IMG/VR virus record: IMGVR_UViG_2865671049_000004
Coordinates: 14,759 to 78,758 of that record
DNA length: 64,000 bases
Direction: 5' to 3' (one strand)
Source: a virus
Lineage: Duplodnaviria > Caudoviricetes
Shown: positions 1 through 64,000 of the stretch, one piece after another
Position numbering within the stretch: position 1 is the first letter of the stretch
Layout: each line of letters begins with the position of its first letter
Translations under genes and position numbers: made by a program
The notes under the pieces: model-generated
What the model saw: only the letters and a program-made list of their open reading frames with translations
What the model was told of the DNA's origin: nothing
Database searches by the model: none

Positions 1-1
1 C

Positions 2-316
2 TACGCCGTCCGCGAGGTCCCCTTCCGGAACGCCACCGACCTCGGCCGCACCCCGTGCCTCGTCTGCGCGGTCCCCCCGGCCACCGAGTGGACCGTCACC
101 CCGGACAATCTCGGCGAGCTGCTGGAGATCGTCGACCCGTCGAAGGTCCACTACGCCCCCGCCGGGCCCGGCCGCTACGTCAGCGTCGAGGCCGACGGCC
201 TGACCGTCATGGCGCACAAGGGCCTGGCCCGCACCTGGGCCCGGTTCGGCGACACGATCCGCCGTGAGCGTGGCGGCCGCTACACCGTCCAGCACGCCAC
301 CGCCCTGGAGGGCTGA
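2..316 (+). CDS. Hypothetical phage protein (5' truncated by window edge)
   Basis: Open frame YAVREVPF...QHATALEG* with high GC3; includes CLVC. Confidence 0.7.
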   Translation, partial: YAVREVPFRNATDLGRTPCLVCAVPPATEWTVTPDNLGELLEIVDPSKVHYAPAGPGRYVSVEADGLTVMAHKGLARTWARFGDTIRRERGGRYTVQHATALEG

Positions 317-321
317 CCGTC

Positions 322-501
322 ATGACCACCCCGCAGCCCGAGTTGACCCCCGCCGAGTGGGACGAGCGTGAACGCCGTCTCGACGCCGACATCAACGACG
401 CCCGCAAGGCCCTCAACGCTGCCCGCAACCACTTCGACCAACTCTGCGAGGAGCGCCGCGAGATGCGCTACCAGCGGATCGAGACCGCCCTGGAGGGCTG
501 A
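322..501 (+). CDS. Small coiled-coil hypothetical protein (59 aa)
   Basis: MTTPQPEL...IETALEG*, GGAGG upstream, TGATG coupling to next gene; below the ORF-track cutoff. Confidence 0.75.
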   Translation: MTTPQPELTPAEWDERERRLDADINDARKALNAARNHFDQLCEERREMRYQRIETALEG

Positions 502-713
502 TGACCACCCCGCCGACCATCGAAGACGCCGTCCTCGGCCTGCTCGACGCCCTCGACGAATCGGATATCGACCGGCCCGCCCGCCAGGCCCTCACCGCAG
601 TCCTCGACGCCCTCCACGGGGCGGACACCGCCACCGTGCACCGAGCCGTGGAGCACGCCAAGACCGTCCTGCGCGAGCACCCCTTCATCGACGCCGCCGA
701 CCTGGAGAACTGA
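501..713 (+). CDS. Hypothetical protein
   Basis: ORF track 70 aa, coupled start, high GC3. Confidence 0.75.
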   Translation: MTTPPTIEDAVLGLLDALDESDIDRPARQALTAVLDALHGADTATVHRAVEHAKTVLREHPFIDAADLEN

Positions 714-714
714 C

Positions 715-1257
715 GTGACCACCCAGTCCGCGCTCACCGACGTGCAGCTGCGCGAAGCCGTCTGCACCGCGATCGTCGATGACGCCCTCAAGCCCCGCGC
801 CGAGCGCCTCGGCCTCGTCGACGCGATGCTCGCGGTCGTCTGGCCCCAACTCGACGCCGCCCGCCGGTCCGCCCGGGCCAGCGAGGAGAGCGCCACCATC
901 CTCCAGCGGCAGATCGACGCCCAGGCTGCCGAGCTGGACGCGATGACCGACCTCCGCCAGCGCCTGGCGACGGCCGAGGCCACGATTGAGCGGATGGAGC
1001 GCACCAACCGCATGGTCAACGGCGGTGCCCGCGACGCCCGCGAGCGCGCTGAGCGGGCCGAGGCCGAGCTGGACGCCGCCCGCGCCGAGCTCGCCACCGT
1101 CCGCGAGCAGCTGGCCGAGGCGACGATGACGCCCCGCGAGCGCGCCAACCGCCGCGTCCGGGCCCTCGTCAACGCCGGCGACTACGAAGGCGCCATGGCC
1201 GCCGCTGAAGCCTTCGAGGCCAGCGAGGCGCACGCCGCTACCAACCCGCAGCTGTGA
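715..1257 (+). CDS. Coiled-coil hypothetical protein
   Basis: 180 aa, heptad-rich Ala/Glu/Arg sequence. Confidence 0.75.
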   Translation: MTTQSALTDVQLREAVCTAIVDDALKPRAERLGLVDAMLAVVWPQLDAARRSARASEESATILQRQIDAQAAELDAMTDLRQRLATAEATIERMERTNRMVNGGARDARERAERAEAELDAARAELATVREQLAEATMTPRERANRRVRALVNAGDYEGAMAAAEAFEASEAHAATNPQL

Positions 1258-1290
1258 CCGCCCGTACCGCCACCTGACCGGAGGACCACC

Positions 1291-1638
1291 GTGCGCCGGA
1301 CCGCCGCCGACGACATCGACCCCGTCGCCATCGACCGCGTCATCAACAACCACCAGCCCCTCCCCGACCTCACCCCCGCCGAGAAGCGCCACGCCGCCGC
1401 CATCCTCCGCAAGGCCGGCATGACGTACCTCGCCATCGCCGCCCGCCTCCGCGCCCCCAAGGGCACCGTCTACGACTGGCTCCGCACCGCCCCGCCCCAG
1501 CCGATCCGGCACATCCCCTGCCCGTCCCGCGCCGCCTACCACCGGCACTTGGCGGCCGGCGAGGACTGCCCGCCCTGCCGGAGCGCGAACGCTGCCGCAG
1601 ACCGCCGCTACCGCCACACCGGCACCACCGCCGCCTGA
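1291..1638 (+). CDS. HTH DNA-binding protein with C-terminal Cys/His motif
   Basis: GMTYLAIAARLRAPKGTVYDWL HTH; CPSRAAYHRH...CPPCRSANA; GGAGG RBS. Confidence 0.65.
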   Translation: MRRTAADDIDPVAIDRVINNHQPLPDLTPAEKRHAAAILRKAGMTYLAIAARLRAPKGTVYDWLRTAPPQPIRHIPCPSRAAYHRHLAAGEDCPPCRSANAAADRRYRHTGTTAA

Positions 1639-1647
1639 CCCGCCCCC
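1628..1647 (+). repeat. 20-bp direct repeat, left copy (CCGCCGCCTGACCCGCCCCC)
   Basis: Identical to 2921-2940. Confidence 0.9.
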
Positions 1648-1666
1648 TACCGACCGGAGGACCACC

Positions 1667-2173
1667 GTGCACCGTGCCGCACCCATCGCCCTCGCCGCCT
1701 ACATCGCCACCATCCCCACCGCCAACTGGGCCGTGCAGCACTACGGCATGGTCCCCGTCGGCCTCGGCTACCTCGCCCCCGCCGGCGTCTACCTCGTCGG
1801 CGCCGCCCTCGTCCTTCGCGACCTCGCCCGCGAGAGCGCCGGACGCTGGCCCGTCGCCGCCGCCATCACCGTCGGAGCCGCCCTCTCCTGGTGGCTCGCC
1901 ACCCCCGCCCTCGCCCTCGCCAGCTGCGCGGCGTTCGCCCTCTCCGAAGCCCTCGACATGGCCGTCTACGAGCCGCTCCGCCGACGCGGCCTCCTGGTGG
2001 CGATGGCCGCCTCCAACGCGGTCGGCCTGGCCGTCGACAGCCTGCTGTTCCTGTGGCTCGCCTTCGGATCGCTGCAGTTCCTGCCCGGACAGCTCCTCGG
2101 CAAGACGTGGATGACCCTCACCGCCATCGCCACCATCTCCCTGTGGCGCCGCACCCGAACGGCCACCGCATGA
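1667..2173 (+). CDS. VUT/YhhQ-family queuosine-precursor (preQ0/preQ1) transporter-like membrane protein
   Basis: Multiple TM helices; ANW, LVLRD, SEALD..VY, SNAVG..VDSLLFLWLAF, GQLLGK motifs typical of the family. Confidence 0.75.
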   Translation: MHRAAPIALAAYIATIPTANWAVQHYGMVPVGLGYLAPAGVYLVGAALVLRDLARESAGRWPVAAAITVGAALSWWLATPALALASCAAFALSEALDMAVYEPLRRRGLLVAMAASNAVGLAVDSLLFLWLAFGSLQFLPGQLLGKTWMTLTAIATISLWRRTRTATA

Positions 2174-2931
2174 AGTTCTACCTCGGCACCCACATGCCCA
2201 ACTGGCTCGCCACCGCCGGCGTCCCCCTCTTCATCTCCCGCAACCGCCTCAAAACCCGCCGCACCTTCCCCCGCGCCATCGCCCCCTGGGCCCTCGACTC
2301 CGGCGGCTTCACCGAACTCATGCAGCACGGCCGGTGGACGATCACCCCCGAGCAGTACGTCACTGAAGTCCGCCGCTACCAGGACGCCATCGGCCAGCTC
2401 GACTGGGCCGCCCCCATGGACTGGATGTGCGAACCGTGGGTCATCGAAGGCGGCCAACACGGCCCCCTCACCTTCACCGGAACCGGCCTCACCGTCGCCG
2501 AACACCAGCGCCGCACCGTCGACAACCTGATCGAACTGCGGGCCCTCGCACCAGACCTGCCGTTCATCCCCGTCCTTCAAGGCTGGACCCTCGCCGACTA
2601 CGAGCACTGTGCGCAGCTATACGCGGACGCCGGCATCGACCTCGCCGCCGAGCCCGTTGTCGGCCTCGGCTCCGTCTGCCGACGCCAAGCCACCACGGAA
2701 ATCGGCGACATCGTCACCCTGTTCACCAGCCGCGGCCTGCGCCTACACGGCTTCGGCGTGAAAACCCGCGGGCTCGCCGACTACGGCGACGACCTCGGGT
2801 CTGCCGACTCGATGGCCTGGTCGCTGGCCGCCCGCCGCTCCGCCCCGCTGGCCGGCCACACGCACAAGAACTGCGCGAACTGCCCCGACTGGGCCCTCGC
2901 CTGGCGCCGGCGGATCCTCGCCGCCGCCTGA
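2170..2931 (+). CDS. Queuine tRNA-ribosyltransferase-like (TGT/DpdA-like) base-exchange protein
   Basis: LDSGGF, PVLQG, GLGS, LHGFG, SADSMAWS motifs; ATGA overlap with the transporter gene. Confidence 0.75.
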   Translation: MKFYLGTHMPNWLATAGVPLFISRNRLKTRRTFPRAIAPWALDSGGFTELMQHGRWTITPEQYVTEVRRYQDAIGQLDWAAPMDWMCEPWVIEGGQHGPLTFTGTGLTVAEHQRRTVDNLIELRALAPDLPFIPVLQGWTLADYEHCAQLYADAGIDLAAEPVVGLGSVCRRQATTEIGDIVTLFTSRGLRLHGFGVKTRGLADYGDDLGSADSMAWSLAARRSAPLAGHTHKNCANCPDWALAWRRRILAAA

Positions 2932-2940
2932 CCCGCCCCC
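2921..2940 (+). repeat. 20-bp direct repeat, right copy
   Basis: Identical to 1628-1647. Confidence 0.9.
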
Positions 2941-2990
2941 GGCCGGGCGGCCACCACCGCCCGGCCCCACCGACACCCCAGGAGAACCCG

Positions 2991-3335
2991 ATGTCCACCG
3001 CACTCACCCCCGCCGACCTCGTCCGCGACGCCGAGGACAGCCTTACGGCCGCCCGCTTCGCCGAGACCCTCCTCGCCAAGTACCCCGACCTGCCCATCGC
3101 CCGGATGCACGCCGTCGGCGTCGACGGCGAGGAGCAGGTCGGCCCCCTGCTGGAGATCCAGGTCGGCGACGACCCCGAGGCCGTCGCCAAGTGGGCGGCC
3201 GAGGTCGGCGTCAGCGTCGAGCAGGGCCCGTTCCTCAGCCTCACCCAGCACCGCGCGACCACCGTCGTCGACGGCGTCACGGTCATGGTCACCGCGTACG
3301 AGGAGCACGAGGACGAGGACGACGAGCAGTACTGA
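2991..3335 (+). CDS. Hypothetical protein
   Basis: AGGAGA RBS, MSTALTP...EDEDDEQY*. Confidence 0.75.
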   Translation: MSTALTPADLVRDAEDSLTAARFAETLLAKYPDLPIARMHAVGVDGEEQVGPLLEIQVGDDPEAVAKWAAEVGVSVEQGPFLSLTQHRATTVVDGVTVMVTAYEEHEDEDDEQY

Positions 3336-3386
3336 CCGCCTGCCGCCGCACCCCGGCGGCCGACCCCACCCCCGAAGGAGAGCACC

Positions 3387-3827
3387 GTGACCGAGAACCC
3401 GATCCTCGACTACCTCAACACCCTGCCGCCCGTCGCCGTCGCCCCGTTCGTCCTCCGCCGCACCGAAGACGTCACCGGCGTCTCCGGTACCGGCATCGTC
3501 GCCGACGGCGCCCTCTTCCCCGCTGCTGGCCAGAACAAGGCTGTCGTCCGCTGGCGCGGCGAGCGCGGATCCACCGTCGTCTGGGACCGCATTCAGCACG
3601 TCAAGGAGATCCACGGCCACGACGGCCGCACGACTGTCGAGCTGATCCCCGTCGGCGAGTTGATCGCCGCGCTCAAGGCCGTCGTCAGCCTTCCGTCCGC
3701 ACCCGTCTACTCCGACCACCCCGGGCACATCGCCACCGTCACCGGCTACAACACCGCACTCAGCGACGTTCGCACGGCGATCATCCTCGCGATCGAGGCC
3801 CTGCACGACCACGACGAGGCCCTGTGA
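3387..3827 (+). CDS. Hypothetical phage protein
   Basis: 146 aa; FVLRRTEDVTGVSGTGIVADG motif resembling actinophage early proteins. Confidence 0.7.
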   Translation: MTENPILDYLNTLPPVAVAPFVLRRTEDVTGVSGTGIVADGALFPAAGQNKAVVRWRGERGSTVVWDRIQHVKEIHGHDGRTTVELIPVGELIAALKAVVSLPSAPVYSDHPGHIATVTGYNTALSDVRTAIILAIEALHDHDEAL

Positions 3828-3883
3828 TCGAACCGCCCGCGCCCGACGACCAGCCCATCCCCTGCTGAAGGAGCACCCACCCC

Positions 3884-4039
3884 ATGCCCGTCTTCATCCT
3901 CGGCCTGCTGCTCGGCGGCGTATCCGGCGTCGGCACCTACATCCTCACCGCTGACGGCTCGCTGTCCGCCCTCGTGGCCGCCGCCGTCGCTGTCTGCTGC
4001 TGGCTCGGCATCGCCGCCGTCCTGTTCATCGACGACTGA
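3884..4039 (+). CDS. Small two-TM membrane protein (51 aa)
   Basis: MPVFILGLLLGG...WLGIAAVLFIDD*, AAGGAG RBS. Confidence 0.7.
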   Translation: MPVFILGLLLGGVSGVGTYILTADGSLSALVAAAVAVCCWLGIAAVLFIDD

Positions 4040-4119
4040 CCGCCACCGCCCGGGCCGGCTGCCCCCGCGACAGCCAGCCCGGCCCCACCTCCTAACCACC
4101 TCCTGACCGAGGAGCCACC

Positions 4120-4773
4120 GTGCCCGACCAGACCCCCGAGCCCATCGTTCCCGCCTCGATCGTCGACCTGTGGAACCGCTTCGGCTGGCCCGACGAGGAC
4201 ACGCTCGCCGCGATGGCCACGCCCGTTGACCCCCTGCTGACCAAGGAGCCCGCCGTGCCGGAGCCGACCGACCCGTTCGCTGCCACCCAAGCGCCGCTCG
4301 ACGTCATCCACGCCGCCGCCACAACCCTCGCCACCGCCGACCACCTGACGCTCGACCGCGACGGCGTTCACGCCCTGACCGTCCTGCTGCGCGTCACCGC
4401 ATGGCAGGCGGAGTCCAACCCCTTCGCAGCCGTGGAAGCCCTCGCCGTCGCCCGTGCCGTGCTCGGCGGGTGCCGAATGAGCGCCGGCGCCAGCGTCCCC
4501 GACTGGCTCGTCGACTACTTCACGCGGCGAGAGGCCGGCCGGGCCCAAGCCGTCGCCACTGTCCTCACTGGCCTGACCGAGCGGGAGCTGCTGCTCGTCA
4601 TGGAAGCGGCCGTCATGGGCTGGGTACAGGGCCAGCGGCATCACGACCTTCCGGTCCCCGGGAACCGGAAGATCCTGACCTCGGTCGTGGACGCCTGCCT
4701 CAGCTTCGCGGACATCTATCCGACGATCAGCGGCTACGTCGAAGAAGCCGAGGACGACGAGGCCGCCGAGTGA
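4120..4773 (+). CDS. Hypothetical protein, probably an in-frame fusion of 2-3 small genes
   Basis: Internal RBS+GTG at 4255; ATG at 4477 within an ATGA-overlap-like junction. Confidence 0.6.
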   Translation: MPDQTPEPIVPASIVDLWNRFGWPDEDTLAAMATPVDPLLTKEPAVPEPTDPFAATQAPLDVIHAAATTLATADHLTLDRDGVHALTVLLRVTAWQAESNPFAAVEALAVARAVLGGCRMSAGASVPDWLVDYFTRREAGRAQAVATVLTGLTERELLLVMEAAVMGWVQGQRHHDLPVPGNRKILTSVVDACLSFADIYPTISGYVEEAEDDEAAE

Positions 4774-4997
4774 CCGGGCCCGAGCTGGCCGGCCTGCTGG
4801 TCGTCCTTACCGCCATCACCGCCGCCGTCCTCGGCACCCTCGGTTGGGACCTGCGGCGCACCATCCGCTCCGCCGAGACCACCACCGAGACCGCCCTCGC
4901 CGCCCGATGCGCCGCCGCCGCCGAACAGGCCGAGCTGCAGCTCATGGCCGACGCCATCAGATCCGGCCTCATCTACCCCGGAGAGGAAACCCAGTGA
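4770..4997 (+). CDS. Small membrane-anchored hypothetical protein
   Basis: N-terminal TM helix, GTGA coupling. Confidence 0.7.
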   Translation: MTGPELAGLLVVLTAITAAVLGTLGWDLRRTIRSAETTTETALAARCAAAAEQAELQLMADAIRSGLIYPGEETQ

Positions 4998-5281
4998 CCG
5001 CCTTTCCCGCAGTCCAAGGCCACTGCCCCGCCTGCTCCCGCAGCACGCTGATCCTCGGCGCCGGCGGGTACGTCACCTGCGCCCACCTCGACTGCCCCAG
5101 CCCGACCGCGGCCAGCGACCTGCTGGACCGGCCGGGTGCAGCCGACATCGTGCACACCCTCCGCAACGCCCACGTAGGCCCGAACGAGGCTGATGGCATC
5201 GAAGCCGCGATCGACATTCTCACCGGCGAACGCCCCGCCCAAAGGCCCAAGCGCAACCGGCCGACCAGGAGGAAGCCGTGA
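4994..5281 (+). CDS. Zn-finger hypothetical protein (DUF6085-like)
   Basis: VQGHCPAC...LGAGGYVTCAHLDCPSP. Confidence 0.6.
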   Translation: MTAFPAVQGHCPACSRSTLILGAGGYVTCAHLDCPSPTAASDLLDRPGAADIVHTLRNAHVGPNEADGIEAAIDILTGERPAQRPKRNRPTRRKP

Positions 5282-5556
5282 CCCGCGCCGAAGTCCTCGC
5301 CAAGGCCATCGAGTGGGCCGCCAAGGCCGAAGACGCCGAAGCCACCCGGAACCACCACATCCGCGAGGCAGACCGCAACGCCCGCATCAAGTACTGCGAG
5401 CACCACGTCGCCACCCACCGCGCCAGAGCCGACGATGCCGCCGCAGAACGGCAGACCTCCATCGACATGGCCGCCATGTGGACCGCCATCGCTGCTGCCC
5501 TGCCCGGACCACAGCCCTACATCGCGTTCACCACCCCCGAGGAGCCGACCCCGTGA
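5278..5556 (+). CDS. Hypothetical protein
   Basis: 92 aa, coupled start and stop. Confidence 0.7.
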   Translation: MTRAEVLAKAIEWAAKAEDAEATRNHHIREADRNARIKYCEHHVATHRARADDAAAERQTSIDMAAMWTAIAAALPGPQPYIAFTTPEEPTP

Positions 5557-5954
5557 GCTCTCAGCCCCGCTCCAGCCACCGCATCAGCGGCCCCGCCCTG
5601 TGGCACATCCTCGACATCCAGCGGCAGGCCCGGCGCCTCTCCTGGCGAGGCGTCGCCCGCGAGACCGGCACCGCCACCGGCTCCCTGTTCACCCGCCTCC
5701 AGCGCGACGACATCAGCCTCCACGGTGACAGCCTCGTCAGCCTGCTCGTCTGGCTCGGCCTCGACGAGCAGATCCGCCCGCTCATCGTGGCTACGGGCAG
5801 CACCACCGCGCCTGGCCCCGAGACCGAGCCCCCTGGGATAGCTGTGCTCGTCCACATTCTGCGGAACAGCAAGGTCTCGCATCTGCAGCGCGCGTTCCGC
5901 GAGTGCGACATGAAGATCACATTCGACGCCACCCCGGAGGAGCCGACCTCGTGA
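5553..5954 (+). CDS. XRE-like HTH domain protein
   Basis: LSWRGVARETG...LFTRL...LVSLLVWLG. Confidence 0.55.
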   Translation: MSSQPRSSHRISGPALWHILDIQRQARRLSWRGVARETGTATGSLFTRLQRDDISLHGDSLVSLLVWLGLDEQIRPLIVATGSTTAPGPETEPPGIAVLVHILRNSKVSHLQRAFRECDMKITFDATPEEPTS

Positions 5955-6370
5955 GCCTCCTCACCGCCCGTCAGCTGCAGATCCTCACCCGGGTGGCCGA
6001 GGGTGACAGCAACCCGCAGATCGCGAAGCGCTACGACCTGGCCCTCGGTACCGTCGCCACCCACCTCGTGAAGATCCGCGCGCGGCTCGGCGCCCGGGAC
6101 CGAGCGCACGCCGTTCACCTCGCGCACGAGGCTGGCCTGCTCGGACGCAAGCCCCGCCGCCCCAGCGCCCAGCAGGTGAGCATCCTCGCTCTCGCTGGCG
6201 ACGGGCTCTCGAACGCCCAGATCGCCGAGGGGCTGGGCCTGCCCGTCCACGTGGTCAAGAACTCCCTCCACAAGACGTTCCTGCTGCTCGGCGTTGCTCG
6301 CCGGGCGGATGCCATCGACGCCGCCCGACGGGCCGGCCTCATCCCCACCCCCCTGAGGAGCGCCGCATGA
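5951..6370 (+). CDS. Regulator with two tandem LuxR-type HTH domains
   Basis: LTARQLQIL..VAEG.SNPQIA..HL.KIRARLGARDRAHAV and a second PSAQQVSIL..G.SNAQIA..LHKTF..LGV.RRADA. Confidence 0.75.
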   Translation: MSLLTARQLQILTRVAEGDSNPQIAKRYDLALGTVATHLVKIRARLGARDRAHAVHLAHEAGLLGRKPRRPSAQQVSILALAGDGLSNAQIAEGLGLPVHVVKNSLHKTFLLLGVARRADAIDAARRAGLIPTPLRSAA

Positions 6371-7056
6371 CCGAGCCCACCACCGACCTCGCCGCCCTGC
6401 TCGGCCAACGCGTCACCGTCACCGGCCCCAACGGCAGCACGTGGGCCGGCACCCTCACAGCCCTCGCCGACCAGCCGACTGCCGTCATCGACCGACCCGA
6501 CGGTGGACGCGTCTCCCTGCCGCAGAGCTACACGTACACCGTGGTGTCCCGCCCGGAGGACGAACTCCGCGAGCAGCTGGCCGCCGCCGAAGCCCGCATC
6601 GCCGCCGCCCGGGCGCTGCACTATGCCGAGGGTTCCCAGTGGGGCGGCCTGCAGTGCTACCTGTGCCGCGACCCGTACCCGTGCGCCACGGTGACCGCGC
6701 TCGACACCTCGACCGCCGCCTTCGCCCTGCCTGTCGACGTCCTCGGCGCGCTCGTTCGAATCGCCCGCCACGTTTCCGCTGGCCGTGACGCTGTCGGCGC
6801 CCAGGAGCCGTACCCGGACGTGGCCGCCCGGTGGGCGCTGGGCCGGCTCGACGACGTCGGGCTCCTTGCTCGGCTCGACGGTCACACCTGCGCGGATGGT
6901 GAGCCGTGTCCGGCTCATGACGAGATCGCCGACACCCCGGCCGCACCGTGCGACCACCGGAACCCGAAGCGCCTCGCCTGTCGGCCCCTCGACCTCGCCG
7001 TCGTCTGCGCCTGCGGCACCGAGGTCACAGCCGGTCTCCGACCGCACCGGCGCTGA
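6367..7056 (+). CDS. Mosaic hypothetical protein
   Basis: 229 aa with several small Cys-containing modules (CYLC..YPCAT). Confidence 0.65.
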   Translation: MTEPTTDLAALLGQRVTVTGPNGSTWAGTLTALADQPTAVIDRPDGGRVSLPQSYTYTVVSRPEDELREQLAAAEARIAAARALHYAEGSQWGGLQCYLCRDPYPCATVTALDTSTAAFALPVDVLGALVRIARHVSAGRDAVGAQEPYPDVAARWALGRLDDVGLLARLDGHTCADGEPCPAHDEIADTPAAPCDHRNPKRLACRPLDLAVVCACGTEVTAGLRPHRR

Positions 7057-7176
7057 CCTGGCAGTAACGATGTGGCAGCCTCGCGTGACGGCCCGAATCG
7101 TTCCTGCCGACCGGGCCATTTTCCGTGACCTTTTCGGGCTCTGGCCGGGCATTTACCAGCTCTGTACAACGGACTC

Positions 7177-7374
7177 ATGACCAACCCCGAGTACTTCCCG
7201 ATCAGCGCCGCGCACCTGCGGAACTTCTTCGACGCCGACGGCAAGCCCCTTGCCGGGCGGAGCAAGTGTCCGACGTGCGGCAAGACCGTCTTGTTCCAGC
7301 TGGACTTCTCGAACGGGCAGGTGATGCGGTTCCGCAGTCCCTGCCACGCCTTTGAGGTGCCGACGCCCAGTTGA
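7177..7374 (+). CDS. Small Zn-ribbon hypothetical protein
   Basis: KCPTCGK; preceded by a 120-bp promoter-like gap. Confidence 0.55.
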   Translation: MTNPEYFPISAAHLRNFFDADGKPLAGRSKCPTCGKTVLFQLDFSNGQVMRFRSPCHAFEVPTPS

Positions 7375-7465
7375 TCGTTGGCGTTCCTCAACGCGCCCGA
7401 CCGCTTTGGTCGGGCGCTTTCGCGTGTCAGGTCCGGTGGAACGGTGGACTCGGTACGCTCTGCCG

Positions 7466-7825
7466 GTGACTGAGACACCTGCTTCGTTCGCTGCCCTGCG
7501 TGCTGCCACCGACGCCAATGGCGGTGTTCATCGGACGACCGTTCGGACGCTTCGCAACCTGGTTGGCCAGTCCCGGATGAGTCGGGGCGTAGCGGAGAAG
7601 ATCGAGCTGAACCTCAACGCGGTGGGGTTGCGGTACCTGCCGCCGCAGATTCCTGAGGGGCAGGACGACGTGGTGGTGCTGCACACTGACGCCGAGGGGC
7701 TGGCTTCGGTGATCAGCCTGGTGCGGCGGATGGCTGCTGCGCCCGCGGATGATCGTCGGTCGGTGATGACTGCTTCGCAGTTGAGCTGGGAGTTGCGGCG
7801 GTTGCAGGGTGGGGCCGGCTCGTAG
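7466..7825 (+). CDS. Hypothetical protein (moron-like)
   Basis: MTETPASF...LQGGAGS*; start chosen within ORF 7352-7825; followed by a strong hairpin. Confidence 0.55.
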   Translation: MTETPASFAALRAATDANGGVHRTTVRTLRNLVGQSRMSRGVAEKIELNLNAVGLRYLPPQIPEGQDDVVVLHTDAEGLASVISLVRRMAAAPADDRRSVMTASQLSWELRRLQGGAGS

Positions 7826-7830
7826 GTGTG

Positions 7831-7867
7831 CGTGTGCCCCGCCGGCTTGGGTCCGGCGGGGCACACG
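7831..7867. terminator. Perfect 15-bp-stem hairpin
   Basis: cgtgtgccccgccgg-cttgggt-ccggcggggcacacg. Confidence 0.75.
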
Positions 7868-8117
7868 TGGTCGTCTGCGGGCGGCCTGTTCCGGGTGATC
7901 GCGCCAAGGGGGCCGATGACGTGATCAGGCGGGGTTGCGGCAGGTCATGCCGGGCCTGTCCGGGGAGACGACGCCCTCGGCCTGGGAGGCCGCCGAGGGC
8001 TGCGGCCGGCGGGCACTGACCGCGGTCTCACGGTAGACCTGCCGGGCCGGTTCCGGAAGTCTTGACTCCGCTCTCTTCGGGGCCCATGCTGACCGTCCCT
8101 CACGAAGGAGGTCACCG

Positions 8118-8414
8118 GTGCCGGAGATGTATGTCGGAGACCCGAAGGACTGGCCGCCGTGCACGCGGTGCGGTCGGGAACTGCTGTACTCCCTGCATGT
8201 GTCGCTGGGCGACGGCGTCCAGTTGGAGCTCTGCCAGTTGTGCGACGTGGAGGTTCCGTATGCCGCGGAGCTGGTGATGATGCTGGCGACCGGTTTGATC
8301 GCTGCGGAGCGGGTGCAGCCGGCGTTGACGGTGTGGATGCACGGGGCGATGGCCGCCCGTGGCTGGTACCACCATCCTCATGGCGAGCGTGTGGACGAGG
8401 GCCCGGTGTCATAG
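8118..8414 (+). CDS. DUF6300-like Zn-binding protein
   Basis: PPCTRCG...LELCQLCD; GAAGGAGG RBS. Confidence 0.6.
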   Translation: MPEMYVGDPKDWPPCTRCGRELLYSLHVSLGDGVQLELCQLCDVEVPYAAELVMMLATGLIAAERVQPALTVWMHGAMAARGWYHHPHGERVDEGPVS

Positions 8415-8582
8415 GCCGGGCAGCGTGTCCTGGTCGATGTCGTGGCGGGCGGTGTGGCCGATGTGGTCTCAGCATTCGGGGCCCAGGCGGAGCAGCCGGG
8501 ATTCCGGGTCGTGGAGTGCCCGTTTGCAGCGGCGGCAGGTGACGCGGACGGTGAGCTGCCCCTGCGCCGGGAATAGATCCAC
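8409..8582 (-). pseudogene. DUF6011-like Zn-finger gene with a premature TGA
   Basis: VTCRRCKRALHDPESRLLRLGPEC-TGA-DHIGHTARHDIDQDTLPGL*; in-frame stop at 8469-8471. Confidence 0.6.
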
Positions 8583-8693
8583 TGGATGACTGCCCATCAA
8601 ACATCGCAATATCGAATAGAATTGGAGGGCAAGCGAGCCCCCGAATGGTCACACATTCGAGGGCTCTGCGATCACCTATATCGGAGGTGTCGC

Positions 8694-9242
8694 ATGAGTG
8701 AGCGTACCTGCTCCATGCGCGGATGTACGAACAAGCACTGCGCTCGCGGTCTGTGCCAGCAGCACTACAGGCAGGCGCGAGCCAAAGGATTCCCTCCTGA
8801 ACAGCTGGCGCTTCCTGCACCCAATGTGCACTCTATAAGCAATCCTGACGTGGAAGCCCGAACCGGGGACTGCTCGACCTGTGGTCCTGGAGTTCGCATC
8901 CGAGTGGGTAACGGCCAGCGAGGCAACGAGTGCATTACCAAGCGGTACCAAGATAACCGTCGCATGAACGGCGTACGGGATCGGACGACCTACCGCAGGA
9001 AATCGCACCTGCGAGCCAAGTACGGGCTAGAACCGCATGAGTACACCGCCATGGTCGAGGAGCAGCGGGGCCTGTGCCTGATCTGCGAGACCCCTCAGGA
9101 AAAGCTTGTCGTGGATCACGACCATCAGACGGGGAAGGTGCGAGGGCTCCTATGCAATTCGTGCAATGCCGCGCTGGGATTCCTTCGCGATAGACCAGAA
9201 GTTGCTTTGGCTGCAGCGCGATACCTTCTGGATCGAAGTTGA
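8694..9242 (+). CDS. Recombination endonuclease VII-family (HNH-like) endonuclease
   Basis: KYGL..YTAMVEEQRGLCLIC...VDHDHQTGKVRGLLCNSCN..LG; lower GC, opposite orientation to neighbours. Confidence 0.85.
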   Translation: MSERTCSMRGCTNKHCARGLCQQHYRQARAKGFPPEQLALPAPNVHSISNPDVEARTGDCSTCGPGVRIRVGNGQRGNECITKRYQDNRRMNGVRDRTTYRRKSHLRAKYGLEPHEYTAMVEEQRGLCLICETPQEKLVVDHDHQTGKVRGLLCNSCNAALGFLRDRPEVALAAARYLLDRS

Positions 9243-9251
9243 CTTGCAGGG

Positions 9252-9497
9252 TCACAGTCTCGGGGCCTTCTCGGTGAGGGCGTAGAAGCGGCGTGCCGGC
9301 CTGCTCGGGTGCGGGCCGGTTTCCTCCGTGACGCTGAGCCAGCCGGCCTCGGAGAGGCGGCGGAGCAGCGGGTACAGGGTGCCGGTGCCGAGGCCGGTGT
9401 CCGTGGCGATCTGCAGGCCGTAGGCCGGCTCGTCCCGCCGGGCAAGGTCGGCGAGGACGATGCGCACCGGGGTGGTGAGCCGCGGGCGGCCCGTCAT
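9252..9497 (-). CDS. PadR-like winged-helix regulator
   Basis: YGLQIATDTGLGTGTLYPLLRRLSEAGWL...RRFYALT. Confidence 0.8.
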   Translation of the reverse strand: MTGRPRLTTPVRIVLADLARRDEPAYGLQIATDTGLGTGTLYPLLRRLSEAGWLSVTEETGPHPSRPARRFYALTEKAPRL

Positions 9498-9694
9498 GAG
9501 GACTGCAGGCGGGCGAGTTCGGCTTCGAGCTGAGCGATACGGCGGGCTGCGTCGGCCGGGGAGAGGACTTCCTGCAGCGGGGTGCCGGGCGGCAGGCAGT
9601 CGGGGTGCCAGAGGCGGCCGTCGGCACCCGCCTTCCAGAGGCGCAGGGGGCGGTCGCAGTTGGCGGCGCAGGTACGGGCGGGAAGGGCGCTCAC
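9494..9694 (-). CDS. Hypothetical protein
   Basis: MSALPARTC...LARLQSS*; coupled. Confidence 0.65.
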   Translation of the reverse strand: MSALPARTCAANCDRPLRLWKAGADGRLWHPDCLPPGTPLQEVLSPADAARRIAQLEAELARLQSS

Positions 9695-10131
9695 TTGGCT
9701 ACCTCCGGGTCGATGATGTCGGCGGTCATGCCGACGCATCGGTTCCAGCGTGATGCGTCGTAGGAGCGGCCGGGGGCGTGCATCTCGCGGCGTTGCTGCT
9801 CGGCCAGTTGGTGGGCGAAGGCGAGTAGCGCGGAGGCGAGCGCGGACTGGTGGTGGTCGGTGAAGTACGCCTGCCAGCCCGGGCCGATCTCCTGCCGCGC
9901 GTGGTCGTAGGTGACCTTGTAGGAGGCCCAGGCTGCTTCGAACGCGCCGGTGTCGTCGGCGCGCATCTCCTGGATTCGTTCGAGGTGCTGGGCTTCGGTG
10001 AGGCGCCGGCATTCTGCGCAGGGGACGCCTGCGGGGTGGCCGATGGAGCGGCAGGGGCGTGTGCCGTCGGGCATCTGCTCGTGCTGGTCCGGGTGGTGGC
10101 CGCAGCCGATGCACATGGTCTCGCTGCTCAC
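9691..10131 (-). CDS. Hypothetical protein (Cys/His-rich N-terminus)
   Basis: 146 aa ORF, coupled. Confidence 0.7.
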   Translation of the reverse strand: MSSETMCIGCGHHPDQHEQMPDGTRPCRSIGHPAGVPCAECRRLTEAQHLERIQEMRADDTGAFEAAWASYKVTYDHARQEIGPGWQAYFTDHHQSALASALLAFAHQLAEQQRREMHAPGRSYDASRWNRCVGMTADIIDPEVAK

Positions 10132-10550
10132 TGCTGCTCCTCGATGGTGGGCCAGTCCCGTTCGGCGCGGGCGAGCGCGTCGTCCGGGATCGGCCCGTAG
10201 GTGACGTCGAGGTGGTCGAGGAGCTCGCCGAGCTTCTCGTTGTCGAGTGTGATGGCCACGAGGTCGACGCGCTTCGGGTCGTTCCGGTCGCTGACCAGTG
10301 CTTTCCCCTCCCCCGGGTATTCGCGGCCAGCGGCGAGGGCATCACGTGCCTTCTGTGCTTCGGCGATGAACTTGTCGAGGGCGTACAGGGCGTTCTGCTG
10401 GGTGCTGGGGTCGCTGTACTCGGTGTCGGCGTCAATACGCCAGCCGTCGCACTGGTTGGGCAGGCTGACCTTCCAGCCGGGCTTGTTGTCTTCGTCGAGC
10501 CAGGGTTCGTCGACGTATTCGACGGTGAAGCCAAAGACAGGCTTGCTCAT
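10128..10550 (-). CDS. Hypothetical protein
   Basis: MSKPVFGF...IEEQQ*; AAGGAGA RBS. Confidence 0.7.
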   Translation of the reverse strand: MSKPVFGFTVEYVDEPWLDEDNKPGWKVSLPNQCDGWRIDADTEYSDPSTQQNALYALDKFIAEAQKARDALAAGREYPGEGKALVSDRNDPKRVDLVAITLDNEKLGELLDHLDVTYGPIPDDALARAERDWPTIEEQQ

Positions 10551-10783
10551 CCGCTGATCTCCTTCTCGCAGGTACCGCAGAGGGGGTGGTCGCCGGGTGT
10601 GGCGCCGTAGTTGCCGCAACGCTGGCACTCGGTGTTGGCGTGGGCACTGTCGACGGCTTTGGCGAGGCGGACGACGGTGGCGGCGAGTTCCTCTTCGTCG
10701 TGCTCGCGGAAGAGGTGGTCTTCGAGGTCGGTGTCGTCGAGGAGCTCGTCGGCGTCGCAGTCGGTGACGGGGCAGGGCTTCAC
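10547..10783 (-). CDS. Small Zn-finger hypothetical protein
   Basis: CPVTDC..HLFREH; CQRC..CGTC. Confidence 0.65.
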   Translation of the reverse strand: MKPCPVTDCDADELLDDTDLEDHLFREHDEEELAATVVRLAKAVDSAHANTECQRCGNYGATPGDHPLCGTCEKEISG

Positions 10784-11145
10784 TGGGTGGCCTCCAGGTC
10801 GATGGTGAGTTGGCCGGCGGCGGCGAGTGCGGCTGCGCGGGTGCGGGCTGCGGTCTCACGGTGGTGCGGACCGTCGTACCGAAGGTGGCAGAGCTGGCAC
10901 GCCGCAAGGAGGTTCTCGGGTCGAACGTCCCGCGGCTCGTGGTTGAGGTGGGCGACGGTGAGGACGACCTTCGATCCCGTGACCGGGTTGGGCTGACCGT
11001 TGCGGGCTTGGCAGCGGCCGTCGTGGTCGAGGCCGCAGTGCCCGGTGCATTCACAGCGGCCTGCGGCGCGGTTGGTGCGGATGTCGAGGCTGATGGCCGG
11101 CCAGTTCTTCGGGTACCGGTCGCGGTTCTCGGGGCGGATGGGCAC
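10780..11145 (-). CDS. HNH endonuclease-like protein
   Basis: YPKNW...RAAGRCEC...VLTVAHLNHEPRDVRPENLLAACQLCHLRYD. Confidence 0.8.
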   Translation of the reverse strand: MPIRPENRDRYPKNWPAISLDIRTNRAAGRCECTGHCGLDHDGRCQARNGQPNPVTGSKVVLTVAHLNHEPRDVRPENLLAACQLCHLRYDGPHHRETAARTRAAALAAAGQLTIDLEATQ

Positions 11146-11159
11146 TGCTGCTCCCTCGG

Positions 11160-11432
11160 TCAGGTGGTGGGCTGGCAGCCGAGCTGGTGACAGTCCTGGT
11201 CGCCGCCGCAGGTGGGGCAGGCGTCGGCAGGTCGGCCGATGATGGCGCGGGCGAGGGTGACGGTTTCGGGGCCGGCGACACGGTGGAGATGGTCGGGGTC
11301 CCAGCCGGTCATCTGGTGCCAGGCGGTGAGCATGTCGGCGATGAGGGGGTTGAGGGAAGCGGGGAGGCTGGTGGGGCGTTCTCCGAGTTCGCGGATCGCC
11401 GCGGCGAGGGCCTCGGCGTCGGTCACGGTCAT
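11160..11432 (-). CDS. Hypothetical protein
   Basis: MTVTDAEAL...CPTCGG..CHQLGC. Confidence 0.65.
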   Translation of the reverse strand: MTVTDAEALAAAIRELGERPTSLPASLNPLIADMLTAWHQMTGWDPDHLHRVAGPETVTLARAIIGRPADACPTCGGDQDCHQLGCQPTT

Positions 11433-12226
11433 CACTCGCCTCCCGCGGACGCCGGCACCAGCACGGGCAGGGCCGGGATGGTGCTGGCCAGCCAGCCGCC
11501 GGGGGCCGTCGTGAAGTGCGGCGCGCCGGCGGTCTCCCACCAGGATCGGATCGCGGTGGTCCGGACGGCCTCACTTGTGCGCTTGTCGACGTACTCGACG
11601 TCCTTCTCCCCCGTTCGGCGGACGGTGACTCGGCCGCGCTTGCAGCCGTCGGGGTAGTCGCTCCAGTTGATGCGGTGGTCGGCCCAGAGGAGTTCCTGCA
11701 TTTGTCCGGTGCTGACGCCGTCGAGCTGGCGGTGGGAGTAGTGGGCCTGCGCGGCCATGGAGATGGAGTTGCGGACGGCGTCGCGCTGGCGCCACAAGAA
11801 GTAGTTGGCGACCTCGACGGGGTCGGCGACGGTGAAGACGCGGGCGTCGAACAGGGCACGGCCGCCCGGCCGGCGGGTGTTGAGTTCGGCGGTGGCGATG
11901 GACGCGGCGATGCTGGTCTGCTTGGCGATGACGCCGCCGAACCACGGCTGGGTGCTGGGGGTGGCGAAGTCGGTGACGAGCACGCTGATCTCGTCGGACT
12001 GGGTGTAGGCGAGGACGGCGCCGGTGATCTCGTTGCAGAGGGCTTCGGCGACGTGGTTCATGTCTGCCATGAAGGCCTCGTCGTAGGGCTTGGTGGCGCC
12101 GCGGAGGTAGGAGTGGAAGGCGCGGCCGTCGACGCGGAGGAGGGTGTAGGTGCGGCGGGGCAGGAGAGCACGGTAGGTGGCTTCGTGGCGCTTCATGCGG
12201 TCGCCGAGGGCGGTCTTGTCGCTCAC
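11432..12226 (-). CDS. tRNA(His) guanylyltransferase Thg1-like protein (3'-5' nucleotidyltransferase)
   Basis: RMKRHE; LRVDGRAFH; YTQSDEISV; WFGG..K..S; FDAR; NYFLWRQRDAVRNS. Confidence 0.9.
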   Translation of the reverse strand: MSDKTALGDRMKRHEATYRALLPRRTYTLLRVDGRAFHSYLRGATKPYDEAFMADMNHVAEALCNEITGAVLAYTQSDEISVLVTDFATPSTQPWFGGVIAKQTSIAASIATAELNTRRPGGRALFDARVFTVADPVEVANYFLWRQRDAVRNSISMAAQAHYSHRQLDGVSTGQMQELLWADHRINWSDYPDGCKRGRVTVRRTGEKDVEYVDKRTSEAVRTTAIRSWWETAGAPHFTTAPGGWLASTIPALPVLVPASAGGE

Positions 12227-12462
12227 TTGGGCTCCTTGCGGGTGCGGGCGTTGAGGATGGCGGTTGCGGCGCGGTTCTGGCCGAAGCGGTACCAGTGCTG
12301 GTCGTCGCCGGCGGAGGTGGCGGGCGGGAGGTTGTGGATGATGGCGGCGGCTTCGGCGAGCACCTGGTCGCGGTAGTTGTCGAGCAGCACCGCAGCCTGC
12401 TCGGGCAGCTTGAAGGAGACGTGGAACGCGCGCTCGATCCGCTCGCGCGGGGACCGCTTCAT
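12223..12462 (-). CDS. Hypothetical protein
   Basis: MKRSPRERIE...TRKEPK*. Confidence 0.65.
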   Translation of the reverse strand: MKRSPRERIERAFHVSFKLPEQAAVLLDNYRDQVLAEAAAIIHNLPPATSAGDDQHWYRFGQNRAATAILNARTRKEPK

Positions 12463-12719
12463 CGGTGCTTCTCCTCGGTGAGCGGGCCGTAGGTGGCTTC
12501 GACGCTGGCGCGGGTGGCGGGCCGCATGTTGCTGGCGAACGGGACGAGGATGGCCTCGCCGTGCCACGTCCAGGGAACGAGTGCCCAGGTCTCGCTGTCT
12601 CGGTCTACGAACCACGGGTAGCGGTGCAGGGTGTCGTCGCACAGCTCGTCTTCGAGGGTCCAGGTGGGATGGAATCCGCCCTCGATCGAGTCGTTCTCGG
12701 GGATTCCGACGAGGGCCAT
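12459..12719 (-). CDS. Hypothetical phage protein (phiSA1p31-like)
   Basis: WFVDRDSETW...VEATYGPL pattern. Confidence 0.55.
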   Translation of the reverse strand: MALVGIPENDSIEGGFHPTWTLEDELCDDTLHRYPWFVDRDSETWALVPWTWHGEAILVPFASNMRPATRASVEATYGPLTEEKHR

Positions 12720-12720
12720 G

Positions 12721-13137
12721 TCAGTACCTCCAGGTGAGGCCGTCAACGTCTTCGCAGTCGTCGCCGTGGTCGGGGTCGAGGATGCAGAACACTTCGCGCC
12801 CGGTGGAGTCGTGGTTCATCTCGTCGCAGAACGGGCCGTCGCCGATCCGGGCGTGGATCTCGGCGTCGCGGGCCAGCTCGTCCTCGAAGGCGGCCAGCTC
12901 GGCGGCCTCTCGGGCTCGTCGGGTCTCCCAGCCCCTCTGAGCTGCGTCTGTCCGGGCCTTGCGTGCTTCGGGGCTGTTGCGGCGGGCGGCGCGGGCTCGC
13001 TGTCCGGCTTCGGCAATCGCAGCCATGGCGTCAGCCATGCGGTGCAGGTTGCCCCAGATGGCGTCGGGCTGGCTGTTCACCGCGACACGGGCTGCCTGCT
13101 CGAAGTCCGCCTTGAGACGCTGGGCGTCGTCGGTCAT
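12721..13137 (-). CDS. Hypothetical protein
   Basis: 138 aa; C-terminal CILDPDHGDDC; AAGGAG RBS. Confidence 0.7.
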   Translation of the reverse strand: MTDDAQRLKADFEQAARVAVNSQPDAIWGNLHRMADAMAAIAEAGQRARAARRNSPEARKARTDAAQRGWETRRAREAAELAAFEDELARDAEIHARIGDGPFCDEMNHDSTGREVFCILDPDHGDDCEDVDGLTWRY

Positions 13138-13146
13138 GGCTGCTCC

Positions 13147-13308
13147 TTACAGGGGTCGGCCGTCGCAGTTGGCATACCCGTCGGCGGTGCGGTGGGGTTC
13201 GATGCAGTCGGCGTGGGCGTCCACCGGTGCGAGCTCCCAGCGGTTGGTGTGGTTGCTCCAGTAGTACTCGCGGCCGTCGGCGGGCGGCAGGGATCCGTCG
13301 TAGGTCAC
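13147..13308 (-). CDS. Small hypothetical protein
   Basis: MTYDGSLP...NCDGRPL*; GTGA coupling. Confidence 0.6.
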   Translation of the reverse strand: MTYDGSLPPADGREYYWSNHTNRWELAPVDAHADCIEPHRTADGYANCDGRPL

Positions 13309-13559
13309 GGCCTGGCCTTCGATCCGGCGCACCACGGTGTCCGCTGTCCGGCCTGGGCGGTGCCGTATCGGGTGTGGTGCGGGATGGTGCCGTTGGCGCG
13401 GAGGTTGCACGACTGTTTGCAGGCGGGGCAGTTGGCGATCTGGCGTCGGGTGGAGGGGGCGTCGATGCGGGCTCGGGCCTCGGGGCTGATCCCGGCGTCG
13501 TCGAGGATCTGGTTGAGGATGGTGTCGTAGTACGCCGGGTCTCCGGGGGCGGTAGTCAC
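13305..13559 (-). CDS. Small Zn-ribbon hypothetical protein
   Basis: NCPAC...IPHH...WCAGS. Confidence 0.65.
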   Translation of the reverse strand: MTTAPGDPAYYDTILNQILDDAGISPEARARIDAPSTRRQIANCPACKQSCNLRANGTIPHHTRYGTAQAGQRTPWCAGSKARP

Positions 13560-14353
13560 GGCTGCTCCTTGGTGAGTGCCCGGTCGGCGATGCGCTGGAC
13601 CTTCGCGGCGAAGTGCTGCTCAGGGTTGTCGGTGAAGCGGTGGAGTGTGACGAGGGCGGTGACGACCAGGTCGCAGAGCTCGTCGGCGACGTCGGTGGCG
13701 GTGTGGGTCTGGCCCTTGCGGGGGTTCTGGCCGAGCTGCCCGATGCGGGCCTGGGCTACTTCGCCGGCTTCCTCGACGAGCTTGAGGACGCGGAGGGTGG
13801 TCTCGTGGTCGCTGGTGCCGTTGGCGCGGTCGAGCCAGTCGACGAGGTTGCGGATGGTGGTGAAGGTGTTGGCCTGCTGGGTCTTGTGCTGCTCGTAGGC
13901 GGCGGGCTCGATGTACGTCCGGCCCCGGTTGTAGTGCGGCACCGGGTCGATGCCGGGCAGCAGGACGCGGCTCTGCGCGTCGACCTCGTTGAGGTTCCGG
14001 TCGTAGTAGGTCGGGTCGGTCTCGTGCTTGGCTCGCCACTCGCGCAGCCCCTCGGCGGTGGCAACGTCCGGTGCGATCTCGCCGCCATACCAGTCGACGC
14101 TGTAGCCGACCTCCTTGAGCTCGGCGGCTGTCAGTTCGCTGACCTCTCGCTCGACGCCAGCGGTGACTTCGTAGGCCTCGGCTTGCGGGATGTGGGTGTA
14201 GGCGTCGTGTAGGGCGTCGAGGTGCTGGACGAAGCCGGCCTGCCAGTCGACGGGCATGGACTGGAGCAAGGTGCGGGGCAGGACCAGGTAGTTGGCGTAG
14301 CTCAGGCCGAAGTGGCCGTGGACCGGGCCGTCGGTGGGGTGGAGCTCGGACAT
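13556..14353 (-). CDS. Fusion of an uncharacterised phage domain with a C-terminal MazG-like nucleotide pyrophosphohydrolase
   Basis: C-term LKLVEEAGEVAQA.IG..GQNPRKG.TH...VADELCD; N-term HGHFGLSYANYLVLPRTLLQSMP..WQ. Confidence 0.8.
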   Translation of the reverse strand: MSELHPTDGPVHGHFGLSYANYLVLPRTLLQSMPVDWQAGFVQHLDALHDAYTHIPQAEAYEVTAGVEREVSELTAAELKEVGYSVDWYGGEIAPDVATAEGLREWRAKHETDPTYYDRNLNEVDAQSRVLLPGIDPVPHYNRGRTYIEPAAYEQHKTQQANTFTTIRNLVDWLDRANGTSDHETTLRVLKLVEEAGEVAQARIGQLGQNPRKGQTHTATDVADELCDLVVTALVTLHRFTDNPEQHFAAKVQRIADRALTKEQP

Positions 14354-14397
14354 GGTGCTGCTCCTCAGGTTCGGTGGTAGGTGACGCGGGGGCCGGC

Positions 14398-14850
14398 TCA
14401 GCGGAACGGGCTGAGGGTGCTGTTCGACAGGGCATAGGCGTGGCCGTACGCGGAGTCGAGGCGGGGGCCGGCAGACCCGTGGTGGAACTCGATCGCCGCG
14501 CACTGCAGCGCCGTCGTCGCCTCAAACAGCCCGAGAGCTTGCAGCTGCAAGTACAGGGCCTGGTCCTCGGGCAGACCGCCAGCAACGACGTGGCAGCGGA
14601 GTTCGCTGTCGAGCCCGTCCAGAGCGTCGCGCCAGGTGGAGAGCATGTCGAGGTGCCCGCGGACGAACTTGTCAACCTCGGCGGCGATGGTGGTGGCCGG
14701 GTTGAGGCTGGTGGCGTAGGCCGCGATCTCGGCGAGGGACTTGCCGTTGAGGTGGTCGAAGCAGTCGGGGATGCCTGCGATTGCAGTCTCGTACTGGCTG
14801 AGGGCGGCGCGTGCGGTGCCGCTCAAGCTCGAAGCGTCAAGTACGTTCAT
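14398..14850 (-). CDS. Hypothetical helical protein, divergent from the Phd-like gene
   Basis: ORF 14398-14886; no RBS, so probably leaderless from the ATG at 14850 or 14856. Confidence 0.6.
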   Translation of the reverse strand: MNVLDASSLSGTARAALSQYETAIAGIPDCFDHLNGKSLAEIAAYATSLNPATTIAAEVDKFVRGHLDMLSTWRDALDGLDSELRCHVVAGGLPEDQALYLQLQALGLFEATTALQCAAIEFHHGSAGPRLDSAYGHAYALSNSTLSPFR

Positions 14851-14871
14851 GTACATCAGTGTACATGAACG
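14844..14871. promoter_or_regulatory. Palindromic operator (12-bp arms with TGTACA-type core)
   Basis: CGTTCATGTACA-tcag-TGTACATGAACG perfect inverted repeat between divergent starts. Confidence 0.8.
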
Positions 14872-14894
14872 GACGTGAGAGTACACTCCTGTTC

Positions 14895-15089
14895 ATGAAT
14901 GAAGTCGCCGTTGAGATGAGCACTGCCGACGTCCGAGCCAAACTCGCCGACGTCGTGAACGCGGCCGCAGCTCACGGCCGCATCACCTACCTCACAAGCC
15001 GAGGCCGACGGATCGCCGCCATGGTTCCCCTGGCCATTGCCGAACAGGCAGAAGCCGAACGGAAGGCCGCCGAACCCGACGGCCCCTAG
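14895..15089 (+). CDS. Phd/YefM-family antitoxin (no adjacent canonical toxin)
   Basis: MSTADVRAKLADVVNAA..GRITYLTSRGRRIAAMVP. Confidence 0.85.
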   Translation: MNEVAVEMSTADVRAKLADVVNAAAAHGRITYLTSRGRRIAAMVPLAIAEQAEAERKAAEPDGP

Positions 15090-15093
15090 CCCG

Positions 15094-15124
15094 AGCCCCC
15101 GCCCAGCAGCGGGGGCTTCTTGCT
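15094..15124 (+). terminator. Intrinsic terminator after the antitoxin
   Basis: agcccccgc-ccagca-gcgggggct followed by tcttgctt. Confidence 0.7.
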
Positions 15125-15187
15125 TCAGCGCGCGGTTCCGACCGACGGGGATCACCATCAAAGGACACCCGCACCCAGGAGGCACCG

Positions 15188-15412
15188 ATGCTCTTGCAAG
15201 GACTCGACGACTGGTGGCCCTGCCCACGCTGCCGCAACAACGACAGAAGCAACGTCAGCTGGGACAAGTTCGACACGCAGTGGGCCTTCCCCGAGCCGCC
15301 CGAGGGGCAGCAGCTGACCTTCCGCAAGCACTACAAGGTCAGCGGCGAGTTCTCCTGCAAGGCCTGCGGGGAGTCCGGGCGGGACGTGCTGATCAAAGGT
15401 GCCTCGCGGTAG
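15188..15412 (+). CDS. Small Zn-ribbon protein
   Basis: WPCPRC...FSCKACG; GGAGG RBS. Confidence 0.7.
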   Translation: MLLQGLDDWWPCPRCRNNDRSNVSWDKFDTQWAFPEPPEGQQLTFRKHYKVSGEFSCKACGESGRDVLIKGASR

Positions 15413-15423
15413 CACCGCGCCTC

Positions 15424-15714
15424 TCAGGCCGCCGCAGCCGGTGCTCCTGCCGTGAGCTCCTGCCCGCCGGCTATCGGCCCGAGGAGCTGAAGCGCTTCGG
15501 CGCCTCGCTCTCCCAGCCTTCCGATGAGGTCTAGCACCTCACCGGCGGTGACGCTGCGTACCGCGAATCCGGCCTGCAGCAGGAGCTGGGCCGGCTGGTT
15601 GAGGTACTGGGCGACGTACAGCTCGGAGCCGTCGGGCAGCCGAATGTGGGCGCTCTCGTGGGACCAGAGGTCGCCGGCGACGCAGTAGCCGCCGAGTCCG
15701 GTGCAGGTGCTCAT
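15424..15714 (-). CDS. Hypothetical protein
   Basis: 96 aa, GGGAGG RBS immediately after two hairpins. Confidence 0.7.
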   Translation of the reverse strand: MSTCTGLGGYCVAGDLWSHESAHIRLPDGSELYVAQYLNQPAQLLLQAGFAVRSVTAGEVLDLIGRLGERGAEALQLLGPIAGGQELTAGAPAAAA

Positions 15715-15729
15715 TGTGTCCTCCCATGC

Positions 15730-15810
15730 GAAAGGCCCCGCCGTGATCGGCGGGGCCTTCGGTGTGCGGGCATGAAGAAAGCCCCGTCGCGGATGCGGCG
15801 GGGCTTGCGG
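15730..15810 (-). terminator. Two tandem terminator-like hairpins between two minus-strand genes
   Basis: Minus strand aagcccgccgcatccgcgacggggctttctt then aaggccccgccgatcacggcggggcctttcgcat. Confidence 0.7.
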
Positions 15811-15822
15811 GTGCGGGGTGGG

Positions 15823-16113
15823 TCAGTGGCGGGCGCGGCGTCGGGCGAGGGCGAGGCGGGCGGCGAGGTGGAGCAGGGGGATGGTCGTGGCGGCGAGGCG
15901 CAGGGCGAGGGCGGCGGCCTGCCGCGGGGTCAGGTCCAGGACGTCGGTGTCGCCGATGAACACGGCGAGGGTGGGCTCGGTGTCGTCCCAGTGTTCGGGG
16001 CGGGCCTTGACCTGGTAGTTCGGGGCGATGGTGACGGTGTGGTCCTTCGCGAAGTGGTGCCAGTGCTGGCCGGTCTGGGTGCAGTGGCCGCCGAGGTGCG
16101 GGCAGTGGGGCAA
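15823..16113 (-). CDS. Hypothetical protein (His/Cys-rich N-terminus)
   Basis: TTG start with GGAGG RBS; MPHCPHLGGHC...RRRARH*. Confidence 0.6.
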   Translation of the reverse strand: MPHCPHLGGHCTQTGQHWHHFAKDHTVTIAPNYQVKARPEHWDDTEPTLAVFIGDTDVLDLTPRQAAALALRLAATTIPLLHLAARLALARRRARH

Positions 16114-16124
16114 GTGGGCCTCCG

Positions 16125-16242
16125 GGAATGCGAAAAGGCCTCGCCCCGGGGTGGGGTGAGGCCTTGGTGGGGGAACGCAAAAAGGCCCCGGCCGGATCGG
16201 GTCCGGGGGGCCTCGGGGTGTTCTGGCGTGGTTTCCGCCAGA
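16125..16242 (-). terminator. Three stacked hairpins (two with T-tails) in the 5' leader
   Basis: Minus strand ctggcg/cgccag hairpin, then ...ggggcctttttgcgttccc and ...gaggccttttcgcattccc. Confidence 0.7.
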
Positions 16243-16248
16243 GCGACG

Positions 16249-16278
16249 AGTGTAGCGGGATGCCCCGGCACCGATCAA
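16249..16278 (-). promoter_or_regulatory. Housekeeping-sigma-type promoter
   Basis: Minus strand TTGATC-N18-TACACT. Confidence 0.6.
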
Positions 16279-16318
16279 GGGTCGGGCGGATGTCAGTGCC
16301 GGCTGCCACCATCCCGCC

Positions 16319-16849
16319 ATGAATGATCCCCTCGGCTCATGGGGTGCCGGCCCGTGCCGTGACTGCGGCGGCCACTCCCCCGGGCGTTGGCCTGGTGAGC
16401 GTTGTCGTCCGTGCTGGGAGGCGCGCGTGGCGGCCCGCAATGCCGTCTTCTGGTCCGGTCCGACGGGCCTGTACCGCCTGTACGACGCGGACGGGTTGCT
16501 GCTGTACGTGGGGCTGAGTACGGAGCCGGAGCGGCGTTTCAGGGAGCACCGCAGGACGCCGTGGTGGCGGGACGTTGACCCGGTACGGACCACGATCGAG
16601 TGGTTGAACTGCGGGGGGAACGCGGCGATCAGCATGGAGTGGAAGGTGATCGCCGTGGAGCGGCCGGCAGCGAATGTGGAGGGAGCGGTGGCCCTGCCGC
16701 CTGGGTGTCCGGACCTGCCGGAGCTGGGGGTGTGGTTTGACCGGGACGCGCAGTATCGGGTCTGGCGGCGGTGGTTCGTGGTGTGGCGGGATTGTCGGTT
16801 GAACGGGGAGGAGTTGGCGGCGAGGGCGGCGTGTTGTTCGAGGCGGTAG
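16319..16849 (+). CDS. GIY-YIG nuclease-family protein
   Basis: GLYRLYDADGLLLYVGLSTEPERRFREH. Confidence 0.8.
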   Translation: MNDPLGSWGAGPCRDCGGHSPGRWPGERCRPCWEARVAARNAVFWSGPTGLYRLYDADGLLLYVGLSTEPERRFREHRRTPWWRDVDPVRTTIEWLNCGGNAAISMEWKVIAVERPAANVEGAVALPPGCPDLPELGVWFDRDAQYRVWRRWFVVWRDCRLNGEELAARAACCSRR

Positions 16850-16944
16850 CGAACAGTTCGTCACGGAAGCATCACGTCCACCACGGGTGTCGGTGGTGGC
16901 TGGGAGCATCTGCCCCACCACATCACCATTCCGGGGAGAGCCCC

Positions 16945-17304
16945 TTGTCCAACCCCAACTACCAGCCGCCGCAGCGTCAGGTTGTGAAGCGCGGCGCGAA
17001 CCATGGCCTGCACGTAGCGTTGAGCGTTTTGACGTGCGGCCTGTGGGCGATCACGGGTTGGCCTATCGCTGCGGCGATGGGCCGGAAGACCGTGACGACG
17101 ACGAACGGCGGAATGCCACCGTACGCGGCCCCGCAGCCCCCTCCCGGATACGGGCCGCCACCGCAGGGCTACAGGCCGCCTCAGGGCCCGTACGGGGCCG
17201 CGCCGGGCCCATACCCGCCGCAGGGGCAGACCCCGCCGCAGGGCACCAGCTGGCAGGGCACCGGGCAGTGGCCCCAGCAGCCACCCGGACCGCCCCAGCA
17301 GTAG
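16945..17304 (+). CDS. Membrane protein with a Pro/Gly/Gln-rich tail
   Basis: ANHGLHVALSVLTCGLWAITGW TM segment; TTG start with GGAGAG RBS. Confidence 0.7.
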   Translation: MSNPNYQPPQRQVVKRGANHGLHVALSVLTCGLWAITGWPIAAAMGRKTVTTTNGGMPPYAAPQPPPGYGPPPQGYRPPQGPYGAAPGPYPPQGQTPPQGTSWQGTGQWPQQPPGPPQQ

Positions 17305-17354
17305 ACACACCTGCGCCCCGCCGCGAGCAACACGGCGGGGCGCAGTCACGTCCG

Positions 17355-17534
17355 TCAAGGGCGAGACGCCATCAACAGGACCACCCGCGTGAACACCTCC
17401 ACCATCTCCGAGTCCCGCTGCGGCCCGACCGGCGCGGCCCTACCCTCGGCGATCCGCTGCTCCATGAACTCGGAGGTGAACGAGGACGCCGCGGTCAGCA
17501 TCTCGTCAGTCAGCCACTCCCCCGAACTACTCAC
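17355..17534 (-). CDS. Small hypothetical protein (59 aa)
   Basis: MSSSGEWLTDEML...LMASRP*; overlaps the stop of the upstream gene. Confidence 0.55.
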   Translation of the reverse strand: MSSSGEWLTDEMLTAASSFTSEFMEQRIAEGRAAPVGPQRDSEMVEVFTRVVLLMASRP

Positions 17535-18066
17535 AGGTCACCACCGGATCCACCCTCTCGATCCAATCAGTGCGCCACAGCACCACCTGCCTCGTACCGT
17601 GCCCGTACCAGCCGTCACCGAGGGAGTACCGCAAGAGCGGGTCCTGCTGCGTCCACCACTTGATGCGCGCCAGGTCCTCGTCCAAGACCTGGTACGGGGC
17701 GGACGTGAGGGCCGCAGGCCGGCCGTCCTTCAGCCACCCCACCGGATGGTCCAGCCAGCCCGCGTCCGGCCTCCCGCCGCCGTAGTGCGTGCAGCTGTCC
17801 CCGCCACGCGACGGCCGGCATGTGCGGCTGCTGCGCCGTTGGAGCCACCGGGGGCAGCAACCGCGAACCGACCGCTTGAGGCCGTACTCCTCCGCCCAGC
17901 CGACGATGGCTTCCTGCTTGGCTCGCTGGAGGGGGAGGCGGGCGTTGAAGGCGTCGGGATCGGTGCGCCTGAGGTGGAGGGGAGGCGTTTCGATGCCGTA
18001 CGGCCAGTCGATTTCGTGATCGTTGGTGCCGAAGATCTTGGCGGCTCGGGTGAACAGGTCGGTCAT
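17527..18066 (-). CDS. Hypothetical protein
   Basis: MTDLFTRAA...; WLDHPVGW.KDGRP..LTSAPY; AAGGAG RBS. Confidence 0.7.
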   Translation of the reverse strand: MTDLFTRAAKIFGTNDHEIDWPYGIETPPLHLRRTDPDAFNARLPLQRAKQEAIVGWAEEYGLKRSVRGCCPRWLQRRSSRTCRPSRGGDSCTHYGGGRPDAGWLDHPVGWLKDGRPAALTSAPYQVLDEDLARIKWWTQQDPLLRYSLGDGWYGHGTRQVVLWRTDWIERVDPVVTCE

Positions 18067-18143
18067 GCGCTGCTCCTTCACGCGGGGTGCAGAGACAGTG
18101 TCGGGGAGGCTGTGACTGCTGGCGCCGGGATTTGCCAAACTGA

Positions 18144-18410
18144 TCAGGTGTCGGTACTGCACGCGCAGTCGGGCTGGGTGCAGTAGCCGGCTTCGCCTTC
18201 GCAGACGCCGCCGCAGTTCGGGTCGGGGCACGGGCCGTAGATCACGCCACGGATGCACAGGTAGTAGCCGCTGAGGTCATGACCGCACGGGCACTCGGCC
18301 GGCTTGACCGGGACCGCGGCAAGGACGGCCAGCACGCCGGGAGCACCGAGGCTCGATGCGGCTACCAGCTCGTTGAACTCGGCATCGGTGGGATCGGTCT
18401 CGGCGCCCAT
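18144..18410 (-). CDS. Cys-rich hypothetical protein
   Basis: CPCGH...LCIRG...CPDPNCGGVC..CTQPDCAC. Confidence 0.65.
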   Translation of the reverse strand: MGAETDPTDAEFNELVAASSLGAPGVLAVLAAVPVKPAECPCGHDLSGYYLCIRGVIYGPCPDPNCGGVCEGEAGYCTQPDCACSTDT

Positions 18411-18413
18411 GGG

Positions 18414-18659
18414 TCAGCCCTCCTCGGCGGCGTGGGCCGCTTCGTACCGGATCTGCTGGAGCAGGGCGGCAGCCCGGTCCCTGCGGCGGGCCCGCGTCAC
18501 CTCGGCGTCGGCGGCGAGCGACCTGTTCTCCTCGCGGAGCCGGGCGACCTCGGCGAGGAGCCGGCCGACATCGGTCTGGCCGCGCCAGTCGGGGTGGGTG
18601 GAGGCCTCATGACGGGCCCGGATGTCGGCGAGCTGCTGGTCGGCCAGCGGTCCGGTCAC
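18414..18659 (-). CDS. Hypothetical coiled-coil protein
   Basis: QQLADIRARHEA...DVGRLLAEVARLR. Confidence 0.7.
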   Translation of the reverse strand: MTGPLADQQLADIRARHEASTHPDWRGQTDVGRLLAEVARLREENRSLAADAEVTRARRRDRAAALLQQIRYEAAHAAEEG

Positions 18660-18662
18660 GGG

Positions 18663-19001
18663 TCAGATCTCCATGGTTGCGGGGGTCTTCTGGTAGCCGG
18701 CGAGCAGTACGCCCTTCACGGCATAGACGGCGGCGCGCCAGCACGGGTCGCACGGCTGGTTACGGTCGGGGCGGTGGCCGAGCGGGGCTGTGATGTGGGC
18801 GTTGGCGTGGAGGTACTCGGCGGCGTTGGTCCAGGCGGCCAGGTGCTGCTCGCCGACCACCCACAGCAGCTGCGGCGGGTACAGGACGACGGCGCCGGCG
18901 GGCTTCGCGCTCTCGCGGGCGGCCAAGACCTTGGCGCTGAGGGCGGCGGCCTGCTCGTCGATCTCGTGGAGCGGCACGTTGAGCGAGTCGGGGGCGCTCA
19001 T
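18663..19001 (-). CDS. Hypothetical protein
   Basis: MSAPDSLNVP...ATMEI*; ATGA coupling. Confidence 0.65.
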   Translation of the reverse strand: MSAPDSLNVPLHEIDEQAAALSAKVLAARESAKPAGAVVLYPPQLLWVVGEQHLAAWTNAAEYLHANAHITAPLGHRPDRNQPCDPCWRAAVYAVKGVLLAGYQKTPATMEI

Positions 19002-19372
19002 CGGCCAACCTCCTGGGTACGGGCGGCGAGCCGCAGGAGCACGTCGGCGTGGCAGGGTGCGCCTTCGGGGCAGTAGCAGGCCAGGCTCTTCCCTCGGAGG
19101 GCCGGCAGGCCGTCGAGGATCCGCCGACGGGCCCGGTCGCCTTCCTCGGACTGCCACATGCTGCGGTTGCCGCGCAGCCAGTCCTCGAAGGCACCGACGA
19201 CGGCCTTGCGGGCCTGCTCGACGTCGCCGTCGCGGGCGTAGCCGAGTTCGTAGGCCATGGCGAGGGTGAACGGGTTCCCGAAGCGGGACGGGCGCGTGAC
19301 GATCACCGTGTTGTCGGGGGTGCGCCAGCCCTTGGTGCGGCGTCGTTGGATGCGGGAGGGCGTGAGGGTCAT
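18998..19372 (-). CDS. DUF4326 domain protein
   Basis: RIQRRRTKGW..VTRPSRFGNPF...LRGKSLACYC..PCHADVLL. Confidence 0.85.
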   Translation of the reverse strand: MTLTPSRIQRRRTKGWRTPDNTVIVTRPSRFGNPFTLAMAYELGYARDGDVEQARKAVVGAFEDWLRGNRSMWQSEEGDRARRRILDGLPALRGKSLACYCPEGAPCHADVLLRLAARTQEVGR

Positions 19373-19490
19373 GGGTGCTTCCTCCTGGTTCGTAGTCAAT
19401 TGTCCTGCAGTTTTGGGCGTGCGGGTAGCCCTGTGACGTGGCGGGATGCGCTCAACTCGACTTCGAGGAGCAGCGGGTGGGGCCGGCCGG

Positions 19491-19778
19491 CTAGCGAGGG
19501 TCTTCGTCGACCGTGACGCTGACCTTCACGTCCAGCGCTCGGGCGTACCGCATGATCGCCGACAGGCGGGGGTCCCCGCCCAGGCGTTCGAAGTCCGCCA
19601 CCGCAGCGGCGGTGGTCTCCATGGTGCCTGCAACCGCCTGGTGGGTGAGCCCGGCCGCCTGCCGGCGGGCTACGAGGGTCTCGATCAGGGTCACCTGCGC
19701 TTCCGCGTCTTCGGCGGCCTGCACTGTGCGGGGGTCGGTCGGGTCGATGCCGAGCAGGGTTGCCAGGTTGCTGTCCAC
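19491..19778 (-). CDS. XRE/HigA-like HTH protein
   Basis: LVARRQAAGLTHQAVAGTMETTAAAVADFERLGGDPRLSAIMRYARAL. Confidence 0.8.
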   Translation of the reverse strand: MDSNLATLLGIDPTDPRTVQAAEDAEAQVTLIETLVARRQAAGLTHQAVAGTMETTAAAVADFERLGGDPRLSAIMRYARALDVKVSVTVDEDPR

Positions 19779-19842
19779 GTGGTCCGTCCTCGTTCGGGTG
19801 GGGCCGGCGGGGCGTTGCGCCTGTCCGCAACGCCCCTGTCGG

Positions 19843-20085
19843 CTACTGGTTGTTGCAGGCGCAGTCGTGCGCGTCGGGCCCGTACTCGGGGCAGCCGGGC
19901 TTGTGCAGCTGCTTCGGCCAGCCCCCGACGGGCAGGCCGTCCTCGCGGGACTTCGGCGCGGCCGCCGCGGGAATCGCGTCGCCCTGCACATCGCCCGGGC
20001 GCTTGCTCAGGCTGCGGATGAACGACCGCAGGTCGCCCTGCGCGCGCATCTCCCGGATGTCACTGCTGTCGAAGTCGTCGCTCAC
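19843..20085 (-). CDS. Hypothetical protein
   Basis: MSDDFDSSDIREMRAQGDLRSF...DCACNNQ*. Confidence 0.65.
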   Translation of the reverse strand: MSDDFDSSDIREMRAQGDLRSFIRSLSKRPGDVQGDAIPAAAAPKSREDGLPVGGWPKQLHKPGCPEYGPDAHDCACNNQ

Positions 20086-20101
20086 GGAACTTCCCCTCAC
20101 G

Positions 20102-21493
20102 TCACTCGCGTGTCATGTCTACGAAGCGGGAGTAGTGACCTTGGAACGCCACGGTGATCGTGGCGGTAGCGCCGTTCCTGTGCTTGCCGACGATGACGTC
20201 CGCCTCGCCGGCCCGGGGAGATGTCTTCTCGTAAGCGTCCTCCCGGTGAAGGAGGATCACCAGATCCGCGTCCTGCTCAAGTGATCCCGACTCACGCAGG
20301 TCCGAAACCATCGGGATCTTCTCCGCGCGCAACTCAGGGCCGCGGTTCAACTGCGCCAACGCGATGATCGGCACATCGAGTTCCTTCGCGAGGAGCTTCA
20401 GGCTCCGCGAGATGTACGACACCTCGACCTGCCGCGACTCGAAACGCCGGTTGCTGCCGGAGCCGAGGAGCTGCAGGTAGTCGATGACGATCAGCTTCAG
20501 GCCCTGCTTCTCCTTCAGGCGACGGGCCTTGGCCCGGATCTGCGACAGGTCGAGGTTCGGGGAGTCGTCGATGTACAGCGGCGCACCGGTGACGTCGGGC
20601 ATGCGGCGGGCGATGCGCGTCCAGTCGTCGTCCTCCAGGACCCCGGCGCGCATGTTGTGCAGGCCGACGCGGGCTTCGGCGGACAGCATCCGCATGTTGA
20701 TCTCGTTGCGGGACATCTCCAGGGAGAAGATCACCGACGGGAGGTTGTGCTTGATGGAGCAGGCCCGCAGGAAGTCGTTAGCGATCGTCGACTTCCCCAT
20801 CGCCGGCCGGGCGGCGACGATGATGAACTGGCCGCCCTGCCAGCCCTGCGTGAGGGCGTCGAGGTCGTTGAAGCCGGTGGGCACGCCCGTGAGCTTGCCC
20901 TTGTTCTCGGCGATGGCCTCCAGGAAGTCGAGAGTGCCTTCCATGGACTCGGCGATCAGGTGGAGACCTTCCTCGGCCTGTTCGGCTTCGACGGCGGTGA
21001 TCTGCGCCTGGATGTCGGCGATGATCTCCTTGGGGTCTCCTGCGCCGGACAGGAGGTTCTGGGTGGCGCGCATGGTGGCCTGCGCGAAGTCCCGGGCGAC
21101 GAAGCGTTCGCGGACGATCTCGGCGTAGTACTCGCCGTTCGCCGCGGTCGGCACCGCGGCGACGAGCCTGTGCAGGTACGGGGCGCCGCCGGCGCGGACC
21201 AGTTCCCCGGACTTGAGGAGCGCCGCCGACACGGTGATTGGGTCGGCGACTTCGCCGGCACCGTGGAGCTCCATGATCGTGTTGTGGATGAGCTCGTGCG
21301 CGGGCCGGTAGTAGTGCTTGCCCTTGACGATCTGTCCGATGTCGTCGATGACCTTGCGGTTGAGGAGCATCGCACCGAGGACGGCCTCCTCGGCGTCCTG
21401 GTCGTGCGGGGCGGTGTAGTTGAGGCCGTCGGGTCGGCCGCCGCTAGCGGTGTCGTCGCGGTCGTCGTCGAACGGGTTGGTGTCGGTGGTCAT
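20102..21493 (-). CDS. dnaB: Replicative DNA helicase DnaB
   Basis: AEEAVLGAML; GVPTGFNDLD; AARPAMGKST; FSLEMS; IVIDYLQLL; QLNRGPE; SDLRESGSLEQDAD. Confidence 0.97.
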   Translation of the reverse strand: MTTDTNPFDDDRDDTASGGRPDGLNYTAPHDQDAEEAVLGAMLLNRKVIDDIGQIVKGKHYYRPAHELIHNTIMELHGAGEVADPITVSAALLKSGELVRAGGAPYLHRLVAAVPTAANGEYYAEIVRERFVARDFAQATMRATQNLLSGAGDPKEIIADIQAQITAVEAEQAEEGLHLIAESMEGTLDFLEAIAENKGKLTGVPTGFNDLDALTQGWQGGQFIIVAARPAMGKSTIANDFLRACSIKHNLPSVIFSLEMSRNEINMRMLSAEARVGLHNMRAGVLEDDDWTRIARRMPDVTGAPLYIDDSPNLDLSQIRAKARRLKEKQGLKLIVIDYLQLLGSGSNRRFESRQVEVSYISRSLKLLAKELDVPIIALAQLNRGPELRAEKIPMVSDLRESGSLEQDADLVILLHREDAYEKTSPRAGEADVIVGKHRNGATATITVAFQGHYSRFVDMTRE

Positions 21494-22434
21494 GCTGCTT
21501 CTCCAGCTTCGGTGCGGATGCGGCGGGCGACGGCGGCGGGGTGGCAGTCGTCGCAGGGGACGAGCTCGTTGTCCCGGGCGGGGTCCTTGCGCATGCGGTG
21601 GTTGGGGTCTTGGCAGTGGCCGCACCAGTCGGAGCGACTGTCGACGGCCTTGCGGACAGTGGGGACGGTGGAGCGGTCGCAGTGCTTCGCGAGGTCGGTC
21701 CAACCGTTCGCGACCAGTTCGCGAGCCCGGTCGCAGAGCCACGCCAGGGGGACGCCCGCGGCCAGACGCTCGGCCGCGTCGTCGAGGAGCTTGCTGCGGG
21801 AGTCCCCGAACAGCGGCCTACCGAGAGCTTCCTCGTAGGCGGCAAGGACCCTGGCGGCCTGGCCCGTGAAGAGATCGTTCTCTCTCTCCTCCGGGTCCAC
21901 AGGAGGCTCCACGGCGGCCTGCCGGGGCAGTTGAGGAGGAGAGAGAGTCTTCTTCCGACTGGTGTGCTTGGAGTTGTTCTTCTTATGCGGCAGATCAGCC
22001 ACCGTAGGTTGAGCCACCGCTGGTTCAGCCACCGTAGGCTGACCCAACGTAGGCTCAGCCTGCGTAGGCTCAGCCACCGCAGGTTCTGACCTGCGGTTTT
22101 CCAGCTCCAGAGCGCCGATTGCGGACTCGGGCTGGTCGGTGATGAAGTACACAGCGCCACCGAGGGTGCCGTTCGTGTTCCGCAGCCGGGTGCGCTGGAG
22201 GTACCCCAGCGTTTCGAGGTTGCGCAGCGACGTTTTGATGGCCGTGATGCCGTCGGTGGGGGAGCAGGCGGCGATGGATTCGGCGCTGACGCCGTAGCCG
22301 TCGCGGTGGGTGCTGATCAGCCCGAAGACGCCCTTGTCGCGGAAGGAGAGCCGCGTGTCCCGGAAGAGGGCGTTGCGGATCTGGGTGAACGCATCGGCGG
22401 CCATCGGGCCGCGGCGGATCCGTCCGTAGTTCAC
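21490..22434 (-). CDS. Phage replication initiator (N-terminal wHTH) containing iterons
   Basis: FTQIRNALFRDTRLSFRDKG...LRNLETLGYL; directly upstream of dnaB; internal 5-aa repeats. Confidence 0.75.
   Translation of the reverse strand: MNYGRIRRGPMAADAFTQIRNALFRDTRLSFRDKGVFGLISTHRDGYGVSAESIAACSPTDGITAIKTSLRNLETLGYLQRTRLRNTNGTLGGAVYFITDQPESAIGALELENRRSEPAVAEPTQAEPTLGQPTVAEPAVAQPTVADLPHKKNNSKHTSRKKTLSPPQLPRQAAVEPPVDPEERENDLFTGQAARVLAAYEEALGRPLFGDSRSKLLDDAAERLAAGVPLAWLCDRARELVANGWTDLAKHCDRSTVPTVRKAVDSRSDWCGHCQDPNHRMRKDPARDNELVPCDDCHPAAVARRIRTEAGEAA
21997..22086. repeat. Six tandem 15-bp iteron-like repeats (candidate origin)
   Basis: AGCCACCGTAGGTTG / AGCCACCGCTGGTTC / AGCCACCGTAGGCTG / ACCCAACGTAGGCTC / AGCCTGCGTAGGCTC / AGCCACCGCAGGTTC next to an AT-richer stretch at 21971-21987. 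Confidence 0.75.
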
Positions 22435-22952
22435 GTCTGGTCCCCCTTTCGTGAGTTGCAGGGCCGGCAGAGCACTCGGAGGTTGTCGACCGTGTCGGAG
22501 CCGCCGAGGGACCAGGGGTAGATGTGGTCGAGCGTCAGGTCGTCGACCGCTCCGCAGGAGACGCACCGATGCCCGTCGCGATCTCGGACAGCCGCGCGAG
22601 TTGCTGCAGGGATGGTCTTTCGGTTGACCTGACCGCCTCTGAGCGCGACCTTGGCGCCTTGGCGAGCCGCGCGCTCCTGCATCGCTGCCTGGGCCTCGGC
22701 GAGTTCTCGGCGCCGGCGGGCAGTGAGCAAGACGAGCATGCCGTCGTCTACGTAGGCGAGACCCTGGTCGATGAGGTAGGCGAATGCAGCGCGGACTTCA
22801 GCGACGGAGAGCTCGGTCTTGTCGGCCCATCGTTCGTGGTCGAGCGGGGTGAAGTAGGCGCCCGACTCGCCAGCGATCAACTGCGCGATCATGGTGGCTG
22901 TGCTCCAGCCGGTTTTCATGCCTGGGTGCCAGGCGGCAGCAAGGTCGTTCAT
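22431..22952 (-). CDS. HNH endonuclease
   Basis: VRDRDGHRCVSCG..LTLDHIYPWSLGGSDTVDNLRVLCRPCNSRKG. Confidence 0.9.
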   Translation of the reverse strand: MNDLAAAWHPGMKTGWSTATMIAQLIAGESGAYFTPLDHERWADKTELSVAEVRAAFAYLIDQGLAYVDDGMLVLLTARRRRELAEAQAAMQERAARQGAKVALRGGQVNRKTIPAATRAAVRDRDGHRCVSCGAVDDLTLDHIYPWSLGGSDTVDNLRVLCRPCNSRKGDQT

Positions 22953-23056
22953 TGGATCGCCGCCAGCTGCAGGGGCGGAGTGTGCGTGCGCACGTCGTCT
23001 CCAGGGGAGCGAAGTTCGAGGGGGTGGGGGCCGCCCCTGCGTGGGGCGGCCCGGGG

Positions 23057-23254
23057 TCAGCGGCCGAGGATCCGGTCGATGGTGCGCTGCGCCGTGGTGG
23101 CGGGCAGGTCACCGGTGACGGTGTGCTCGCGGGTGGCCGGCAGGTAGTGCGTCTCGACGTTGGTGAAGCCGAGCTGCCTGGCGTCGCGCGCGGTGGCGAC
23201 GGCCTGGGCGGCGGCACCGGGCTTGCTGGCGTGGATGACCGACAGGAGCTTCAC
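23057..23254 (-). CDS. Hypothetical protein
   Basis: 65 aa, GTGA coupling. Confidence 0.65.
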   Translation of the reverse strand: MKLLSVIHASKPGAAAQAVATARDARQLGFTNVETHYLPATREHTVTGDLPATTAQRTIDRILGR

Positions 23255-23469
23255 GCGGTCACCACCGCGGCCGGGGTGACGTCGACGAGGGAGCCGAACA
23301 GGCTGGTGAGGATCTCCCAGGCGTCGGCGCGGGCCAGCTGCGCCGGCGAGTACGCGGCGACGATGCCCTCGCGGATCCGCTGGTACCGGATCGGGTGCGG
23401 TGCGTCGTCGGGGAGGGCCGGCGCGAGGGCGGCGGGGAGACTGTGGAACTTCTCAAGAACAGCTGCCAT
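23251..23469 (-). CDS. Hypothetical protein
   Basis: 72 aa, AAAGGAG RBS. Confidence 0.7.
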   Translation of the reverse strand: MAAVLEKFHSLPAALAPALPDDAPHPIRYQRIREGIVAAYSPAQLARADAWEILTSLFGSLVDVTPAAVVTA

Positions 23470-23533
23470 GATGGTGTTGCTCCTTTCGCGAGCGCCTCGG
23501 TTCCTAGGCCAGGTGGCGTTCGCATCGGATTCG

Positions 23534-23556
23534 ACGGCCCCGTCTATCGGGGCCGT
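23534..23556 (-). terminator. Hairpin downstream of the cro-like gene (tR1/nut-like position)
   Basis: acggccccg-tctat-cggggccgt. Confidence 0.55.
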
Positions 23557-23583
23557 TCGCGTTTGTGCTGCCGGCTTGGGGCG

Positions 23584-23817
23584 TTACGCCGCGAGCGCCG
23601 GGGTCAAGCTGGGCTCGTAGACCAGCGACTCGACGGAGACTCGGTAGCAGGCCGCGAGCCTCATGAGCGTGCCGATGCTGGGCTCTCCCTGTCCGTTGAC
23701 GAGGCGGGAGAGTGTTGCGCGGGCGACGCCGGAGCGCTTCGAGATGCGGTAGTCGGTCTTGTCTCCGAGCTTCTCGGCGACGTTGCGCAGGGCGGTTGCG
23801 TTGAGCTGGTGTGCCAT
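23584..23817 (-). CDS. Cro-like XRE HTH repressor
   Basis: ISKRSGVARATLSRLVNGQGEPSIGTLMRLA; divergent from cI and heads the early operon. Confidence 0.85.
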   Translation of the reverse strand: MAHQLNATALRNVAEKLGDKTDYRISKRSGVARATLSRLVNGQGEPSIGTLMRLAACYRVSVESLVYEPSLTPALAA

Positions 23818-23884
23818 ATGCACCCCCTCAATTGCATGGGCGGGATTGATTCCCCTAGCGGGACATCCTCAGCCTAGGCGAACC

Positions 23885-24018
23885 GTTCCATGCGCGCAAC
23901 TAGTTCCATGCATGTCGCACCCTGAAAGAGGCCGCCCCTCCCATCGGAGTGCCCCCTACCTGCCCGATTGCGCATGTGCAACCATTTGCGTCGAGGGCAC
24001 CACTCGGGTACCCGAGTG
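23885..24018. promoter_or_regulatory. cro/cI control region with candidate operators
   Basis: GTTCCATGC direct repeat (23885, 23903); imperfect palindromes GTTCCATGCGCGCAAC and ATTGCGCATGTGCAAC; perfect 18-bp palindrome CACTCGGGTACCCGAGTG (24001-24018). Confidence 0.65.
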
Positions 24019-24039
24019 ATCTAGGGAGGACTGCCGACA

Positions 24040-24489
24040 ATGACGCCAGCCGAAAGGTTCGCGGCCTGGCTCAAGCCGGCCATGCGGAACGCCGGTCTCG
24101 ACGTTGACCGCCAGCAGGGCGGCGGCCGGGCCGCGCTCGCCAAGGCATGCGACGTATCTCGCAGCACGGTGGGCCGCTGGCTGGACGGTCAGAGCCTGCC
24201 GGCAGCCAGCCACTTCAAGCCCATCGCCGACACCCTCAACCTGCCGGTCGCCGACGTACTCGTAGCCGGCGGGATCATCTCTCAGGACGACCTCGACGCC
24301 CCGCCCGTGACGCTCAACACGGAAGAGAGCATCGCGGCGCTGGCAGTGCGCTGGGGCATCCCCGAGGAGAACATGCCCATGTTCCGCGCTTCGGTGGAGG
24401 CGCTTGCCACCGGCTTCGCCGCGGGCCGCAAGCCGGAGGAGACACCCAAGCGGCGCCGCACCGTTCGACGCCCGACGGCATCCGAGTAG
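24040..24489 (+). CDS. CI-like immunity repressor (XRE HTH)
   Basis: AALAKACDVSRSTVGRWLDGQSLP; GGGAGG RBS. Confidence 0.85.
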   Translation: MTPAERFAAWLKPAMRNAGLDVDRQQGGGRAALAKACDVSRSTVGRWLDGQSLPAASHFKPIADTLNLPVADVLVAGGIISQDDLDAPPVTLNTEESIAALAVRWGIPEENMPMFRASVEALATGFAAGRKPEETPKRRRTVRRPTASE

Positions 24490-24500
24490 CCCAAACACAA

Positions 24501-24534
24501 CTGCGCCCCACCATCCCGCGATGGTGGGGCGCAG
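24501..24534. terminator. Bidirectional terminator between convergent genes
   Basis: ctgcgccccaccatc-ccgc-gatggtggggcgcag. Confidence 0.8.
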
Positions 24535-24546
24535 CCGTGTCTACCC

Positions 24547-24816
24547 CTACTCGTTCGTACCGTCGTCCGACGACTTGAGCCGCCTCTCGATCTTCTTGCC
24601 CGGCTGCTTGGGATTGGCCTCGAAGTAGGCCTCCACCGCCTCGGCGTTGAAGCGGAGCCGCGTGCTGCCCTCGGCGGCGACGGGGGAAGGGAAGACACCC
24701 CGCCGGCGGAGGTTATGGACGGTCTGCCTGCTCACTCCGTGGCGCTCTGCGATTTCGCCGATGGTCAACAGTTCTGGTGCCTCCTCTCGCTGCGGGTCCT
24801 GCGGCATGTCAGTCAT
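24547..24816 (-). CDS. AlpA/Xis-like HTH protein (candidate tra-operon regulator)
   Basis: LLTIGEIAERHGVSRQTVHNLRRRGVFPSP..RF.AEAVEAY; divergent from the tra operon promoter. Confidence 0.8.
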   Translation of the reverse strand: MTDMPQDPQREEAPELLTIGEIAERHGVSRQTVHNLRRRGVFPSPVAAEGSTRLRFNAEAVEAYFEANPKQPGKKIERRLKSSDDGTNE

Positions 24817-24831
24817 TGTGCCCGATTCCTC

Positions 24832-24867
24832 TTGACTATGTAAAGAGGTTCCGCCTAAGGTGGAACC
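24832..24867 (+). promoter_or_regulatory. tra-operon promoter with overlapping palindromic operator
   Basis: TTGACT-N18-TAAGGT; GGTTCCGCCTAAGGTGGAACC (24847-24867) covers the -10 box. Confidence 0.7.
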
Positions 24868-24878
24868 CAGAACGACAA

Positions 24879-24985
24879 AGCCCCGGCGGTGGTGAGACAC
24901 CAGTCCGGGGCTGCAAGACGGGCCTGGCCGGTGGTGAGACACCGGCCAGGCCCAACCCCGGAGCGGTGTGAGATACCGCGCCGGG
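24879..24985 (+). repeat. Three tandem stem-loops with an identical GTGAGA loop in the operon leader
   Basis: ggtgGTGAGAcacc twice (second with a perfect 14-bp stem) and gcggtGTGAGAtaccgc. Confidence 0.8.
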
Positions 24986-25021
24986 AGCCCAGCCCACCTG
25001 CGTGAACAGGAAGGCAAGACC

Positions 25022-25225
25022 TTGACGAATGGTAAGGGGTTCACCCCCTCCAGCGACAGCACCCCGGATCTCGTCGAGCCGCAGCGCTCCGAGCCGACCC
25101 TCCCCTACGGCGCCCCCTTCATCGGCGTCGACACCCTCCCCACCCGCGGTGCTTCCAGCTACCCGGGCTCGTCGACCTACCGTCGACCCGCCGCCACCAC
25201 CCTGCGGCCCGGGAGCAGCCAGTGA
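25022..25225 (+). CDS. Small hypothetical protein
   Basis: TTG start after CAGGAAGG; GTGA coupling to the next ORF. Confidence 0.5.
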   Translation: MTNGKGFTPSSDSTPDLVEPQRSEPTLPYGAPFIGVDTLPTRGASSYPGSSTYRRPAATTLRPGSSQ

Positions 25226-25314
25226 GCGACGACGACTGGAAGCCCGGCCCCGTGATCCCCAAGTTCCCCAGGCAGCGGAAGCCCCCGCCGCCCGCACCGA
25301 AGGAGAAGCCCTGA
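25222..25314 (+). CDS. 30-aa Pro-rich peptide
   Basis: MSDDDWKPGPVIPKFPRQRKPPPPAPKEKP*; TGATG coupling. Confidence 0.5.
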   Translation: MSDDDWKPGPVIPKFPRQRKPPPPAPKEKP

Positions 25315-25502
25315 TGGCCACCACCTTCCAGGAGCAGCAGGACAACGCCGCCTCCGTCGCCCGCGCCCTCGGCGACATCACCACCGACACCACCCCCGCC
25401 GACGCCCAGGCCGTCATCGACCAGCTCGCCGACGAGCAGGTCTACAACAACTCCGTCCGCATCCTCCGCATCCTCGGCTGGGACGAACCGGCCGCCGCCT
25501 GA
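25314..25502 (+). CDS. Small hypothetical protein
   Basis: MATTFQEQ...DEPAAA*, AAGGAG RBS. Confidence 0.7.
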   Translation: MATTFQEQQDNAASVARALGDITTDTTPADAQAVIDQLADEQVYNNSVRILRILGWDEPAAA

Positions 25503-25623
25503 CCACCAACCCGCCCGAAGGAGACCCAAGACGGCCAGCCCGTCCAACGGGCCACCGCCGAACAGAACGCCAACGCGCACGCCGGCACCTGCCGCCGCAT
25601 CCCCGCCTGAACAGGAGATCCCA

Positions 25624-25809
25624 ATGGCCACCTACGAACAGCAGACCATCGACAGCTACACCCGCGCCCGCCGCGAAGCCGATCTCGACGCCATGGGTGC
25701 CCTGATCGATGCCGCAAACAAGTACGACTCGCTCAACCCCGGCAAGAACCTCTACCAGCGCCTCATCGACGTTGCCATCCGCATGCCGCTCAACACCGCC
25801 ACCGGCTGA
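25624..25809 (+). CDS. Small hypothetical protein
   Basis: 61 aa, CAGGAG RBS. Confidence 0.7.
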   Translation: MATYEQQTIDSYTRARREADLDAMGALIDAANKYDSLNPGKNLYQRLIDVAIRMPLNTATG

Positions 25810-25892
25810 CCGCCGGCCGGCGCCGCACAGCTCCAGCTGCGCGGCGGCCGCAGGCACTCAGTCGACATCCCAACTCCGAAGGAACCCACAAC

Positions 25893-26075
25893 ATGCCCAC
25901 CAACCAGATCGCCGAGGCCGCTATCACCGGCCGCTCCGGCGGATGCGACCTCCCCGTCCGGGTCCTCAACGACAACGGCACCACCGCCCAGATCCTCATC
26001 GAGGGCACCGGCATCTACCTCACCCAGGGCCAGGTCCACACCGTCTCCACCACCGACGTCCGCCCCAACCGCTAA
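25893..26075 (+). CDS. Small beta-rich hypothetical protein
   Basis: 60 aa, GAAGGA RBS. Confidence 0.7.
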   Translation: MPTNQIAEAAITGRSGGCDLPVRVLNDNGTTAQILIEGTGIYLTQGQVHTVSTTDVRPNR

Positions 26076-26148
26076 CCACCCCCGGCGCGCTCCACCGGAT
26101 CAACCTGCACCGGACGCGCCCGCCGCACCCCCAAGGAGGGAGAACCCC

Positions 26149-26847
26149 ATGGAACACAACGTCATCACCCTCGACGGACAGCCCTACCCGACGCGGAACA
26201 ACCCGCCTCGGCCCATCCTCGGCTGCGGCAGCCGCGACCTCTACAACCTCCCCGACGACCAGTACCGCAGGGTCGTCGCCATCCACGAAGCCGGCCACGC
26301 CATCGCCCACCTTGCCGGCGGCAACGCTCACCTCATCCACGCCAGCATCTCCGACGACCTCGACGCGGAGATCACCGGCACCGTCAAGGCCTGGTCCTAC
26401 GACCTCCACGCACCCGCCGCAGTCATCACAGACTGCGCCGGCGAGCGAGCCGTCGACAAGTGGCTCCACCTCTCCGGCCTGTGGACGGACGAACGCGCCA
26501 TCGCCGCCGAGATCGGCGCCCGATCCGACCGCGCCCTCGCACTCAACGTGCCCGGCATGACCCAGGCCCTCCTGCGCGGCATGCACACCCCCACCGACGA
26601 CCTCCTCGCCGCCCACTGGCCCAGCGTCGAGGCCGTAGCCGAAGCCCTCATCAGCGCCCGGCACCTGACCGGCGACCAGGTCGCTCGCATCACCGGCCTG
26701 TCCAACCGGGCCCGACCCGCCATCACCCACCTCACCTCCTCGAAGGAGACCGTCATGGCCGACCAGCAGACCACCACCCAGCCCGAGCCCGCCCCGGCCC
26801 CGCAGGAGCAGCCCACCCAGAGCCGCGTCCCCCTCGACATCGTCTGA
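26149..26847 (+). CDS. Zn-metallopeptidase (M41/FtsH-protease-domain-like)
   Basis: VAIHEAGHA zincin motif; AGERA; SDRALA; HWPSVEAVAEAL...LTGDQV. Confidence 0.7.
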   Translation: MEHNVITLDGQPYPTRNNPPRPILGCGSRDLYNLPDDQYRRVVAIHEAGHAIAHLAGGNAHLIHASISDDLDAEITGTVKAWSYDLHAPAAVITDCAGERAVDKWLHLSGLWTDERAIAAEIGARSDRALALNVPGMTQALLRGMHTPTDDLLAAHWPSVEAVAEALISARHLTGDQVARITGLSNRARPAITHLTSSKETVMADQQTTTQPEPAPAPQEQPTQSRVPLDIV

Positions 26848-26936
26848 CCCCCCCGCTGGCCGGTGCGCGACCAACCCGCACCGGCCAGGCCATGACATGC
26901 ATATGCCATTACAGCCACTCGCCGAAGGGACGTGCC

Positions 26937-28310
26937 GTGACCGAGCCCGACCTCTCCACCGACCGCTGGCTCCCCATCACCAGCGTCCTGCCCCCTGCCA
27001 CGCCCCAGCCCAAGCCGGCTGCCGACAAGCGCATCCAGCGCATGACCGCCCGCGCCGCCGAGAAGCGCGCCAACCGCCACGACGCCCTCCAGCTCCGCGC
27101 CGAGGAGCGCCGCACCCTCCGCGAGGAGCGCAGCGCGGCCCGCACCGAGGCCCGCGAACTGCGCGCCGAGAAGCGCGCAGACCGCACCGAAAGCGCCCAC
27201 CGCGCCAAGGACCGCGCCACCGCCCTCGGCCGCGGCGTCCTCGTCACCGGCCCAATCCTCGCCCCCATGGCCGTCGCCTGGACCGGCCAGTCCCAGTTCG
27301 CCATCCAGATCCTCGGCTGGGCCTTCGCCGCCAGCGTCCTCTACGCCGCCGCGTACGAGCTGACCACCGTCTACTGGGCCTGGCTCTACCATCAGGCCCG
27401 CACCGACGGCGACAGCGGCTGGGAGTACCGACTCGGCACGTGGGTCTTCGCGGCCGGCGCAGCGGTCCAGCAGTGGTGGCACTACTCGGACCACTGGGCA
27501 GCCACCCCCCGGGCCGTCACCTACTCGGTCATGTCCGCCGTCGGCGTCCTGCTCTGGGAAGGCCGGGCCCGCTTGATCCACCGGCGCAAGATGCGGGCCG
27601 AGAACAAGCTGGCGCCGGCCCGGCCCAGGATCGGCGTGGCCCGCTGGGTCCGCTACCCGGTCCGGTCCTGGACCGCCTGGTCGCTCATCACCCTCGAAGG
27701 CCACCAGACGCTGGACGCCGCGTGGACCGCCGCGGACACCGCCGTGCGGTCCAGGAAGACGGACCGCACAGACCGGACCGGACGCCGGTCCACCTGGTGG
27801 GCCGTGCAGCGGACCGACGAACCGGACCGTAAGTCGCCGGCCGCCGTGGACCGGCCCGGCCGGACCACCCTTCCGGTCGCTGGACCGGACCGGGCCGCAG
27901 CTGTCCGGACCGAGCACGTGGATCTCACCGAGTCGGTCCGGACCACACGTCGTGGACCGGACCGGGCCAGCGGGACCGGACCGCGAGGATCCACCGGTCC
28001 GGACCACACGGACCGGACCGGAATGTCCGGCACGGACCGTCAGCGGACCGCCGGGTCCAGCAAGACGGACCGGACCGCCCCCGCAGGCGACGTACCCAGC
28101 ACGGACCTGCCGCCCGCGGACCGGACCGAAGCGGACCTGGTCCTCAACGAGACCGAGCAGGCGGCCATCGACCTCCTGCAAGCCGAAGCCCGGTCCATCA
28201 GCAAGCGGTCCATCGCCGACACGGTCCGGGCCAAACTCGGCCGGTCCATCGCCTCGGACCGGGCCGCCGAAATCGCCCGCCACTACCGGACCCTTCGGTC
28301 CGCCGCCTGA
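26937..28310 (+). CDS. DUF2637-like (Spd-type) membrane protein with a repeat region and C-terminal HTH
   Basis: Coiled coil, about 4 TM helices, APARPRIG..RW..YP.RSW.AWSL, T/D/R/G/P repeat region, C-terminal ISKRSIADTVR..GRSIASDRA. Confidence 0.7.
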   Translation: MTEPDLSTDRWLPITSVLPPATPQPKPAADKRIQRMTARAAEKRANRHDALQLRAEERRTLREERSAARTEARELRAEKRADRTESAHRAKDRATALGRGVLVTGPILAPMAVAWTGQSQFAIQILGWAFAASVLYAAAYELTTVYWAWLYHQARTDGDSGWEYRLGTWVFAAGAAVQQWWHYSDHWAATPRAVTYSVMSAVGVLLWEGRARLIHRRKMRAENKLAPARPRIGVARWVRYPVRSWTAWSLITLEGHQTLDAAWTAADTAVRSRKTDRTDRTGRRSTWWAVQRTDEPDRKSPAAVDRPGRTTLPVAGPDRAAAVRTEHVDLTESVRTTRRGPDRASGTGPRGSTGPDHTDRTGMSGTDRQRTAGSSKTDRTAPAGDVPSTDLPPADRTEADLVLNETEQAAIDLLQAEARSISKRSIADTVRAKLGRSIASDRAAEIARHYRTLRSAA

Positions 28311-28440
28311 CGGTCCACCCCCAGACCGGACCGGACCGCCATCACCGAGGAGAGACCATGACCACCCCGCCGCCGTTCCACCTCCCCCGCCCGGCCCGGT
28401 CCGCCGACAGCAATGCCGGACCGCGCCGGACCCGGACCGC
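27660..28440. repeat. Dense GG(A/T)CC(G) array spanning the 3' half of the DUF2637-like gene, the intergenic gap and the start of traA
   Basis: Hand count of about 34 GGACC and 14 GGTCC in about 780 bp, in several reading frames. Confidence 0.85.
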
Positions 28441-28954
28441 CCCCACCAGCGGGCCCGGCCCGCAGTCCGTCACCAACAACCGCACCCGGCAGGGAGGCGG
28501 CTTCAACCCCACCCTCGGCTTGAACCTCAACTTCGCCAAGGGCGCTCCGCAGGCCGGGACCCCCAGCCCGGCCCCCGCGGCTGGCCCGGGCGCCCCCGCC
28601 GCCGGCCGCGGCACCCCCGGAGCGTCCTTCATGTCCAACGAGGACATCCGCGCGTTCTCCGAGCACCTCCGCAAGGGCGCCCGCAACCGGGCCGTGGAAC
28701 GAGCCATGGACGCCGAACAGCTCGAAGCGGTCCTGCGTCACATCCCCACCCAGGACGGATCCATGGGCGGTGCCCGACTCCGGGCCCGCCGTGTCTCCCG
28801 CCACCTCAAGAAGATCGCGAAGGCGGAGCAGGCCATTGCAAAGGCCGCCGCCGCGCTCTACGCCCAGTTCGAGCAGGAATACGAGGCGAACCTGCGCAAG
28901 GTCGGCAAAGCCCGCGGCCCGCAGCCCACCCGCTTCACCTTCGGCGCCTCCTGA
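28358..28954 (+). CDS. traA: Streptomyces plasmid transfer protein TraA-like
   Basis: FMSNEDIRAFSEHLRK.AR.RA.ERAMDAEQLEAVLRHIP...RARARRVSRHLK..AKAE; directly upstream of traB. Confidence 0.65.
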   Translation: MTTPPPFHLPRPARSADSNAGPRRTRTAPTSGPGPQSVTNNRTRQGGGFNPTLGLNLNFAKGAPQAGTPSPAPAAGPGAPAAGRGTPGASFMSNEDIRAFSEHLRKGARNRAVERAMDAEQLEAVLRHIPTQDGSMGGARLRARRVSRHLKKIAKAEQAIAKAAAALYAQFEQEYEANLRKVGKARGPQPTRFTFGAS

Positions 28955-29024
28955 CACCCCTGACACCGCACCCGACCTGCACTGACACCCTCTGACACCC
29001 CGGAGTGACATCGTGACCGACACC
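28951..29024 (+). repeat. CTGACACC direct repeats upstream of traB (candidate TraB recognition sequences)
   Basis: CTGACACC at 28951, 28960, 28982, 28992; degenerate GTGACATC (29005) and CCGACACC (29017). Confidence 0.8.
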
Positions 29025-30998
29025 GCCCCGGCCGCCGCGAGGAAGGCCCTGCAGCACCCCCGCACCAGGCCCTGGCTCGTCGTCGCGGCCGAACTCCCCG
29101 CCACCTTCACCACCCACTACGTCTGGGGCAACAGCGCCCTCGCCGGCGCCGGCCTCACCCTCGCCGCCGGGGCCGTCACCGCCGCCACCTGGTTCGCCAG
29201 CCAAGGAAGCACCCACCAGCGGCGCGTCCACGCCACCGCCACCGCGGCCCTCGCCACCGGCTACCTCGTCATCGGCACCGCCGCCAACCCCTACGACCCC
29301 ACCCTCGTATCCACGCTGGTCATCGGCGGTGCCACCCTCGCCGGCACGTGGAACATCCGCCAGGTCCTCCGCGTCAACCCGGACACGAAGGCCATCGAGA
29401 AGGCCCCCGCCGAGGCCGGGATCCTCACCAAGTCCATCGGCGCCGCGAAGGTCCTGCTGCGTGGGAAGCCGAAGGTCGAGGCGAACAAGGTCACCGCCGA
29501 ACTGCAGCTCGCCCCGGGCGAACTGTCCACCGACGAACTCGGCAACCGCACCAAGCAGATCGCCGGTGAGCTGGGCGTTTCCGCCAACAGCATCAAGATC
29601 CTGCCCGACCCGGACCGTGCTGACCGCGCCACCCTCATCGTCGTCCCCGAGGACATGCTCAAGAAGACCACCCCGTGGCCCGGCCCGTCCTGCCTCGGCG
29701 ACTCCATCACCGAGCCCGTCGAGATCGGCATCTACGAGGACGGCGAGGTCGCCGTCCTGTGGTTCCCCGCCGGCCCCGGCCGCAACGCCACGCACTTCCT
29801 CACCGCCGGGATGAACGGCGCGGGGAAGTCCGCCGGCCAGTCCGTCGCCATCACCGAAGTCCTGACCAGGCGAGATGTCATCGTCTGGGCGATCGACCCC
29901 AGCAAGGGCCTGCAGACGTTCGCCCCGTTCCTGCCCTACCTGGACTGGGTGGAGATGACGATGTCCGGCGGCGAGGCGATGATCGCCGCCCTCGGCCAGG
30001 TCATCACCGCCCGCGCCAACGAGATGGGCAAGCACGGCTACAAGAACTGGACCCCCGAGGTGTACGAGCGCCTCGACATGCCGTACATGGTCGTGTGGAT
30101 CGAGGAGGCCGCGAAGTTCTTCCGCGAAGGCACCGAGATGGAAGGCCTCGTCATGGAGGCCCGCTCCGCCGGGATCTCCGTCATCATCAGCCTCCAACGC
30201 CCCTCCGCCACCTCCATGCCCACCGACGTCCGTGAGCAGCTCGGCGGCGCCCTCGTCTTCGGAGTGAAGGGCTCCACCACCGCCGACATGGCCCTTCCCG
30301 AGGACGTCCGCGACGCCGGCGCCCGCCCCGAGGTCTGGCAGAACCGCAAGCCCGGCTACTGCTACCTCGTCGCCCCCGGCGTCGACGAGGAGCGCTACCC
30401 CTTCCCCATCCGCACCTACTACATCACCGACGACCAGATCGAAGGGACCCTCGCCCTCGCGCCCCGCCCCACCGCCGACCCGGTCACCGCCCGCGCCGCC
30501 GGCGAGGCCTACGCCAACCGAGCCATCCACCTCCCCGACGGCGTCTACACCACCCCCACCAGCGCAGACACCATCACCGACGTGGAGCAGCAGGACATCA
30601 TGGACGACGAGGACCAGCGCATCCAGGCCGCCGTCGATAGGGAACTGGTCCTCGACGGTGCCGACGACGACGGCTCCCCGAGCCCCGACGTCGACCCCGA
30701 GCAGGAGATCGCCGCCCCCGCGGTCCTCTGGTCCTTCGGCCAGGCCCCGCCCGCCAGCGCCGAGGTCACCACCGAGCAGGCCCTAGGCGCGGTCCTCCTG
30801 CTCCTGGAGGTCTTCCGCGACGAGGGGCGCACCATCATCGGCCCCAAGGACTTCATGCCGCACCTGCCCGCCATCGGCCGCTCCCGCGCATGGCTCTCCC
30901 CGCAGCTCGCCGACCTCGGTGAGGCTGGCATCCACCTGCAGCCGACCGGGCGGCCCGGCGAGTACCACCTCCTCGACCCGCAGTTCGCCGACGCCTGA
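29013..30998 (+). CDS. traB: TraB, FtsK/SpoIIIE-like conjugative dsDNA translocase
   Basis: N-terminal TM helices; Walker A AGMNGAGKS; Walker B VVWIEEA; ARSAGISVIISLQRPS; C-terminal wHTH. Confidence 0.9.
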   Translation: MTDTAPAAARKALQHPRTRPWLVVAAELPATFTTHYVWGNSALAGAGLTLAAGAVTAATWFASQGSTHQRRVHATATAALATGYLVIGTAANPYDPTLVSTLVIGGATLAGTWNIRQVLRVNPDTKAIEKAPAEAGILTKSIGAAKVLLRGKPKVEANKVTAELQLAPGELSTDELGNRTKQIAGELGVSANSIKILPDPDRADRATLIVVPEDMLKKTTPWPGPSCLGDSITEPVEIGIYEDGEVAVLWFPAGPGRNATHFLTAGMNGAGKSAGQSVAITEVLTRRDVIVWAIDPSKGLQTFAPFLPYLDWVEMTMSGGEAMIAALGQVITARANEMGKHGYKNWTPEVYERLDMPYMVVWIEEAAKFFREGTEMEGLVMEARSAGISVIISLQRPSATSMPTDVREQLGGALVFGVKGSTTADMALPEDVRDAGARPEVWQNRKPGYCYLVAPGVDEERYPFPIRTYYITDDQIEGTLALAPRPTADPVTARAAGEAYANRAIHLPDGVYTTPTSADTITDVEQQDIMDDEDQRIQAAVDRELVLDGADDDGSPSPDVDPEQEIAAPAVLWSFGQAPPASAEVTTEQALGAVLLLLEVFRDEGRTIIGPKDFMPHLPAIGRSRAWLSPQLADLGEAGIHLQPTGRPGEYHLLDPQFADA

Positions 30999-31150
30999 CA
31001 CTCCACTGACAGGCCCCTGACCTGCACCGACGGGACCGCTGACACCTTCCTGCCCTGTCAGGACCTGTCAGCGGCCCCGTCAGGCCGCTGACACGGCCGC
31101 CCACCTATAGGAAAGCGATCAACCACCCCGCTGTCAGCCGGCGCTGACAG
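30995..31150. repeat. Candidate clt locus: about 10 CTGAC(A) copies in both orientations downstream of traB
   Basis: CTGACA at 30995, 31006, 31039, 31088, 31144; CTGACC 31017; reverse TGTCAG at 31056, 31066, 31132; CGTCAG 31078. Confidence 0.8.
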
Positions 31151-31170
31151 CCGAGCCCGAGGACGCCCGC

Positions 31171-31596
31171 ATGACCCGGAATCGACGCCCCCCGCGAGCA
31201 GCCGTCCTTGCCGCAGCCCTGCACTCCTGGACCACCACCACCGCCGCAGGTGACCAGGGCGAACCGGCCACGCGCCTCGCCGTCCGCCAAGGGCCCACCT
31301 GGGAGCACATCGCTACTGCCAGCCTCACCGACGTGCAGGTCACCCGACTGCTCGCGGCGCTGCGTGCCGACCTCGTTCCCGACCAGCCCGCCACTCCGAT
31401 GCAGGTGGCGGCGACCCTCGATCAGTTGCTCGCCGAGTGGCGGGCCGAGGGTCGCCGCATCGTCCGCCCCAGTGACCTTGTCGAGGCGCTGCCCCGGCTC
31501 GGCTGCACGACTGCCGAGCTCGCCGCCCAGCTCGTCCGTCTTGTCGACGACCGCTACTTGCACGAGACCCGCCACCCCGGCACCTACCGCCTCTGA
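31171..31596 (+). CDS. Protein whose C-terminal half is a paralogue of the TraB wHTH domain
   Basis: 25/68 identities by hand alignment to the TraB C-terminus (LL..WR.EGR.I..P.DL...LP..G...L..QL..L...L..T..PG.Y.L). Confidence 0.8.
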   Translation: MTRNRRPPRAAVLAAALHSWTTTTAAGDQGEPATRLAVRQGPTWEHIATASLTDVQVTRLLAALRADLVPDQPATPMQVAATLDQLLAEWRAEGRRIVRPSDLVEALPRLGCTTAELAAQLVRLVDDRYLHETRHPGTYRL

Positions 31597-31613
31597 CCAC
31601 CGTGGAGAACCCG

Positions 31614-32078
31614 ATGAACACTCAGAGCGCCAACAATCCACCCGTCTACCAGCCGACCCCGATCCCGTTCCTGCCCGCCCCTGTTCGGGCGCCCCAGCCG
31701 CTGGTCCAGCAGTTGCCCGGAGTCGTCGTCACCCCCGACGGGCAGCTGTACCACGGCTACCCGCCGATCCCGTACCCGGAGCCCCTCCCCCCAGACCCGC
31801 GGCCGAAGTTGCTGGCGAGCGCCGGCGTCTTCGGCGCGGGCGTCGGCTGGGGCGGGGCGCAGTTGCTGGGCGCGCTGGCCGGCGTCTCCACGGGGACACT
31901 GCTCGCGGCGACAGTCGCGGTGATCGCCCTGAAGACGAAGCTGCCGACGCCCGGGGGCGCTGGGGGCGGGACGGTGTACAACCACACCGAGCACAATCAC
32001 CACCACACCACCGCCACGGGCCTGTTCGGCCGGGCCACCACCGCGATCAACAGCGCGCGCACCAACAACTTCAACTGA
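31614..32078 (+). CDS. Pro-rich membrane protein (SpdD-like spread protein)
   Basis: Pro-rich N-terminus, two hydrophobic segments, YNHTEHNHHH tail; located in the tra locus. Confidence 0.55.
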   Translation: MNTQSANNPPVYQPTPIPFLPAPVRAPQPLVQQLPGVVVTPDGQLYHGYPPIPYPEPLPPDPRPKLLASAGVFGAGVGWGGAQLLGALAGVSTGTLLAATVAVIALKTKLPTPGGAGGGTVYNHTEHNHHHTTATGLFGRATTAINSARTNNFN

Positions 32079-32136
32079 CACAGCCGCCCGCCCCTGACAT
32101 TTCCAGGGGCGGGCACCGGCGCGAGAGGATGAACCC

Positions 32137-32415
32137 ATGAGCGAGCCCTATGCCCCCTTCCCCGGATCCGTAGAACTCAGCGCGACTGTCGAAGTCAACG
32201 GGCGCCGCTACCAAGCCCGCACCCAGGCTCCCCTGCAGGACTGGCAGCGGGACGAGCAGTACCAGGAGTGGCTGAAGGCGGATCTTCTGCGGTCCCTCGG
32301 CGAGGGGATCGTGAAGGGTCTCGCCCCCGAGGTCATGGTCACCCTGCCCGGCCCGACCCTGCAGGAGGCGCTCACCGACGCGCTCCGCCCCTTCGACTAC
32401 CCGACCGAGTACTGA
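32137..32415 (+). CDS. Hypothetical protein
   Basis: 92 aa, GAGAGG RBS. Confidence 0.7.
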   Translation: MSEPYAPFPGSVELSATVEVNGRRYQARTQAPLQDWQRDEQYQEWLKADLLRSLGEGIVKGLAPEVMVTLPGPTLQEALTDALRPFDYPTEY

Positions 32416-32795
32416 TGAGCACCGACCTGGCCGGGTTCCTGCTGGCCCGCCTCGACGAGGACATCGTCGAGATTGGGCGGCACCCGGATGGCGAGGACTA
32501 CTACCTCGAACCCTGGGATCTGGCAGCTGCTGTGGAGGCCAACTACCCGTGCTCGGCGTACCTCCAGATCGCAAAGGTTCGCGCACTGGCCGAGGTCGAC
32601 GCCAAGCGGTGCATCATCGACGAGCATCACGATGTCAACGACGGCAGCTGCGGCACATGCGTCACGCCCAGCTGGGGCTACCCCACCCACGGCAGCGCAT
32701 CGCCCGCCGCGTGGCCGTGCACCACACTCCGCCTGCTCGCCCTACCGTACGCGGCTCACCCCAACTACCGACCCGAGTGGGCACCCACCGCCTGA
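32415..32795 (+). CDS. DUF6221-like protein
   Basis: DLAGFLLARLDED...LAEVDAKR.IIDEH...PCTTLRLLALPYAAHPNYRPEW. Confidence 0.75.
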   Translation: MSTDLAGFLLARLDEDIVEIGRHPDGEDYYLEPWDLAAAVEANYPCSAYLQIAKVRALAEVDAKRCIIDEHHDVNDGSCGTCVTPSWGYPTHGSASPAAWPCTTLRLLALPYAAHPNYRPEWAPTA

Positions 32796-32810
32796 GTCTG
32801 CAGCGCACGA

Positions 32811-32845
32811 AAGCCCCGCCCTTCACCGGGCGGGGCTTCGTCGTT
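32811..32845 (+). terminator. Intrinsic terminator ending the tra operon
   Basis: aagccccgccc-ttcacc-gggcggggctt then cgtcgttt. Confidence 0.8.
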
Positions 32846-32945
32846 TGCAGAACCCGTCGCCACCCGTGCTCCGATAGGACCGCCCGCGAGGGCCCGGGAC
32901 CCCCTCCGCCCGGCCGCTGACCACCCGCGCCCACCGGAGGAACCC

Positions 32946-33392
32946 GTGGCCGACATCGCCTTCGTCGTAGCCCTCGGTCGCCAGGCCTACTACGCGTCCC
33001 TGCCCGCCGCCAACGACGCCCTCATCGCTGTACCCATCGAAACCAGCGGCATCGTTGCCGACGCCACCATGCGCGACTACGCCGACCTCGCCACCCTCCT
33101 CGCCGGCGCCAGCAACGAGCAGACGACTCTCGGCCGCAAGACGCTGGCCAGTGTCACCGTCACCGTTGACACCGCCAACGACCGCGTCGCCCTCGACTGC
33201 GCAGACATCACCTGGACCGCCACCGCCGGCAACGCCATCAGTGCAGTCCTCATCTGCTACGACCCCGACACCACCGGCGGCACCGACGCCGACATCATCC
33301 CCCTCACCAAGCACGGCGTGACCATGACCCCGGACGGCAACGACTTCACCCTCACCGTCGCCGACTTCTGCCGGATCACCTCGGCGGCCTGA
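32946..33392 (+). CDS. Probable virion structural protein (beta-rich)
   Basis: RKTLASVTVTVDTANDRVALDCADITWTA..GNAISAVLICYD; first gene of the late region. Confidence 0.65.
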   Translation: MADIAFVVALGRQAYYASLPAANDALIAVPIETSGIVADATMRDYADLATLLAGASNEQTTLGRKTLASVTVTVDTANDRVALDCADITWTATAGNAISAVLICYDPDTTGGTDADIIPLTKHGVTMTPDGNDFTLTVADFCRITSAA

Positions 33393-33411
33393 GCCACCGC
33401 CAGGAGCCCCC

Positions 33412-34920
33412 ATGACCGGCATCTCGGCCCTGGTCGACAACTTCAACGACAACACCGTCAACGGCACCCTATGGCCCGGCAACTACGGCACCTACCAGGA
33501 AACCGGCGGCCGGGCCCGCGTCGCCTGCGACACCGGCTTCAACGCCTACAAGTCCGGAACGATCTACACACTGACCGGCTCGTCCGTGTTCCTGCAGGTC
33601 TTCCCGCCAGCCGCGACGGGAGCCGCCACCTCCACCTGCACCATGTTCCTCACCACCACGACCGCGGGCACCGACGCAGGCTTCCTCATCGACACCGCCG
33701 GCAACGCCATGGGCATCTATCTGCGCTCCGGGTTCGCCGACGCCGGCGCGGTGTTCCTCACCTACAGTGCGACCGACCACGCGTGGCTGCGGCTCCGCGA
33801 AGCCGCGGGGTCGCTGTACTGGGAGACCAGTCCGAACGGTACGACCTGGACGGTCCAGCGGACCGCCGCCACCCCAGCCTGGGCCACGGACACGACGCTC
33901 AGCCTGTTCATGGACTCCCACCGCGACGCGGGCACCAACAACTGGGCCGAATACGACAACCTCAACTCGTTGCCAGTCACCACCATCGCCCTCGGCCCGG
34001 CAGCTTCCGTGTCCACTGCCCAGCCCCTTGTGGCGCGGCGCAGCACCACCCTCGGTGTCGCCACCGTCACCACCACGGCGCAGCACCCCGCCGCGGCCAA
34101 GACCCGAACCGCAGGCATCGCGGGCAGCACCGCCACCGTCCAGCCGTCGGCCGGCGCGAAAACCGGGCACCTCGGCCAAGCCGCCGCCAGCACCAGCGCA
34201 GCCACCCTCCCCGGCACCAAGCAGGCCTCGGCCACCCCCGCCGGAACGGCCAGCACCGCCCAGGCCACCACCAGCGCCAAGGCCCGCCAGCTCGGCCAAG
34301 CCGGCACCACCGCGACCCCGCGCACCCTGGCCGGCGCCAAGACCGCGCCCGTAGGCACCACGGCGGCAGTCGCCACCCCGCTCGCCTTCACCCCACGCCG
34401 TTCCGCGCCCCTCAACCCGGCCGGCACCAGCAGCACCGCCCAACCTGCCCCCGGCTACAAGCAGCGCACCCTCACCCCCGCCGGCGAGACCGCCACCTCC
34501 CGAACCCTCGCACCACCCGCACCACCCACCCACGCCATCCACCTCCAACTCACCGGCCCGCCCACCACCGCCTGGGCCACCCACGGCACCACCACCCCCT
34601 GGACCTGCACCGGAAGGACCGCCCCCGTGGACGCCCTCAGCACGGAGTACTACGAAGTCGGCGTCACCTGGGACCGCGGCACTCCCACCGCCCTCGACGT
34701 CCAGATCGCCATCATCCCCGTCGGCCACGAACCCGCCCTTGCGGACTGGCACCCCGCCCAGTGGGACACCACCAGCACCGGCACCACCGTCGCCAAGCTC
34801 CTCGTCGGCCCCGACGGCGGCGCCCTCGCCCCCACCCCCGGCCGCTACCGCGCCTGGGTGAACGTGGCCGCCACACCCGAACACCCCGTGCTCTCCACCG
34901 CCCCCTTCGACATCACCTGA
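33412..34920 (+). CDS. Probable virion minor/decoration protein with about nine 20-aa Thr/Ala-rich repeats
   Basis: N-terminal beta domain LVDNFNDN; repeats LGxAxxxxTAQxxxxxKxxx; C-terminal beta domain with internal RBS+GTG near 34627. Confidence 0.65.
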   Translation: MTGISALVDNFNDNTVNGTLWPGNYGTYQETGGRARVACDTGFNAYKSGTIYTLTGSSVFLQVFPPAATGAATSTCTMFLTTTTAGTDAGFLIDTAGNAMGIYLRSGFADAGAVFLTYSATDHAWLRLREAAGSLYWETSPNGTTWTVQRTAATPAWATDTTLSLFMDSHRDAGTNNWAEYDNLNSLPVTTIALGPAASVSTAQPLVARRSTTLGVATVTTTAQHPAAAKTRTAGIAGSTATVQPSAGAKTGHLGQAAASTSAATLPGTKQASATPAGTASTAQATTSAKARQLGQAGTTATPRTLAGAKTAPVGTTAAVATPLAFTPRRSAPLNPAGTSSTAQPAPGYKQRTLTPAGETATSRTLAPPAPPTHAIHLQLTGPPTTAWATHGTTTPWTCTGRTAPVDALSTEYYEVGVTWDRGTPTALDVQIAIIPVGHEPALADWHPAQWDTTSTGTTVAKLLVGPDGGALAPTPGRYRAWVNVAATPEHPVLSTAPFDIT

Positions 34921-34979
34921 CCGTTCGCAACCCCGCAGCCTCCCCGGGCGATCATCCAAGTCGACCCGAGGAGGACCCC

Positions 34980-35444
34980 ATGTCCGACGTCAACCGCTGG
35001 GAGAAGGTCGGCGTGTCCCTGCGCCGAGCCTCCCTCGTCAAGGCCCGCATCGACGGCGTCTCCTTCGAAGAGATCGCCAACGACCCCCACTTCGGATACA
35101 AGGGCTCCGAGTCCGCCGCCCGCAAGGACTTCACCCGCGCCAAGCGCGCCGCGTCCCAGGCCGAGCAGGAGATGGCCGACACGTGGATCGAGCTGCAGGT
35201 CGACCGGCTGGAGCACTACCTGGCCGCGCTCGCCCCGCGGGTCGACAGGGGTGAGCCGCGGGCGATCGAGGTGGCGATCGCCGCGTGCAAGGAGATCGCG
35301 AAGCTGCGGGGCATCAACGCTGCGATCAAGGTCGATGCGACGGTCACCGAGACGACGTCCGTGGACCTCGAACTCCGCGACATGATCAACGAGGCGAAGG
35401 CGCGCGTCGCCGCCGAAGAAGCCGCCCTGCGAGGCGAGCAGTGA
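34980..35444 (+). CDS. terS: Terminase small subunit
   Basis: HTH-like RIDGVSFEEIA; LQVDRLEHY; IAKLRGINA; position upstream of terL. Confidence 0.7.
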   Translation: MSDVNRWEKVGVSLRRASLVKARIDGVSFEEIANDPHFGYKGSESAARKDFTRAKRAASQAEQEMADTWIELQVDRLEHYLAALAPRVDRGEPRAIEVAIAACKEIAKLRGINAAIKVDATVTETTSVDLELRDMINEAKARVAAEEAALRGEQ

Positions 35445-35905
35445 CCGAGACCCACTACTACCTGGAGTCCCTCGTCCCGTCATGGCTCGCCGCCGACCCC
35501 GGGTACGTCGCGGCGCTCGGCGAACACCTGGCCGCCCGCATGGAACTTCAGGGCTACGAGGTCACCTCCGGGCCCGTCGTGGTGCCCGCCCACACGGAAG
35601 CGCGCGTCCCGGTCGGCATGACCCTCGTCCGCGCCGAGATCGGCGTCGAGGAGTTCGACCTCGACATGGACGACGACGCGTCCCGCCCGGCCGGCCCATG
35701 GCTCGCCTGGCAGCAGGACGACTTCACCGTGCACAGCGTCCCCCTGGACGACCTCATCGTCCACGACTTCACCGACGACTGCCCGTGCGGCCCCGACCAG
35801 ATCCCCATCCCCCGAGTCGACGGCGCTCAAGGCTGGATCGTGCGGCACCACTCCCTCGACGGCCGCGAGCAGCACGAGGCGTCGCCGGGCCCGTCAGGGG
35901 GGTAG
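35441..35905 (+). CDS. Hypothetical protein between the terminase subunits
   Basis: HSVPLDDLIVHD..DCPCGP...HHSLDGRE motif. Confidence 0.65.
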   Translation: MTETHYYLESLVPSWLAADPGYVAALGEHLAARMELQGYEVTSGPVVVPAHTEARVPVGMTLVRAEIGVEEFDLDMDDDASRPAGPWLAWQQDDFTVHSVPLDDLIVHDFTDDCPCGPDQIPIPRVDGAQGWIVRHHSLDGREQHEASPGPSGG

Positions 35906-35908
35906 CGC

Positions 35909-37468
35909 ATGCTCGACACCATCACCGAGCCCCTGGACTCCTACCTTGCCGGCGTCGACGCCGAGGCCTTCAACCTCGACCGGTTCCTCGACCAGTACGT
36001 CCCCGACTCCAGGGTCCTGGACGACGCCGAAGGCCGGCGCGCCCTCACCCGCCTCAACCCGCTCCTCTTCGGTCTCGTCTACCTGCGCCACCACCTCACC
36101 GATGCCGAGGGGACTGTGAGTTTCGGCGACGCCCACCTGGACTGGGTGCGCGCCGCTCGACGCTGGATCCGCCCGCCGACCAGACCGGCTGAGCAGCGTG
36201 ACGCCTACATCGCGCCGCGCTCCACCGGGAAGTCCACGATGTGGTTCCTCGTCCTGCCGATGTGGGCCGCCGCGCACGGCTTCGTGAAGTTCATCGCGGC
36301 GTTCTCCGCGTCCGCCGCGCAGGCCGAGGCGCACCTGTCGACGTTCAAGCTGGAGCTCGACAACAACGCGCGCCTGCGGGAGGACTACCCGGACCTGTGC
36401 GCGCCGGCGAAGCGCCCCAACGGCGGGAACGTCGCGGACACGCAGCGGATGTACGTCGCCGCGTCCCAGTTCGCGTTCGCCGCCCGCGGTATGGACTCCT
36501 CCAGCCTCGGCATGAAGGTCGGCTCGCACCGGCCCGACCTGCTGTTGCTCGACGATGTCGAGCCGGATGAGTCGTCATATTCGGCTGACCAGGCAGGCAA
36601 GCGCCTCACGACGCTGAAGGACGCCATCCTGCCGCTCAACATCTACGCGCGGGTCGTGCTGGTCGGAACGGTTACGATGCCAAACAGCATCGTGCACCAA
36701 CTTGTCAAGCACGGCCGCGGCGTGGAGACCGCCGAGTGGATCCGCGACGAGAACTTCCGGGCGCACTACTCGGCGCCGATCATCCGCGCCGACGACGGTG
36801 CTGAGCGCAGCATGTGGCCCGCCAAGTGGCCGCTCGCCTACCTGAAGTCCATCGAACACACCAGGTCCTACGCCAAGAACATGGCCAACGACCCGATGGG
36901 TGCCGACGGCGACTACTGGTGCGCCGAGGACTTCCGCTACGGCACCGAACCCGCCACGCACATGATGCTCAGCATCGACCCCGCCGTCACAGCGAAGGCC
37001 ACGTCCGACTACACCGGGCTGGGCGTCGTCTCCTGGTCCGCCCGGACGAAGTCCTGCACCGTGCACGCCGCGATCCCCGTCCGGATCCCGCCTGGCGCGA
37101 AGCTCCGCGAGCGGGTCCTCGCAGTCCTCGACGAGTTCCCGGAGATCGGCCTGATCGTCATCGAGACGAACCAGGGCGGCGACGCATGGGCGGCGATCCT
37201 GCACAGCATGCCCGTCAAGGTGAAGACCCTGCACCAGCGGGAGCCGAAGGAAGTGCGGGCCGCCCGGGTCCTCAACCACTACCAGCGCGGCCGGGTCCTG
37301 CACGCCAAGCCCCTGCGGGACCTGGAGGAGCAGATGGTTGCGTTCCCGAAGGCACCGCACGACGACCTCGTCGACTGCGTCGGTTCGGCGATCAGCAGGT
37401 TCCTCGACCCGCCGAAGCGGCCCGCGCCGGCGTCGGCGTCGAAGCAGTCATACGTCGGGCGCCGCTGA
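35909..37468 (+). CDS. terL: Terminase large subunit
   Basis: Walker A APRSTGKST; Walker B LLLLDDVE; nuclease SIDPA, IETNQGG, HDDLVD. Confidence 0.92.
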   Translation: MLDTITEPLDSYLAGVDAEAFNLDRFLDQYVPDSRVLDDAEGRRALTRLNPLLFGLVYLRHHLTDAEGTVSFGDAHLDWVRAARRWIRPPTRPAEQRDAYIAPRSTGKSTMWFLVLPMWAAAHGFVKFIAAFSASAAQAEAHLSTFKLELDNNARLREDYPDLCAPAKRPNGGNVADTQRMYVAASQFAFAARGMDSSSLGMKVGSHRPDLLLLDDVEPDESSYSADQAGKRLTTLKDAILPLNIYARVVLVGTVTMPNSIVHQLVKHGRGVETAEWIRDENFRAHYSAPIIRADDGAERSMWPAKWPLAYLKSIEHTRSYAKNMANDPMGADGDYWCAEDFRYGTEPATHMMLSIDPAVTAKATSDYTGLGVVSWSARTKSCTVHAAIPVRIPPGAKLRERVLAVLDEFPEIGLIVIETNQGGDAWAAILHSMPVKVKTLHQREPKEVRAARVLNHYQRGRVLHAKPLRDLEEQMVAFPKAPHDDLVDCVGSAISRFLDPPKRPAPASASKQSYVGRR

Positions 37469-37528
37469 GCGTCGCAGCATGTGGGCCGCCCCCTCCTATG
37501 GTGATCGCGAATCGACTTGGAGGACGCG

Positions 37529-39112
37529 GTGACGGCAAGCGACGACCTGTGGGTGGGCCTCGAAGCCCTTCGTAAGGCGAGGCCTGCCTACGTCCAGGCC
37601 GCCGCCTACTACGACGACGACGTGCCGGAGGTCTTCGCATCGGCCCGGTTCCGGCGGGCCCTGCAGCGGACCGGCATGGAGTTCGGGAAGCCCTTCATCG
37701 CGATGGTCGTCGACGCCGTCGTCTCCCGACTGAAGATCGCTGCTGTCACCAGCCCGCACAAGGACCAGGCCGAAGCCCTCAAGCAGGTGTGGAAGGCCAA
37801 CAAGATGCGGCGCGAGTCCCTCCAAGTGCACCGATGGGTGTCGATCTACGGCGACGCCTACCTCATTGTCCTGCCCGTACTCGACGACGCCGGCAACATC
37901 ACCGGCGTCGACATGTTCGGCAACGACCCTCTGACGGTCCGCACCATCTACGACGCCGAGAACCCCCGCGAGGCGGCATTCACGATCAAGAGGTGGTGCG
38001 AACCCGTCGGCCTCGACCGGACCGTCCACCGAGCCGAGCTCTACTACCCCGACGGCCGGGCGGAACGCTGGACAACGAAGGTCGACTCCGCCGGGACCGT
38101 CCCCGGGGACTGGAATCCGTGGCTGCCGGACCCGATCGTCGAGGCCGACGGAACCGTCATCGAGCCCGACGACGATGCCTGGATCATGCAGGCCGCACCC
38201 GGCTTGCCCGTCTTCCACTTCCGCAATGACCAGCCGTACGGCGTTCCGGAGCACCGCCGCGGCTACGGCTCGCAGAACAGCGTCAACAAGCTCGACAACA
38301 CGCATATGGGGACGGTCGACTACCAGGGCTGGCCGCAGCGGTACGCCCTCACGGACACCGCCACCACTGACACGGGCGACCTCGAACCCAGCGACTTCGA
38401 CGACGACATGTTCCCGCCTGACCCGGACGCCGGCCCCACCGACACCGGCGACGATTCGTCCCTGAAGGGCGGCCCCGGCGAGGTCATGCTCCTGCGCGGT
38501 TTCAAGCAGGTGGGTCAGTTCGATGCCGCAGACCCCAAGGTGTTCCTCGGTCCGATCGAGTTCAGCGTCCGCGCGATGGGTGTCCTCACCACCACCCCTC
38601 TTCACCTGTTCGACCCGTCTGGCGAACAGCCGTCCGGGCAGTCCCTGCGCGCGCAGGACGCCCCGTTCACGGAGAAGATCGAGGAGCGGCAGGAGGAGTA
38701 CACCGACACCTGGGACGAGAGCTACTCCTTCGCGCTCACGCTCCTCGGCTTCGCCGAGCCGTCCGTCGACGTCCGCTGGCACGCCGCGCAGACCCTCGAC
38801 GACAAGGAGTCCTGGGACACGGCGAAGGTCAAGTCCGACCTGGGTGTGCCCCTGCGGCAGATCCACCTGGAAGCCGGGTACGGCGAGGACCAGGTGCAAT
38901 CGTGGCTGGAGTCCCAGACCGACGACCCAGGCGAACTGTCCCGCCACCTCGCGGACCTGGCGACACTGTCCGAGTCGCTGCAGCGCATCGGCACCGCGGT
39001 CACCCTCGGCGCCATCGATCAGGGGCAGGCGCAGGCCCTGATCGAACCGATCCTCAAGGCGTTGACCGCGAAGTCGCCGCTGCCCATCGAGCCGGCCCCT
39101 GAGGGCCAGTGA
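37529..39112 (+). CDS. Portal protein
   Basis: YYDDD..; MVVDAVVSRL; IYGDAYLIV; WPQRYA; SGQSLR; position after terL. Confidence 0.9.
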   Translation: MTASDDLWVGLEALRKARPAYVQAAAYYDDDVPEVFASARFRRALQRTGMEFGKPFIAMVVDAVVSRLKIAAVTSPHKDQAEALKQVWKANKMRRESLQVHRWVSIYGDAYLIVLPVLDDAGNITGVDMFGNDPLTVRTIYDAENPREAAFTIKRWCEPVGLDRTVHRAELYYPDGRAERWTTKVDSAGTVPGDWNPWLPDPIVEADGTVIEPDDDAWIMQAAPGLPVFHFRNDQPYGVPEHRRGYGSQNSVNKLDNTHMGTVDYQGWPQRYALTDTATTDTGDLEPSDFDDDMFPPDPDAGPTDTGDDSSLKGGPGEVMLLRGFKQVGQFDAADPKVFLGPIEFSVRAMGVLTTTPLHLFDPSGEQPSGQSLRAQDAPFTEKIEERQEEYTDTWDESYSFALTLLGFAEPSVDVRWHAAQTLDDKESWDTAKVKSDLGVPLRQIHLEAGYGEDQVQSWLESQTDDPGELSRHLADLATLSESLQRIGTAVTLGAIDQGQAQALIEPILKALTAKSPLPIEPAPEGQ

Positions 39113-40122
39113 GCACCGCCGTCGAGGACCTTGCGGCCCTGGTGCAGGAGCAACAGGGCGACGAGGTCGCGGACTTCGACCAGCAGGTGCAGGATGCCGC
39201 TGTTGGTGACGCGGACGAGCGCATGGGCGGGGTGCTCGCCGCTGCGGCAGCACTTTGGGCCTCGGCGTTCGGCAGTACCACCGCGGTCGGCGTGGGTGCC
39301 GATCTGGCGCGGCTGCTGCGGACCGTCGGTGAGCAGGTCGGGAAGGCGCTCGCGGGCCTCGGCGAGCGGGCTCGGCAGGCCGTTCTCGAAGCGCTGCCCA
39401 GGGCGCTCGCTCTCGGCGTCGACCATGCCCGCCAGTTCGCCGCCGCAGCTGGCCACCACATCCGAACCGGCACCAGCAACGCCGGCCGCGTGCCGGCCAC
39501 CCTGTCGAAGGAAGCACGGCGGATCGTGACAGCCGTGGAGCAGCAACTCGCCCAGGCCGGCGCCCTGCTGTCCGCAGACCCCGATCGCTTCTCCGGCGTC
39601 GCGGCTGCCGTGCAGGTTGCCCGGGCCGCAGTCTCCAGGGTGCGGGCCGCCGTGTCGTGGCTGGTGCAGCGCACCATCACCGCGGGAACCGATGCGGAGG
39701 CGCAGCGCCTCGACGTGAGCCGGGTGTGGGTCGCCGAGCTGGACGCGTGCGTGCGGTGCGCCGCCTACTCGGGGCAGGTCGCGAAGCCCGGTGAGGACTT
39801 CGAAGGCGGCCGGTCCTTCGACCCGCAGCAGCGCGACCCATCAGCAGCCCCGGTCGCGGGGCCTCCGTTGCACCCGCACTGCCGGTGCCGGACCGTCCCA
39901 TGGTCACCGTCGTGGCACCGCCTCGGCCGGTCCCTGCCGAAGCATCTGGAGAAGCAGGCTGCGGTGTCCATTGCCGAGGGCCTCGCTCTGCCGTCCGAAT
40001 CCGGAGCCGCCCGGATTCGGGCGGCCAGGACCCTCCTCGCGTCCGGGCGCCGCCTGCCGGCCCGGGCCGCGGCGAAGGCCCGGCGGGCCCTGCGCGAGGG
40101 CCGTTTCGACCGCACCCGCTGA
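39109..40122 (+). CDS. Phage minor head / MuF-like morphogenesis protein
   Basis: WVAELDACVRCAAYSG...PPLHPHCRC. Confidence 0.85.
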   Translation: MSTAVEDLAALVQEQQGDEVADFDQQVQDAAVGDADERMGGVLAAAAALWASAFGSTTAVGVGADLARLLRTVGEQVGKALAGLGERARQAVLEALPRALALGVDHARQFAAAAGHHIRTGTSNAGRVPATLSKEARRIVTAVEQQLAQAGALLSADPDRFSGVAAAVQVARAAVSRVRAAVSWLVQRTITAGTDAEAQRLDVSRVWVAELDACVRCAAYSGQVAKPGEDFEGGRSFDPQQRDPSAAPVAGPPLHPHCRCRTVPWSPSWHRLGRSLPKHLEKQAAVSIAEGLALPSESGAARIRAARTLLASGRRLPARAAAKARRALREGRFDRTR

Positions 40123-40195
40123 TCACAGTCCTGCCAGAAGGCGGCGTTACGGTCGCCGCCAGTAGCCGACGAGCCCCCGCGATGGGAGACACCCC

Positions 40196-40801
40196 GTGGA
40201 AACCGACACCAACGACGTCGAGATGGACGAGACCGTCGAGGACGACGACCTCGAAGCGGACATCGAGGAGAGCGACGACGTCGAGGAGCAGAGCGAAGCC
40301 AAGCCCGCGCCGAAGAAGGAACCGGCGAAGGAGGACCCGGAGCTCGCCCGGCTCCGTGCCGCCCTCAAGAAGAGCAACGAGGACGCGAAGCGGCACCGAC
40401 TCGCCCTGAAGGAACGCGAGGAGAAGGACCGGGCGTCCGAGGGCGACCACGAGCGGGCGATCCGGGAGGCCCGCGAGGAAGCCGAGACCCGTTGGAAGCC
40501 CCGCATCGTCAACCAGGCCGCCCGGGCCGCGCTCGCCGAGGCCGGCGTTGCCGGCGGGCCGGATCGTGTCCTGCGGCTGCTGGACCTCGACGCCCTGTCC
40601 GTCGACGACGACGGCGACGTGGTCGGGCTCGTCACCGAGGTCGACCGCCTGCGGGCCGACTACCCGGAGTTCTTCACGAAGACAGAGGCGGAACGCCCCC
40701 GCCCGAAGGCCAGGCCGACCGGAGCACCGAAGCCCCCCGCGCCGGCCAAGCCGAAGAGCAGTTGGGAGCAGCACGCCGAGCGGGTGTTGAACGGCAACTG
40801 A
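40196..40801 (+). CDS. Capsid scaffolding protein
   Basis: Acidic N-terminus, LKKSNEDAKRHRL coiled coil, YPEFF; upstream of the capsid gene. Confidence 0.85.
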   Translation: METDTNDVEMDETVEDDDLEADIEESDDVEEQSEAKPAPKKEPAKEDPELARLRAALKKSNEDAKRHRLALKEREEKDRASEGDHERAIREAREEAETRWKPRIVNQAARAALAEAGVAGGPDRVLRLLDLDALSVDDDGDVVGLVTEVDRLRADYPEFFTKTEAERPRPKARPTGAPKPPAPAKPKSSWEQHAERVLNGN

Positions 40802-40919
40802 GCATCCGCCATACCGTTTGATCACGCCACCCGGTGATCGGGAGGCCACCTGTTCGAGGCGCCCGTGATGGGGCCCGAGCCCACCAGCTCCGCCCCATCA
40901 CCCGCCCCAGGAGGGCCCC

Positions 40920-41825
40920 GTGGCACGCAACACGTTCGAAGCTTGGATCCCGGAAGAGTACGACTCCAAGGTCATCACCCGCATCACCCAGACGTCCGCG
41001 GTCGAGGCCCTCGCCTCCCGCGTCCCCATGGGCTCCGACACCCGCCACACGCCGCGCTCAGCTGGCATGGGCGTCGACGTCATCGACAAGGGGTCCGCCT
41101 ACGGCGAGGACACCAGCCTCAACGACGAGGTCATCCTCTACGCCAAGAAGTTCGGCAAGGTCCTGCGCGTCGCCGAGGAGGACATCGACGACTCCCTGGC
41201 CAACATCCTCGCCACCAAGATGCAGGACTGGGCGATCTCCTACGCCAAGATCCTCGACAACGCGTGCCTCGCCGTCACCGCCGGTGTCGGCACCGGCGTG
41301 CCGTTCACATCGCTGTACAGCCTCCTGCACACCACCGACGCGACGCTCAGCTACACCGCCGACGACAACATCGTCACCGCGGCATCCGGCGGGGCGACCT
41401 ACACGGACTACTCGAACGCCATCGGCAAGGTCGAGGCCGGCGACTACTACGACCCGAGCACGCTCCTCGCCATCGCGCACCCGACGTTCAAGAAGTCCCT
41501 GCGGGGGATCGTCGACAGTCAGAGCAGGCCGATCTTCATCGAGGGTCTCGCGGGCACCCCGGACAGCATCTTCGGTGTGCAGATCCGCTGGTCGCTGGGC
41601 GCACGCACCTCCGCCACCGCGACCAGCGCCCCCACCGGCCGGCCCCTGATGGCGTTCGTGTCCACGGACATGATGCTCCTCGGCATCCGCTCCGGCCCGG
41701 AGTCCGTGTTCATCGACGGACGCGACGGCACGAGCGCCTTGACCGACGAGTCGCTGCTGAAGATGCGCGCCCGGCGCGGCTGGGCGTACGGCCACCCGGC
41801 CGGCGCCTCGATCCTCGTCGGCTAA
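40920..41825 (+). CDS. Major capsid protein (HK97 fold)
   Basis: WIPEEY..VI; AKKFGKVLRVAEEDIDDS; LRGIVDSQSRPIF; LLKMRARRGW. Confidence 0.92.
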   Translation: MARNTFEAWIPEEYDSKVITRITQTSAVEALASRVPMGSDTRHTPRSAGMGVDVIDKGSAYGEDTSLNDEVILYAKKFGKVLRVAEEDIDDSLANILATKMQDWAISYAKILDNACLAVTAGVGTGVPFTSLYSLLHTTDATLSYTADDNIVTAASGGATYTDYSNAIGKVEAGDYYDPSTLLAIAHPTFKKSLRGIVDSQSRPIFIEGLAGTPDSIFGVQIRWSLGARTSATATSAPTGRPLMAFVSTDMMLLGIRSGPESVFIDGRDGTSALTDESLLKMRARRGWAYGHPAGASILVG

Positions 41826-41831
41826 TCAGCT

Positions 41832-41864
41832 CCCCGCGCCGCCGAGGCTCGCGGCGGCGCGGGG
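41832..41864 (+). terminator. Hairpin after the capsid gene
   Basis: ccccgcgccgccg-aggctcg-cggcggcgcgggg. Confidence 0.7.
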
Positions 41865-41890
41865 CCACCACCCGGGGAAGGAGGGGCTTC

Positions 41891-42334
41891 GTGGTCGACG
41901 CATGGACCGACACCGCGACGACGCTGGCAATCACCGGCGTCGAGACGACCGATCAGCAGCTCCTCCAGGCGCAGGCCGACATCGAGATCTTCGCCGGCCG
42001 TATCTGGACCGACACGGCGCGGATCCGAACCAGGGACCTGTACTGGCTCGGCAGGGCGGTGGCGTTCCAGGCGGTGTGGGCGCAGGGCCAGCCGGGCCGT
42101 GAGACCCGGATGGATCTGACGTCGTCCACACAGGACGGGGTCTCGGCGAACCTCACCGGGGACGCAGTGGTGCTGGCGCCGATGGCAGCTCGGGCCGTCA
42201 ACCGGCTGTCGTGGCGCAGGTCCCGCACGGTTCACGTCCGCAGCCCGTTCATCGACGGCAGCAGCTACGGCAACCCCCTGCACGAGGCGAACGACGATCT
42301 TCGGCCGTGGACTCCGATGGGCCCCGGATGCTGA
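41891..42334 (+). CDS. Head-tail adaptor
   Basis: ITGVETTDQQL.QAQADIE..; WLGRAVAFQA; LAPMAARAVNRLSW; synteny. Confidence 0.75.
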   Translation: MVDAWTDTATTLAITGVETTDQQLLQAQADIEIFAGRIWTDTARIRTRDLYWLGRAVAFQAVWAQGQPGRETRMDLTSSTQDGVSANLTGDAVVLAPMAARAVNRLSWRRSRTVHVRSPFIDGSSYGNPLHEANDDLRPWTPMGPGC

Positions 42335-42666
42335 TCGCGACGACGTGGGTGACGGTGCTGCGAGGTGTCGCTACTGATCTATATGGAGATATTTCAGATT
42401 CCCCCACCGAGGCCGGTACGGACGCCCAAACGCACATCCCCGCCTCCCTGATCGAGGGCTCCCGCAGCAGCCGCACACCCGGCAGCGGCACCCCCCGCGT
42501 CGTCCGCTACACGGTCTGTCGGCTCCCCGCCGGCACGCAGGTCACCGAGGACGACCGGATCCGCGACGAGCGGACCGGCCGGATCTACTCCATCAGCGCC
42601 GTCACCCAGCCCGCGGCCGTCGGGATCACACCCGAGCTGCGACTGGACCTCACGCTCGTCAACTGA
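42328..42666 (+). CDS. Head closure (stopper) protein
   Basis: VTVLRG..DLYGD; CRLP.GT.VTEDDRIRDE.TG.IYSI; synteny. Confidence 0.75.
   Translation: MLIATTWVTVLRGVATDLYGDISDSPTEAGTDAQTHIPASLIEGSRSSRTPGSGTPRVVRYTVCRLPAGTQVTEDDRIRDERTGRIYSISAVTQPAAVGITPELRLDLTLVN
42353..42385 (+). promoter_or_regulatory. Candidate phage-specific late promoter, copy 1 (inside the stopper gene)
   Basis: CGGTGC-N6-GTGTCGCTACTGATCTATATG; 20/21 identical to 60273-60293; AT-rich codons atypical for the gene. Confidence 0.65.
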
Positions 42667-42736
42667 ACAGCACACGGCCACACGCCTGGGGAGACCGGGC
42701 GGCCACCACCCACCACGATCCGGAGAGGACGCGGCG

Positions 42737-43096
42737 ATGACGATCAGGCTTGACCCGAGCGCGGACGCGCACCTCGACGCCGCGCTGCACCGGGTCATGG
42801 AGCACCTCGGTCAGGACATCGCCGCCGACGCGCAGGCCACGGTCCGCGTCAACACCGGCCGCCTGAAGGCGAGCATCGTCGCGGAGGTGGAGGGGGTGAC
42901 CCTGCGGGTGTCCACGGACGTCCCCTACTGGCGGTACGTGGAGTACGGGACCGCCCCACACGTCATCCGGCCGACCACGAAGAAGGCCCTGTACTGGGAG
43001 GGCGCAGCGCACCCGGTGGCGATGGTCAACCACCCCGGAACTCCGGCGTTCCCGTTCCTGCGGCCCGCGCTGCTCAAGCCTCGGGAGCTGCGATGA
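42737..43096 (+). CDS. HK97 gp10-like neck/tail-completion protein
   Basis: VRVNTGRLKASI; YWRYVEYGT.PH; PFLRPAL. Confidence 0.85.
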   Translation: MTIRLDPSADAHLDAALHRVMEHLGQDIAADAQATVRVNTGRLKASIVAEVEGVTLRVSTDVPYWRYVEYGTAPHVIRPTTKKALYWEGAAHPVAMVNHPGTPAFPFLRPALLKPRELR

Positions 43097-43539
43097 GCAC
43101 CCTGCTGCGGGCGAGCACCGAGCTCGTCGCGACCGCGTGGCTGCGCGGGATCGTCGGCGACATCGTGTCGACGACCCTGCCCCGCGACAACAGCAGCTGG
43201 GCGGCGTCGGGGTTCGTGGTCGTCGCCACGGTCGGCGGAACCGCCGGCTTGTACGTGCCGCTGCGGTCTCCCGTCGTCTCCGTGGACTGCTGGGCCGTCG
43301 CGTCGAGCAGCAACCGGCCGCCGTGGAACAAGGCCGCGTTCCTGGCGGAGCGGATCCAGGCCGCCTGCTACGACATCGACGCCACACCGCGCCTGCTGAC
43401 CCTGCCGGCCAACTACCCGCAGGCCCGGGTCCTGACGGCGTACACCACGTACGAACCGCGGCGTGTCCCCGACGACGAAGCCTCCTACGCCCGCCTCAAC
43501 TTCGGTCTCACCCTCAACTGGGTGGAGGTGGCGACATGA
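43093..43539 (+). CDS. Tail terminator
   Basis: SPVVSVDCWA; synteny before the major tail gene. Confidence 0.7.
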   Translation: MSTLLRASTELVATAWLRGIVGDIVSTTLPRDNSSWAASGFVVVATVGGTAGLYVPLRSPVVSVDCWAVASSSNRPPWNKAAFLAERIQAACYDIDATPRLLTLPANYPQARVLTAYTTYEPRRVPDDEASYARLNFGLTLNWVEVAT

Positions 43540-43757
43540 GCCGCTGGGCGCTGCAGGGCGAGACAAGCAGGGACCTCCTCACGTGGAACGGCCTCGTCCT
43601 CGTCCATGACAACCGCGGGGAGCTGGAGTTCCTCATCGCCGGCGCCCGCGTCATCCCCTGCCCTCGCAGCATCCCGCCCGAGCAGACCCTCGCCCTGCCC
43701 TTCCACCCGCAGTTCGCCCACCACCGCTTCCCGATCCGCCGGGAGGACTACCGATGA
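43536..43757 (+). CDS. Small hypothetical protein
   Basis: MSRWALQGE...RREDYR*; ATGA coupling. Confidence 0.65.
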   Translation: MSRWALQGETSRDLLTWNGLVLVHDNRGELEFLIAGARVIPCPRSIPPEQTLALPFHPQFAHHRFPIRREDYR

Positions 43758-43840
43758 CCGCCACCAGCTTCGAGGACCCCTCCGCCTCGACGAACGCCCC
43801 CACCACGCAGACTGCCGCACCAGCGGCTGAGGAGGACTGA
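43754..43840 (+). CDS. 28-aa peptide
   Basis: MTATSFEDP...AAEED*; GGAGG RBS, carries the RBS for the major tail gene. Confidence 0.45.
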   Translation: MTATSFEDPSASTNAPTTQTAAPAAEED

Positions 43841-43842
43841 CC

Positions 43843-44403
43843 ATGTCCGTCACGACCAGCAACCTGCTGCTCGGCCCCGCGACCCTGTACCAGGGCGCGT
43901 TCGGGGCGACCGAGCCGGCCGAGACCGCCGTCAACAGCACGCCGCAGGCGTCCGCGTTCACGGACATGGGCGGCACCATGGACGGCGTCACCCTGGCCAT
44001 CGACCAGACGTACACGGCGCTGGAGGTCGACCAGATCGTCGACCGGGCGGGCAGCCGCCTCACCAAGCGCGACATGTCCGTGGCGACCAGCCTGGCGGAG
44101 GCGACGCTGGAGAACCTCGCGGTGTCGATGAACTCCGGCACCACGGCGTCCGGCGCCGGCTACAAGTCCCTGGAGCCGAACTTCGCGAGCTCCGCGACGC
44201 AGCCGAGCTACACGGCGCTGCTGTTCGACGGCTGGGGCGCGAACAGCTTCCGGCGGCGGGTCATCGTGCGGAAGGTCCTCTCGACCGACTCGGTGGAGAT
44301 GGCCTACACGAAGGACAAGCAGACCGTGTTCAAGGTCAAGTTCTCGGCGCACTACGTCAGCGCGGCCATCGCACCGTTCCACATCACCGAAGCCACCGCG
44401 TAA
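43843..44403 (+). CDS. Major tail (tube) protein
   Basis: NLLLGPATLY; DMGGTMDGV; VDQIVD; TSLAEATLENL; MAYTKDKQTVF. Confidence 0.88.
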   Translation: MSVTTSNLLLGPATLYQGAFGATEPAETAVNSTPQASAFTDMGGTMDGVTLAIDQTYTALEVDQIVDRAGSRLTKRDMSVATSLAEATLENLAVSMNSGTTASGAGYKSLEPNFASSATQPSYTALLFDGWGANSFRRRVIVRKVLSTDSVEMAYTKDKQTVFKVKFSAHYVSAAIAPFHITEATA

Positions 44404-44479
44404 CCCCCGACCGCCCGGCGGCGGCCCGTCCACCGCCGCCGGGCACGCACCCTCCACCCACCTCCGCAGGAGACCCACC

Positions 44480-44857
44480 GTGCCGACGAAGACCGCCAAG
44501 CCGAAGAAGACCACCGCCGCGCCGCCGCCGGAGCTCGCGGCCCCGGCCGAGTTCCAGCCCGTCCGCATCGCCAAGAGCACCACCACCGGCGACCCCGGCA
44601 TCCCCATCTTCTACATCGGCGACGACGAGTACCGGATCCCCACCAAGGTCCCCCGCTCCGCCGTCCTGGAGTTCCTGCGCCTGTCCCGCACCGACGGCGA
44701 GATGAGCGCGGCACAGCGCCTCCTGGAGCGCCTCCTCGGTCCCGCCGCCTACCTCGCGCTGGAGCAGTCCGACGACGTCGACGACGAGGCCCTCGACACG
44801 ATCCTGCGGGCGGTCATCCACCACATGGCCGGGGAGACGGAGTCGGGAAAAGCCTGA
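44480..44857 (+). CDS. Tail assembly chaperone (gpG-like)
   Basis: Between the tail tube and TMP genes; ends at slippery G GGA AAA. Confidence 0.8.
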   Translation: MPTKTAKPKKTTAAPPPELAAPAEFQPVRIAKSTTTGDPGIPIFYIGDDEYRIPTKVPRSAVLEFLRLSRTDGEMSAAQRLLERLLGPAAYLALEQSDDVDDEALDTILRAVIHHMAGETESGKA

Positions 44858-45240
44858 TCTGGGACCGGTCATTCGCCGAGATCGTCAAGCTCCTCGGCGG
44901 GTGGGCGTCCCCGGCCGGGGAGAGGTACGCGCAGCTCGGCTGGATCCTCGACCACCAGGCCGACCTGCACGCCGACTTCCGCCGGTTCTACGGCATCGAC
45001 CTGGACGACGAGGACGCGATCGACGGCCGCCGGTACATCGAGTACGCGCTCAGGGTCCCGGCGTACGGCGGGGTGATGGCGGCCCGCGTCGACGCGCAGC
45101 GGGACCCGGACAGCCGGCACGCAGCACCTGCACAGCAGCAGGCGCAAGGCCAGCAGGACATGGAGTTGGCGCAGTTCCAACTCGCCCACCCAGGGCTGGT
45201 CACCATCAGCCGAGTCATAGAGCAGGAGGAGGTGGAGTAG
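44845..45240 (+). CDS. Tail assembly chaperone -1 frameshift extension (gpGT-like)
   Basis: G GGA AAA at 44845-44851; the -1 frame is open (SLIWDRSF...ADFRRFYGIDL...EEVE*) to the TAG abutting the TMP start. Confidence 0.85.
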   Translation, partial: GKSLIWDRSFAEIVKLLGGWASPAGERYAQLGWILDHQADLHADFRRFYGIDLDDEDAIDGRRYIEYALRVPAYGGVMAARVDAQRDPDSRHAAPAQQQAQGQQDMELAQFQLAHPGLVTISRVIEQEEVE

Positions 45241-48200
45241 ATGAGCTTCAGGGTCGCCGAGGGATTCGTCGAAGTGACGATGGACCGCTCGAAGTACGAC
45301 GCGGACCTCCAGCGGCTCAAGAGCCAGAAGCTCGACCTGCGGGTCCTCGCGAAGCTCGACGACACCGCGGCCCGCACCCAGCTCGCCTCCCTCACCAAGC
45401 CGATCACCCTCAAGGTGCAGGCCTCTCTCGACGACGCCGCGGTCCGCGCCCGCATCGAGCAGCTCAGCGAGACCCTCACGATCCGGCTCGACGACTCCGC
45501 CGCCCGGGCCAGCCTCGACGCCCTCACCCGCGACCGCGTCGTGCCCGTCGTCGCGGTCGTCTCCACCGCGCAGGCCAGCGCCGACCTGCAGCAGCTCACC
45601 GCGCCCCTTCAGGTCGCCGTCGTCCCCGCCCTGCACGTGCCGTCCACGCAGGAGATGTCGGACTACCTGTCGCACCTGCAGCCGCTGTTTGCCGCGGCGG
45701 CATCCTCGGCGGCGTCGGGGGCGACCATCGCCGGCGGTGACATCGGTCCGCGGCTCACCAACTTCGTGGCGTCCGCGTCGGCGCCGATCGAGATCCCCAT
45801 CACCGCGAAGATCTCGTTCCTGGCGCAGTTCCGCGTCAACCGGTGGCGCCGCCAGATCAGCGACAGCATCAGCGTCTCCGTCGTGCCGCGGCTCGATGCC
45901 ACCGCGGCAAGCGTGGTGCGCTCCGAGCTGCAGGCCTTCGAGCCGCCGATCGACGTCCCGGTCCGACCCGAATGGGACAGCGCTGCGGCGGCGATCGTCG
46001 AGGCGCACCTGCACGCCCTTCAGGATCCGCTGCAGATCCCGGTGGAGCCGGACTGGGACTCCGCTGCGATGCCGGTGCTTGCCGCGCACCTGGAGCAGCT
46101 CCGCGAGACGATCAACGTCACGGTGACGCCCGAGTTCGACGAGGCCGCCCGGCACCTCGTCGCCGCGCACCTGGATGCTTTCCGGATCCCCGTCGACGTG
46201 CCCATCAGGCCGACGTACGACGACGCAGCGGGCGCGACGGTGTGGCAGCGCCTCCACCGGCTCGCCAACCCCATGGCCGCGGTCGTCCAGACCGAGCTCG
46301 CCAGCGTGCCGTTCATGCTCGCCGGCACCTTGCTGGACCGCTTGGCTCGGCGCCGCACCGCCGAGGTCGACGTCCGCGTCGAGCAGACCCAGCTTCCGGC
46401 GCTCACCCACTCCCTCGACCAGGTCGGCGCGAAGGCCCGGGCCGGAACAGCCGGCTTGAGCGTGTTCGCCGGCGCGAGCCGCCTGCTGATGGCGAGCGCC
46501 GCGGGGGCGATCCCCACCCTGGCCTCGCTCGGCCAGGCGATCATCTCCATGGGGCCGGCCGCAGCCGTCGCGGCCCCCGCCATCGGCTCCCTCATCTCCA
46601 TCTTCGGAGCCCTCAAGATCGGCCTCAGCGGGATCAGCGGCGCCTTCAAGCAGGCCTTCGCCCCCGCCGCCGGCGGAGCAGGAGGCGCTGCCGGCGCCAC
46701 CCACGCCCTCGCCGACGCCCAGCAGCAGCTGAAGACGGCGATCCGCGACGCCGGCGACGCCAACCGGCACGCCATCCAGCAGGTCGCCGCCGCCGAACGG
46801 GACCTCACCACCGCACAGCGACAGGAACGCCAGGCACAGCTCGACCTCATCGCCGCCCGCAAGGACGCCGCGCAGCAACTGGAGGACTACAAGCAGAAGC
46901 TCGTCGACAGCGAGCTCGACCACCGTCAGGCCGTCCTCGACGTCCAGCAGGCGAAGGAGGATCTCGACAAGACCCTCGCGGACCCAAAGGCGACGGAGCT
47001 GCAGAAGCAGCAGGCGCAGCTCGCGTCCGACCAGGCCGTGCAGCACCTGAAGGAGCAGGAGACCGCGCAGGCCCGCCTCAAGGAGGAGGCCGCGGCCGCC
47101 GCGGCCGCGGGCGTGGACGGCAACCAGCGGGTCGCGCAGGCGACGCAGGATGTTGCCGACGCACAGCAGGACGTCACCGACAAGACGCTGGCCCTGTCCG
47201 AGGCACGGATCTCCGCCGACCGCACCGCGGAGGATGCGGCGCTGCGGATCGCTCAGGCGCAGCAAGGCATCGCCGACGCCATGCAGTCGGCGGGCGGCGG
47301 GGCTGCCGGGATGGCCAATGCGATGGCGAAGCTGGCGCCGTCGGCGCGGGAGTTCGTTGACGCTGTCGTCGCGCTGAAGCCGGCGTGGGACGCGCTCAAG
47401 ATGGACGTGCAGCAGCAGTTGTTCGAGGGTGTCGGCGCGAAGCTCACGTCGGTCGCCAAGCAGGTGCTCCCCGACCTGCGGGCCGGTCTGGTGGGCACGG
47501 CCGGAGTACTGAACCAGATGGGGCTGCAGGCCCTGGATGCCGTCGACAAGCTCAGCAAGACGGGCACGCTGAAGCAGGCGTTCGCCGGGATCAACGAGGG
47601 CTTGAAGCCCTTGCAGTCCGTCCCCGCCAACCTGCTGACGATGTTCGGGCAGTTGACCGCCGCAGCGGGACCGGCGTTCCTGAAGGTCACGTCGGCAATC
47701 GGCGAGACGATCGGCTCCTTCACGAAGCGGCTGGGCGATGCGTTCGCGAGCGGCCGGCTGACGGAAGCCATCGATGCGGCGATGGGGCTCGTCAAGCAGT
47801 TCGGGAAGATGCTCGGCGATGTGGCCGGAACGCTCGGCAACATCCTCAAGGCGGTGGCTGGTGCGGGCGGTGACGCGCTCGGTGTCCTTGGCGAGGTCTT
47901 CTCGGAGCTGCGGCGGATCACGGCGATGCCGGAGGTTCAGGGCGCGCTGACCAGCCTGTTCAAGACTTTGAACCTGCTGGCCGCCACGGTGGCGCCGCTG
48001 TTCGGTCAGGCTCTGATGGCGCTCGGGCCGGTGATCCAGGCGCTGGCGCCGCCAGTTCAGGCGCTGATCACGGCGCTGGGCTCCGCCCTGTCACCGATCA
48101 TCGGGGCGCTCGGGCCGATCCTGGTGACGGCGGCACAGGCCATCGGCACGGTCGTCACGGCGTTGCTGCCGCTCCTGCCGGTGATCAGTCAGCTGGTGGT

Positions 48201-49410
48201 GTCGCTACTGCCGGTGCTGAACCCGCTGCTGCAGGCGGTTGCGACGATCGCCGCGCAACTCGCGCCGGTGATTGCCCTGGTGGCGCAGACGTTCGCGTCG
48301 GTGTTCCTGCCGGTCATCAACACGTTGATCGGTACGGTGCTCCCGCCGTTGGTGCAGATCCTGACGACGATCATCAGTGCGGTGTTCCCGGTTCTGACGG
48401 CGTTGCTGACTGCGCTGCAGCCGGCGCTGACGGACATGTCGGCGGCGTTCGTTCAGTTGGCGGTGGCGCTGGCGCCGGTGCTGCTGGCGTTGGCGGAGCT
48501 GATCGGGCCGATCCTGACTGCGTTGATGCCGGTGCTGTTGCCGATCATCGACACGATCGGGAAGCTCGCGTCGATCTTCGTGGGCGAGTTGGCGAATGTG
48601 ATCACGACGATCGTGGTGCCCGCGCTGCAGATGATCACGCAGTTCCTGAACGGGGACTTCCATGGCGCCTGGGATTCGGCGAAGGAGCTGATCAGGGGCG
48701 TCGTCATGGAGGTTGTGCGGCTGATTGCCGAACTCCCGTTCAAGATCATCAATGCGCTGATCGACCTCGGCTCCAGCCTCCTCAGGGTCTTCGGCAACGC
48801 CTTCGTCCAGCTCAACATCAAGATCATCGAGCACATGGACGACATCAAGGGCTTCTTCCGCGACCTCCCCGGCAACATCCTCAACGCCCTCGGCGACCTC
48901 GGCAACCTCCTCGCCGACGCCGGCCGCCGCCTCATCTCCGGCCTCATCAAGGGCATCAAGGGCAGCATGGGATCCCTCGGATCCGTCCTCAGCGACGTCA
49001 CCAGCTACATCACCGAACACAAGGGGCCGCCCGAGGTCGACGCCATCCTCCTCACCCCCGCCGGCGAATCCATCATGGACAGCCTCATGGGCGGCCTCGA
49101 CAACCGCCTGCCCGCCCTACGCGGAAAGCTCGACGGGATCACCGCCGCCATCAGCGGCACCGTCACCGGCACCGGCACCACCCTCCCCATCGGGCAGGTC
49201 GTCACCGCGCCCACCACCCAGACAGCGTTCGCAGGCGGGGCGCCGGCAGTTGCAACCCCCGCGGGCGGAGGCATCAGGATCGACAGCATCACGATCAACG
49301 CCGGATCGCTGGACATGGCGTCCGCGGCGGAACGGCGACGGATCGCGGAGGCCCTCGTGGTGGAGATCAAGGACTCCCTGCGGAACTACGACCGAGAGAG
49401 GGCCCGCTGA
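45241..49410 (+). CDS. Tape measure protein
   Basis: 1389 aa, Ala/Leu-rich helical, periodic aromatic repeats, AGRRLISGLIKG, HKGPP motif. Confidence 0.93.
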   Translation: MSFRVAEGFVEVTMDRSKYDADLQRLKSQKLDLRVLAKLDDTAARTQLASLTKPITLKVQASLDDAAVRARIEQLSETLTIRLDDSAARASLDALTRDRVVPVVAVVSTAQASADLQQLTAPLQVAVVPALHVPSTQEMSDYLSHLQPLFAAAASSAASGATIAGGDIGPRLTNFVASASAPIEIPITAKISFLAQFRVNRWRRQISDSISVSVVPRLDATAASVVRSELQAFEPPIDVPVRPEWDSAAAAIVEAHLHALQDPLQIPVEPDWDSAAMPVLAAHLEQLRETINVTVTPEFDEAARHLVAAHLDAFRIPVDVPIRPTYDDAAGATVWQRLHRLANPMAAVVQTELASVPFMLAGTLLDRLARRRTAEVDVRVEQTQLPALTHSLDQVGAKARAGTAGLSVFAGASRLLMASAAGAIPTLASLGQAIISMGPAAAVAAPAIGSLISIFGALKIGLSGISGAFKQAFAPAAGGAGGAAGATHALADAQQQLKTAIRDAGDANRHAIQQVAAAERDLTTAQRQERQAQLDLIAARKDAAQQLEDYKQKLVDSELDHRQAVLDVQQAKEDLDKTLADPKATELQKQQAQLASDQAVQHLKEQETAQARLKEEAAAAAAAGVDGNQRVAQATQDVADAQQDVTDKTLALSEARISADRTAEDAALRIAQAQQGIADAMQSAGGGAAGMANAMAKLAPSAREFVDAVVALKPAWDALKMDVQQQLFEGVGAKLTSVAKQVLPDLRAGLVGTAGVLNQMGLQALDAVDKLSKTGTLKQAFAGINEGLKPLQSVPANLLTMFGQLTAAAGPAFLKVTSAIGETIGSFTKRLGDAFASGRLTEAIDAAMGLVKQFGKMLGDVAGTLGNILKAVAGAGGDALGVLGEVFSELRRITAMPEVQGALTSLFKTLNLLAATVAPLFGQALMALGPVIQALAPPVQALITALGSALSPIIGALGPILVTAAQAIGTVVTALLPLLPVISQLVVSLLPVLNPLLQAVATIAAQLAPVIALVAQTFASVFLPVINTLIGTVLPPLVQILTTIISAVFPVLTALLTALQPALTDMSAAFVQLAVALAPVLLALAELIGPILTALMPVLLPIIDTIGKLASIFVGELANVITTIVVPALQMITQFLNGDFHGAWDSAKELIRGVVMEVVRLIAELPFKIINALIDLGSSLLRVFGNAFVQLNIKIIEHMDDIKGFFRDLPGNILNALGDLGNLLADAGRRLISGLIKGIKGSMGSLGSVLSDVTSYITEHKGPPEVDAILLTPAGESIMDSLMGGLDNRLPALRGKLDGITAAISGTVTGTGTTLPIGQVVTAPTTQTAFAGGAPAVATPAGGGIRIDSITINAGSLDMASAAERRRIAEALVVEIKDSLRNYDRERAR

Positions 49411-50627
49411 TGGCCGGCACATGGGGCACCGTCCAGCTCGGACGCACCAGCCTCCGCGAGACGTTCACCGTCGCGGAGTCCAGCGCTGACGCCCGCGGCC
49501 TGGACCTTGACGGGCAGGAGTCCACCCCGCCGCTGACCCGCGCCGTCCTCGTAGCCCGCCACGACAACCTCCTCGCCCTGCAGCAGGGCGTCCCCACGCC
49601 GGTGACGTGGACCGACAAACCCGAGCGCAACGGCTACTACTCGGTGAAGGGCTCCTCGGCGGCACTGCGGGAGTACGTCAACGACACCGTCACCTCCACC
49701 TGGAAGGTCTCCCTGGAGCGGCTCGGCTCCTCCGCCGAAGTCGACCTGCAGTCCCGCCTTACGGGCGTCGTGCGGGCAAACGACTTCTCCCTGACCGGCG
49801 AGACCTGGCACGCCCCACCGATCGGCCACACCACCTACTACACCGGCGCGACCAGCCCCAGCCTCATGACCCGCGCCACCGCCGACGGCACCATGACCGT
49901 CTACCGGGGCATCCCCACCGGCGCCTCCCCCCGCTGGGCATGCGACCCAAGCCTGTACCTGGCCGGCCGGGTCCGCATCAACGACACCGTCGCCGCGACC
50001 GGCACCGGGTTCGAAATCGACGGCACGGAGCAGCCCCTGCCCGTCGCCGGGTGGACGATGGGCAACGGCCTCGTCAACATCGTCCCCAGCGCGTCGGCCG
50101 GCGTCCTGGACGTACAGGCCTACACCGGCTCGGCGTGGCACTCCAAGCTGTGGAACATCACCGTCGGCGGCTCAGGCGTCGCCGCGTGGGACTCCGCGAC
50201 GATCCTCCGCAACGACTTGGAGCAGTGCGTCCTGCGCCTCACCGCGCCCCGCTCCCCCGGGCGTGCCACCCTGGACCTCACTCTCCGCCGCGGCTCCCGC
50301 TTCGTCGAGGGCTACCTGCAGACCGGCGCCGCGTCGACCCTCGCCGTGTACCTCCGCACCTCCGAGACCAACACCTCGGCCGCAGCGTCCGGGTACGTCG
50401 TCGCCACGGGCAACGACGCCGACAGCAACCGCTTCGCAGCCGGCTCCGCCCGCACCTTCACCGCGCACGCCAACGGCGGCGTCAGCAAGGCCACCACTGC
50501 GACCCTGGACTTCTGGCTCGGCGTCGTCGCCGCCGGCGGCAGCGCCGTGTCCGGGGACGCCGTCACCGACCTGCGAAACCAGTACATCGGCGCCTTGGCG
50601 GAGTCCACCTACACGGCGAGGCGATGA
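49410..50627 (+). CDS. Distal tail (Dit-like) / minor tail protein
   Basis: Follows TMP, 405 aa, beta-rich. Confidence 0.7.
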   Translation: MAGTWGTVQLGRTSLRETFTVAESSADARGLDLDGQESTPPLTRAVLVARHDNLLALQQGVPTPVTWTDKPERNGYYSVKGSSAALREYVNDTVTSTWKVSLERLGSSAEVDLQSRLTGVVRANDFSLTGETWHAPPIGHTTYYTGATSPSLMTRATADGTMTVYRGIPTGASPRWACDPSLYLAGRVRINDTVAATGTGFEIDGTEQPLPVAGWTMGNGLVNIVPSASAGVLDVQAYTGSAWHSKLWNITVGGSGVAAWDSATILRNDLEQCVLRLTAPRSPGRATLDLTLRRGSRFVEGYLQTGAASTLAVYLRTSETNTSAAASGYVVATGNDADSNRFAAGSARTFTAHANGGVSKATTATLDFWLGVVAAGGSAVSGDAVTDLRNQYIGALAESTYTARR

Positions 50628-50630
50628 CCC

Positions 50631-53471
50631 ATGTCCGTCACCGAAGTCCTCACCGCGCTCGGCCGCTGGCAGATCGAACTCCAACCCACGACCCCCCGCG
50701 ACGTCCTCGATGCCATCGCCCAGTTCGGACACATCGCGATCGTGCCCGGCCGCGTCGACCCGCGCACCGGCGGCGACAACCTCCTGACCGCGGCCCGGTA
50801 CGTCGGCGTCGTCCGCACCAAAGTCCTCGCCGACGATGGCCGCACCAAGACCCCCGGCGACAAGGTCCAGGTCGGCGGCTGCGGCCTCGCCATGTGGCTC
50901 GGCGACGAGGACGACAAGGGCAGCGTCTACGAGAACGCCACGACGTTCGCCTCCGCCTCCTTCGCGAACACCATCCGCGGCCTCCTGCCGGCCTCCGGCG
51001 CCATCACCGAAGGCACCCTGTACTCCGTCGCCGGCACCTACTCGGGCACCCATCAGTGGCAGTCCCCGCGCAAGGCCATCCAGTACGTCTGCGACACCAT
51101 GTCGACCACGGCCATCCCGGTCAGCTGGCGGATCAACGGCAACGGCACGTTGGACGCCGGCCCCGAGAGCAGCCTGTTCACCACCACGCCGACGTGCTCG
51201 ATCGTCCGCCGCGGCGCTGGCCAGGACATGACTCTTACGGCACTGCCCGGCCAGCTCAACCTCGCGCAGGACGTGGAGGATTTCACGACCCGCGTGGTGC
51301 TCCTCGCCGAGGGCGAAGGCGTGTCAACGGCGACAGGCTCCGCGGACATCAACCCGGGCCTCAACCCGTACAAGGACCTGCACGGCAACACGGTCAAGCT
51401 GACCCGCATGGTCAGCGAGTCGGGGACCTCACAGGTCAACGCGGCGATCCGCGCGCAGCTAGCGCTCTCCCAGTTCGTCGGCCCCCGCAATGCCTTGACC
51501 CTGTCCACCGCCGACTACGACGTCGACGGGTCCTTCTCCCCCGGCGACTACGTGTGGGCGTACGACCCGGACAAGGGGCTCCTCGACACCGCCAACGAGA
51601 TCACCTTCCGAGGTCAGCGCCTCAACCCCCTCAAGTTGCAGGTCACCGAAGCAACGTGGCCCGTCACCGCCAGCCACACCGTCGCCTACCGGGCAGCGAA
51701 CGGCACCTGGACCGACCTCACCGACTACGTCGCGTTCGAGGCGAACGGCGCGACGACCGTCGTCGTCGGCGACTTCGAGCGGCAACTCTCCAACTCCAGC
51801 ACGGAGCCCGTCGGGTCACGTCCCAACGCCGACACCACCGTGCCCGGCGTGCCGACCTTCGTGACGCCGTTCTCCGGCGCCGCGTACCTCGACAACAGGG
51901 GCTTCACCCGCAGCAGGGTGATCGTGTCTTGGAACGCCCCCAACAACGTCGACGGCTCCACCGTCCTCGACGGCGACCACTACGAGATCCGCTACGCGGT
52001 CGACACCGACCTGATCTACCCCGCAACGTGGACGCAGCTGTCCGTCGTCCGCTGGCAGGACCTGCAGCAGTGGCGGCAGCCCTTCGCGGCGCCGACCGGC
52101 CGCTGGGAGTACATGAACGTCCCGTGGGGGACGGCGACGGCGCAGCTGCAGGACTTGGCGCCGGGCATCGGCTACGACGTGCAGATCCGCGCGGTCGACA
52201 AGGCCGGCAACGCGGGGGCCTGGTCCGGCACGACGACGTTCGTGGCGACTGCCGACAACATCGCGCCGTCGACGCCCGCGGCACCGTCGGTGGCGGCGTC
52301 CCGCATCGCGGTGCAGATCACGCACACCCTCGGCAAGGCCACCGGCGGAACGTACAACCTCGAATCGGATCTCCACCACCTGGAGATCCACGTCGAGTAC
52401 GAGCCGACGTTCACGCCGTCCCCGACGACCCTCAAGGCCAAGGTCTCCGCAACCTCCGGGATGATCCAGGCGCAGGTGCCGGTCGTCGCGACCGTCCAGG
52501 TCGAGGAGACGTCCGCTCGGTACGTGCGGGTCATCGCCGTGGACATCGCCGGCAACAAATCCGCGCCCTCCGCCGCGGTCAGCTCAACCGCCCTGCTGAT
52601 CGACGACGCCCACATCTCCGACCTGACCGTCACCAAGGTCACCGCCGGCACCATCTCGGCGGACTGGATCGTCGGCGCCCGCATCAAGACCGCCGACACC
52701 GGCGCCCGCGTCGAACTGTCCTCCCTCGGCGTACAGACGTACAACTCCGCCGGCACCCGCACCTTCTTCGCCGACGCCGCCACCGGAAACGTCTCCATCG
52801 TCGGCGAAATCTCCACAGGCCCATCCGGCCGCCGGATCGTCATCAACCCCGGCAACACCGGAGAAGCCGTCATCCGGTTCTACAACGCGGACGGCACCGA
52901 CTTCGCCTACATCAACGCCTGGGGGAACAGCGGCCAAGCCAACGTCGGTCTCCAGTCCGGAGTAGACGGCGCCGGCAAGGTCTCCGTCCTGAAGCTCGCA
53001 GAGGGAAGCATCGACTTCGGGCGATTCCCCACGGGCGTGGATACCGCAAGCGGCGGCTACATGACGGTCGTGGACGACCAGATCCTCATGTCCGTACCCG
53101 GCGGAGGCGCCGGCCGAGCAACAAGCAACCAATGGCTGTCCGGAGCATTCGGTAACACCAACGCCACCAATTCGTACTGGATTCACTACACAGACGGTTC
53201 GGCGCAAATGTTCGGACGGATAGCGTTCGGCGTCGCCGCCGCGTACCAAGCCCTCCTCGTCGACAAGTGGGATTTCTCCAGCGGGGCCGGAGCCCACGTC
53301 ATCACTTACGGACCCACCATGGATTCAACAACCATCCCGCTAGTCACCTACTACGACGGTAACGGGACACTCTGCCGATGGCAGGTGACCGCTTTCAGCA
53401 CAACGAGCTTCACAGTCTCCACGGAGTTTGCAACAGGCCCGACCAGCTTCGCCTACATCGCGTTCAGGTGA
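50631..53471 (+). CDS. Baseplate hub / minor tail protein with FN3-like domains
   Basis: 946 aa; LAPGIGYDVQIRAVDKAGNAGAWS FN3 signature; ISDLTVTKVTAGTI; lower-GC C-terminus. Confidence 0.8.
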   Translation: MSVTEVLTALGRWQIELQPTTPRDVLDAIAQFGHIAIVPGRVDPRTGGDNLLTAARYVGVVRTKVLADDGRTKTPGDKVQVGGCGLAMWLGDEDDKGSVYENATTFASASFANTIRGLLPASGAITEGTLYSVAGTYSGTHQWQSPRKAIQYVCDTMSTTAIPVSWRINGNGTLDAGPESSLFTTTPTCSIVRRGAGQDMTLTALPGQLNLAQDVEDFTTRVVLLAEGEGVSTATGSADINPGLNPYKDLHGNTVKLTRMVSESGTSQVNAAIRAQLALSQFVGPRNALTLSTADYDVDGSFSPGDYVWAYDPDKGLLDTANEITFRGQRLNPLKLQVTEATWPVTASHTVAYRAANGTWTDLTDYVAFEANGATTVVVGDFERQLSNSSTEPVGSRPNADTTVPGVPTFVTPFSGAAYLDNRGFTRSRVIVSWNAPNNVDGSTVLDGDHYEIRYAVDTDLIYPATWTQLSVVRWQDLQQWRQPFAAPTGRWEYMNVPWGTATAQLQDLAPGIGYDVQIRAVDKAGNAGAWSGTTTFVATADNIAPSTPAAPSVAASRIAVQITHTLGKATGGTYNLESDLHHLEIHVEYEPTFTPSPTTLKAKVSATSGMIQAQVPVVATVQVEETSARYVRVIAVDIAGNKSAPSAAVSSTALLIDDAHISDLTVTKVTAGTISADWIVGARIKTADTGARVELSSLGVQTYNSAGTRTFFADAATGNVSIVGEISTGPSGRRIVINPGNTGEAVIRFYNADGTDFAYINAWGNSGQANVGLQSGVDGAGKVSVLKLAEGSIDFGRFPTGVDTASGGYMTVVDDQILMSVPGGGAGRATSNQWLSGAFGNTNATNSYWIHYTDGSAQMFGRIAFGVAAAYQALLVDKWDFSSGAGAHVITYGPTMDSTTIPLVTYYDGNGTLCRWQVTAFSTTSFTVSTEFATGPTSFAYIAFR

Positions 53472-53475
53472 CCCA

Positions 53476-53976
53476 ATGAATTTCACCATCGAAACTGTCG
53501 AAGAAGGCGCCAACGAGCGCGGCGAATACTGGGTCGTCGTCATGTCGGACGACGCCGGATCCAAGGTCAACCACGCCTTCCCGAAGGACGCACTGCTGTG
53601 GCGGGCAGCCGAATACGGCATCGACCCGACTGACACCGGCACGCTCCTCGACATCATCCTGCACGAGCCGTACATCCCGGACCCGCGCCTGAACGACCCG
53701 CCGGCAGCTGCGGCTGTCCGCGCCGAGGTCGGCGGCAAGCGGGTACCGGCCACGCTCGCAACCGCCGCCACCACGGCGGATGCCCGGACCGCGCACCTCG
53801 CCCGGATCGCTCACGTGAAGGCGAATGTCCGTCGCATCGCCGGCCCGCAAGGCAAGGGGGCGGCGAATCCGCTGGATGTGATCCTCATCCACCCGGTCGA
53901 CCACGGCCGGCTGGCAGAGATCCGGGAAGCCCGTCAGCCTGCCACGCCCCTTAACCACCCCGGGAGCCGTCGATGA
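53476..53976 (+). CDS. Tail-associated hypothetical protein (possible assembly chaperone)
   Basis: LLWRAAEYGIDP..LLDIILHEP; position between tail genes. Confidence 0.6.
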   Translation: MNFTIETVEEGANERGEYWVVVMSDDAGSKVNHAFPKDALLWRAAEYGIDPTDTGTLLDIILHEPYIPDPRLNDPPAAAAVRAEVGGKRVPATLATAATTADARTAHLARIAHVKANVRRIAGPQGKGAANPLDVILIHPVDHGRLAEIREARQPATPLNHPGSRR

Positions 53977-54830
53977 CTTCTACGACCACCACCCGCGTCG
54001 GCCTGTACAAGACCAGCAGCGACGGCTCCGACCTCGTCAACGTGGTCACGGACCTGCTGAACAACTGGGACGCGATCGACCTGAACATCGGCTACCGGGA
54101 CTGCACATCGACCACGCGCCCGTCGACGGTGTGGAAGGGCCTGCCCATCCGGGAGTCCGACACGGGCCGCCTGTACGTCTCCAACGGCACCGCCCCGGCG
54201 TCCGGGAGTTGGGTGCAGATCCCGGCTGCGGGCGCCAGCTTCCTCGCCGCGTTCACGTTCGCCGGCGCCGTCTCCCTGAACTCCACCCTGGCAGTCACCG
54301 GGGCGACCACGCTCTCATCGACGCTCGCCGTCACCGGCGCCACCACCCTGTCCTCCACCCTTGGCGTAACCGGAGCGGTGACCCTCAACAGCACGCTCGC
54401 CGTCACCGGCAACATCACCAACAGCGGAACGATCAGCAGCCTCACCTCCAGCGCGGCAGAGGACACCACCAGCCGAACCACGACCAGCACCAGCCTCACC
54501 ACCATCGCTGGCGCCCTCGCAGCGACGCTGACGGTCCCGCCGTCCGGGAAGGTGAAGGTGACTCTTCTGACGCTGCAGCGCAACTCCGGCGCCGGCAACA
54601 CCTTCAGCAGCTTCCGGGCGGCCGGGTCCGTCTCCGGCACCAACTTCACCGAAACGTTGACCGGCAGCATCGGCGTCACGGGCACCAACAACTCGACCGG
54701 CATGATCGTGCGACGCCTCACCGGCCTCACCGCCGGAGAGACCCTCACTGTCACCCCGTACCACATGGTCAACAGCGGTACGGGCACCTACGACTACCGC
54801 TACATCATGCTCGAAGCCCTCGGCGTCTAG
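53973..54830 (+). CDS. Tail fibre / minor tail protein with 12-aa beta repeats
   Basis: STLAVTGATTLS-type repeat x4; N-terminal anchor NNWDAIDLN. Confidence 0.75.
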   Translation: MTSTTTTRVGLYKTSSDGSDLVNVVTDLLNNWDAIDLNIGYRDCTSTTRPSTVWKGLPIRESDTGRLYVSNGTAPASGSWVQIPAAGASFLAAFTFAGAVSLNSTLAVTGATTLSSTLAVTGATTLSSTLGVTGAVTLNSTLAVTGNITNSGTISSLTSSAAEDTTSRTTTSTSLTTIAGALAATLTVPPSGKVKVTLLTLQRNSGAGNTFSSFRAAGSVSGTNFTETLTGSIGVTGTNNSTGMIVRRLTGLTAGETLTVTPYHMVNSGTGTYDYRYIMLEALGV

Positions 54831-54839
54831 GAGACCCTC

Positions 54840-55076
54840 ATGTCCGACACCACCCAGCAGAGCACCGTGTCCCTCGAAGCGGTCCTCGACCAGTACGTTC
54901 AGATGACCACTGATCTGACGATGACTCTCGCGCAGGTCCGCGCGCTCCTCGGTGAGCGGAACCGCGAGCTCGCAGCTGTACGCGGCGAAGCGGAGGAGAT
55001 GCGGGCGAAGCTGGCCGCAGCCGACGCCGCCCCGGCGTGGCCGTACGAGACACCTCCCGGCGGCGTGCAGAGCTGA
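54840..55076 (+). CDS. Small coiled-coil protein
   Basis: 78 aa, AGGAGA RBS. Confidence 0.7.
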   Translation: MSDTTQQSTVSLEAVLDQYVQMTTDLTMTLAQVRALLGERNRELAAVRGEAEEMRAKLAAADAAPAWPYETPPGGVQS

Positions 55077-55679
55077 TCAGAAGCGGGCGTCGCCCTGCCC
55101 GGGCAGGCCACTGGTGTTGGCGCCATGAGCGTTCCACAGCCAGGTCCGGCGGGGCAGGTGCACGATCCGGGCGCCCGCGGCAATGCACTCGACGGTGAAC
55201 TGGAAGTCCTCGCCGTAGCGCTCGCCGTCAATGAGGGCACCGGCCGGCGGTTCGCGGAAGCCGACAGCCTGGGCGAGCTCGGTCCGGACCAAGGTGGTGA
55301 TCGTCGTCTGCGTCGGGTGCTCGGGGTCGAAGACCTTCCCGAAGTGCGGCAGCGGGTCCGAGCCGAATCCCACCGGTACGTACCAGGCGTAGACGTAGTC
55401 GGCGCCGGTCTCCTGGGCGCACGCCATCAGGTCCGCGAGATGGTTTGGCTTCAGCTGGTCGTCCGAGTCGAGGAACGCGACCCAGTCGGTGGTGGCCTTC
55501 ATGAGGCCGCGGTGCCGGGTCGCTGCCGCGCCGGCCCGGTCGAGGTCGTGCTCGACGATGAGGGATGCGGCGGGCAGGGTCTGGCCGAGGATGCTGCCGA
55601 CGGCGCGCTTGGTCATGCCGTTGCGGACCCGAGCCGGGTGAGTCGGGACGATGACGGTGATGTCAGATCCGAAGGGCAC
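55077..55679 (-). CDS. Glycosyltransferase family 2
   Basis: ITVIVPTH; WVAFLDSDD; GEDFQF. Confidence 0.88.
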   Translation of the reverse strand: MPFGSDITVIVPTHPARVRNGMTKRAVGSILGQTLPAASLIVEHDLDRAGAAATRHRGLMKATTDWVAFLDSDDQLKPNHLADLMACAQETGADYVYAWYVPVGFGSDPLPHFGKVFDPEHPTQTTITTLVRTELAQAVGFREPPAGALIDGERYGEDFQFTVECIAAGARIVHLPRRTWLWNAHGANTSGLPGQGDARF

Positions 55680-56535
55680 GTCGGATCCCTTCTTCCAGCG
55701 TCACAGCAGGCTTGTAGAAGGTGTGCAGCTTGGTCGGGTCGGCGACGCGGTACTGGACGCCGTCGGGCGCGCCGAGGATGTGGTGCAGCTTCGGCGTGTA
55801 GCCGGCCTCAGCACAGACGAGCTCGGCAAGCTCGTTGAAGCTGGTGGCGCGGCCGGTGCCGATGTTCGTCGGGCCTGTGACGTCCTGGTCGATGGCGGCG
55901 AGGGTCGCGCCCACGACGTCGTCGATGTGGACCCAATCCCTGACCTGCCGGCCGGTGCCCCAGATCTCGAACGGATCCCGCCGCTGCCGGGCCCGCTGGA
56001 TGAACGACGGGAACGGGTAGTCGAGGGCCTGGTCGGCGCCGTATCCGGACATGGGGCGCAGCACGTGGACGCGGCAGCCCTCTGCTTCGGCGTACGGGAC
56101 GAGCTGCTCGCCGGTCAACTTCGCGAGGCCATAGGTGGCGTCGGGCTGTGCCGTCCAGTACAGGTCGATGTCAGTCTCGGCCAGACGGTGGCCGCTGCCT
56201 TCGCGCTGCAGGTAGACCGGGTAGGCGGCGGAGCTGGAGTAGTAAACGGCACGGCGGGTGCGGGACGCGATGAGCCACCGCATGTACCAAGCGTCCAATG
56301 CGAGGTTGGTGGCGACGCCCAGGGGGTGCCCGTCGATGCTGGCGCGGCCGCCGACGATCGCAGCGCAGTGGATGGACAGGTCGTAGGGGGTGCGGTCGCG
56401 GCGGAAGAAGTCGAGGGCGTCGCCGATGTTCGCGGCCCGCAGGTCGCAGGTGGTGACGTGGTCGCCTCGTTCTTCAAGTGCGCGGTGAAGGTGGCGGCCG
56501 ATGAACCCGGCGCTGCCGCTCAGGAAGACTCGCAT
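55663..56535 (-). CDS. NAD-dependent epimerase/dehydratase
   Basis: GSAGFIG; YYSSSAAY; YGLAK; RDWVHIDD. Confidence 0.93.
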   Translation of the reverse strand: MRVFLSGSAGFIGRHLHRALEERGDHVTTCDLRAANIGDALDFFRRDRTPYDLSIHCAAIVGGRASIDGHPLGVATNLALDAWYMRWLIASRTRRAVYYSSSAAYPVYLQREGSGHRLAETDIDLYWTAQPDATYGLAKLTGEQLVPYAEAEGCRVHVLRPMSGYGADQALDYPFPSFIQRARQRRDPFEIWGTGRQVRDWVHIDDVVGATLAAIDQDVTGPTNIGTGRATSFNELAELVCAEAGYTPKLHHILGAPDGVQYRVADPTKLHTFYKPAVTLEEGIRRALRI

Positions 56536-56545
56536 GCTGTTCTCC

Positions 56546-56935
56546 TCAGAGCCACGTCACGGCAGCGGCGTTGATAGCCAGGTGGATGGTGTTGTCAGCG
56601 ATGATCATCAGCCAGACGGCCATCCACGCCGGACGGTCCTGGTGGTAGCCCGTGCCTGAGCATTCGGCCCACGGGTGCCGGTACGCCTTCGGGGCGACGA
56701 GGTTCTTCGCCCAGCAGACGTGCCGGGCGAGCCGGTAGTGGTCGATGACGGCGTGCGTGATGACGATGACCGCCAGCGCGGGCAGCGAGCGGGTCACCGC
56801 GATGTACGGCAGCCCGTAGGTCAGGGCGTGAGCCCAGGCGGGCCACCAGCGCTTCGTCTTCTCGTTCGCCATCCAGTCGGACTGGATGAGGTAGTCGCCG
56901 CAGAGGTGTGCGAGGACGATGCCGAATGCGATCAC
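56546..56935 (-). CDS. DUF3307-family membrane protein
   Basis: AHLCGDYLIQSDWMA..K; HALTY; THAVIDH; ADNTIH. Confidence 0.8.
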   Translation of the reverse strand: MIAFGIVLAHLCGDYLIQSDWMANEKTKRWWPAWAHALTYGLPYIAVTRSLPALAVIVITHAVIDHYRLARHVCWAKNLVAPKAYRHPWAECSGTGYHQDRPAWMAVWLMIIADNTIHLAINAAAVTWL

Positions 56936-57528
56936 TGCTTCTCCCCGAGGATGACTTGGAACTGGCCGACCGTCTCGTGCCGCAGTACCCGGAAGCCGCC
57001 CTGCTCGATGAGCACCCGGTAGCCGTCCTGATCCCAGGCCCAGCAGTGGCACTCGTCGTGGGACTCGGGCGTCTCCGTCCACGGGGACGACGCCACCAGG
57101 TACCGGGACGTCCCACCGATCCACCGAACGACACCGTGGGGGTCCGCGACGTGCTCCAGCACCTCGGTCGTCACCGCGATGTCGCCGAGCTGGACACGGT
57201 CCCGGTCGGCGCCGAACACGTCGAGGGGGTAGGCGCGAACACCGCGGGCCCGCCATCCGTCGCGGTTGGAGGGCTGGAAGTCGTAGCCCCAGCAGTCAAT
57301 GTCCGCCGCCATGAGGAGCGACAGGAGGCCCCCGTCGCCGCAGCCAAGGTCCGACACGGTTGCCCGCCGGTCGATCATGCGGGACGCGTCGATGGCCATG
57401 GAAGCGGCGAGGTCGAGGCGGGGCCGGTGTACGGGCTGTTCGAGGTGCGGGGCCCGCTCCCGGTGCTCGTGGAAGGCTGCGGTGGAGACGTGCGGGACGT
57501 CGCCTTCGAACAGGCGATGCTCAGCCAC
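56932..57528 (-). CDS. Class I SAM-dependent methyltransferase
   Basis: VSDLGCGDG; GYDF; TEVLEHVADPH. Confidence 0.9.
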   Translation of the reverse strand: MAEHRLFEGDVPHVSTAAFHEHRERAPHLEQPVHRPRLDLAASMAIDASRMIDRRATVSDLGCGDGGLLSLLMAADIDCWGYDFQPSNRDGWRARGVRAYPLDVFGADRDRVQLGDIAVTTEVLEHVADPHGVVRWIGGTSRYLVASSPWTETPESHDECHCWAWDQDGYRVLIEQGGFRVLRHETVGQFQVILGEKQ

Positions 57529-58219
57529 GGGGGTACTCCTTGATCTGCTGAACCCATCGGGCCAGGTCGTTGGCCCGCCACGCTTCGAAAACGGCCCGGT
57601 CGGCGTCGGACCGCTCGTCGGTGTTGCACTCGGCGTAGCCCTCGTCGTACTCGGCTTTGCCTGCGATCGGGTGCATGTGCTCGACGACGACGTCCGGCAG
57701 GTAGCGGATCGCCCCGAGCGCCTGCCCGAGGGTCAGCCAGACGTTGTCCGCCCAGAGGTGCACGAGCCCGGGCGGCACCATGTAGCCCGTGGCGAGGACG
57801 ATGTCCGACGTCATCGCGACCTGCGTCGGCAGGCTCGCGCCCTGGATCAGGTCATTGCCGTAGACGAGGCCCGTACCGAGCTGGTCGAGGGCCTCGATGT
57901 ACTGGCCGTCCCAGCCGACGGTGCGCGGCCGGTGGTCGTCACCGAGGAACCCGATGTGGCGGCTGCCCGCGGCGACGGTCGGTGCGAGGGCGTTGAGCGT
58001 GCCCCCGAGGCGGAGTCGGGGCCCGACCTGCATCTGGAGCCGGGGATCACCGTCGGCCCAGTCGAGCCTCTGCTCGTACCCGAGCAGGAACGGGTCGTCG
58101 TCGTCGACCGCGGCAAGCAGCACTGTGTCGGCGGTGGACGTCTCCTTGAACGCGCACCAGAGTTCCCAGAGGTTTCCGGGCCGGCTGCGGGTCGGCACGA
58201 TGATCGTCAGGTCAGGCAT
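57521..58219 (-). CDS. Glycosyltransferase family 2-like
   Basis: LTIIVPTRSRP; VDDDDP; GFLGDDH; HLWADN; VVEHMHP. Confidence 0.8.
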   Translation of the reverse strand: MPDLTIIVPTRSRPGNLWELWCAFKETSTADTVLLAAVDDDDPFLLGYEQRLDWADGDPRLQMQVGPRLRLGGTLNALAPTVAAGSRHIGFLGDDHRPRTVGWDGQYIEALDQLGTGLVYGNDLIQGASLPTQVAMTSDIVLATGYMVPPGLVHLWADNVWLTLGQALGAIRYLPDVVVEHMHPIAGKAEYDEGYAECNTDERSDADRAVFEAWRANDLARWVQQIKEYPRG

Positions 58220-58536
58220 GCTGCCTCCTCCATGTACTCGATGTGCACGTCCAGCGACGTCTCGACCGCGCCGTCCGTCTCGCCGGTCATCTCGTATCCG
58301 CACCAGCAGGTGATCGTGTAGTCGCGGCCCTCTTCGCAGTCCCCGCCGTACGGGTAGATGGCGTCGGTGCCGTGGTGTCGGTCGAGTTCGTCACGCAGGT
58401 GCTGGCATGCGCTATTCATCGCGGCCTGCTGAGAACCCCAGTTGAGGCTGAATCGCCAGCAGTTGCCGTTGGAGCAGCGCCATTGCCAGGTTGTGGAGTT
58501 GGGCGAGCGGCGGACCTCAACCATCGGTTCGGGCAC
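58207..58536 (-). CDS. Hypothetical Cys/His-containing protein
   Basis: WRCSNGNC; ITCWCG..H. Confidence 0.6.
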   Translation of the reverse strand: MPEPMVEVRRSPNSTTWQWRCSNGNCWRFSLNWGSQQAAMNSACQHLRDELDRHHGTDAIYPYGGDCEEGRDYTITCWCGYEMTGETDGAVETSLDVHIEYMEEAACLT

Positions 58537-58633
58537 CGTGGTCGTCCTTCTGCTTGGCGCCGGCCCAGGCGGCGATCCAGACGACGGCGACGAGGGTCGC
58601 GCAGATGATCGCGGTGATGATGATGGCGGTCAC
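58517..58633 (-). CDS. 38-aa single-TM peptide
   Basis: MTAIIITAIICATLVAVVWIAAWAGAKQKDDHGARTDG*; GGAGG RBS. Confidence 0.6.
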   Translation of the reverse strand: MTAIIITAIICATLVAVVWIAAWAGAKQKDDHGARTDG

Positions 58634-58923
58634 AGTTGTTCCTCCGTGGAATCGTTGACGATGCGGACGACGTGCCCGCACGCCGTGAAATCGACTCGGT
58701 CAGGGTCGTCGCGGTAGAACGTCAGCTTCGCCTGATGAGCCCAGCAGACAGGGCACCGTGGGAGGGGTTGCGGCATCGGAAGGATCGGACCGCCGACGAC
58801 GAACAGCTCCGCCCAGCGCATATCTCGTTCGGCGCGCCGCTCGGCGAGGTCGACGTTCTCGACCTTCATGTAGTCCTCGAACTCGGCGCGGGTCATGAGG
58901 CGGACCTCGGCTTGCTCGGTCAT
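58630..58923 (-). CDS. Hypothetical Zn-ribbon protein
   Basis: CPVC...FTACGH; ATGA coupling to GT4. Confidence 0.65.
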   Translation of the reverse strand: MTEQAEVRLMTRAEFEDYMKVENVDLAERRAERDMRWAELFVVGGPILPMPQPLPRCPVCWAHQAKLTFYRDDPDRVDFTACGHVVRIVNDSTEEQL

Positions 58924-59915
58924 CCCGCGATCGCCTTCGCCCAGTCGTCGACGTTGCCTTCGATCGTCCAGTCCGCTGCCTGCCGTCGGCCGGCGGCGCC
59001 CATCTCCTCGCGCATCGCCTCGTCGTTCACGAGGTCCCGCAGGTACCGGCTCCACTCGTGATCCCGGCGCACGAGGAACCCGGTCTCGCCGTGCTTCACG
59101 AAGCGGGCGTACGGCCCGTAGTCCGACGCGATGACGGGGATGCCGAGGATCGCCGCTTCCAGCGGGCGCAGCGGCGACTTGGAGGCGTTGAAGCGGTGCG
59201 GGCGCAGCGGGGCGAGCATCACGTCGTAGTCGATCGCCCGCCAGTAGTCCGGCACCGAGTTCGTCCACCCGGTGTGCCGCACCCGCTCCCGAACCCCGAG
59301 CTCCTTCGCGTAGTTGGAGCCCATCAGGTGCAGCTCCGTGTGCGCGTTCCGAGCCATGACCTGCCGCAGTTGGCCACCCAGCTCGCCGACGTCCATCTGG
59401 TGCGTGGAGGAGCCTCCCCAGCCGATCGTCACCACGCCCTCACGCCGCGGCCTCTCGTGGGTGAGCAGCCAGGCCGGAAGCCGGTTCGGGATGACGTGCA
59501 CGCTCGGGTTGAAGGGGCGGACGACATCGGCGAGTTCCTCCGTCGTCACCGTGACCGCGTCCGCGACCCGGATGTTCGCCTCCAGGCGTGCCTGCACGCC
59601 CGTCTGGTTGAAGAAGCCGTGGGCGACCGGCGACGTCGCGTCGATGGTCCACAGGTCGTCGTCCAGCTCAAAGACGAGCCGCGGCCGGTCCTCCTGGGCA
59701 GCGAGTTGCTGCCAGCGGCTCGACGGGCCCGGCATGCACACCCGCTGCCCGATGATCGTGGCCGCCTGCAGATCGGCGGGCATCCGCTCGCTGAAGCCGG
59801 CAGCGACGCCTTGGTCCCGCAGGGTGGTGAGGGGCAGTTCGATGCGGAGGGTTCCGCAGCCGGTTCGGTCCGCCATCCAGCCGAAGACGTCCAGGCCGGG
59901 GTGTGGGGGCGCCAC
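58920..59915 (-). CDS. Glycosyltransferase family 4 (GT-B)
   Basis: GCGTLRIELP; FELDDDLW; IGWGGSSTH; FNASKSPLRPLEAAILGIPVIASD. Confidence 0.9.
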   Translation of the reverse strand: MAPPHPGLDVFGWMADRTGCGTLRIELPLTTLRDQGVAAGFSERMPADLQAATIIGQRVCMPGPSSRWQQLAAQEDRPRLVFELDDDLWTIDATSPVAHGFFNQTGVQARLEANIRVADAVTVTTEELADVVRPFNPSVHVIPNRLPAWLLTHERPRREGVVTIGWGGSSTHQMDVGELGGQLRQVMARNAHTELHLMGSNYAKELGVRERVRHTGWTNSVPDYWRAIDYDVMLAPLRPHRFNASKSPLRPLEAAILGIPVIASDYGPYARFVKHGETGFLVRRDHEWSRYLRDLVNDEAMREEMGAAGRRQAADWTIEGNVDDWAKAIAG

Positions 59916-60259
59916 GGTGCCGCTCCGATCAAGCGGGGTGGTAGCGGGGTTGGACGCGGGACCCGACCCCGCTAGAGCGGGCCCCGCGCGGCGACCTGCA
60001 TGGGGGGACACACCAGCCGCACGCCCAGACAGTAGGCGCGGCCCCTTCTGACGGTGGAAATGCAGGTCAGAGCGTTGCGAGAGCACGCCAGTGGCAGGTG
60101 AGTCTGAGGGTGTGGGTCCGGTGCCAGGTGGCGTACGCGGACGGCTGGAGGGTCGCGGACACGGGCGCTGACCTGCACCGGATCCACATCGTCCCGTTCC
60201 CCGAGGGGGTGCCCGATGCCCGGTAGTACAGCGCGTCCCGTGCTGTGCCGGCCGATCAT

Positions 60260-60293
60260 CGGTGCGCGTGGTGTGTCGCTACTGGTCTATATG
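60260..60293 (+). promoter_or_regulatory. Candidate phage-specific late promoter, copy 2 (upstream of the endolysin)
   Basis: CGGTGC-N7-GTGTCGCTACTGGTCTATATG, 56 bp before the lysin ATG. Confidence 0.7.
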
Positions 60294-60349
60294 ACTCGGA
60301 TTTGGCATGCCGGCACCGCCCCGGGTGACCCTCACCCCTTGGAGGCCTG

Positions 60350-61219
60350 ATGGCCTGGTACCCCGGCGCCGAGCGCATGGAGCTCCAACCCGAGTCCGAC
60401 GACCAACCGGCCATCGTGCCGACCCAGCTGATCGCGCACAGCATCGCCGCCCCCTGGACTCCGCAGCGGATCTTCGAGTACTGGCGGGACAGCACGAACC
60501 TGGAGAGCCACTTCGGCCTCGGGTACGACGGCGCGATCGCGCAGTACATCGGCACGCAGACCAAAGCGGACGCCAACATGTACGCCAACCGGCGCCCCGA
60601 CGGCACCGGCGCGGTCAGCATCGAGACCGCCTCCAACCTCCAGCACACCGACCCATGGACGCCGGAGCAGGTCGAGGCGCTGATCCGGCTCGGCGTGTGG
60701 CTGCACCAGCAGCACGGAATCCCGCTTCGGATCTGCCGCAGCTGGGACGACCCCGGGTACGGCTACCACCGCCTCTTCGCCGAATGGTCGGACGGCGGCA
60801 CCGCCTGCCCGGGTGATGCCCGCGTGCAGCAGTTCAAGGACCGCGTCTTCCCCGGCATCGTCGCCCGAGCCAGCGGCCAGCTGCCCCCCGCCCCCAACGC
60901 GTCCCAGGAGGACGACATGCCCACCCCCCAGGAGTACGCCGCCGCCGTCTGGGACCAGCCCCTAGTCGACGTCGCCACCGGCAAGAAGGTCACCCCCGGC
61001 ACGGTCCTCGCCTGGATGGACAAGGTCCACAACACCCAGGTCGAGATCCTCGGCCGGCAGAACGCAGCCACCACCGCCGCCATCACCGCACTGGCCACCC
61101 AGCTCGCCCAGGTCCATGGCGTCGACACCGCAACGGTCGTCGCAGCCGTCCAGCAGGCCATCGCCGACGCGGTACTCGACGTCAACGTCTCCGTCACCTC
61201 CACCCCGAAGGGAAACTGA
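60350..61219 (+). CDS. Endolysin, N-acetylmuramoyl-L-alanine amidase (Amidase_2-like)
   Basis: IAHS; SHFG; AVSIET; GYGYHR; TACPG. Confidence 0.9.
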   Translation: MAWYPGAERMELQPESDDQPAIVPTQLIAHSIAAPWTPQRIFEYWRDSTNLESHFGLGYDGAIAQYIGTQTKADANMYANRRPDGTGAVSIETASNLQHTDPWTPEQVEALIRLGVWLHQQHGIPLRICRSWDDPGYGYHRLFAEWSDGGTACPGDARVQQFKDRVFPGIVARASGQLPPAPNASQEDDMPTPQEYAAAVWDQPLVDVATGKKVTPGTVLAWMDKVHNTQVEILGRQNAATTAAITALATQLAQVHGVDTATVVAAVQQAIADAVLDVNVSVTSTPKGN

Positions 61220-61221
61220 CC

Positions 61222-61602
61222 ATGCCCATCCTCGGACGCGAACCCGCGCTCTGGCTCAGCCTCGTAGCAGTCCTCGTCAAAACCGGCACCGCGTTCGGAC
61301 TCGACCTCACCGTCGACCAGCAGTCCGTCATCAACGCCGCAGCCGCAGCACTCGTCGGCCTCGCCGTCGCCGTCATCGCCCACGACAGCGTCAGCGCCGC
61401 CCTCCTCGGCGCCGTCCAGGCCGTCATCGCCCTCGCCGTCGGCTTCGGTCTCCACTGGGGAGCCGACCAGCAGGCCGTCGTCATGTCCCTGGTCGCCATC
61501 GCCGTCGGCATGTACACCCGCACGCAGGTGACCGCGCCCGTCAGCGCGAAGGCCCCACTGCCGCCCCTGACCGCGGTACCCGGCGACGCCTACGGTGGAT
61601 GA
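61222..61602 (+). CDS. Holin-like membrane protein
   Basis: GREPAL..; about 4 TM segments; RTQVTAPV; follows the lysin. Confidence 0.75.
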   Translation: MPILGREPALWLSLVAVLVKTGTAFGLDLTVDQQSVINAAAAALVGLAVAVIAHDSVSAALLGAVQAVIALAVGFGLHWGADQQAVVMSLVAIAVGMYTRTQVTAPVSAKAPLPPLTAVPGDAYGG

Positions 61603-61930
61603 GCTGGCCGGCCTCGGCATCGTCCAGGGCGGCGCCGCAGCCGTCCTGGGCCTCGTCGTCATGCTGATCCTGCTGGGTCGCCTCGTACCCCGCAGCACCC
61701 TCGATGACCTACGCGCGGACCGTGACGCGCGGATCACAGAACTCGCGGCTGAAAGAGACACCTGGAAGGCCGCCCACCAACTGAGTGAGGAGGCCCGCCA
61801 CGTGGCACAGGACCAGGTCGGCGAACTGCTGGAGCTGTCACGCACATCGGTCCACGTACTGACATCGCTGCCCCGCACCGAGGGGGTGGCTCATGCTCAG
61901 CTGGATCAGGGCATGGCGACGCAGGGGTAA
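61595..61930 (+). CDS. Lysis-cassette membrane/coiled-coil protein
   Basis: N-terminal TM, GRLVPRSTLDD..ERDTWKAAH. Confidence 0.7.
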   Translation: MDELAGLGIVQGGAAAVLGLVVMLILLGRLVPRSTLDDLRADRDARITELAAERDTWKAAHQLSEEARHVAQDQVGELLELSRTSVHVLTSLPRTEGVAHAQLDQGMATQG

Positions 61931-62135
61931 CCGCGTGTCCCTCGTACGCAAGACGCCGAGGGCCACCGCAGGACAGCGGGACGCGGATCAGGCACTATCG
62001 CGCGCCGAGTCGGCGTGCACAGCGGTGAGGGAGCAGGCGGCGGAGGTGTCCACCCTGACCGCGAAGCTGCGGTCCGAGCGGGCGTCGAACCACTTCGCAG
62101 AGAGAATCAGGCTGACGGTAGAGGGAGGCCGCTGA
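61893..62135 (+). CDS. Lysis-cassette hypothetical protein
   Basis: C-terminal NHFAERI motif; overlaps its neighbours. Confidence 0.65.
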   Translation: MLSWIRAWRRRGNRVSLVRKTPRATAGQRDADQALSRAESACTAVREQAAEVSTLTAKLRSERASNHFAERIRLTVEGGR

Positions 62136-62449
62136 TGGACGCGGCGCAGATTGCGAACGTCTCGGCGTCTGGCCTGGTGGCGGGTGCTGCCGCCGTGGCG
62201 GCGGTCGTCTACCACTGGAAGGCCAGGTGGTGGCAGTCGCGGTGGGGCCGGCATGTGATGGCTGTGACGGTCAGCATGGGCCTGCTGGGGCTGTACACGG
62301 TGCTGGTCACGTTGGTGTGGCCGGCGGGTCCGGTGACGGCGGCGTTGCGGGTGGCCCGGACGGTTCTGCTGGTGATAGTGGCCGGCTTGTTGGTGCAGCG
62401 GACGCGGCTGGTGGTGGAGGCTCAGCGCCGGGTGGAGCCCGAGAAGTAG
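62135..62449 (+). CDS. Putative second holin (3 TM)
   Basis: ARWWQSRWGRHVM; hydrophobic segments; QRTRLVVEAQ. Confidence 0.65.
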   Translation: MDAAQIANVSASGLVAGAAAVAAVVYHWKARWWQSRWGRHVMAVTVSMGLLGLYTVLVTLVWPAGPVTAALRVARTVLLVIVAGLLVQRTRLVVEAQRRVEPEK

Positions 62450-62459
62450 CGGCACGGAC

Positions 62460-62495
62460 AGCGCCCCGTCTGACCTTCGGGTCGGTCGGGGCGCT
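62460..62495 (+). terminator. Terminator ending the lysis operon
   Basis: agcgccccg..gacc-TTCG-ggtc..cggggcgct followed by tcgtcgt. Confidence 0.8.
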
Positions 62496-62544
62496 TCGTC
62501 GTGTCTGCGACCGGCAGCGCCGCCACCTGTCGCATGATGCGTCC

Positions 62545-62955
62545 ATGAGTCACCCCCGCGCCCGTGTCACCCTGCCCGACGGCCAGACGGTCGACGCTCT
62601 GGTGCTGGCCCGGGAGCGGGCGGAGGACGGCACGTGGTGGTACTCCCTGCGGCTCACGCTGCCGGGGCCGACGAAGGTCGACTTCAAGGCGTCGCCTCCG
62701 ACGGTCCAGCCGATCCCCGGCGAGGACTACAGCCTCCTGCCGGGCCCGGCGGCGACCTCCTCGGCGTGGCTGCTGACGGAACTGCGGCGGGCCGGCGATC
62801 CGATGCTGCTGCTGCACCGGGCCGACTGCTGGCTGGCCCCGACGGACTCCCGGCCGGTCACCGACGCCGAGATGCGCGCCCTGGTCGAGGCCGGCGCCCG
62901 GCAGTGCGACGCCTGCCTCCCAGACAGGGAAGCCACGTGGGACGCCAGGTCGTAG
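62545..62955 (+). CDS. DUF6233-like protein
   Basis: LLHRADCW...ARQCDACLPD. Confidence 0.7.
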   Translation: MSHPRARVTLPDGQTVDALVLARERAEDGTWWYSLRLTLPGPTKVDFKASPPTVQPIPGEDYSLLPGPAATSSAWLLTELRRAGDPMLLLHRADCWLAPTDSRPVTDAEMRALVEAGARQCDACLPDREATWDARS

Positions 62956-62959
62956 GCGG

Positions 62960-63280
62960 TCAGGCGTCGGTGCTGGCCCGGGCGGCGTCCTTGAGTGCCT
63001 GCTCCGTCACCGGGTGACAGCCCTCAGCTAGGGCCTGCTGCATGGTCGGGTGCTGCCGGACGGCGGTGGCCGCAGCAGCCACGGCGGCCCGCAGGGCGAG
63101 GTGCCGATCGCTGATGTTGGCGGGCCAGGTCTGGCGCTCCACGATCTGCTCCTCCCCCGGGAACTCGATCCGGCGGGCAGCGGACACTTCCTCGACGTAC
63201 GTGTCCAGCTCGGCGCGCGCGGCATCGAGGGCACGCTGGAGGGTGATCAGGTCATCAGGCAGAGGCAGAGCATCAGGCAT
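62960..63280 (-). CDS. Hypothetical protein
   Basis: MPDALPLPDDLITLQRA...QALKDAARA. Confidence 0.7.
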   Translation of the reverse strand: MPDALPLPDDLITLQRALDAARAELDTYVEEVSAARRIEFPGEEQIVERQTWPANISDRHLALRAAVAAAATAVRQHPTMQQALAEGCHPVTEQALKDAARASTDA

Positions 63281-63337
63281 GCGGTGATCGTACGGGCGGC
63301 CACCGACAGGACGTCCTCGGCTCGCTAAGCTGCCGGG

Positions 63338-64000
63338 ATGACGATCAGGGCAGTGGTGTTCGATGTCGGCGAGTGCCTGGTGGACGAGACCCGCGAGTAC
63401 GGGACGTGGGCTGACTGGCTGGGCGTTCCGCGGCATACGTTCGTCGCGCAGTTCGGTGCGGTCATCGCCGAGGGCCGGGACTACCGGGAGACGTTCCAGG
63501 TGTTCCGGCCGGGCTTCGACCTGTACGAGGAGCGCGAGAAGCGCGCGGCGGCCGGGAAGCCGGAGTGGTTCGGAGAGGAGGACATCTACTCGGACGTCCG
63601 CCCCGCGTTCGCCCAGCTTCGGGCGGACGGCCTGTGGCTGGCCATCGCCGGCAACCAGACGGTGCGGGCCGGCGGCCTGCTGCGCGAGCTGTTCACCGGC
63701 GACGTCGACCTGATCGGCACCTCGGACGACTGGGGCGCCAGCAAGCCCGACGTGGCGTTCTTCGACCGCGTCGCCGAGGTCACGCCGGCTGCCCTCGACG
63801 AGATCCTGTACGTCGGGGACCGCCTCGACAACGACGTGCTGCCGGCGCTCGCCGCGGGGATGCGCACCGCGCTGATCCGGCGCGGCCCGTGGGGCTGGAT
63901 CCAGCAGCACGACCCGGCCGCCGACCGGTCGACGTTCCGCATCGACTCGCTGGCCGAGCTGCCCGCGTTGATCGAGAAGCTCAACGCTGGAGAGAGCTGA
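63338..64000 (+). CDS. HAD-family hydrolase
   Basis: VVFDVGECLVD; AGNQ; SKP; YVGDRLDNDV. Confidence 0.93.
   Translation: MTIRAVVFDVGECLVDETREYGTWADWLGVPRHTFVAQFGAVIAEGRDYRETFQVFRPGFDLYEEREKRAAAGKPEWFGEEDIYSDVRPAFAQLRADGLWLAIAGNQTVRAGGLLRELFTGDVDLIGTSDDWGASKPDVAFFDRVAEVTPAALDEILYVGDRLDNDVLPALAAGMRTALIRRGPWGWIQQHDPAADRSTFRIDSLAELPALIEKLNAGES

What the first reader, a model, noticed from the sequence alone, without database searches (positions are those of the whole stretch)
27660..28440. DNA-level GG(A/T)CC array written into the Spd-like gene just before its own C-terminal HTH
Seen: about 48 GGWCC sites (34 GGACC, 14 GGTCC, hand count) in about 780 bp against roughly 4 expected at about 72% GC. 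They fall in different reading frames (encoding TDR, RT, GP), on both strands, and continue past the stop codon into the gap and traA, so selection appears to act on DNA rather than protein. The common unit GACCGGAC resembles the pSVH1 TraB site GACCCGGA. Inference: a cis-acting binding array, either a second clt or a centromere-like site bound by this membrane protein's own HTH, which would tether the genome to the membrane for hyphal spread or segregation (possibly standing in for ParABS). GGWCC is also the AvaII-type restriction site.
Basis: partly seen in the sequence, partly recalled or inferred. Interest (0 to 1): 0.75.

Follow-up and report, generated by a model that had tools for sequence, protein, structure and literature searches.

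The report
Membrane protein gene carrying its docking sites
A Streptomyces plasmid-phage has about 50 copies of the DNA word CGGWCCG written into the end of the gene for a membrane protein with a small three-helix tail. In relatives the word changes exactly when that tail changes, so the gene most likely holds the protein's own docking sites, an arrangement I did not find described in the papers searched.

Summary
The full word is the near-palindrome CGGWCCG. It is the only such cluster in the 78.7-kb record.

The sites lie in all three frames and on both strands, and they run past the stop codon into traA. Codon choice is bent to make them: 42 observed, against 12.6 +/- 2.9 for the same protein with window codon usage.

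The host gene encodes a SpdB2-like membrane protein (Pfam DUF2637) with a confident three-helix C-terminal domain.

The array is not a second clt:
- pWTY27-type clt words (CTGACACC) flank traB.
- The TraB recognition segment is conserved in relatives whose upstream arrays use other words.
- Close relatives keep the array without this traA-traB.

In 30 loci found through the membrane core alone, three tail classes match three words perfectly (GGACCG, GAGACC, CGAACC). One natural swap replaces only array plus tail between otherwise similar plasmids.

Best reading (0.6): a self-contained cassette of a DNA-binding tail and its site array that holds the element's DNA at the membrane for spread or stable inheritance. 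Binding itself is untested. Other agents of this scan reported analogous arrays on other DNA.

The parts
26937..28310 (+). Gene of the SpdB2-like membrane protein (457 aa from GTG 26937; an alternative ATG start is at 26892). Layout: N-terminal charged coiled-coil-like stretch (aa ~30-95), four hydrophobic helices (aa ~98-250), low-complexity linker (aa ~250-400), C-terminal three-helix domain.
   Evidence: GC3 frame plot shows frame 2 coding from ~26850 to 28310. Candidate starts are listed. Pfam DUF2637: E 1.7e-5, 25.2 bits against a cut-off of 22.8, residues 108-253. Translation. The layout matches the published description of pSVH1 SpdB2: coiled coil aa 1-99, four transmembrane helices, C-terminal domain (PMC4447253).
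27647..28438 (.). Array of 50 GGWCC sites (core word CGGWCCG). It covers the last hydrophobic helix end, the linker and the three-helix domain of the Spd-like gene, the 47-nt gap and the first 80 nt of traA. Many sites are paired at 5-bp spacing (GGACCGGACC or GGTCCGGACC).
   Evidence: positions, strands, frames; only cluster in the 78.7-kb record; synonymous-codon excess; 5-bp spacing is the commonest in 13 class-A arrays: 135 neighbour pairs.
28149..28304 (+). C-terminal three-helix domain (protein residues ~405-456), the candidate reader of the array. Invariant IA..VR....G.IA.DRA..IA among class-A relatives. Six GGACCG/CGGTCC sites lie inside the last 180 nt of the gene.
   Evidence: Alignment A1. 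AlphaFold2 model m46446042285c has helices at 28-39, 46-57 and 63-79 of the 80-aa segment, with block mean pLDDT 93-94 over residues 31-70 and 80-82 in the flanking blocks. Fold search is inconclusive, Z 4-7. Site count.
28311..28357 (.). Gap between the Spd-like gene and traA. It holds three GGWCC sites and the traA ribosome-binding site (GAGGAGAG).
28358..28954 (+). traA (198 aa). The first 80 nt carry four GGWCC sites.
   Evidence: NCBIfam NF041213 plasmid_TraA, E 4.2e-30, 105 bits against a cut-off of 80.
28951..29000 (+). Four direct CTGACACC words in the traA-traB gap. These are TraB-type words, distinct from the GGWCC array.
   Evidence: The same arrangement occurs in pCQ3, L002 and L003.
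29013..30998 (+). traB, a membrane-anchored DNA-translocase-like protein with a Walker A motif (GMNGAGKS) and a C-terminal domain holding the conserved segment GRSRAWLS.
   Evidence: NCBIfam NF041214 plasmid_TraB, E 7.4e-238, 791 bits (just under the 800-bit cut-off). Translation. C-terminal alignment. 37% identical to the transfer protein of pWTY27.
30995..31150 (.). Candidate clt: a cluster of CTGACA(C) and TGTCAG words starting at the traB stop codon.
   Evidence: This is the same place and word as the experimentally defined clt of pWTY27: 16 bp inside the gene plus 159 bp after it, with DC1 TGACACC footprinted by the transfer protein (PMC3583192). It is conserved in pCQ3 and L002-L007.

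Best explanation
The CGGWCCG array is a cis-acting set of about 50 docking sites for the C-terminal three-helix domain of the SpdB2-like membrane protein in whose gene it is written. Array and domain form one exchangeable cassette.

Shown here:
- The array is a DNA-level feature.
- It is conserved in number but not as protein sequence.
- It belongs with the Spd-like gene and not with traA-traB.
- Its word changes if and only if the C-terminal domain class changes.

Inferred:
- The domain binds the word.
- With four membrane helices and a cytoplasmic N-terminus, the tail is cytoplasmic, so binding would fix the element's DNA to the membrane next to the TraB pump.
- The likely use is handing DNA over for spread through hyphal cross-walls, or keeping copies in each compartment and spore.
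- Sites inside the protein's own gene may help it load in cis, while transcription, translation and membrane insertion are still coupled.
- Because the array also covers the traA ribosome-binding site and start, the same binding may damp traA-traB expression.
For: 1. DNA-level signal in the window.
- Sites lie in three frames, on both strands, in the gap and in traA.
- 42 GGWCC occur in 220 codons. The same protein recoded with window codon usage gives 12.6 +/- 2.9 (maximum 24 in 5000 draws). Permuting the gene's own synonymous codons gives 18.7 +/- 2.9 (maximum 29). Arg CGG is used at 69% against 30% in reference genes, and Gly GGA at 43% against 9%.
- There is no regular tandem structure.

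2. Conservation.
- Short-form relatives at 85, 77, 60 and 58% amino-acid identity keep 39-60 GGWCC.
- Codons overlapping sites are better conserved than other tail codons, both as amino acids and among same-amino-acid codons, in all 4 pairs.

3. Word tracks tail. Thirty loci were found through the membrane core or on plasmids.
- Class A (..SIA[ST]DRA.., 13 loci including the window): 32-47 GGACCG per tail.
- Class B (..STA[AG]KRL.., 4 loci): 28-39 GAGACC.
- Class C (..TTA[HY]HRL.., 13 loci): 19-39 CGAACC.
- Words of the other classes: 0-8 per tail.
- The three words are related (GGACCG, AGACCG, GAACCG).

4. Independence from the core phylogeny. The classes are intermixed on the core tree, with at least 6 changes. 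L009(A)/L014(B) are sisters at 100/98 and L016(B)/L033(A) at 100/100.

5. Natural swap. L009 and L014 are 65-80% alike in DNA on both sides. They differ only over linker + array + C-terminal domain + 50-150 nt past the stop.

6. Arrays cross the stop codon. There are 161 own-word copies in the 150 nt after the stop over 30 loci (35.8 per kb). The 5' parts of the same ORFs hold only 0-10 copies in 1.6-2.5 kb.

7. Not TraB.
- The TraB recognition segment and the CTGACA clusters are conserved, while the upstream words differ: GGACC, TGATGCG, GAGCGC, CGGAAC, CGTCACG.
- L063 and L066 keep the array without this traA-traB or any CTGACA word.

8. Tail fold. It is a confident three-helix bundle. The class-C tail gives a sub-threshold TetR_N helix-turn-helix hit, E 0.012.

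9. Precedent. pIJ101 SpdA2 binds palindromes that lie inside its own coding region, and removing them synonymously lowers segregational stability (PMC4170104). pSVH1 SpdB2 is needed for intramycelial spread, interacts with TraB, and is reported there to bind double-stranded DNA (PMC4447253).
Against: - No binding has been shown. DNA binding by the tail rests on a three-helix model whose structural matches are weak: best Z 7.1 to a ribosomal stalk dimerisation domain, and DNA-binding three-helix domains only at Z 4-5. No Pfam HTH model hits the class-A tail.
- Array and tail are physically adjacent, so their perfect association could be linkage within one recombining block rather than function.
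- Arrays can grow by duplication: L008/L017 show long tandem peptide units. Part of the codon excess could therefore reflect copying, not selection.
- The conservation test is only modestly significant (p 0.056, 0.029, 0.0064, 0.48), and aligners tend to place words on words.
- A 7-bp word with copies 5 bp apart is an unusual geometry for a helix-turn-helix dimer.
- pSVH1 SpdB2 was reported to bind DNA non-specifically (cited in PMC4447253).
- The biological role (spread, partition or regulation) is not resolved by any test here.
Confidence: 0.6

Rival explanations
1. Low-complexity linker DNA made by slippage and unequal recombination. A disordered spacer between membrane core and tail tolerates any sequence. 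Each lineage has amplified a short unit by chance, and the word rides along with the adjacent tail by linkage. The DNA has no function of its own.
For: - The linker is low-complexity and evolves fast: non-site amino-acid identity is 0.44-0.45 at 58-60% overall identity.
- L008/L017 show obvious recent tandem units (TTDRGPDRT...), so duplication does act here.
- Copying of DNA units would also give a synonymous-codon excess.
- Array and tail are adjacent, so linkage is expected.
Against: - The window array has no regular tandem structure.
- The same exact word is kept at 32-60 copies across relatives whose tails are only about 31-36% identical over 80 aa.
- Sites use all frames and both strands, which 5-, 6- or 7-nt slippage inside an ORF cannot do without breaking the frame.
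- Sites lie inside the folded three-helix domain coding region (six in the window).
- Sites continue into non-coding DNA and the next gene in most loci, at 35.8 per kb over 30 loci.
- All 30 loci have an array, and none has lost it.
Confidence: 0.15
2. The same tail-to-word binding exists, but its purpose is regulatory. The protein coats the 3' end of its own gene and the traA start, and so throttles read-through and translation of traA-traB (autoregulation or a roadblock). It is not a tether.
For: - The array covers the gap, the traA ribosome-binding site and the first 80 nt of traA.
- Arrays in most relatives extend 50-150 nt past the stop.
- As background knowledge, expression of Streptomyces transfer genes is harmful to the host and tightly repressed (kil-kor). 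GntR-type repressor genes are called within about 3-4 kb on the 5' side in the relatives L063, L065 and L066.
Against: - 30-50 sites spread over 700-800 nt of coding DNA is far more than an operator needs.
- L063 and L066 keep the array although different genes follow.
- A polytopic membrane protein is an odd choice for a repressor.
- This reading is compatible with the best explanation rather than exclusive of it.
Confidence: 0.12
3. A second clt: the words are read by the C-terminal domain of TraB, as the first reader's alternative proposed on the likeness of GACCGGAC to the pSVH1 word GACCCGGA.
For: - The array lies next to traA-traB.
- It is made of short GAC-containing repeats, as TraB recognition sequences are.
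- TraB has a conserved C-terminal domain.
Against: - The window already has pWTY27-type words (CTGACACC) before and after traB, at the place where pWTY27 clt was mapped and footprinted.
- TraB's segment GRSRAWLS and the CTGACA clusters are conserved in pCQ3 and L002-L007, whose upstream arrays use five different words.
- L063 (85% identical Spd-like protein, 60 GGWCC) has no traA, only a distant 28%-identical translocase fragment, and no CTGACA word. L066 has none of these either.
- Class-A arrays also sit on large linear plasmids with a different FtsK-type translocase.
Confidence: 0.04
4. An RNA-level element: the many mutually complementary GGACC/GGUCC words fold the 3' end of the mRNA into a stable structure that controls its stability or traA translation.
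For: The 801-nt stretch folds at -416 kcal/mol against -375 +/- 9 for dinucleotide shuffles, z -4.6.
Against: - This excess follows trivially from a near-palindromic word.
- Class-B arrays are mostly one-stranded (for example L042: 24 + and 4 -) and non-palindromic, yet are kept at the same place.
- No covariation analysis supports any particular structure.
Confidence: 0.03

Closest known systems
SpdA2 / sps of Streptomyces lividans plasmid pIJ101 (Thoma et al. 2014, PMC4170104)
   Same: - A plasmid 'spread' protein that binds DNA sequence-specifically at sites lying inside its own coding region.
- The sites show up as a repeated peptide motif (SRDD/E).
- Removing them by synonymous changes leaves transfer intact but lowers segregational stability.
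- It is the only published case I found of the 'own gene carries own sites' logic in this plasmid world.
   Different: - SpdA2 is a small soluble protein (117-163 aa) with an N-terminal DNA-binding region and 1-3 copies of one 12-bp palindrome (CGTCACGTGACG) that is conserved across plasmids.
- Here the protein is a polytopic membrane protein with a C-terminal three-helix tail, there are 20-60 copies of a 6-7-bp word, and the word differs between tail classes.
- No sps palindrome is present in the window.
SpdB2 of Streptomyces venezuelae plasmid pSVH1 (Thoma et al. 2015, PMC4447253, which cites Tiffert et al. 2007)
   Same: - Architecture: N-terminal coiled coil, four membrane helices, C-terminal domain of about 200 aa.
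- Location in the transfer/spread gene block next to TraB.
- Homologues occur on plasmids and actinophages.
- Reported to oligomerise, interact with TraB, bind double-stranded DNA and be required for intramycelial spreading.
   Different: - SpdB2's DNA binding was reported as non-specific, and no site array in spdB2 has been described.
- Direct sequence homology to pSVH1 SpdB2 was not tested here, because the record is not in the collections.
clt loci with TraB recognition repeats (pWTY27 DC1 TGACACC, PMC3583192; pSVH1 GACCCGGA, from my own knowledge of Vogelmann et al. 2011)
   Same: Short repeated words clustered near the transfer genes, read by a small C-terminal DNA-binding domain of a membrane-anchored protein, with the word specific to the element.
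   Different: - clt has 4-10 copies in mostly non-coding DNA at the 3' end of traB and is read by the translocase.
- The window has such a clt (30995-31150).
- The GGWCC array is upstream, about five times larger, intragenic, and uncoupled from TraB in relatives.
Centromere and membrane-recruitment arrays: ParB-parS, ParR-parC, SopB-sopC, R388 StbA-stbDR, Bacillus Noc-NBS and RacA-ram (from my own knowledge, not tested here)
   Same: Many copies of a short word, bound by a dedicated small DNA-binding domain encoded next to the array, used to position DNA. Noc and RacA bring DNA to the membrane or the cell pole.
   Different: - No partner ATPase and no ParB_N domain were found in the record.
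- The sites lie inside its own ORF.
- There is no sequence or clear fold relation to any of these proteins.

Membership tests
Pfam DUF2637 (PF10935) | Match to the family model above the curated cut-off | tested here: met
   E 1.7e-5, 25.2 bits against a cut-off of 22.8, residues 108-253. The match is marginal: relatives such as L019 score nothing, L002 scores 49 bits and L005 16 bits.
SpdB2-type spread proteins (pSVH1) | N-terminal coiled coil, four membrane helices, long C-terminal domain | tested here: met
   Read from the translation and set against the published description. No transmembrane predictor was run; the helices were judged by eye.
SpdB2-type spread proteins (pSVH1) | Sequence homology to pSVH1 SpdB2 | not tested
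   The pSVH1 record is not in the collections.
SpdB2-type spread proteins (pSVH1) | Gene lies in the transfer/spread block beside the TraB translocase | tested here: met
   traA and traB follow directly. FtsK-type genes lie 3-4 kb downstream on the linear plasmids.
SpdB2-type spread proteins (pSVH1) | Needed for pock formation and intramycelial spread; binds TraB and peptidoglycan | not testable with these tools
   Genetic and biochemical properties (PMC4447253).
clt / TraB recognition repeats | Sits at or just after the 3' end of the translocase gene | tested here: not met
   The array ends about 575 nt before the traB start. The CTGACA cluster occupies the clt position at 30995-31150.
clt / TraB recognition repeats | Word goes with the translocase's C-terminal recognition segment | tested here: not met
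   The recognition segment is conserved while the upstream words differ. The array is kept without this TraB.
clt / TraB recognition repeats | Required in cis for transfer | not testable with these tools
   Needs mating assays.
SpdA / sps | 12-bp palindrome CGTCACGTGACG (with or without a central T/A) | tested here: not met
   No exact copy in the window or the record; one copy with a central extra base lies far away at 46116.
SpdA / sps | Binding sites inside the binding protein's own coding region | tested here: met
   42 of the sites lie in the ORF. That the protein binds them is inferred, not shown.
SpdA / sps | Small protein with the conserved N-terminal SpdA DNA-binding region | tested here: not met
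   The protein has 457 aa, is membrane-embedded, and carries its candidate DNA-binding part at the C-terminus. No alignment to a SpdA sequence was made.
ParABS-type partition systems | ParA-type ATPase and a ParB_N-domain protein encoded with the centromere | tested here: not met
   No AAA_31 or ParB_N match in the 78.7-kb record. The record is estimated 88% complete, so absence from the element is not proven.
Helix-turn-helix / winged-helix DNA-binding domains | Recognisable HTH fold or family match in the C-terminal domain | tested here: inconclusive
   - Confident three-helix bundle.
- Foldseek gives nothing at E <= 0.001.
- VIA-align gives Z 7.1 to the ribosomal stalk P1, and Z 4-5 to ArgR N-terminal domain, Myb/GARP, homeodomain, Fur and FtsK gamma.
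- No Pfam hit for class A; the class-C tail hits TetR_N at E 0.012, below the cut-off.

The most novel reading that the evidence does not exclude
A one-gene, plug-in 'membrane centromere' of mycelial actinomycete mobile DNA. A polytopic membrane protein's exchangeable C-terminal domain reads 20-60 copies of a short word written into the 3' end of its own gene. The protein would load in cis during coupled transcription, translation and membrane insertion, and would anchor plasmid, plasmid-phage and linear-plasmid DNA at the membrane or cross-wall. That would serve both spread and stable inheritance without a ParA-type motor. Different cassettes (words GGACCG, GAGACC, CGAACC and others) would act as specificity or incompatibility types.
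Probability: 0.35. Interest if true: 0.85.

Novelty: new variant of a known kind. Interest (0 to 1): 0.7.

Why it matters
How Streptomyces plasmids, and the phages that carry their transfer genes, move double-stranded DNA through a compartmented mycelium and keep it there is only partly understood. TraB and clt explain entry. The Spd proteins are needed for spread, but their DNA contacts are unknown, and many of these elements have no recognisable partition system.

A membrane protein that carries a sequence-specific reader together with its own site array would give the Spd machinery a defined DNA handle. That would explain why spd mutants affect both spread and stability.

It would also supply a natural set of orthogonal protein-word pairs: three classes are shown here, and more appear in pCQ3-like elements. 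These can be tested directly by gel shift, ChIP and domain swaps.

For genome annotation, the finding warns that these 'low-complexity linkers' are probably cis elements, and that synonymous recoding of such genes may not be neutral.

Tried and rejected
- Second clt / TraB site: rejected (see rivals).
TraA's C-terminal two-thirds are highly similar in W, pCQ3 and L002-L007, whose words differ, and L063/L066 lack it.
- Restriction-site reading (GGWCC = AvaII, CGGWCCG = RsrII): no support found. Elsewhere in the record the word is near its usual density (about 3.3 per kb), and the sister words CGAACC and TGATGCG are not palindromes.
- Regular tandem repeat: not found.
- sps palindrome: absent. 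The L005 array uses only the half-word GTCACG.
- Upstream ORF 26149-26847 as a split-off N-terminus of the long (850-1000 aa) forms: rejected. The long form matches the window only over the Spd-like gene itself.
- Sequence search of the tail against solved structures: one chance-level hit, E 0.37.
- Foldseek and VIA-align searches of the tail model: no decisive match.
- ESM Atlas search of the tail: no usable hit.
- Pfam FtsK_SpoIIIE against the record: no match, although TraB has a Walker A motif; this family is only caught by NCBIfam.
- Fetching pSVH1 by accession: failed.
- Searching the whole contigs of L063/L066 for TraB: these records are not held.
- Literature: no paper in the held library links DUF2637 or SpdB2 genes with internal site arrays.
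- No complex prediction was run.
Full report
**Context.** The window is high-GC actinomycete DNA (69.8% G+C). It comes from a 78,758-nt virus record classed as a provirus and estimated 88% complete.
- It carries a DnaB-type helicase gene (20102-21817, minus strand), a large terminase gene (35906-37468), and a traA-traB pair of the pSN22/pJV1/pWTY27 type (NCBIfam NF041213 and NF041214).
- The only close DNA matches among plasmids are traA-traB of pCQ3 and pCQ4 of Streptomyces sp. W9 and W75, at 80%.
- No tyrosine integrase, large serine recombinase domain, ParB_N or ParA-type (AAA_31) match was found in the record.
- The element therefore looks like a Streptomyces plasmid-phage of the pZL12/pCQ3 kind. 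However, the protein collection places its Spd-like gene on a 540-kb contig, so its physical state is open.

**The observation.** The hand count is exact.
- 34 GGACC and 14 GGTCC lie in 27660-28440, out of 251 in the window. The rest of the window has 3.2 per kb, which gives about 2.5 expected here.
- The cluster really spans 27647-28438, with 50 sites.
- Most sites extend to GGACCG/CGGTCC, and 21 are CGGACCG, so the word is the 7-bp near-palindrome CGGWCCG. 'Both strands' therefore means only the central base.
- Sites use all three frames. The decamer GGACCGGACC is read as TDRT, GPDR or RTGP.
- Three sites lie in the 47-nt gap and four in the first 80 nt of traA.
- It is the only cluster in the 78.7-kb record, and it has no regular tandem structure.

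**The host gene.** A GC3 frame plot shows that the long ORF from 26460 is not the gene. Frame 2 becomes coding only at about 26850, so the start is ATG 26892 or GTG 26937.
- The 457-aa product has a charged N-terminal stretch, four hydrophobic helices (Pfam DUF2637, just above the cut-off), a low-complexity linker and a C-terminal domain.
- This is the published layout of pSVH1 SpdB2.
- AlphaFold2, run on an alignment with six relatives, gives a three-helix bundle for the last ~55 residues, with block mean pLDDT 93-94 over the core.
- Structural matches are weak and mixed: Z 7.1 to a ribosomal stalk domain, and Z 4-5 to several three-helix DNA-binding domains including FtsK gamma. 'HTH' is thus an inference.

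**Is the signal in the DNA or in the protein?**
- For the same amino-acid sequence, codons drawn from the window's usage give 12.6 +/- 2.9 GGWCC (maximum 24 of 5000). Permuting the gene's own synonymous codons gives 18.7 +/- 2.9 (maximum 29). The observed count is 42.
- Arg CGG and Gly GGA are strongly over-used there.
- Taken alone, this could also result from copying of DNA units. The comparative data decide the matter.

**Not the clt.**
- The window has four CTGACACC words between traA and traB, and a cluster of CTGACA/TGTCAG that starts at the traB stop codon (30995-31150).
- In pWTY27, whose transfer protein is 37% identical to this TraB, the clt was mapped to the last 16 bp of the gene plus the next 159 bp. 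The protein footprints on the TGACACC repeats.
- The same words follow traB in pCQ3 and in five further relatives (L002-L007). The TraB C-terminal segment GRSR(A/S)W(L/I)S is conserved in all of them.
- Yet each of those elements has, in the 3' half of the membrane-protein gene upstream of traA, an array of a different word:
  - GGACC (window)
  - TGATGCG (pCQ3)
  - GAGCGC (L002)
  - CGGAAC (L003)
  - CGTCACG (L005)
- Conversely, the closest relative of the window's Spd-like protein (L063, 85% identity, 60 GGWCC) is followed by different genes. It has only a 28%-identical fragment of another translocase and not one CTGACA word in 9.4 kb. L066 (58%) likewise has neither.
- The array therefore travels with the Spd-like gene, not with TraA, TraB or clt.

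**Word and tail change together.** To avoid picking relatives through the repeat itself, I searched two samples of about 400 Streptomycetaceae genomes. One search used the whole protein and one used the membrane core alone. Plasmid hits were added. Thirty loci have an intact ORF; most are 790-1070 aa with a long Ala-rich N-terminal extension. Their C-terminal domains fall into three classes, and each class has its own word:

| Class | Tail motif | Loci | Own word | Copies per tail |
|---|---|---|---|---|
| A | ..SIA[ST]DRA.. | 13 (including the window) | GGACCG | 32-47 |
| B | ..STA[AG]KRL.. | 4 | GAGACC | 28-39 |
| C | ..TTA[HY]HRL.. | 13 | CGAACC | 19-39 |

- Words of the other classes occur only 0-8 times per tail.
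- The three words are one or two bases apart (GGACCG, AGACCG, GAACCG), as expected for diverging specificities in one family.
- In all classes the sites use several frames and both strands.
- Over the 30 loci, 161 own-word copies lie in the 150 nt after the stop codon. That is 35.8 per kb, whereas the 5' parts of the same ORFs hold only 0-10 copies in 1.6-2.5 kb.
- Neighbouring sites are most often 5 nt (class A), 6 nt (class B) or 7 nt (class C) apart, in direct or inverted pairs.

**Is the association more than shared descent?**
- A maximum-likelihood tree of the membrane core intermixes the classes. At least 6 changes are needed, and starred branches force at least 3 for A and 3 for B. L009(A)/L014(B) are sisters at 100/98 and L016(B)/L033(A) at 100/100.
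- L009 and L014 amount to a natural swap experiment. Their DNA is 65-80% alike upstream, through the core, and again in the downstream genes. Similarity is lost only over L009 4617-5211 and L014 (L067 reverse strand) 6910-7603. That interval is the linker, the array, the C-terminal domain and 50-150 nt past the stop.
- The only protein segment that changes with the word is therefore the tail itself.
- Adjacency means linkage is not excluded. But a cassette made of a domain plus its sites is what a functional pair would look like.

**Conservation within class A.**
- The window tail is only 31-36% identical over 80 aa to the tails of the long forms, yet all keep the same word in similar numbers.
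- Among the close short forms (L063-L066), tail codons that overlap a site are better conserved than other tail codons. Amino-acid identity is 0.60-0.87 against 0.44-0.78. The share of identical codons among same-amino-acid pairs is 0.81-0.94 against 0.60-0.84 (Fisher p 0.056, 0.029, 0.0064, 0.48).
- I treat this as supportive only, because aligners tend to put words on words.

**Mechanism.**
- Shown: a DNA-level array that is conserved, specific to its cassette, and independent of TraB.
- Inferred: the three-helix tail binds the word.
- Inferred: with four membrane helices and a basic, charged N-terminus, the tail should be cytoplasmic. Binding would then hold the element's DNA on the membrane beside TraB.
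- Published work makes this plausible. pIJ101 SpdA2 binds palindromes inside its own gene, and their synonymous removal lowers stability. pSVH1 SpdB2 is required for spread, contacts TraB and binds DNA.
- Placing the sites in the protein's own gene would favour loading in cis while the nascent chain is being inserted. This is my speculation.
- Because the array covers the traA ribosome-binding site, a regulatory side effect is possible.
- An RNA-structure reading has only trivial support (z -4.6).

**Novelty and standing.**
- I found no paper in the held library that describes site arrays in DUF2637/SpdB2-type genes.
- Other agents of this scan have already reported analogous arrays with other words (CGCATCA, GAGACG, TGCCAG and others) on other genomes. 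First readers noted GGWCC arrays in two further genomes. I did not use these notes as evidence, but they mean this is a recurrent class rather than a one-off.
- This window adds four things: the class-A word, a 30-locus three-class table, the separation from TraB/clt, and a clean cassette swap.
- I rate it a new variant of a known kind (intragenic Spd binding sites; centromere-like arrays), with interest 0.7. Binding and function remain to be shown at the bench.

Noticed in passing
L008 4300-4460 and L017 (G151:C2:258601-262581): Two records share the same frameshift just after the last membrane helix. The membrane core and the tail (array plus three-helix domain) are therefore separate ORFs, yet the array is the densest seen (56 GGWCC in 600 nt). 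The tail ORF shows long recent tandem units (TTDRGPDRT..., ASGPDRT...).
   Followed up: partly
window 31171-31596: The ORF after the clt-like cluster resembles the TraB C-terminal domain. In L064, TraB residues 597-653 match its homologue at 42%. The ORF is conserved after traB in L064 (83%) and L065 (68%). Its role is unknown.
   Followed up: partly
window 28951-29000; L001, L002, L003 just before traB: Four CTGACACC words sit directly before the traB start in the window, L002 and L003 (two full copies in pCQ3), but not in L004, L005 or L007. This could be a TraB autoregulatory site or a second part of clt.
   Followed up: no
L005 3230-3570: The array of this relative uses (C)GTCACG, which is half of the SpdA palindrome sps (CGTCACGTGACG). 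It has no full palindrome.
   Followed up: partly
L004 2350-2950: In this relative the membrane protein's linker is a long Glu/Arg-rich stretch (ERERE...) and the gene is separated from traA by two other ORFs. No clear single-word array was found there.
   Followed up: no
whole record G000 (78,758 nt): No integrase, large serine recombinase domain, ParB_N or ParA-type (AAA_31) match. Yet the record is classed as a provirus, and the same protein is on record on a 540,556-nt contig. Whether the element is integrated, or part of a large replicon, is unclear.
   Followed up: partly
L019 and other long forms, first ~400 residues: The linear-plasmid forms (790-1070 aa) carry an Ala-rich, charged, coiled-coil-like N-terminal extension of about 400 aa that the window protein lacks. 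Several have a precomputed PF28068 hit.
   Followed up: no
window 29013-30998: TraB has a Walker A motif but gives no Pfam FtsK_SpoIIIE match, in the protein or in a six-frame search of the record. Only the NCBIfam model recognises it, at 791 bits, just under its 800-bit cut-off.
   Followed up: no
L066 7827-8273: A relative that keeps the Spd-like gene and array but lacks traA-traB carries a gene with a PycTM (Pycsar effector-like) domain a few genes downstream.
   Followed up: no

What the first reader, a model, noticed from the sequence alone, without database searches (positions are those of the whole stretch)
31171..31596. Free-standing paralogue of the TraB DNA-recognition (wHTH) domain with an altered recognition helix
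Seen: the C-terminal 67 aa align with the TraB C-terminus at 25/68 identity (hand alignment), but the predicted recognition segment changes from GRSRAWLSPQL to GCTTAELAAQL, losing the basic residues and Trp. The gene directly follows the clt-like repeats. Established: helix 3 of the TraB wHTH determines clt specificity. Inference: a decoy or modulator of TraB (transfer inhibition, exclusion, or a brake during lytic growth), or an adaptor with new specificity such as the GGACC array. I do not know of a description of such a TraB-domain paralogue.
Basis: partly seen in the sequence, partly recalled or inferred. Interest (0 to 1): 0.75.

Follow-up and report, generated by a model that had tools for sequence, protein, structure and literature searches.

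The report
Free-standing copy of TraB's DNA-reading head
A real, conserved 141-residue gene directly behind the conjugation motor gene traB encodes a new N-terminal domain joined to a copy of TraB's DNA-recognition (winged-helix) head; in this element's lineage the reading helix has been rewritten, and the protein family appears to be undescribed.

Summary
ORF 31171-31596 (+) codes for a 141-aa protein whose last ~70 residues are homologous to the TraB C-terminal winged helix. Support: BLASTP E 4e-8, profile-profile 98.5% / E 3e-15, and the NCBIfam TraB model as its only hit.

It is not a decaying duplicate. I found 37 close homologues and about 8 clusters at 50% identity. In all 15 loci examined the gene sits directly after traA-traB and a block of CTGACA(C) repeats, in phage-like elements, AICE-like islands and plasmid pCQ3. 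dN/dS of its winged helix (0.21-0.47) is no higher than that of TraB's own.

The altered helix is real but specific to one clade. Most members keep a TraB-like R-S-R-x-W helix. A single well-supported clade of 14, including the window, carries G-C-T-x-x-E/D-L instead, while its TraBs and repeats are unchanged.

It lost an Arg and a Trp that are invariant in every TraB examined, whichever of four or more repeat motifs follows the gene. A plain retargeting therefore looks less likely than loss of TraB-style reading.

The suggested GGACC target does not co-vary with helix type.

The scan noted this gene once before, on an overlapping window of the same genome, not on other DNA.

The parts
28358..28954 (+). 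traA-like gene (198 aa)
   Evidence: NCBIfam plasmid_TraA NF041213 at 105 bits against a cut-off of 80. The Pfam TraA-like family hits the same slot in related loci.
28951..28998 (+). Four direct CTGACAC repeats at -62, -53, -31 and -21 from the traB start
   Evidence: expected 0.015 in 74 bp, P about 2e-9. Equivalent repeats occur at near-identical offsets in 9 of 10 related loci.
29013..30998 (+). traB, an FtsK-like dsDNA translocase (661 aa). Its winged-helix head is residues ~583-661 (nt 30759-30995) with helix I-G-R-S-R-A-W-L-S.
   Evidence: NF041214 at 791 bits; phrog_24831 at 6e-84. The helix is invariant in the TraBs of the 12 loci first compared; two deep-branch TraBs differ before the shared R-x-W-L-S.
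30995..31094 (.). Distal cluster of six CTGACA/TGTCAG repeats beginning at the traB stop codon: the candidate clt
   Evidence: It matches in position and motif the pWTY27 clt (four TGACACC copies), which was footprinted by that plasmid's TraB homologue (PMC3583192).
31101..31117 (+). Conserved, relatively AT-rich box CCACCTATAGGAAAGCG; a candidate promoter element (inferred only)
   Evidence: It is conserved at the same place in window, L001, L002, L004, L006 and L020. A second box type occupies the slot in L018, L019 and L021. The sigma-70 consensus scan found nothing.
31131..31151 (.). Proximal repeat pair GCTGTCAGC-N3-GCTGACAGC (a palindrome) between the box and the ribosome-binding site
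   Evidence: Every locus has 2-3 CTGACA copies in this slot, either direct or inverted.
31159..31163 (+). Ribosome-binding site GAGGA, 7 nt before the ATG
   Evidence: Read directly from the sequence. The same element is present in the other loci.
31171..31386 (+). Paralogue N-terminal domain (residues 1-72): a basic tail, then helix, beta-hairpin, helix. This is the most conserved part of the family.
   Evidence: AF2 model. Seventeen of the 27 invariant columns lie here. It has no relatives outside the family among 1.84 billion representatives and no fold match.
31387..31596 (+). Paralogue winged-helix domain (residues 73-141) plus the stop codon
   Evidence: hhalign against TraB, E 3e-15. 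AF2 pLDDT is about 90. VIA-align gives Z 8-9.1 against winged-helix domains over residues 73-141.
31492..31548 (+). Turn plus recognition helix (residues 108-126): P-R-L-G-C-T-T-A-E-L-A-A-Q-L-V-R-L-V-D, the altered segment
   Evidence: Clade-diagnostic residues are L110, C112, Q120 and I121, together with V79, T82, L83 and R128.
31614..32078 (+). Small Pro-rich protein (154 aa) with two hydrophobic, apparently membrane-spanning stretches, Spd-like, probably co-transcribed
   Evidence: It starts 18 nt after the paralogue's stop. A protein of this build follows the paralogue in 9 of 12 loci, in two sequence families. It has no Pfam or PHROG family.
32075..32099 (+). Two further CTGACA copies ahead of ORF 32137-32415

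Best explanation
Shown: this is a functional accessory gene of the TraA-TraB-clt DNA-transfer module. It arose by duplication of TraB's C-terminal winged-helix (clt-reading) head, joined to a family-specific N-terminal domain of unknown fold. It is the first gene after the clt and is usually followed by a small Spd-like membrane protein gene.

Inferred for the ancestral form: it keeps a TraB-like helix (R-I-G-R/Q-S-R-x-W-L-A). It most likely binds the same CTGACAC repeats that lie just upstream of its own start codon and just upstream of traB. As a small soluble protein it could compete with, or stand in for, the membrane-bound TraB hexamer at these sites, and so control clt access and expression of the post-clt operon.

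Inferred for the window's protein: it belongs to a single derived clade whose helix was rewritten (R to C, S to T, R to T, W to E/D, H to Q) and whose domain core was repacked. Its TraB and the repeats stayed the same. My best reading is that it no longer reads CTGACAC the way TraB does. It would instead act as a modulator of the transfer and spread module through its conserved N-domain (oligomerisation or contact with TraB or Spd proteins), together with the conserved basic wing (E-T-R-R/H-P-G-T-Y-R-L) and basic N-terminal tail, which could still give low-specificity DNA contact.

Identity, conservation and the clade structure are shown. DNA binding, TraB contact and the biological effect are inferred.
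For: Homology to the TraB head:
-.

Two-domain model with a winged-helix C-domain:
-.

Conservation:
- 37 homologues of 135-146 aa and about 8 clusters at 50% identity among 1.84 billion representatives.

Synteny:
- TraA-like, TraB, CTGACA repeats, then the paralogue, in all 15 loci examined. These include AICE-like islands with Prim-Pol and KilB, phage-like elements with a portal gene, and pCQ3.

Selection (Nei-Gojobori dN/dS):
- Paralogue winged helix 0.21-0.47, TraB's own winged helix 0.14-0.74, TraB motor 0.09-0.17.

The altered clade:
- It is monophyletic (100/98) and nested within TraB-like-helix sequences.
- Its new residues are fixed: C112, T113 and Q120 are in 14 of 14.
- TraB's helix core S-R-[A/S/P]-W-[L/I]-S is unchanged in the 12 loci first compared, whichever type of paralogue they carry. 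The two deep-branch TraBs vary only before the shared R-x-W-L-S.

The lost residues:
- The Arg and Trp of R-x-W-[VLI]-S are kept in every other TraB inspected, although the downstream repeats differ: CTGACGC, CTGTCAC, CCGCACA, CTGACAC. The altered clade lost both.

The repeats:
- They are concentrated exactly before traB and before the paralogue.
- They match the experimentally footprinted pWTY27 clt (PMC3583192).

No new target:
- No repeat motif specific to altered-helix loci was found, and the GGWCC array does not co-vary with helix type.
Against: There is no direct evidence for DNA binding, for TraB contact or for any phenotype.

Even among the TraB-like-helix members the helix is looser than in TraB. 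Four of 30 lack both arginines (Q-T-T-x-W), although the repeats stay CTGACAC. The family may therefore never have depended on TraB-like reading.

The altered clade keeps the wing, P108-R109 and a net positive C-domain, and gains R128. This is compatible with retained, possibly specific, DNA binding.

The N-domain modelled poorly on its own (pLDDT 66).

The promoter is inferred only; the consensus scan found none.

dN/dS values of 0.2-0.6 indicate only moderate constraint, and dS is distorted by the GC3 bias.
Confidence: 0.4

Rival explanations
1. Retargeted DNA-binding protein. The rewritten helix gives the window's clade a new sequence specificity, either an operator elsewhere in the element (for example the GGACC array) or a site in the host, turning it into a regulator or adaptor with a new target.
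For: The new helix residues are fixed and conserved across 14 diverged sequences, including Cys, Thr and Gln. The wing and the P-R turn are intact and R128 is gained. TraB lineages do show helix and repeat changing together, so small helix changes can retarget this fold.
Against: The GGWCC array occurs in 3 of 5 altered-helix loci and 2 of 5 TraB-like-helix loci. No 7-9-mer is repeated specifically in altered-helix loci within -5 kb to +2.5 kb (a crude test). The Arg and Trp that it lost are kept in TraBs of every specificity seen. The helix-turn-helix segment goes from net +1.2 to -0.2.
Confidence: 0.2
2. Unchanged function. Both helix types still bind the CTGACA repeats (with the wing and other contacts dominating), and the protein is simply an autoregulator or repressor at the clt-embedded leader and the traB leader.
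For: CTGACA copies sit between the conserved box and the ribosome-binding site in every locus of both types, and ahead of traB in 9 of 10. The wing E-T-R-R-P-G-T-Y-R is the most conserved part of the C-domain in both types. Helix residues already vary among TraB-like-helix members without any change in the repeats.
Against: Trp is invariant in all 30 TraB-like-helix members and in all TraBs, and is replaced by an acidic residue in most of the altered clade. The co-ordinated core and surface substitutions point to a functional shift.
Confidence: 0.15
3. A protein-binding winged helix that never touches DNA. In this reading the head is a stand-in for the translocase head, contacting a recombinase, TraB's motor or an Spd protein. 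This would parallel the way FtsK's gamma domain activates XerD and the way the phage factor XafT substitutes for it.
For: Many of the top fold matches are protein-binding winged helices: Stn1, MCM8, Rpa2 and cullin WHB. FtsK gamma is known to have a second, protein-activating role, and a phage factor replaces it (PMC3130261, PMC6744903, listed; abstracts only were read). The pSVH1 spread and transfer proteins form a dense interaction network with TraB (PMC4447253).
Against: There is no sequence or context link to Xer recombinases. The basic tail and basic wing look DNA-directed. The retention of R-S-R-x-W in most members is most simply explained by DNA reading. Fold matches at Z 7-9 are generic for winged helices.
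Confidence: 0.07
4. A decaying duplicate or mis-called ORF with no function.
For: There is no Pfam family. dN/dS is only moderately below 1. In pSVH1, several small genes of the transfer region give no phenotype when deleted (PMC4447253).
Against: The frame is intact, the length is conserved at 135-158 aa, and the start and ribosome-binding site are conserved in all 15 loci and 44 sequences. Synteny persists down to 37% identity. The new helix residues are fixed. Constraint equals that on TraB's own head.
Confidence: 0.02

Closest known systems
C-terminal winged-helix (clt/TRS-recognition) domain of Streptomyces TraB (pSVH1 TraB; the pWTY27 'TraA')
   Same: Homologous over about 70 residues (E 3e-15) with the same fold. 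Most family members keep the same helix motif and sit next to the same repeats. The pWTY27 homologue footprints TGACACC repeats in the equivalent position (PMC3583192).
   Different: It is free-standing, with no membrane anchor and no motor, and it is joined to an unrelated N-domain. The window's clade has lost the Arg and Trp that every examined TraB keeps.
FtsK/SpoIIIE gamma domain (reads KOPS/SRS and activates XerD)
   Same: It is the concept on which TraB's head is modelled: a winged helix that reads 8-bp polar motifs for a dsDNA pump and can also act through protein contacts (PMC3130261).
   Different: Pfam FtsK_gamma does not hit this protein, or even its TraB, at E<=1. No link to Xer recombination was seen.
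XafT of the satellite phage TLC-phi
   Same: It is a free-standing protein encoded by a mobile element that takes over a function of a translocase's gamma head (PMC6744903, PMC9226527). This is a functional analogy for a 'head without motor'.
   Different: It has a different fold family and host and a known partner (XerD). No homology is claimed or was tested.
SpdA/SpdA2 of Streptomyces rolling-circle plasmids
   Same: It is a small (117-163 aa) soluble DNA-binding protein of the spread region. In pSN22 a 107-aa gene occupies the slot right after traB. SpdA has been proposed as the link between the DNA substrate and the TraB/Spd apparatus (PMC4170104, PMC4447253).
   Different: There is no homology: hhalign probability is 0.1% against the pSN22 protein in that slot. 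SpdA binds a palindrome inside its own gene through a zinc-finger-like N-terminus.
pSVH1 Orf140
   Same: It is of similar size (140 aa) and soluble. [quoted passage not shown] It is a model for what a TraB-associated accessory protein looks like.
'Short TraB' (139 aa) of the AICE18 family in Choufa et al. 2022
   Same: It has the modal length of this family (139 aa), was picked up by a TraB profile, lies next to an 'ATP/GTP-binding protein', and sits in an AICE with PrimPol replication, as in loci L001 and L033 (PMC9513070).
   Different: The paper treats it as a short TraB that could not be aligned and gives no domain analysis. Identity with this family is not verified because I had no sequence.

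Membership tests
TraB C-terminal winged-helix (clt-recognition) domain | Sequence homology to the last ~70 residues of TraB | tested here: met
   BLASTP E 4e-8; hhalign 98.5%, E 3.2e-15; NF041214 positions 564-632, E 4.8e-6; phrog_24831 positions 624-689.
TraB C-terminal winged-helix (clt-recognition) domain | Three-helix winged-helix fold with a C-terminal beta-hairpin wing | tested here: met
   AF2 places helices at 76-92, 100-110 and 114-126 followed by a hairpin, with pLDDT about 90. VIA-align gives Z 8-9.1, rmsd 1.7-2.6 over 62-65 residues, against winged-helix domains.
TraB C-terminal winged-helix (clt-recognition) domain | Recognition-helix signature R-x-W-[LIV]-S/A, kept in all TraBs examined | tested here: not met
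   The window has T-T-A-E-L-A. All 14 members of its clade lack the Trp, while 30 of 30 other family members and all TraBs keep it.
TraB C-terminal winged-helix (clt-recognition) domain | Specific binding to the repeated 7-8-bp motif of clt | not testable with these tools
   This needs EMSA or footprinting. The only evidence here is proximity to the CTGACA repeats.
Full-length TraB translocase (NCBIfam plasmid_TraB, equivalog) | N-terminal membrane segments plus an FtsK-type ATPase motor; whole-protein score of at least 800 bits | tested here: not met
   The protein is 141 aa and scores 25 bits, covering the last tenth of the model only. It should therefore not be annotated as 'TraB'.
Pfam FtsK_gamma (PF09397) | Match to the Pfam model | tested here: inconclusive
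   There is no hit at E<=1 for this protein or for its neighbouring TraB, so the model appears blind to this lineage.
SpdA/SpdA2 | Homology to the conserved N-terminal DNA-binding region of SpdA | tested here: not met
   hhalign probability is 0.1% against the pSN22 protein encoded right after traB. The A1 profile finds nothing but TraB in pSN22 and pWTY27.
pSVH1 Orf140-type TraB-associated protein | Sequence homology; self-association; contact with the TraB N-terminus | not tested

The most novel reading that the evidence does not exclude
The family is a dedicated trans-acting 'head without motor' that governs TraB loading at clt. TraB-like-helix members would compete with or prime TraB on the CTGACAC repeats. 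The rewritten-helix clade would be a natural dominant-negative or anti-TraB form that joins TraB or Spd assemblies without reading clt. This would let phage-conjugative hybrid elements switch between exporting naked dsDNA through TraB and packaging it into capsids.
Probability: 0.12. Interest if true: 0.8.

Novelty: new variant of a known kind. Interest (0 to 1): 0.55.

Why it matters
Streptomyces conjugation is unusual in that one FtsK-like pump, TraB, finds its plasmid through a small winged-helix head that reads short repeats. How loading at clt is controlled, and what the many small genes of the transfer and spread region do, is largely open.

This family is a soluble, separately encoded copy of that head. 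It is always placed right behind clt, and nature has supplied two versions of it: one with a TraB-like helix and one rewritten, both on the same TraB and clt background. That makes a clean comparative experiment possible using EMSA, helix swaps and mating assays.

It also corrects annotation. These proteins are 'hypothetical' in NCBI and may have been counted as 'short TraB' in AICE surveys.

The elements that carry it include tailed-phage-like genomes with a full TraA-TraB module, so it may bear on how such hybrids choose between two routes of DNA export.

Tried and rejected
- **Complex prediction.** TraB contact and self-association are therefore untested.
- **N-domain fold.** The Atlas structure search gave only weak look-alikes (DUF6272, TM 0.64). 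A separate AF2 model was poor (pLDDT 66), and its best VIA match was Z 3.9 to COMM domains. No fold could be assigned.
- **Foldseek against PDB with the whole model.** Nothing reached E<=0.001; there were only generic winged-helix rows.
- **PDB sequence search with the profile.** Nothing meaningful.
- **Pfam.** No family for the protein.
- **GGACC-array adaptor idea.** No co-occurrence with helix type.
- **Repeated k-mers specific to altered-helix loci.** None found (a crude test).
- **Orientation of the proximal repeat pair against helix type.** No association.
- **Sigma-70 promoter and terminator scan of 28800-32300.** No sites, so the promoter is not demonstrated.
- **Phage collection and IMG/VR.** No relatives of the paralogue.
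- **Plasmid-phage pZL12 as a possible experimental model.** It has no TraB of this lineage: there was no Streptomyces hit, and the record was inspected.
- **SpdA homology.** Rejected.
- **Short 'C-domain only' hits in the representatives search** (117-145 aa). They carry the TraB acidic linker and look like TraB fragments, not further free-standing families.
- **Literature search for short, truncated or paralogous TraB.** It returned only unrelated 'trabecula' papers.
- **Papers not held.** Vogelmann 2011 and the pZL12 paper. Statements about helix alpha3 rest on their citation in PMC3583192.

Full report
**Setting**

The window is 64 kb of a 78.8-kb IMG/VR 'provirus' record, high in G+C (about 0.70). 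It carries a repressor-like gene, then a DUF2637 membrane gene and a traA-like gene. traB (29013-30998) follows, and further downstream lie a terminase large subunit, a portal protein, a major head protein and a tape-measure protein. The finding concerns the first gene after traB.

Yes. ORF 31171-31596 (+) has the GC1/GC2/GC3 pattern of a coding frame (0.77/0.56/0.83). GAGGA sits 7 nt before the ATG, and the N-terminus is conserved among homologues.

Four independent comparisons support homology of its C-terminal part to the TraB C-terminus:
- BLASTP against the neighbouring TraB: 23/57 identical, E 4e-8.
- Profile-profile alignment of 37 family members against five TraBs: probability 98.5%, E 3.2e-15, 73 columns.
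- NCBIfam: the only hit is plasmid_TraB, at its last 70 positions, E 4.8e-6.
- PHROGs: the only hit is the TraB-like family that the neighbouring TraB matches at 6e-84.

The AF2 model built on the family alignment (pLDDT 84) has two domains. Residues 9-68 form helix, hairpin, helix. Residues 73-141 form a three-helix winged helix. The latter superposes on many solved winged-helix domains at Z 8-9.

**Is it a conserved gene or a dying duplicate?**

It is conserved. The word-indexed search found 37 proteins of 135-146 aa at 52-88% identity. The exhaustive profile search of 1.84 billion representatives found about eight full-length clusters at 50% identity. It found nothing else that shares the N-domain.

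I inspected 15 loci: the window, L001, L002, L004, L006 (the same element as L012), L007, L013, L018-L022, L033 and L034.
- In every one the order is TraA-like gene, ~660-685-aa TraB, a 130-190-bp gap full of CTGACA repeats, then this gene. In L013 an extra small ORF is inserted into the gap.
- The hosts of the module differ. Some are AICE-like islands with GntR, NUDIX, KilB and Prim-Pol genes (L001, L033). Some are phage-like contigs with a portal gene (L002, L006). One is the 85.5-kb circular plasmid pCQ3, which also encodes a major capsid protein.

Nei-Gojobori dN/dS for the paralogue's winged helix is 0.21-0.47 within the window's clade. For the same loci, TraB's own winged helix gives 0.14-0.74 and the TraB motor 0.09-0.17. 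The paralogue's head is therefore at least as constrained as TraB's own.

**How common is it?**

It is rare and tied to one TraB lineage.
- Among 401 Streptomycetaceae species genomes, 35 match the profile, but 32 of these only through the C-terminus of a ~680-930-aa TraB. Three carry the free-standing gene. Only ten candidates per genome were scored.
- Among plasmids, 17 have a near full-length TraB match. Only the two closest (pCQ3 and the related plasmid of strain W75, 63% TraB identity) carry the gene.
- pWTY27 and pSN22 lack it.
- Named database members are all 'hypothetical protein'.

**The helix**

- Thirty of 44 sequences, including all deep branches and pCQ3, keep P-R-I-G-(R/Q)-(S/T)-(R/K/T)-x-W-L-A-x-H.
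- Fourteen carry P-R-L-(G/A)-C-T-x-x-(E/D/A)-L-A-x-Q.

On a maximum-likelihood tree the second group is one clade (100/98 support), nested inside the first and sister to a TraB-like-helix sequence. The clade also has fixed changes in helix 1 (V79, T82, L83), in the core (L110, I121) and before the wing (R128). The net charge of the helix-turn-helix segment drops from +1.2 to -0.2. This looks like a single, maintained remodelling rather than drift.

Meanwhile TraB's helix is I-(G/A)-R-S-R-(A/S/P)-W-(L/I)-S in the 12 loci compared first, whichever paralogue type they carry. In the two deep-branch loci it differs only before the shared R-x-W-L-S. The repeats stay CTGACA(C) in all of them.

**What do the lost residues mean?**

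I compared further TraBs from AICEs and plasmids. The Arg and Trp of R-x-W-(V/L/I)-S are present in all of them, although the repeat that follows the gene differs:

| TraB helix | Repeat downstream of the gene |
|---|---|
| F-(N/R/H)-R-(S/G)-R-x-W | CTGACGC |
| F-N-R-S-R-Q-W | CTGTCAC |
| I-G-R-D-R-S-W (pSN22) | CCGCACA |
| I-G-R-S-R-S-W (L024); K-L-S-R-P-W (pWTY27) | CTGACAC |

The two residues therefore seem to belong to the general DNA-contact frame, and their neighbours to specificity. Losing both argues for loss of TraB-style reading rather than simple retargeting.

There is a caveat. Among the TraB-like-helix paralogues the arginines are already less strict: four of 30 have Q-T-T-x-W, while the repeats remain CTGACAC. 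The paralogue's helix has therefore been freer than TraB's all along. The most conserved parts of the family are the N-domain, the P-R turn and the wing E-T-R-R-P-G-T-Y-R.

**The DNA around it**

Of the window's 25 CTGACA/TGTCAG sites, 14 lie between 28951 and 32094:
- four direct copies at -62 to -21 of the traB start (P about 2e-9);
- eight in the 181-bp traB-paralogue gap (P about 8e-17);
- two ahead of ORF 32137.

The arrangement recurs across loci. A distal cluster begins at the traB stop. A conserved, relatively AT-rich box follows (CCACCTATAGG, or a second type). Then come two or three proximal copies, GAGGA and the ATG. Copies at nearly fixed offsets before traB occur in 9 of 10 loci.

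For pWTY27, whose translocase is 37% identical to this TraB, the clt was mapped to the same place: 16 bp inside the gene plus the next 159 bp. The protein footprinted on four TGACACC repeats (PMC3583192).

The gap is therefore best read as clt. The proximal copies and those before traB sit where an operator would sit. No consensus promoter was detected, so the regulatory layout is inference.

**The rest of the operon**

The next gene starts 18 nt after the paralogue's stop. It encodes a Pro-rich protein with two hydrophobic, apparently membrane-spanning stretches, like Spd proteins. A protein of that build follows in 9 of 12 loci, but in two unrelated sequence families, and the window's version matches those of the deep AICE branch. 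The paralogue is thus tied to traB-clt rather than to a particular downstream partner.

- 'Adaptor for the GGACC array': the GGWCC array (29-50 sites per 800 bp inside the DUF2637 gene) is present in the window, L004 and L019 (altered helix) and in L020 and L006 (TraB-like helix). It is absent from L002 and L021 (altered helix) and from L001, L013 and L007 (TraB-like helix). There is no association.
- No other repeated 7-9-mer marks the altered-helix loci.

**Comparison with the literature**

- The protein is not SpdA (hhalign probability 0.1%). SpdA is a positional and conceptual analogue: a small DNA-binding protein of the spread region (PMC4170104).
- pSVH1 Orf140 (140 aa) self-associates, binds the TraB N-terminus in two-hybrid assays, and gives no deletion phenotype (PMC4447253).
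- Choufa et al. 2022 list four 139-aa 'short TraB' proteins next to an 'ATP/GTP-binding protein' in a PrimPol-type AICE family and set them aside as unalignable (PMC9513070). By length and context these may be this family, but that is unverified.
- I found no paper that describes a free-standing TraB-head protein, and no Pfam or NCBIfam model exists for it.
- The FtsK gamma domain's second role in activating XerD, and the phage factor XafT that replaces it (PMC3130261, PMC6744903), show that a 'head without motor' can be a functional device. This is an analogy only.

**Verdict**

Other parts are corrected: the altered helix is clade-specific, the gene is rare, and the GGACC idea is unsupported.

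What the protein is stands on firm ground. How it works is inferred. My leading reading, at about 0.4, is an accessory modulator of the TraB-clt and spread module. In this lineage it would no longer read the TraB repeat.

The same gene was noted once before by this scan, as 'a wHTH gene' on an overlapping window of the same genome. It was not noted on other DNA.

Noticed in passing
window 27650-28450; also L004 ~1400-2200, L019 ~4150-4950, L020 ~1500-2300, L006 ~6450-7250: A dense GG(A/T)CC array (29-50 sites per 800 bp) inside the 3' part of the DUF2637 membrane gene recurs in 5 of 10 related loci and is absent from the other 5. It is independent of the paralogue's helix type.
   Followed up: partly
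L023-L031, L008 (pWTY27), L009 (pSN22): TraB 3' ends and the 230 nt after them: Across TraB lineages the residues flanking the invariant R-x-W of the recognition helix change together with the repeat found after the gene: F-N/R/H-R-S/G-R-x-W with CTGACGC, I-G-R-S-R-x-W with CTGACAC, I-G-R-D-R-S-W with CCGCACA. This could become a small helix-to-clt code table.
   Followed up: partly
window 28951-28998 and the same offsets in L002, L004, L019, L020, L021, L006, L013, L007, L034: Direct CTGACA repeats sit at nearly fixed positions (-62, -53, -31, -21) before the traB start codon, overlapping its leader and ribosome-binding-site region. This suggests control of traB by a protein that reads the clt motif.
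   Followed up: partly
L034 3445-3633: A separate 62-aa ORF with a Pfam FtsK_gamma hit lies upstream of the TraA-TraB module in the same element that also has the TraB-head paralogue. It is a second free-standing 'gamma-type' head.
   Followed up: no
L013 ~5530-5800 (between traB and the repeats): A Cys-rich small ORF is inserted between traB and clt, and the traB-end sequence (CCGCCTGACCTGCACCGACACC) is duplicated after it.
   Followed up: no
window 31614-32078 compared with L033 8471-8959 and L034 8486-8929: The Spd-like membrane gene after the paralogue is homologous to those of the deep AICE branch, not to those of the other altered-helix loci. The module downstream of the paralogue is therefore mosaic.
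   Followed up: partly
window 29013-30998: TraB scores 791 bits against NCBIfam plasmid_TraB, just under the 800-bit cut-off. Automatic annotation may therefore leave it unnamed or call it only an FtsK/SpoIIIE or ATP-binding protein.
   Followed up: no
window 32075-32099: Two more CTGACA copies lie between the Spd-like gene and ORF 32137-32415. Among the loci checked, only L001 has anything comparable downstream.
   Followed up: no
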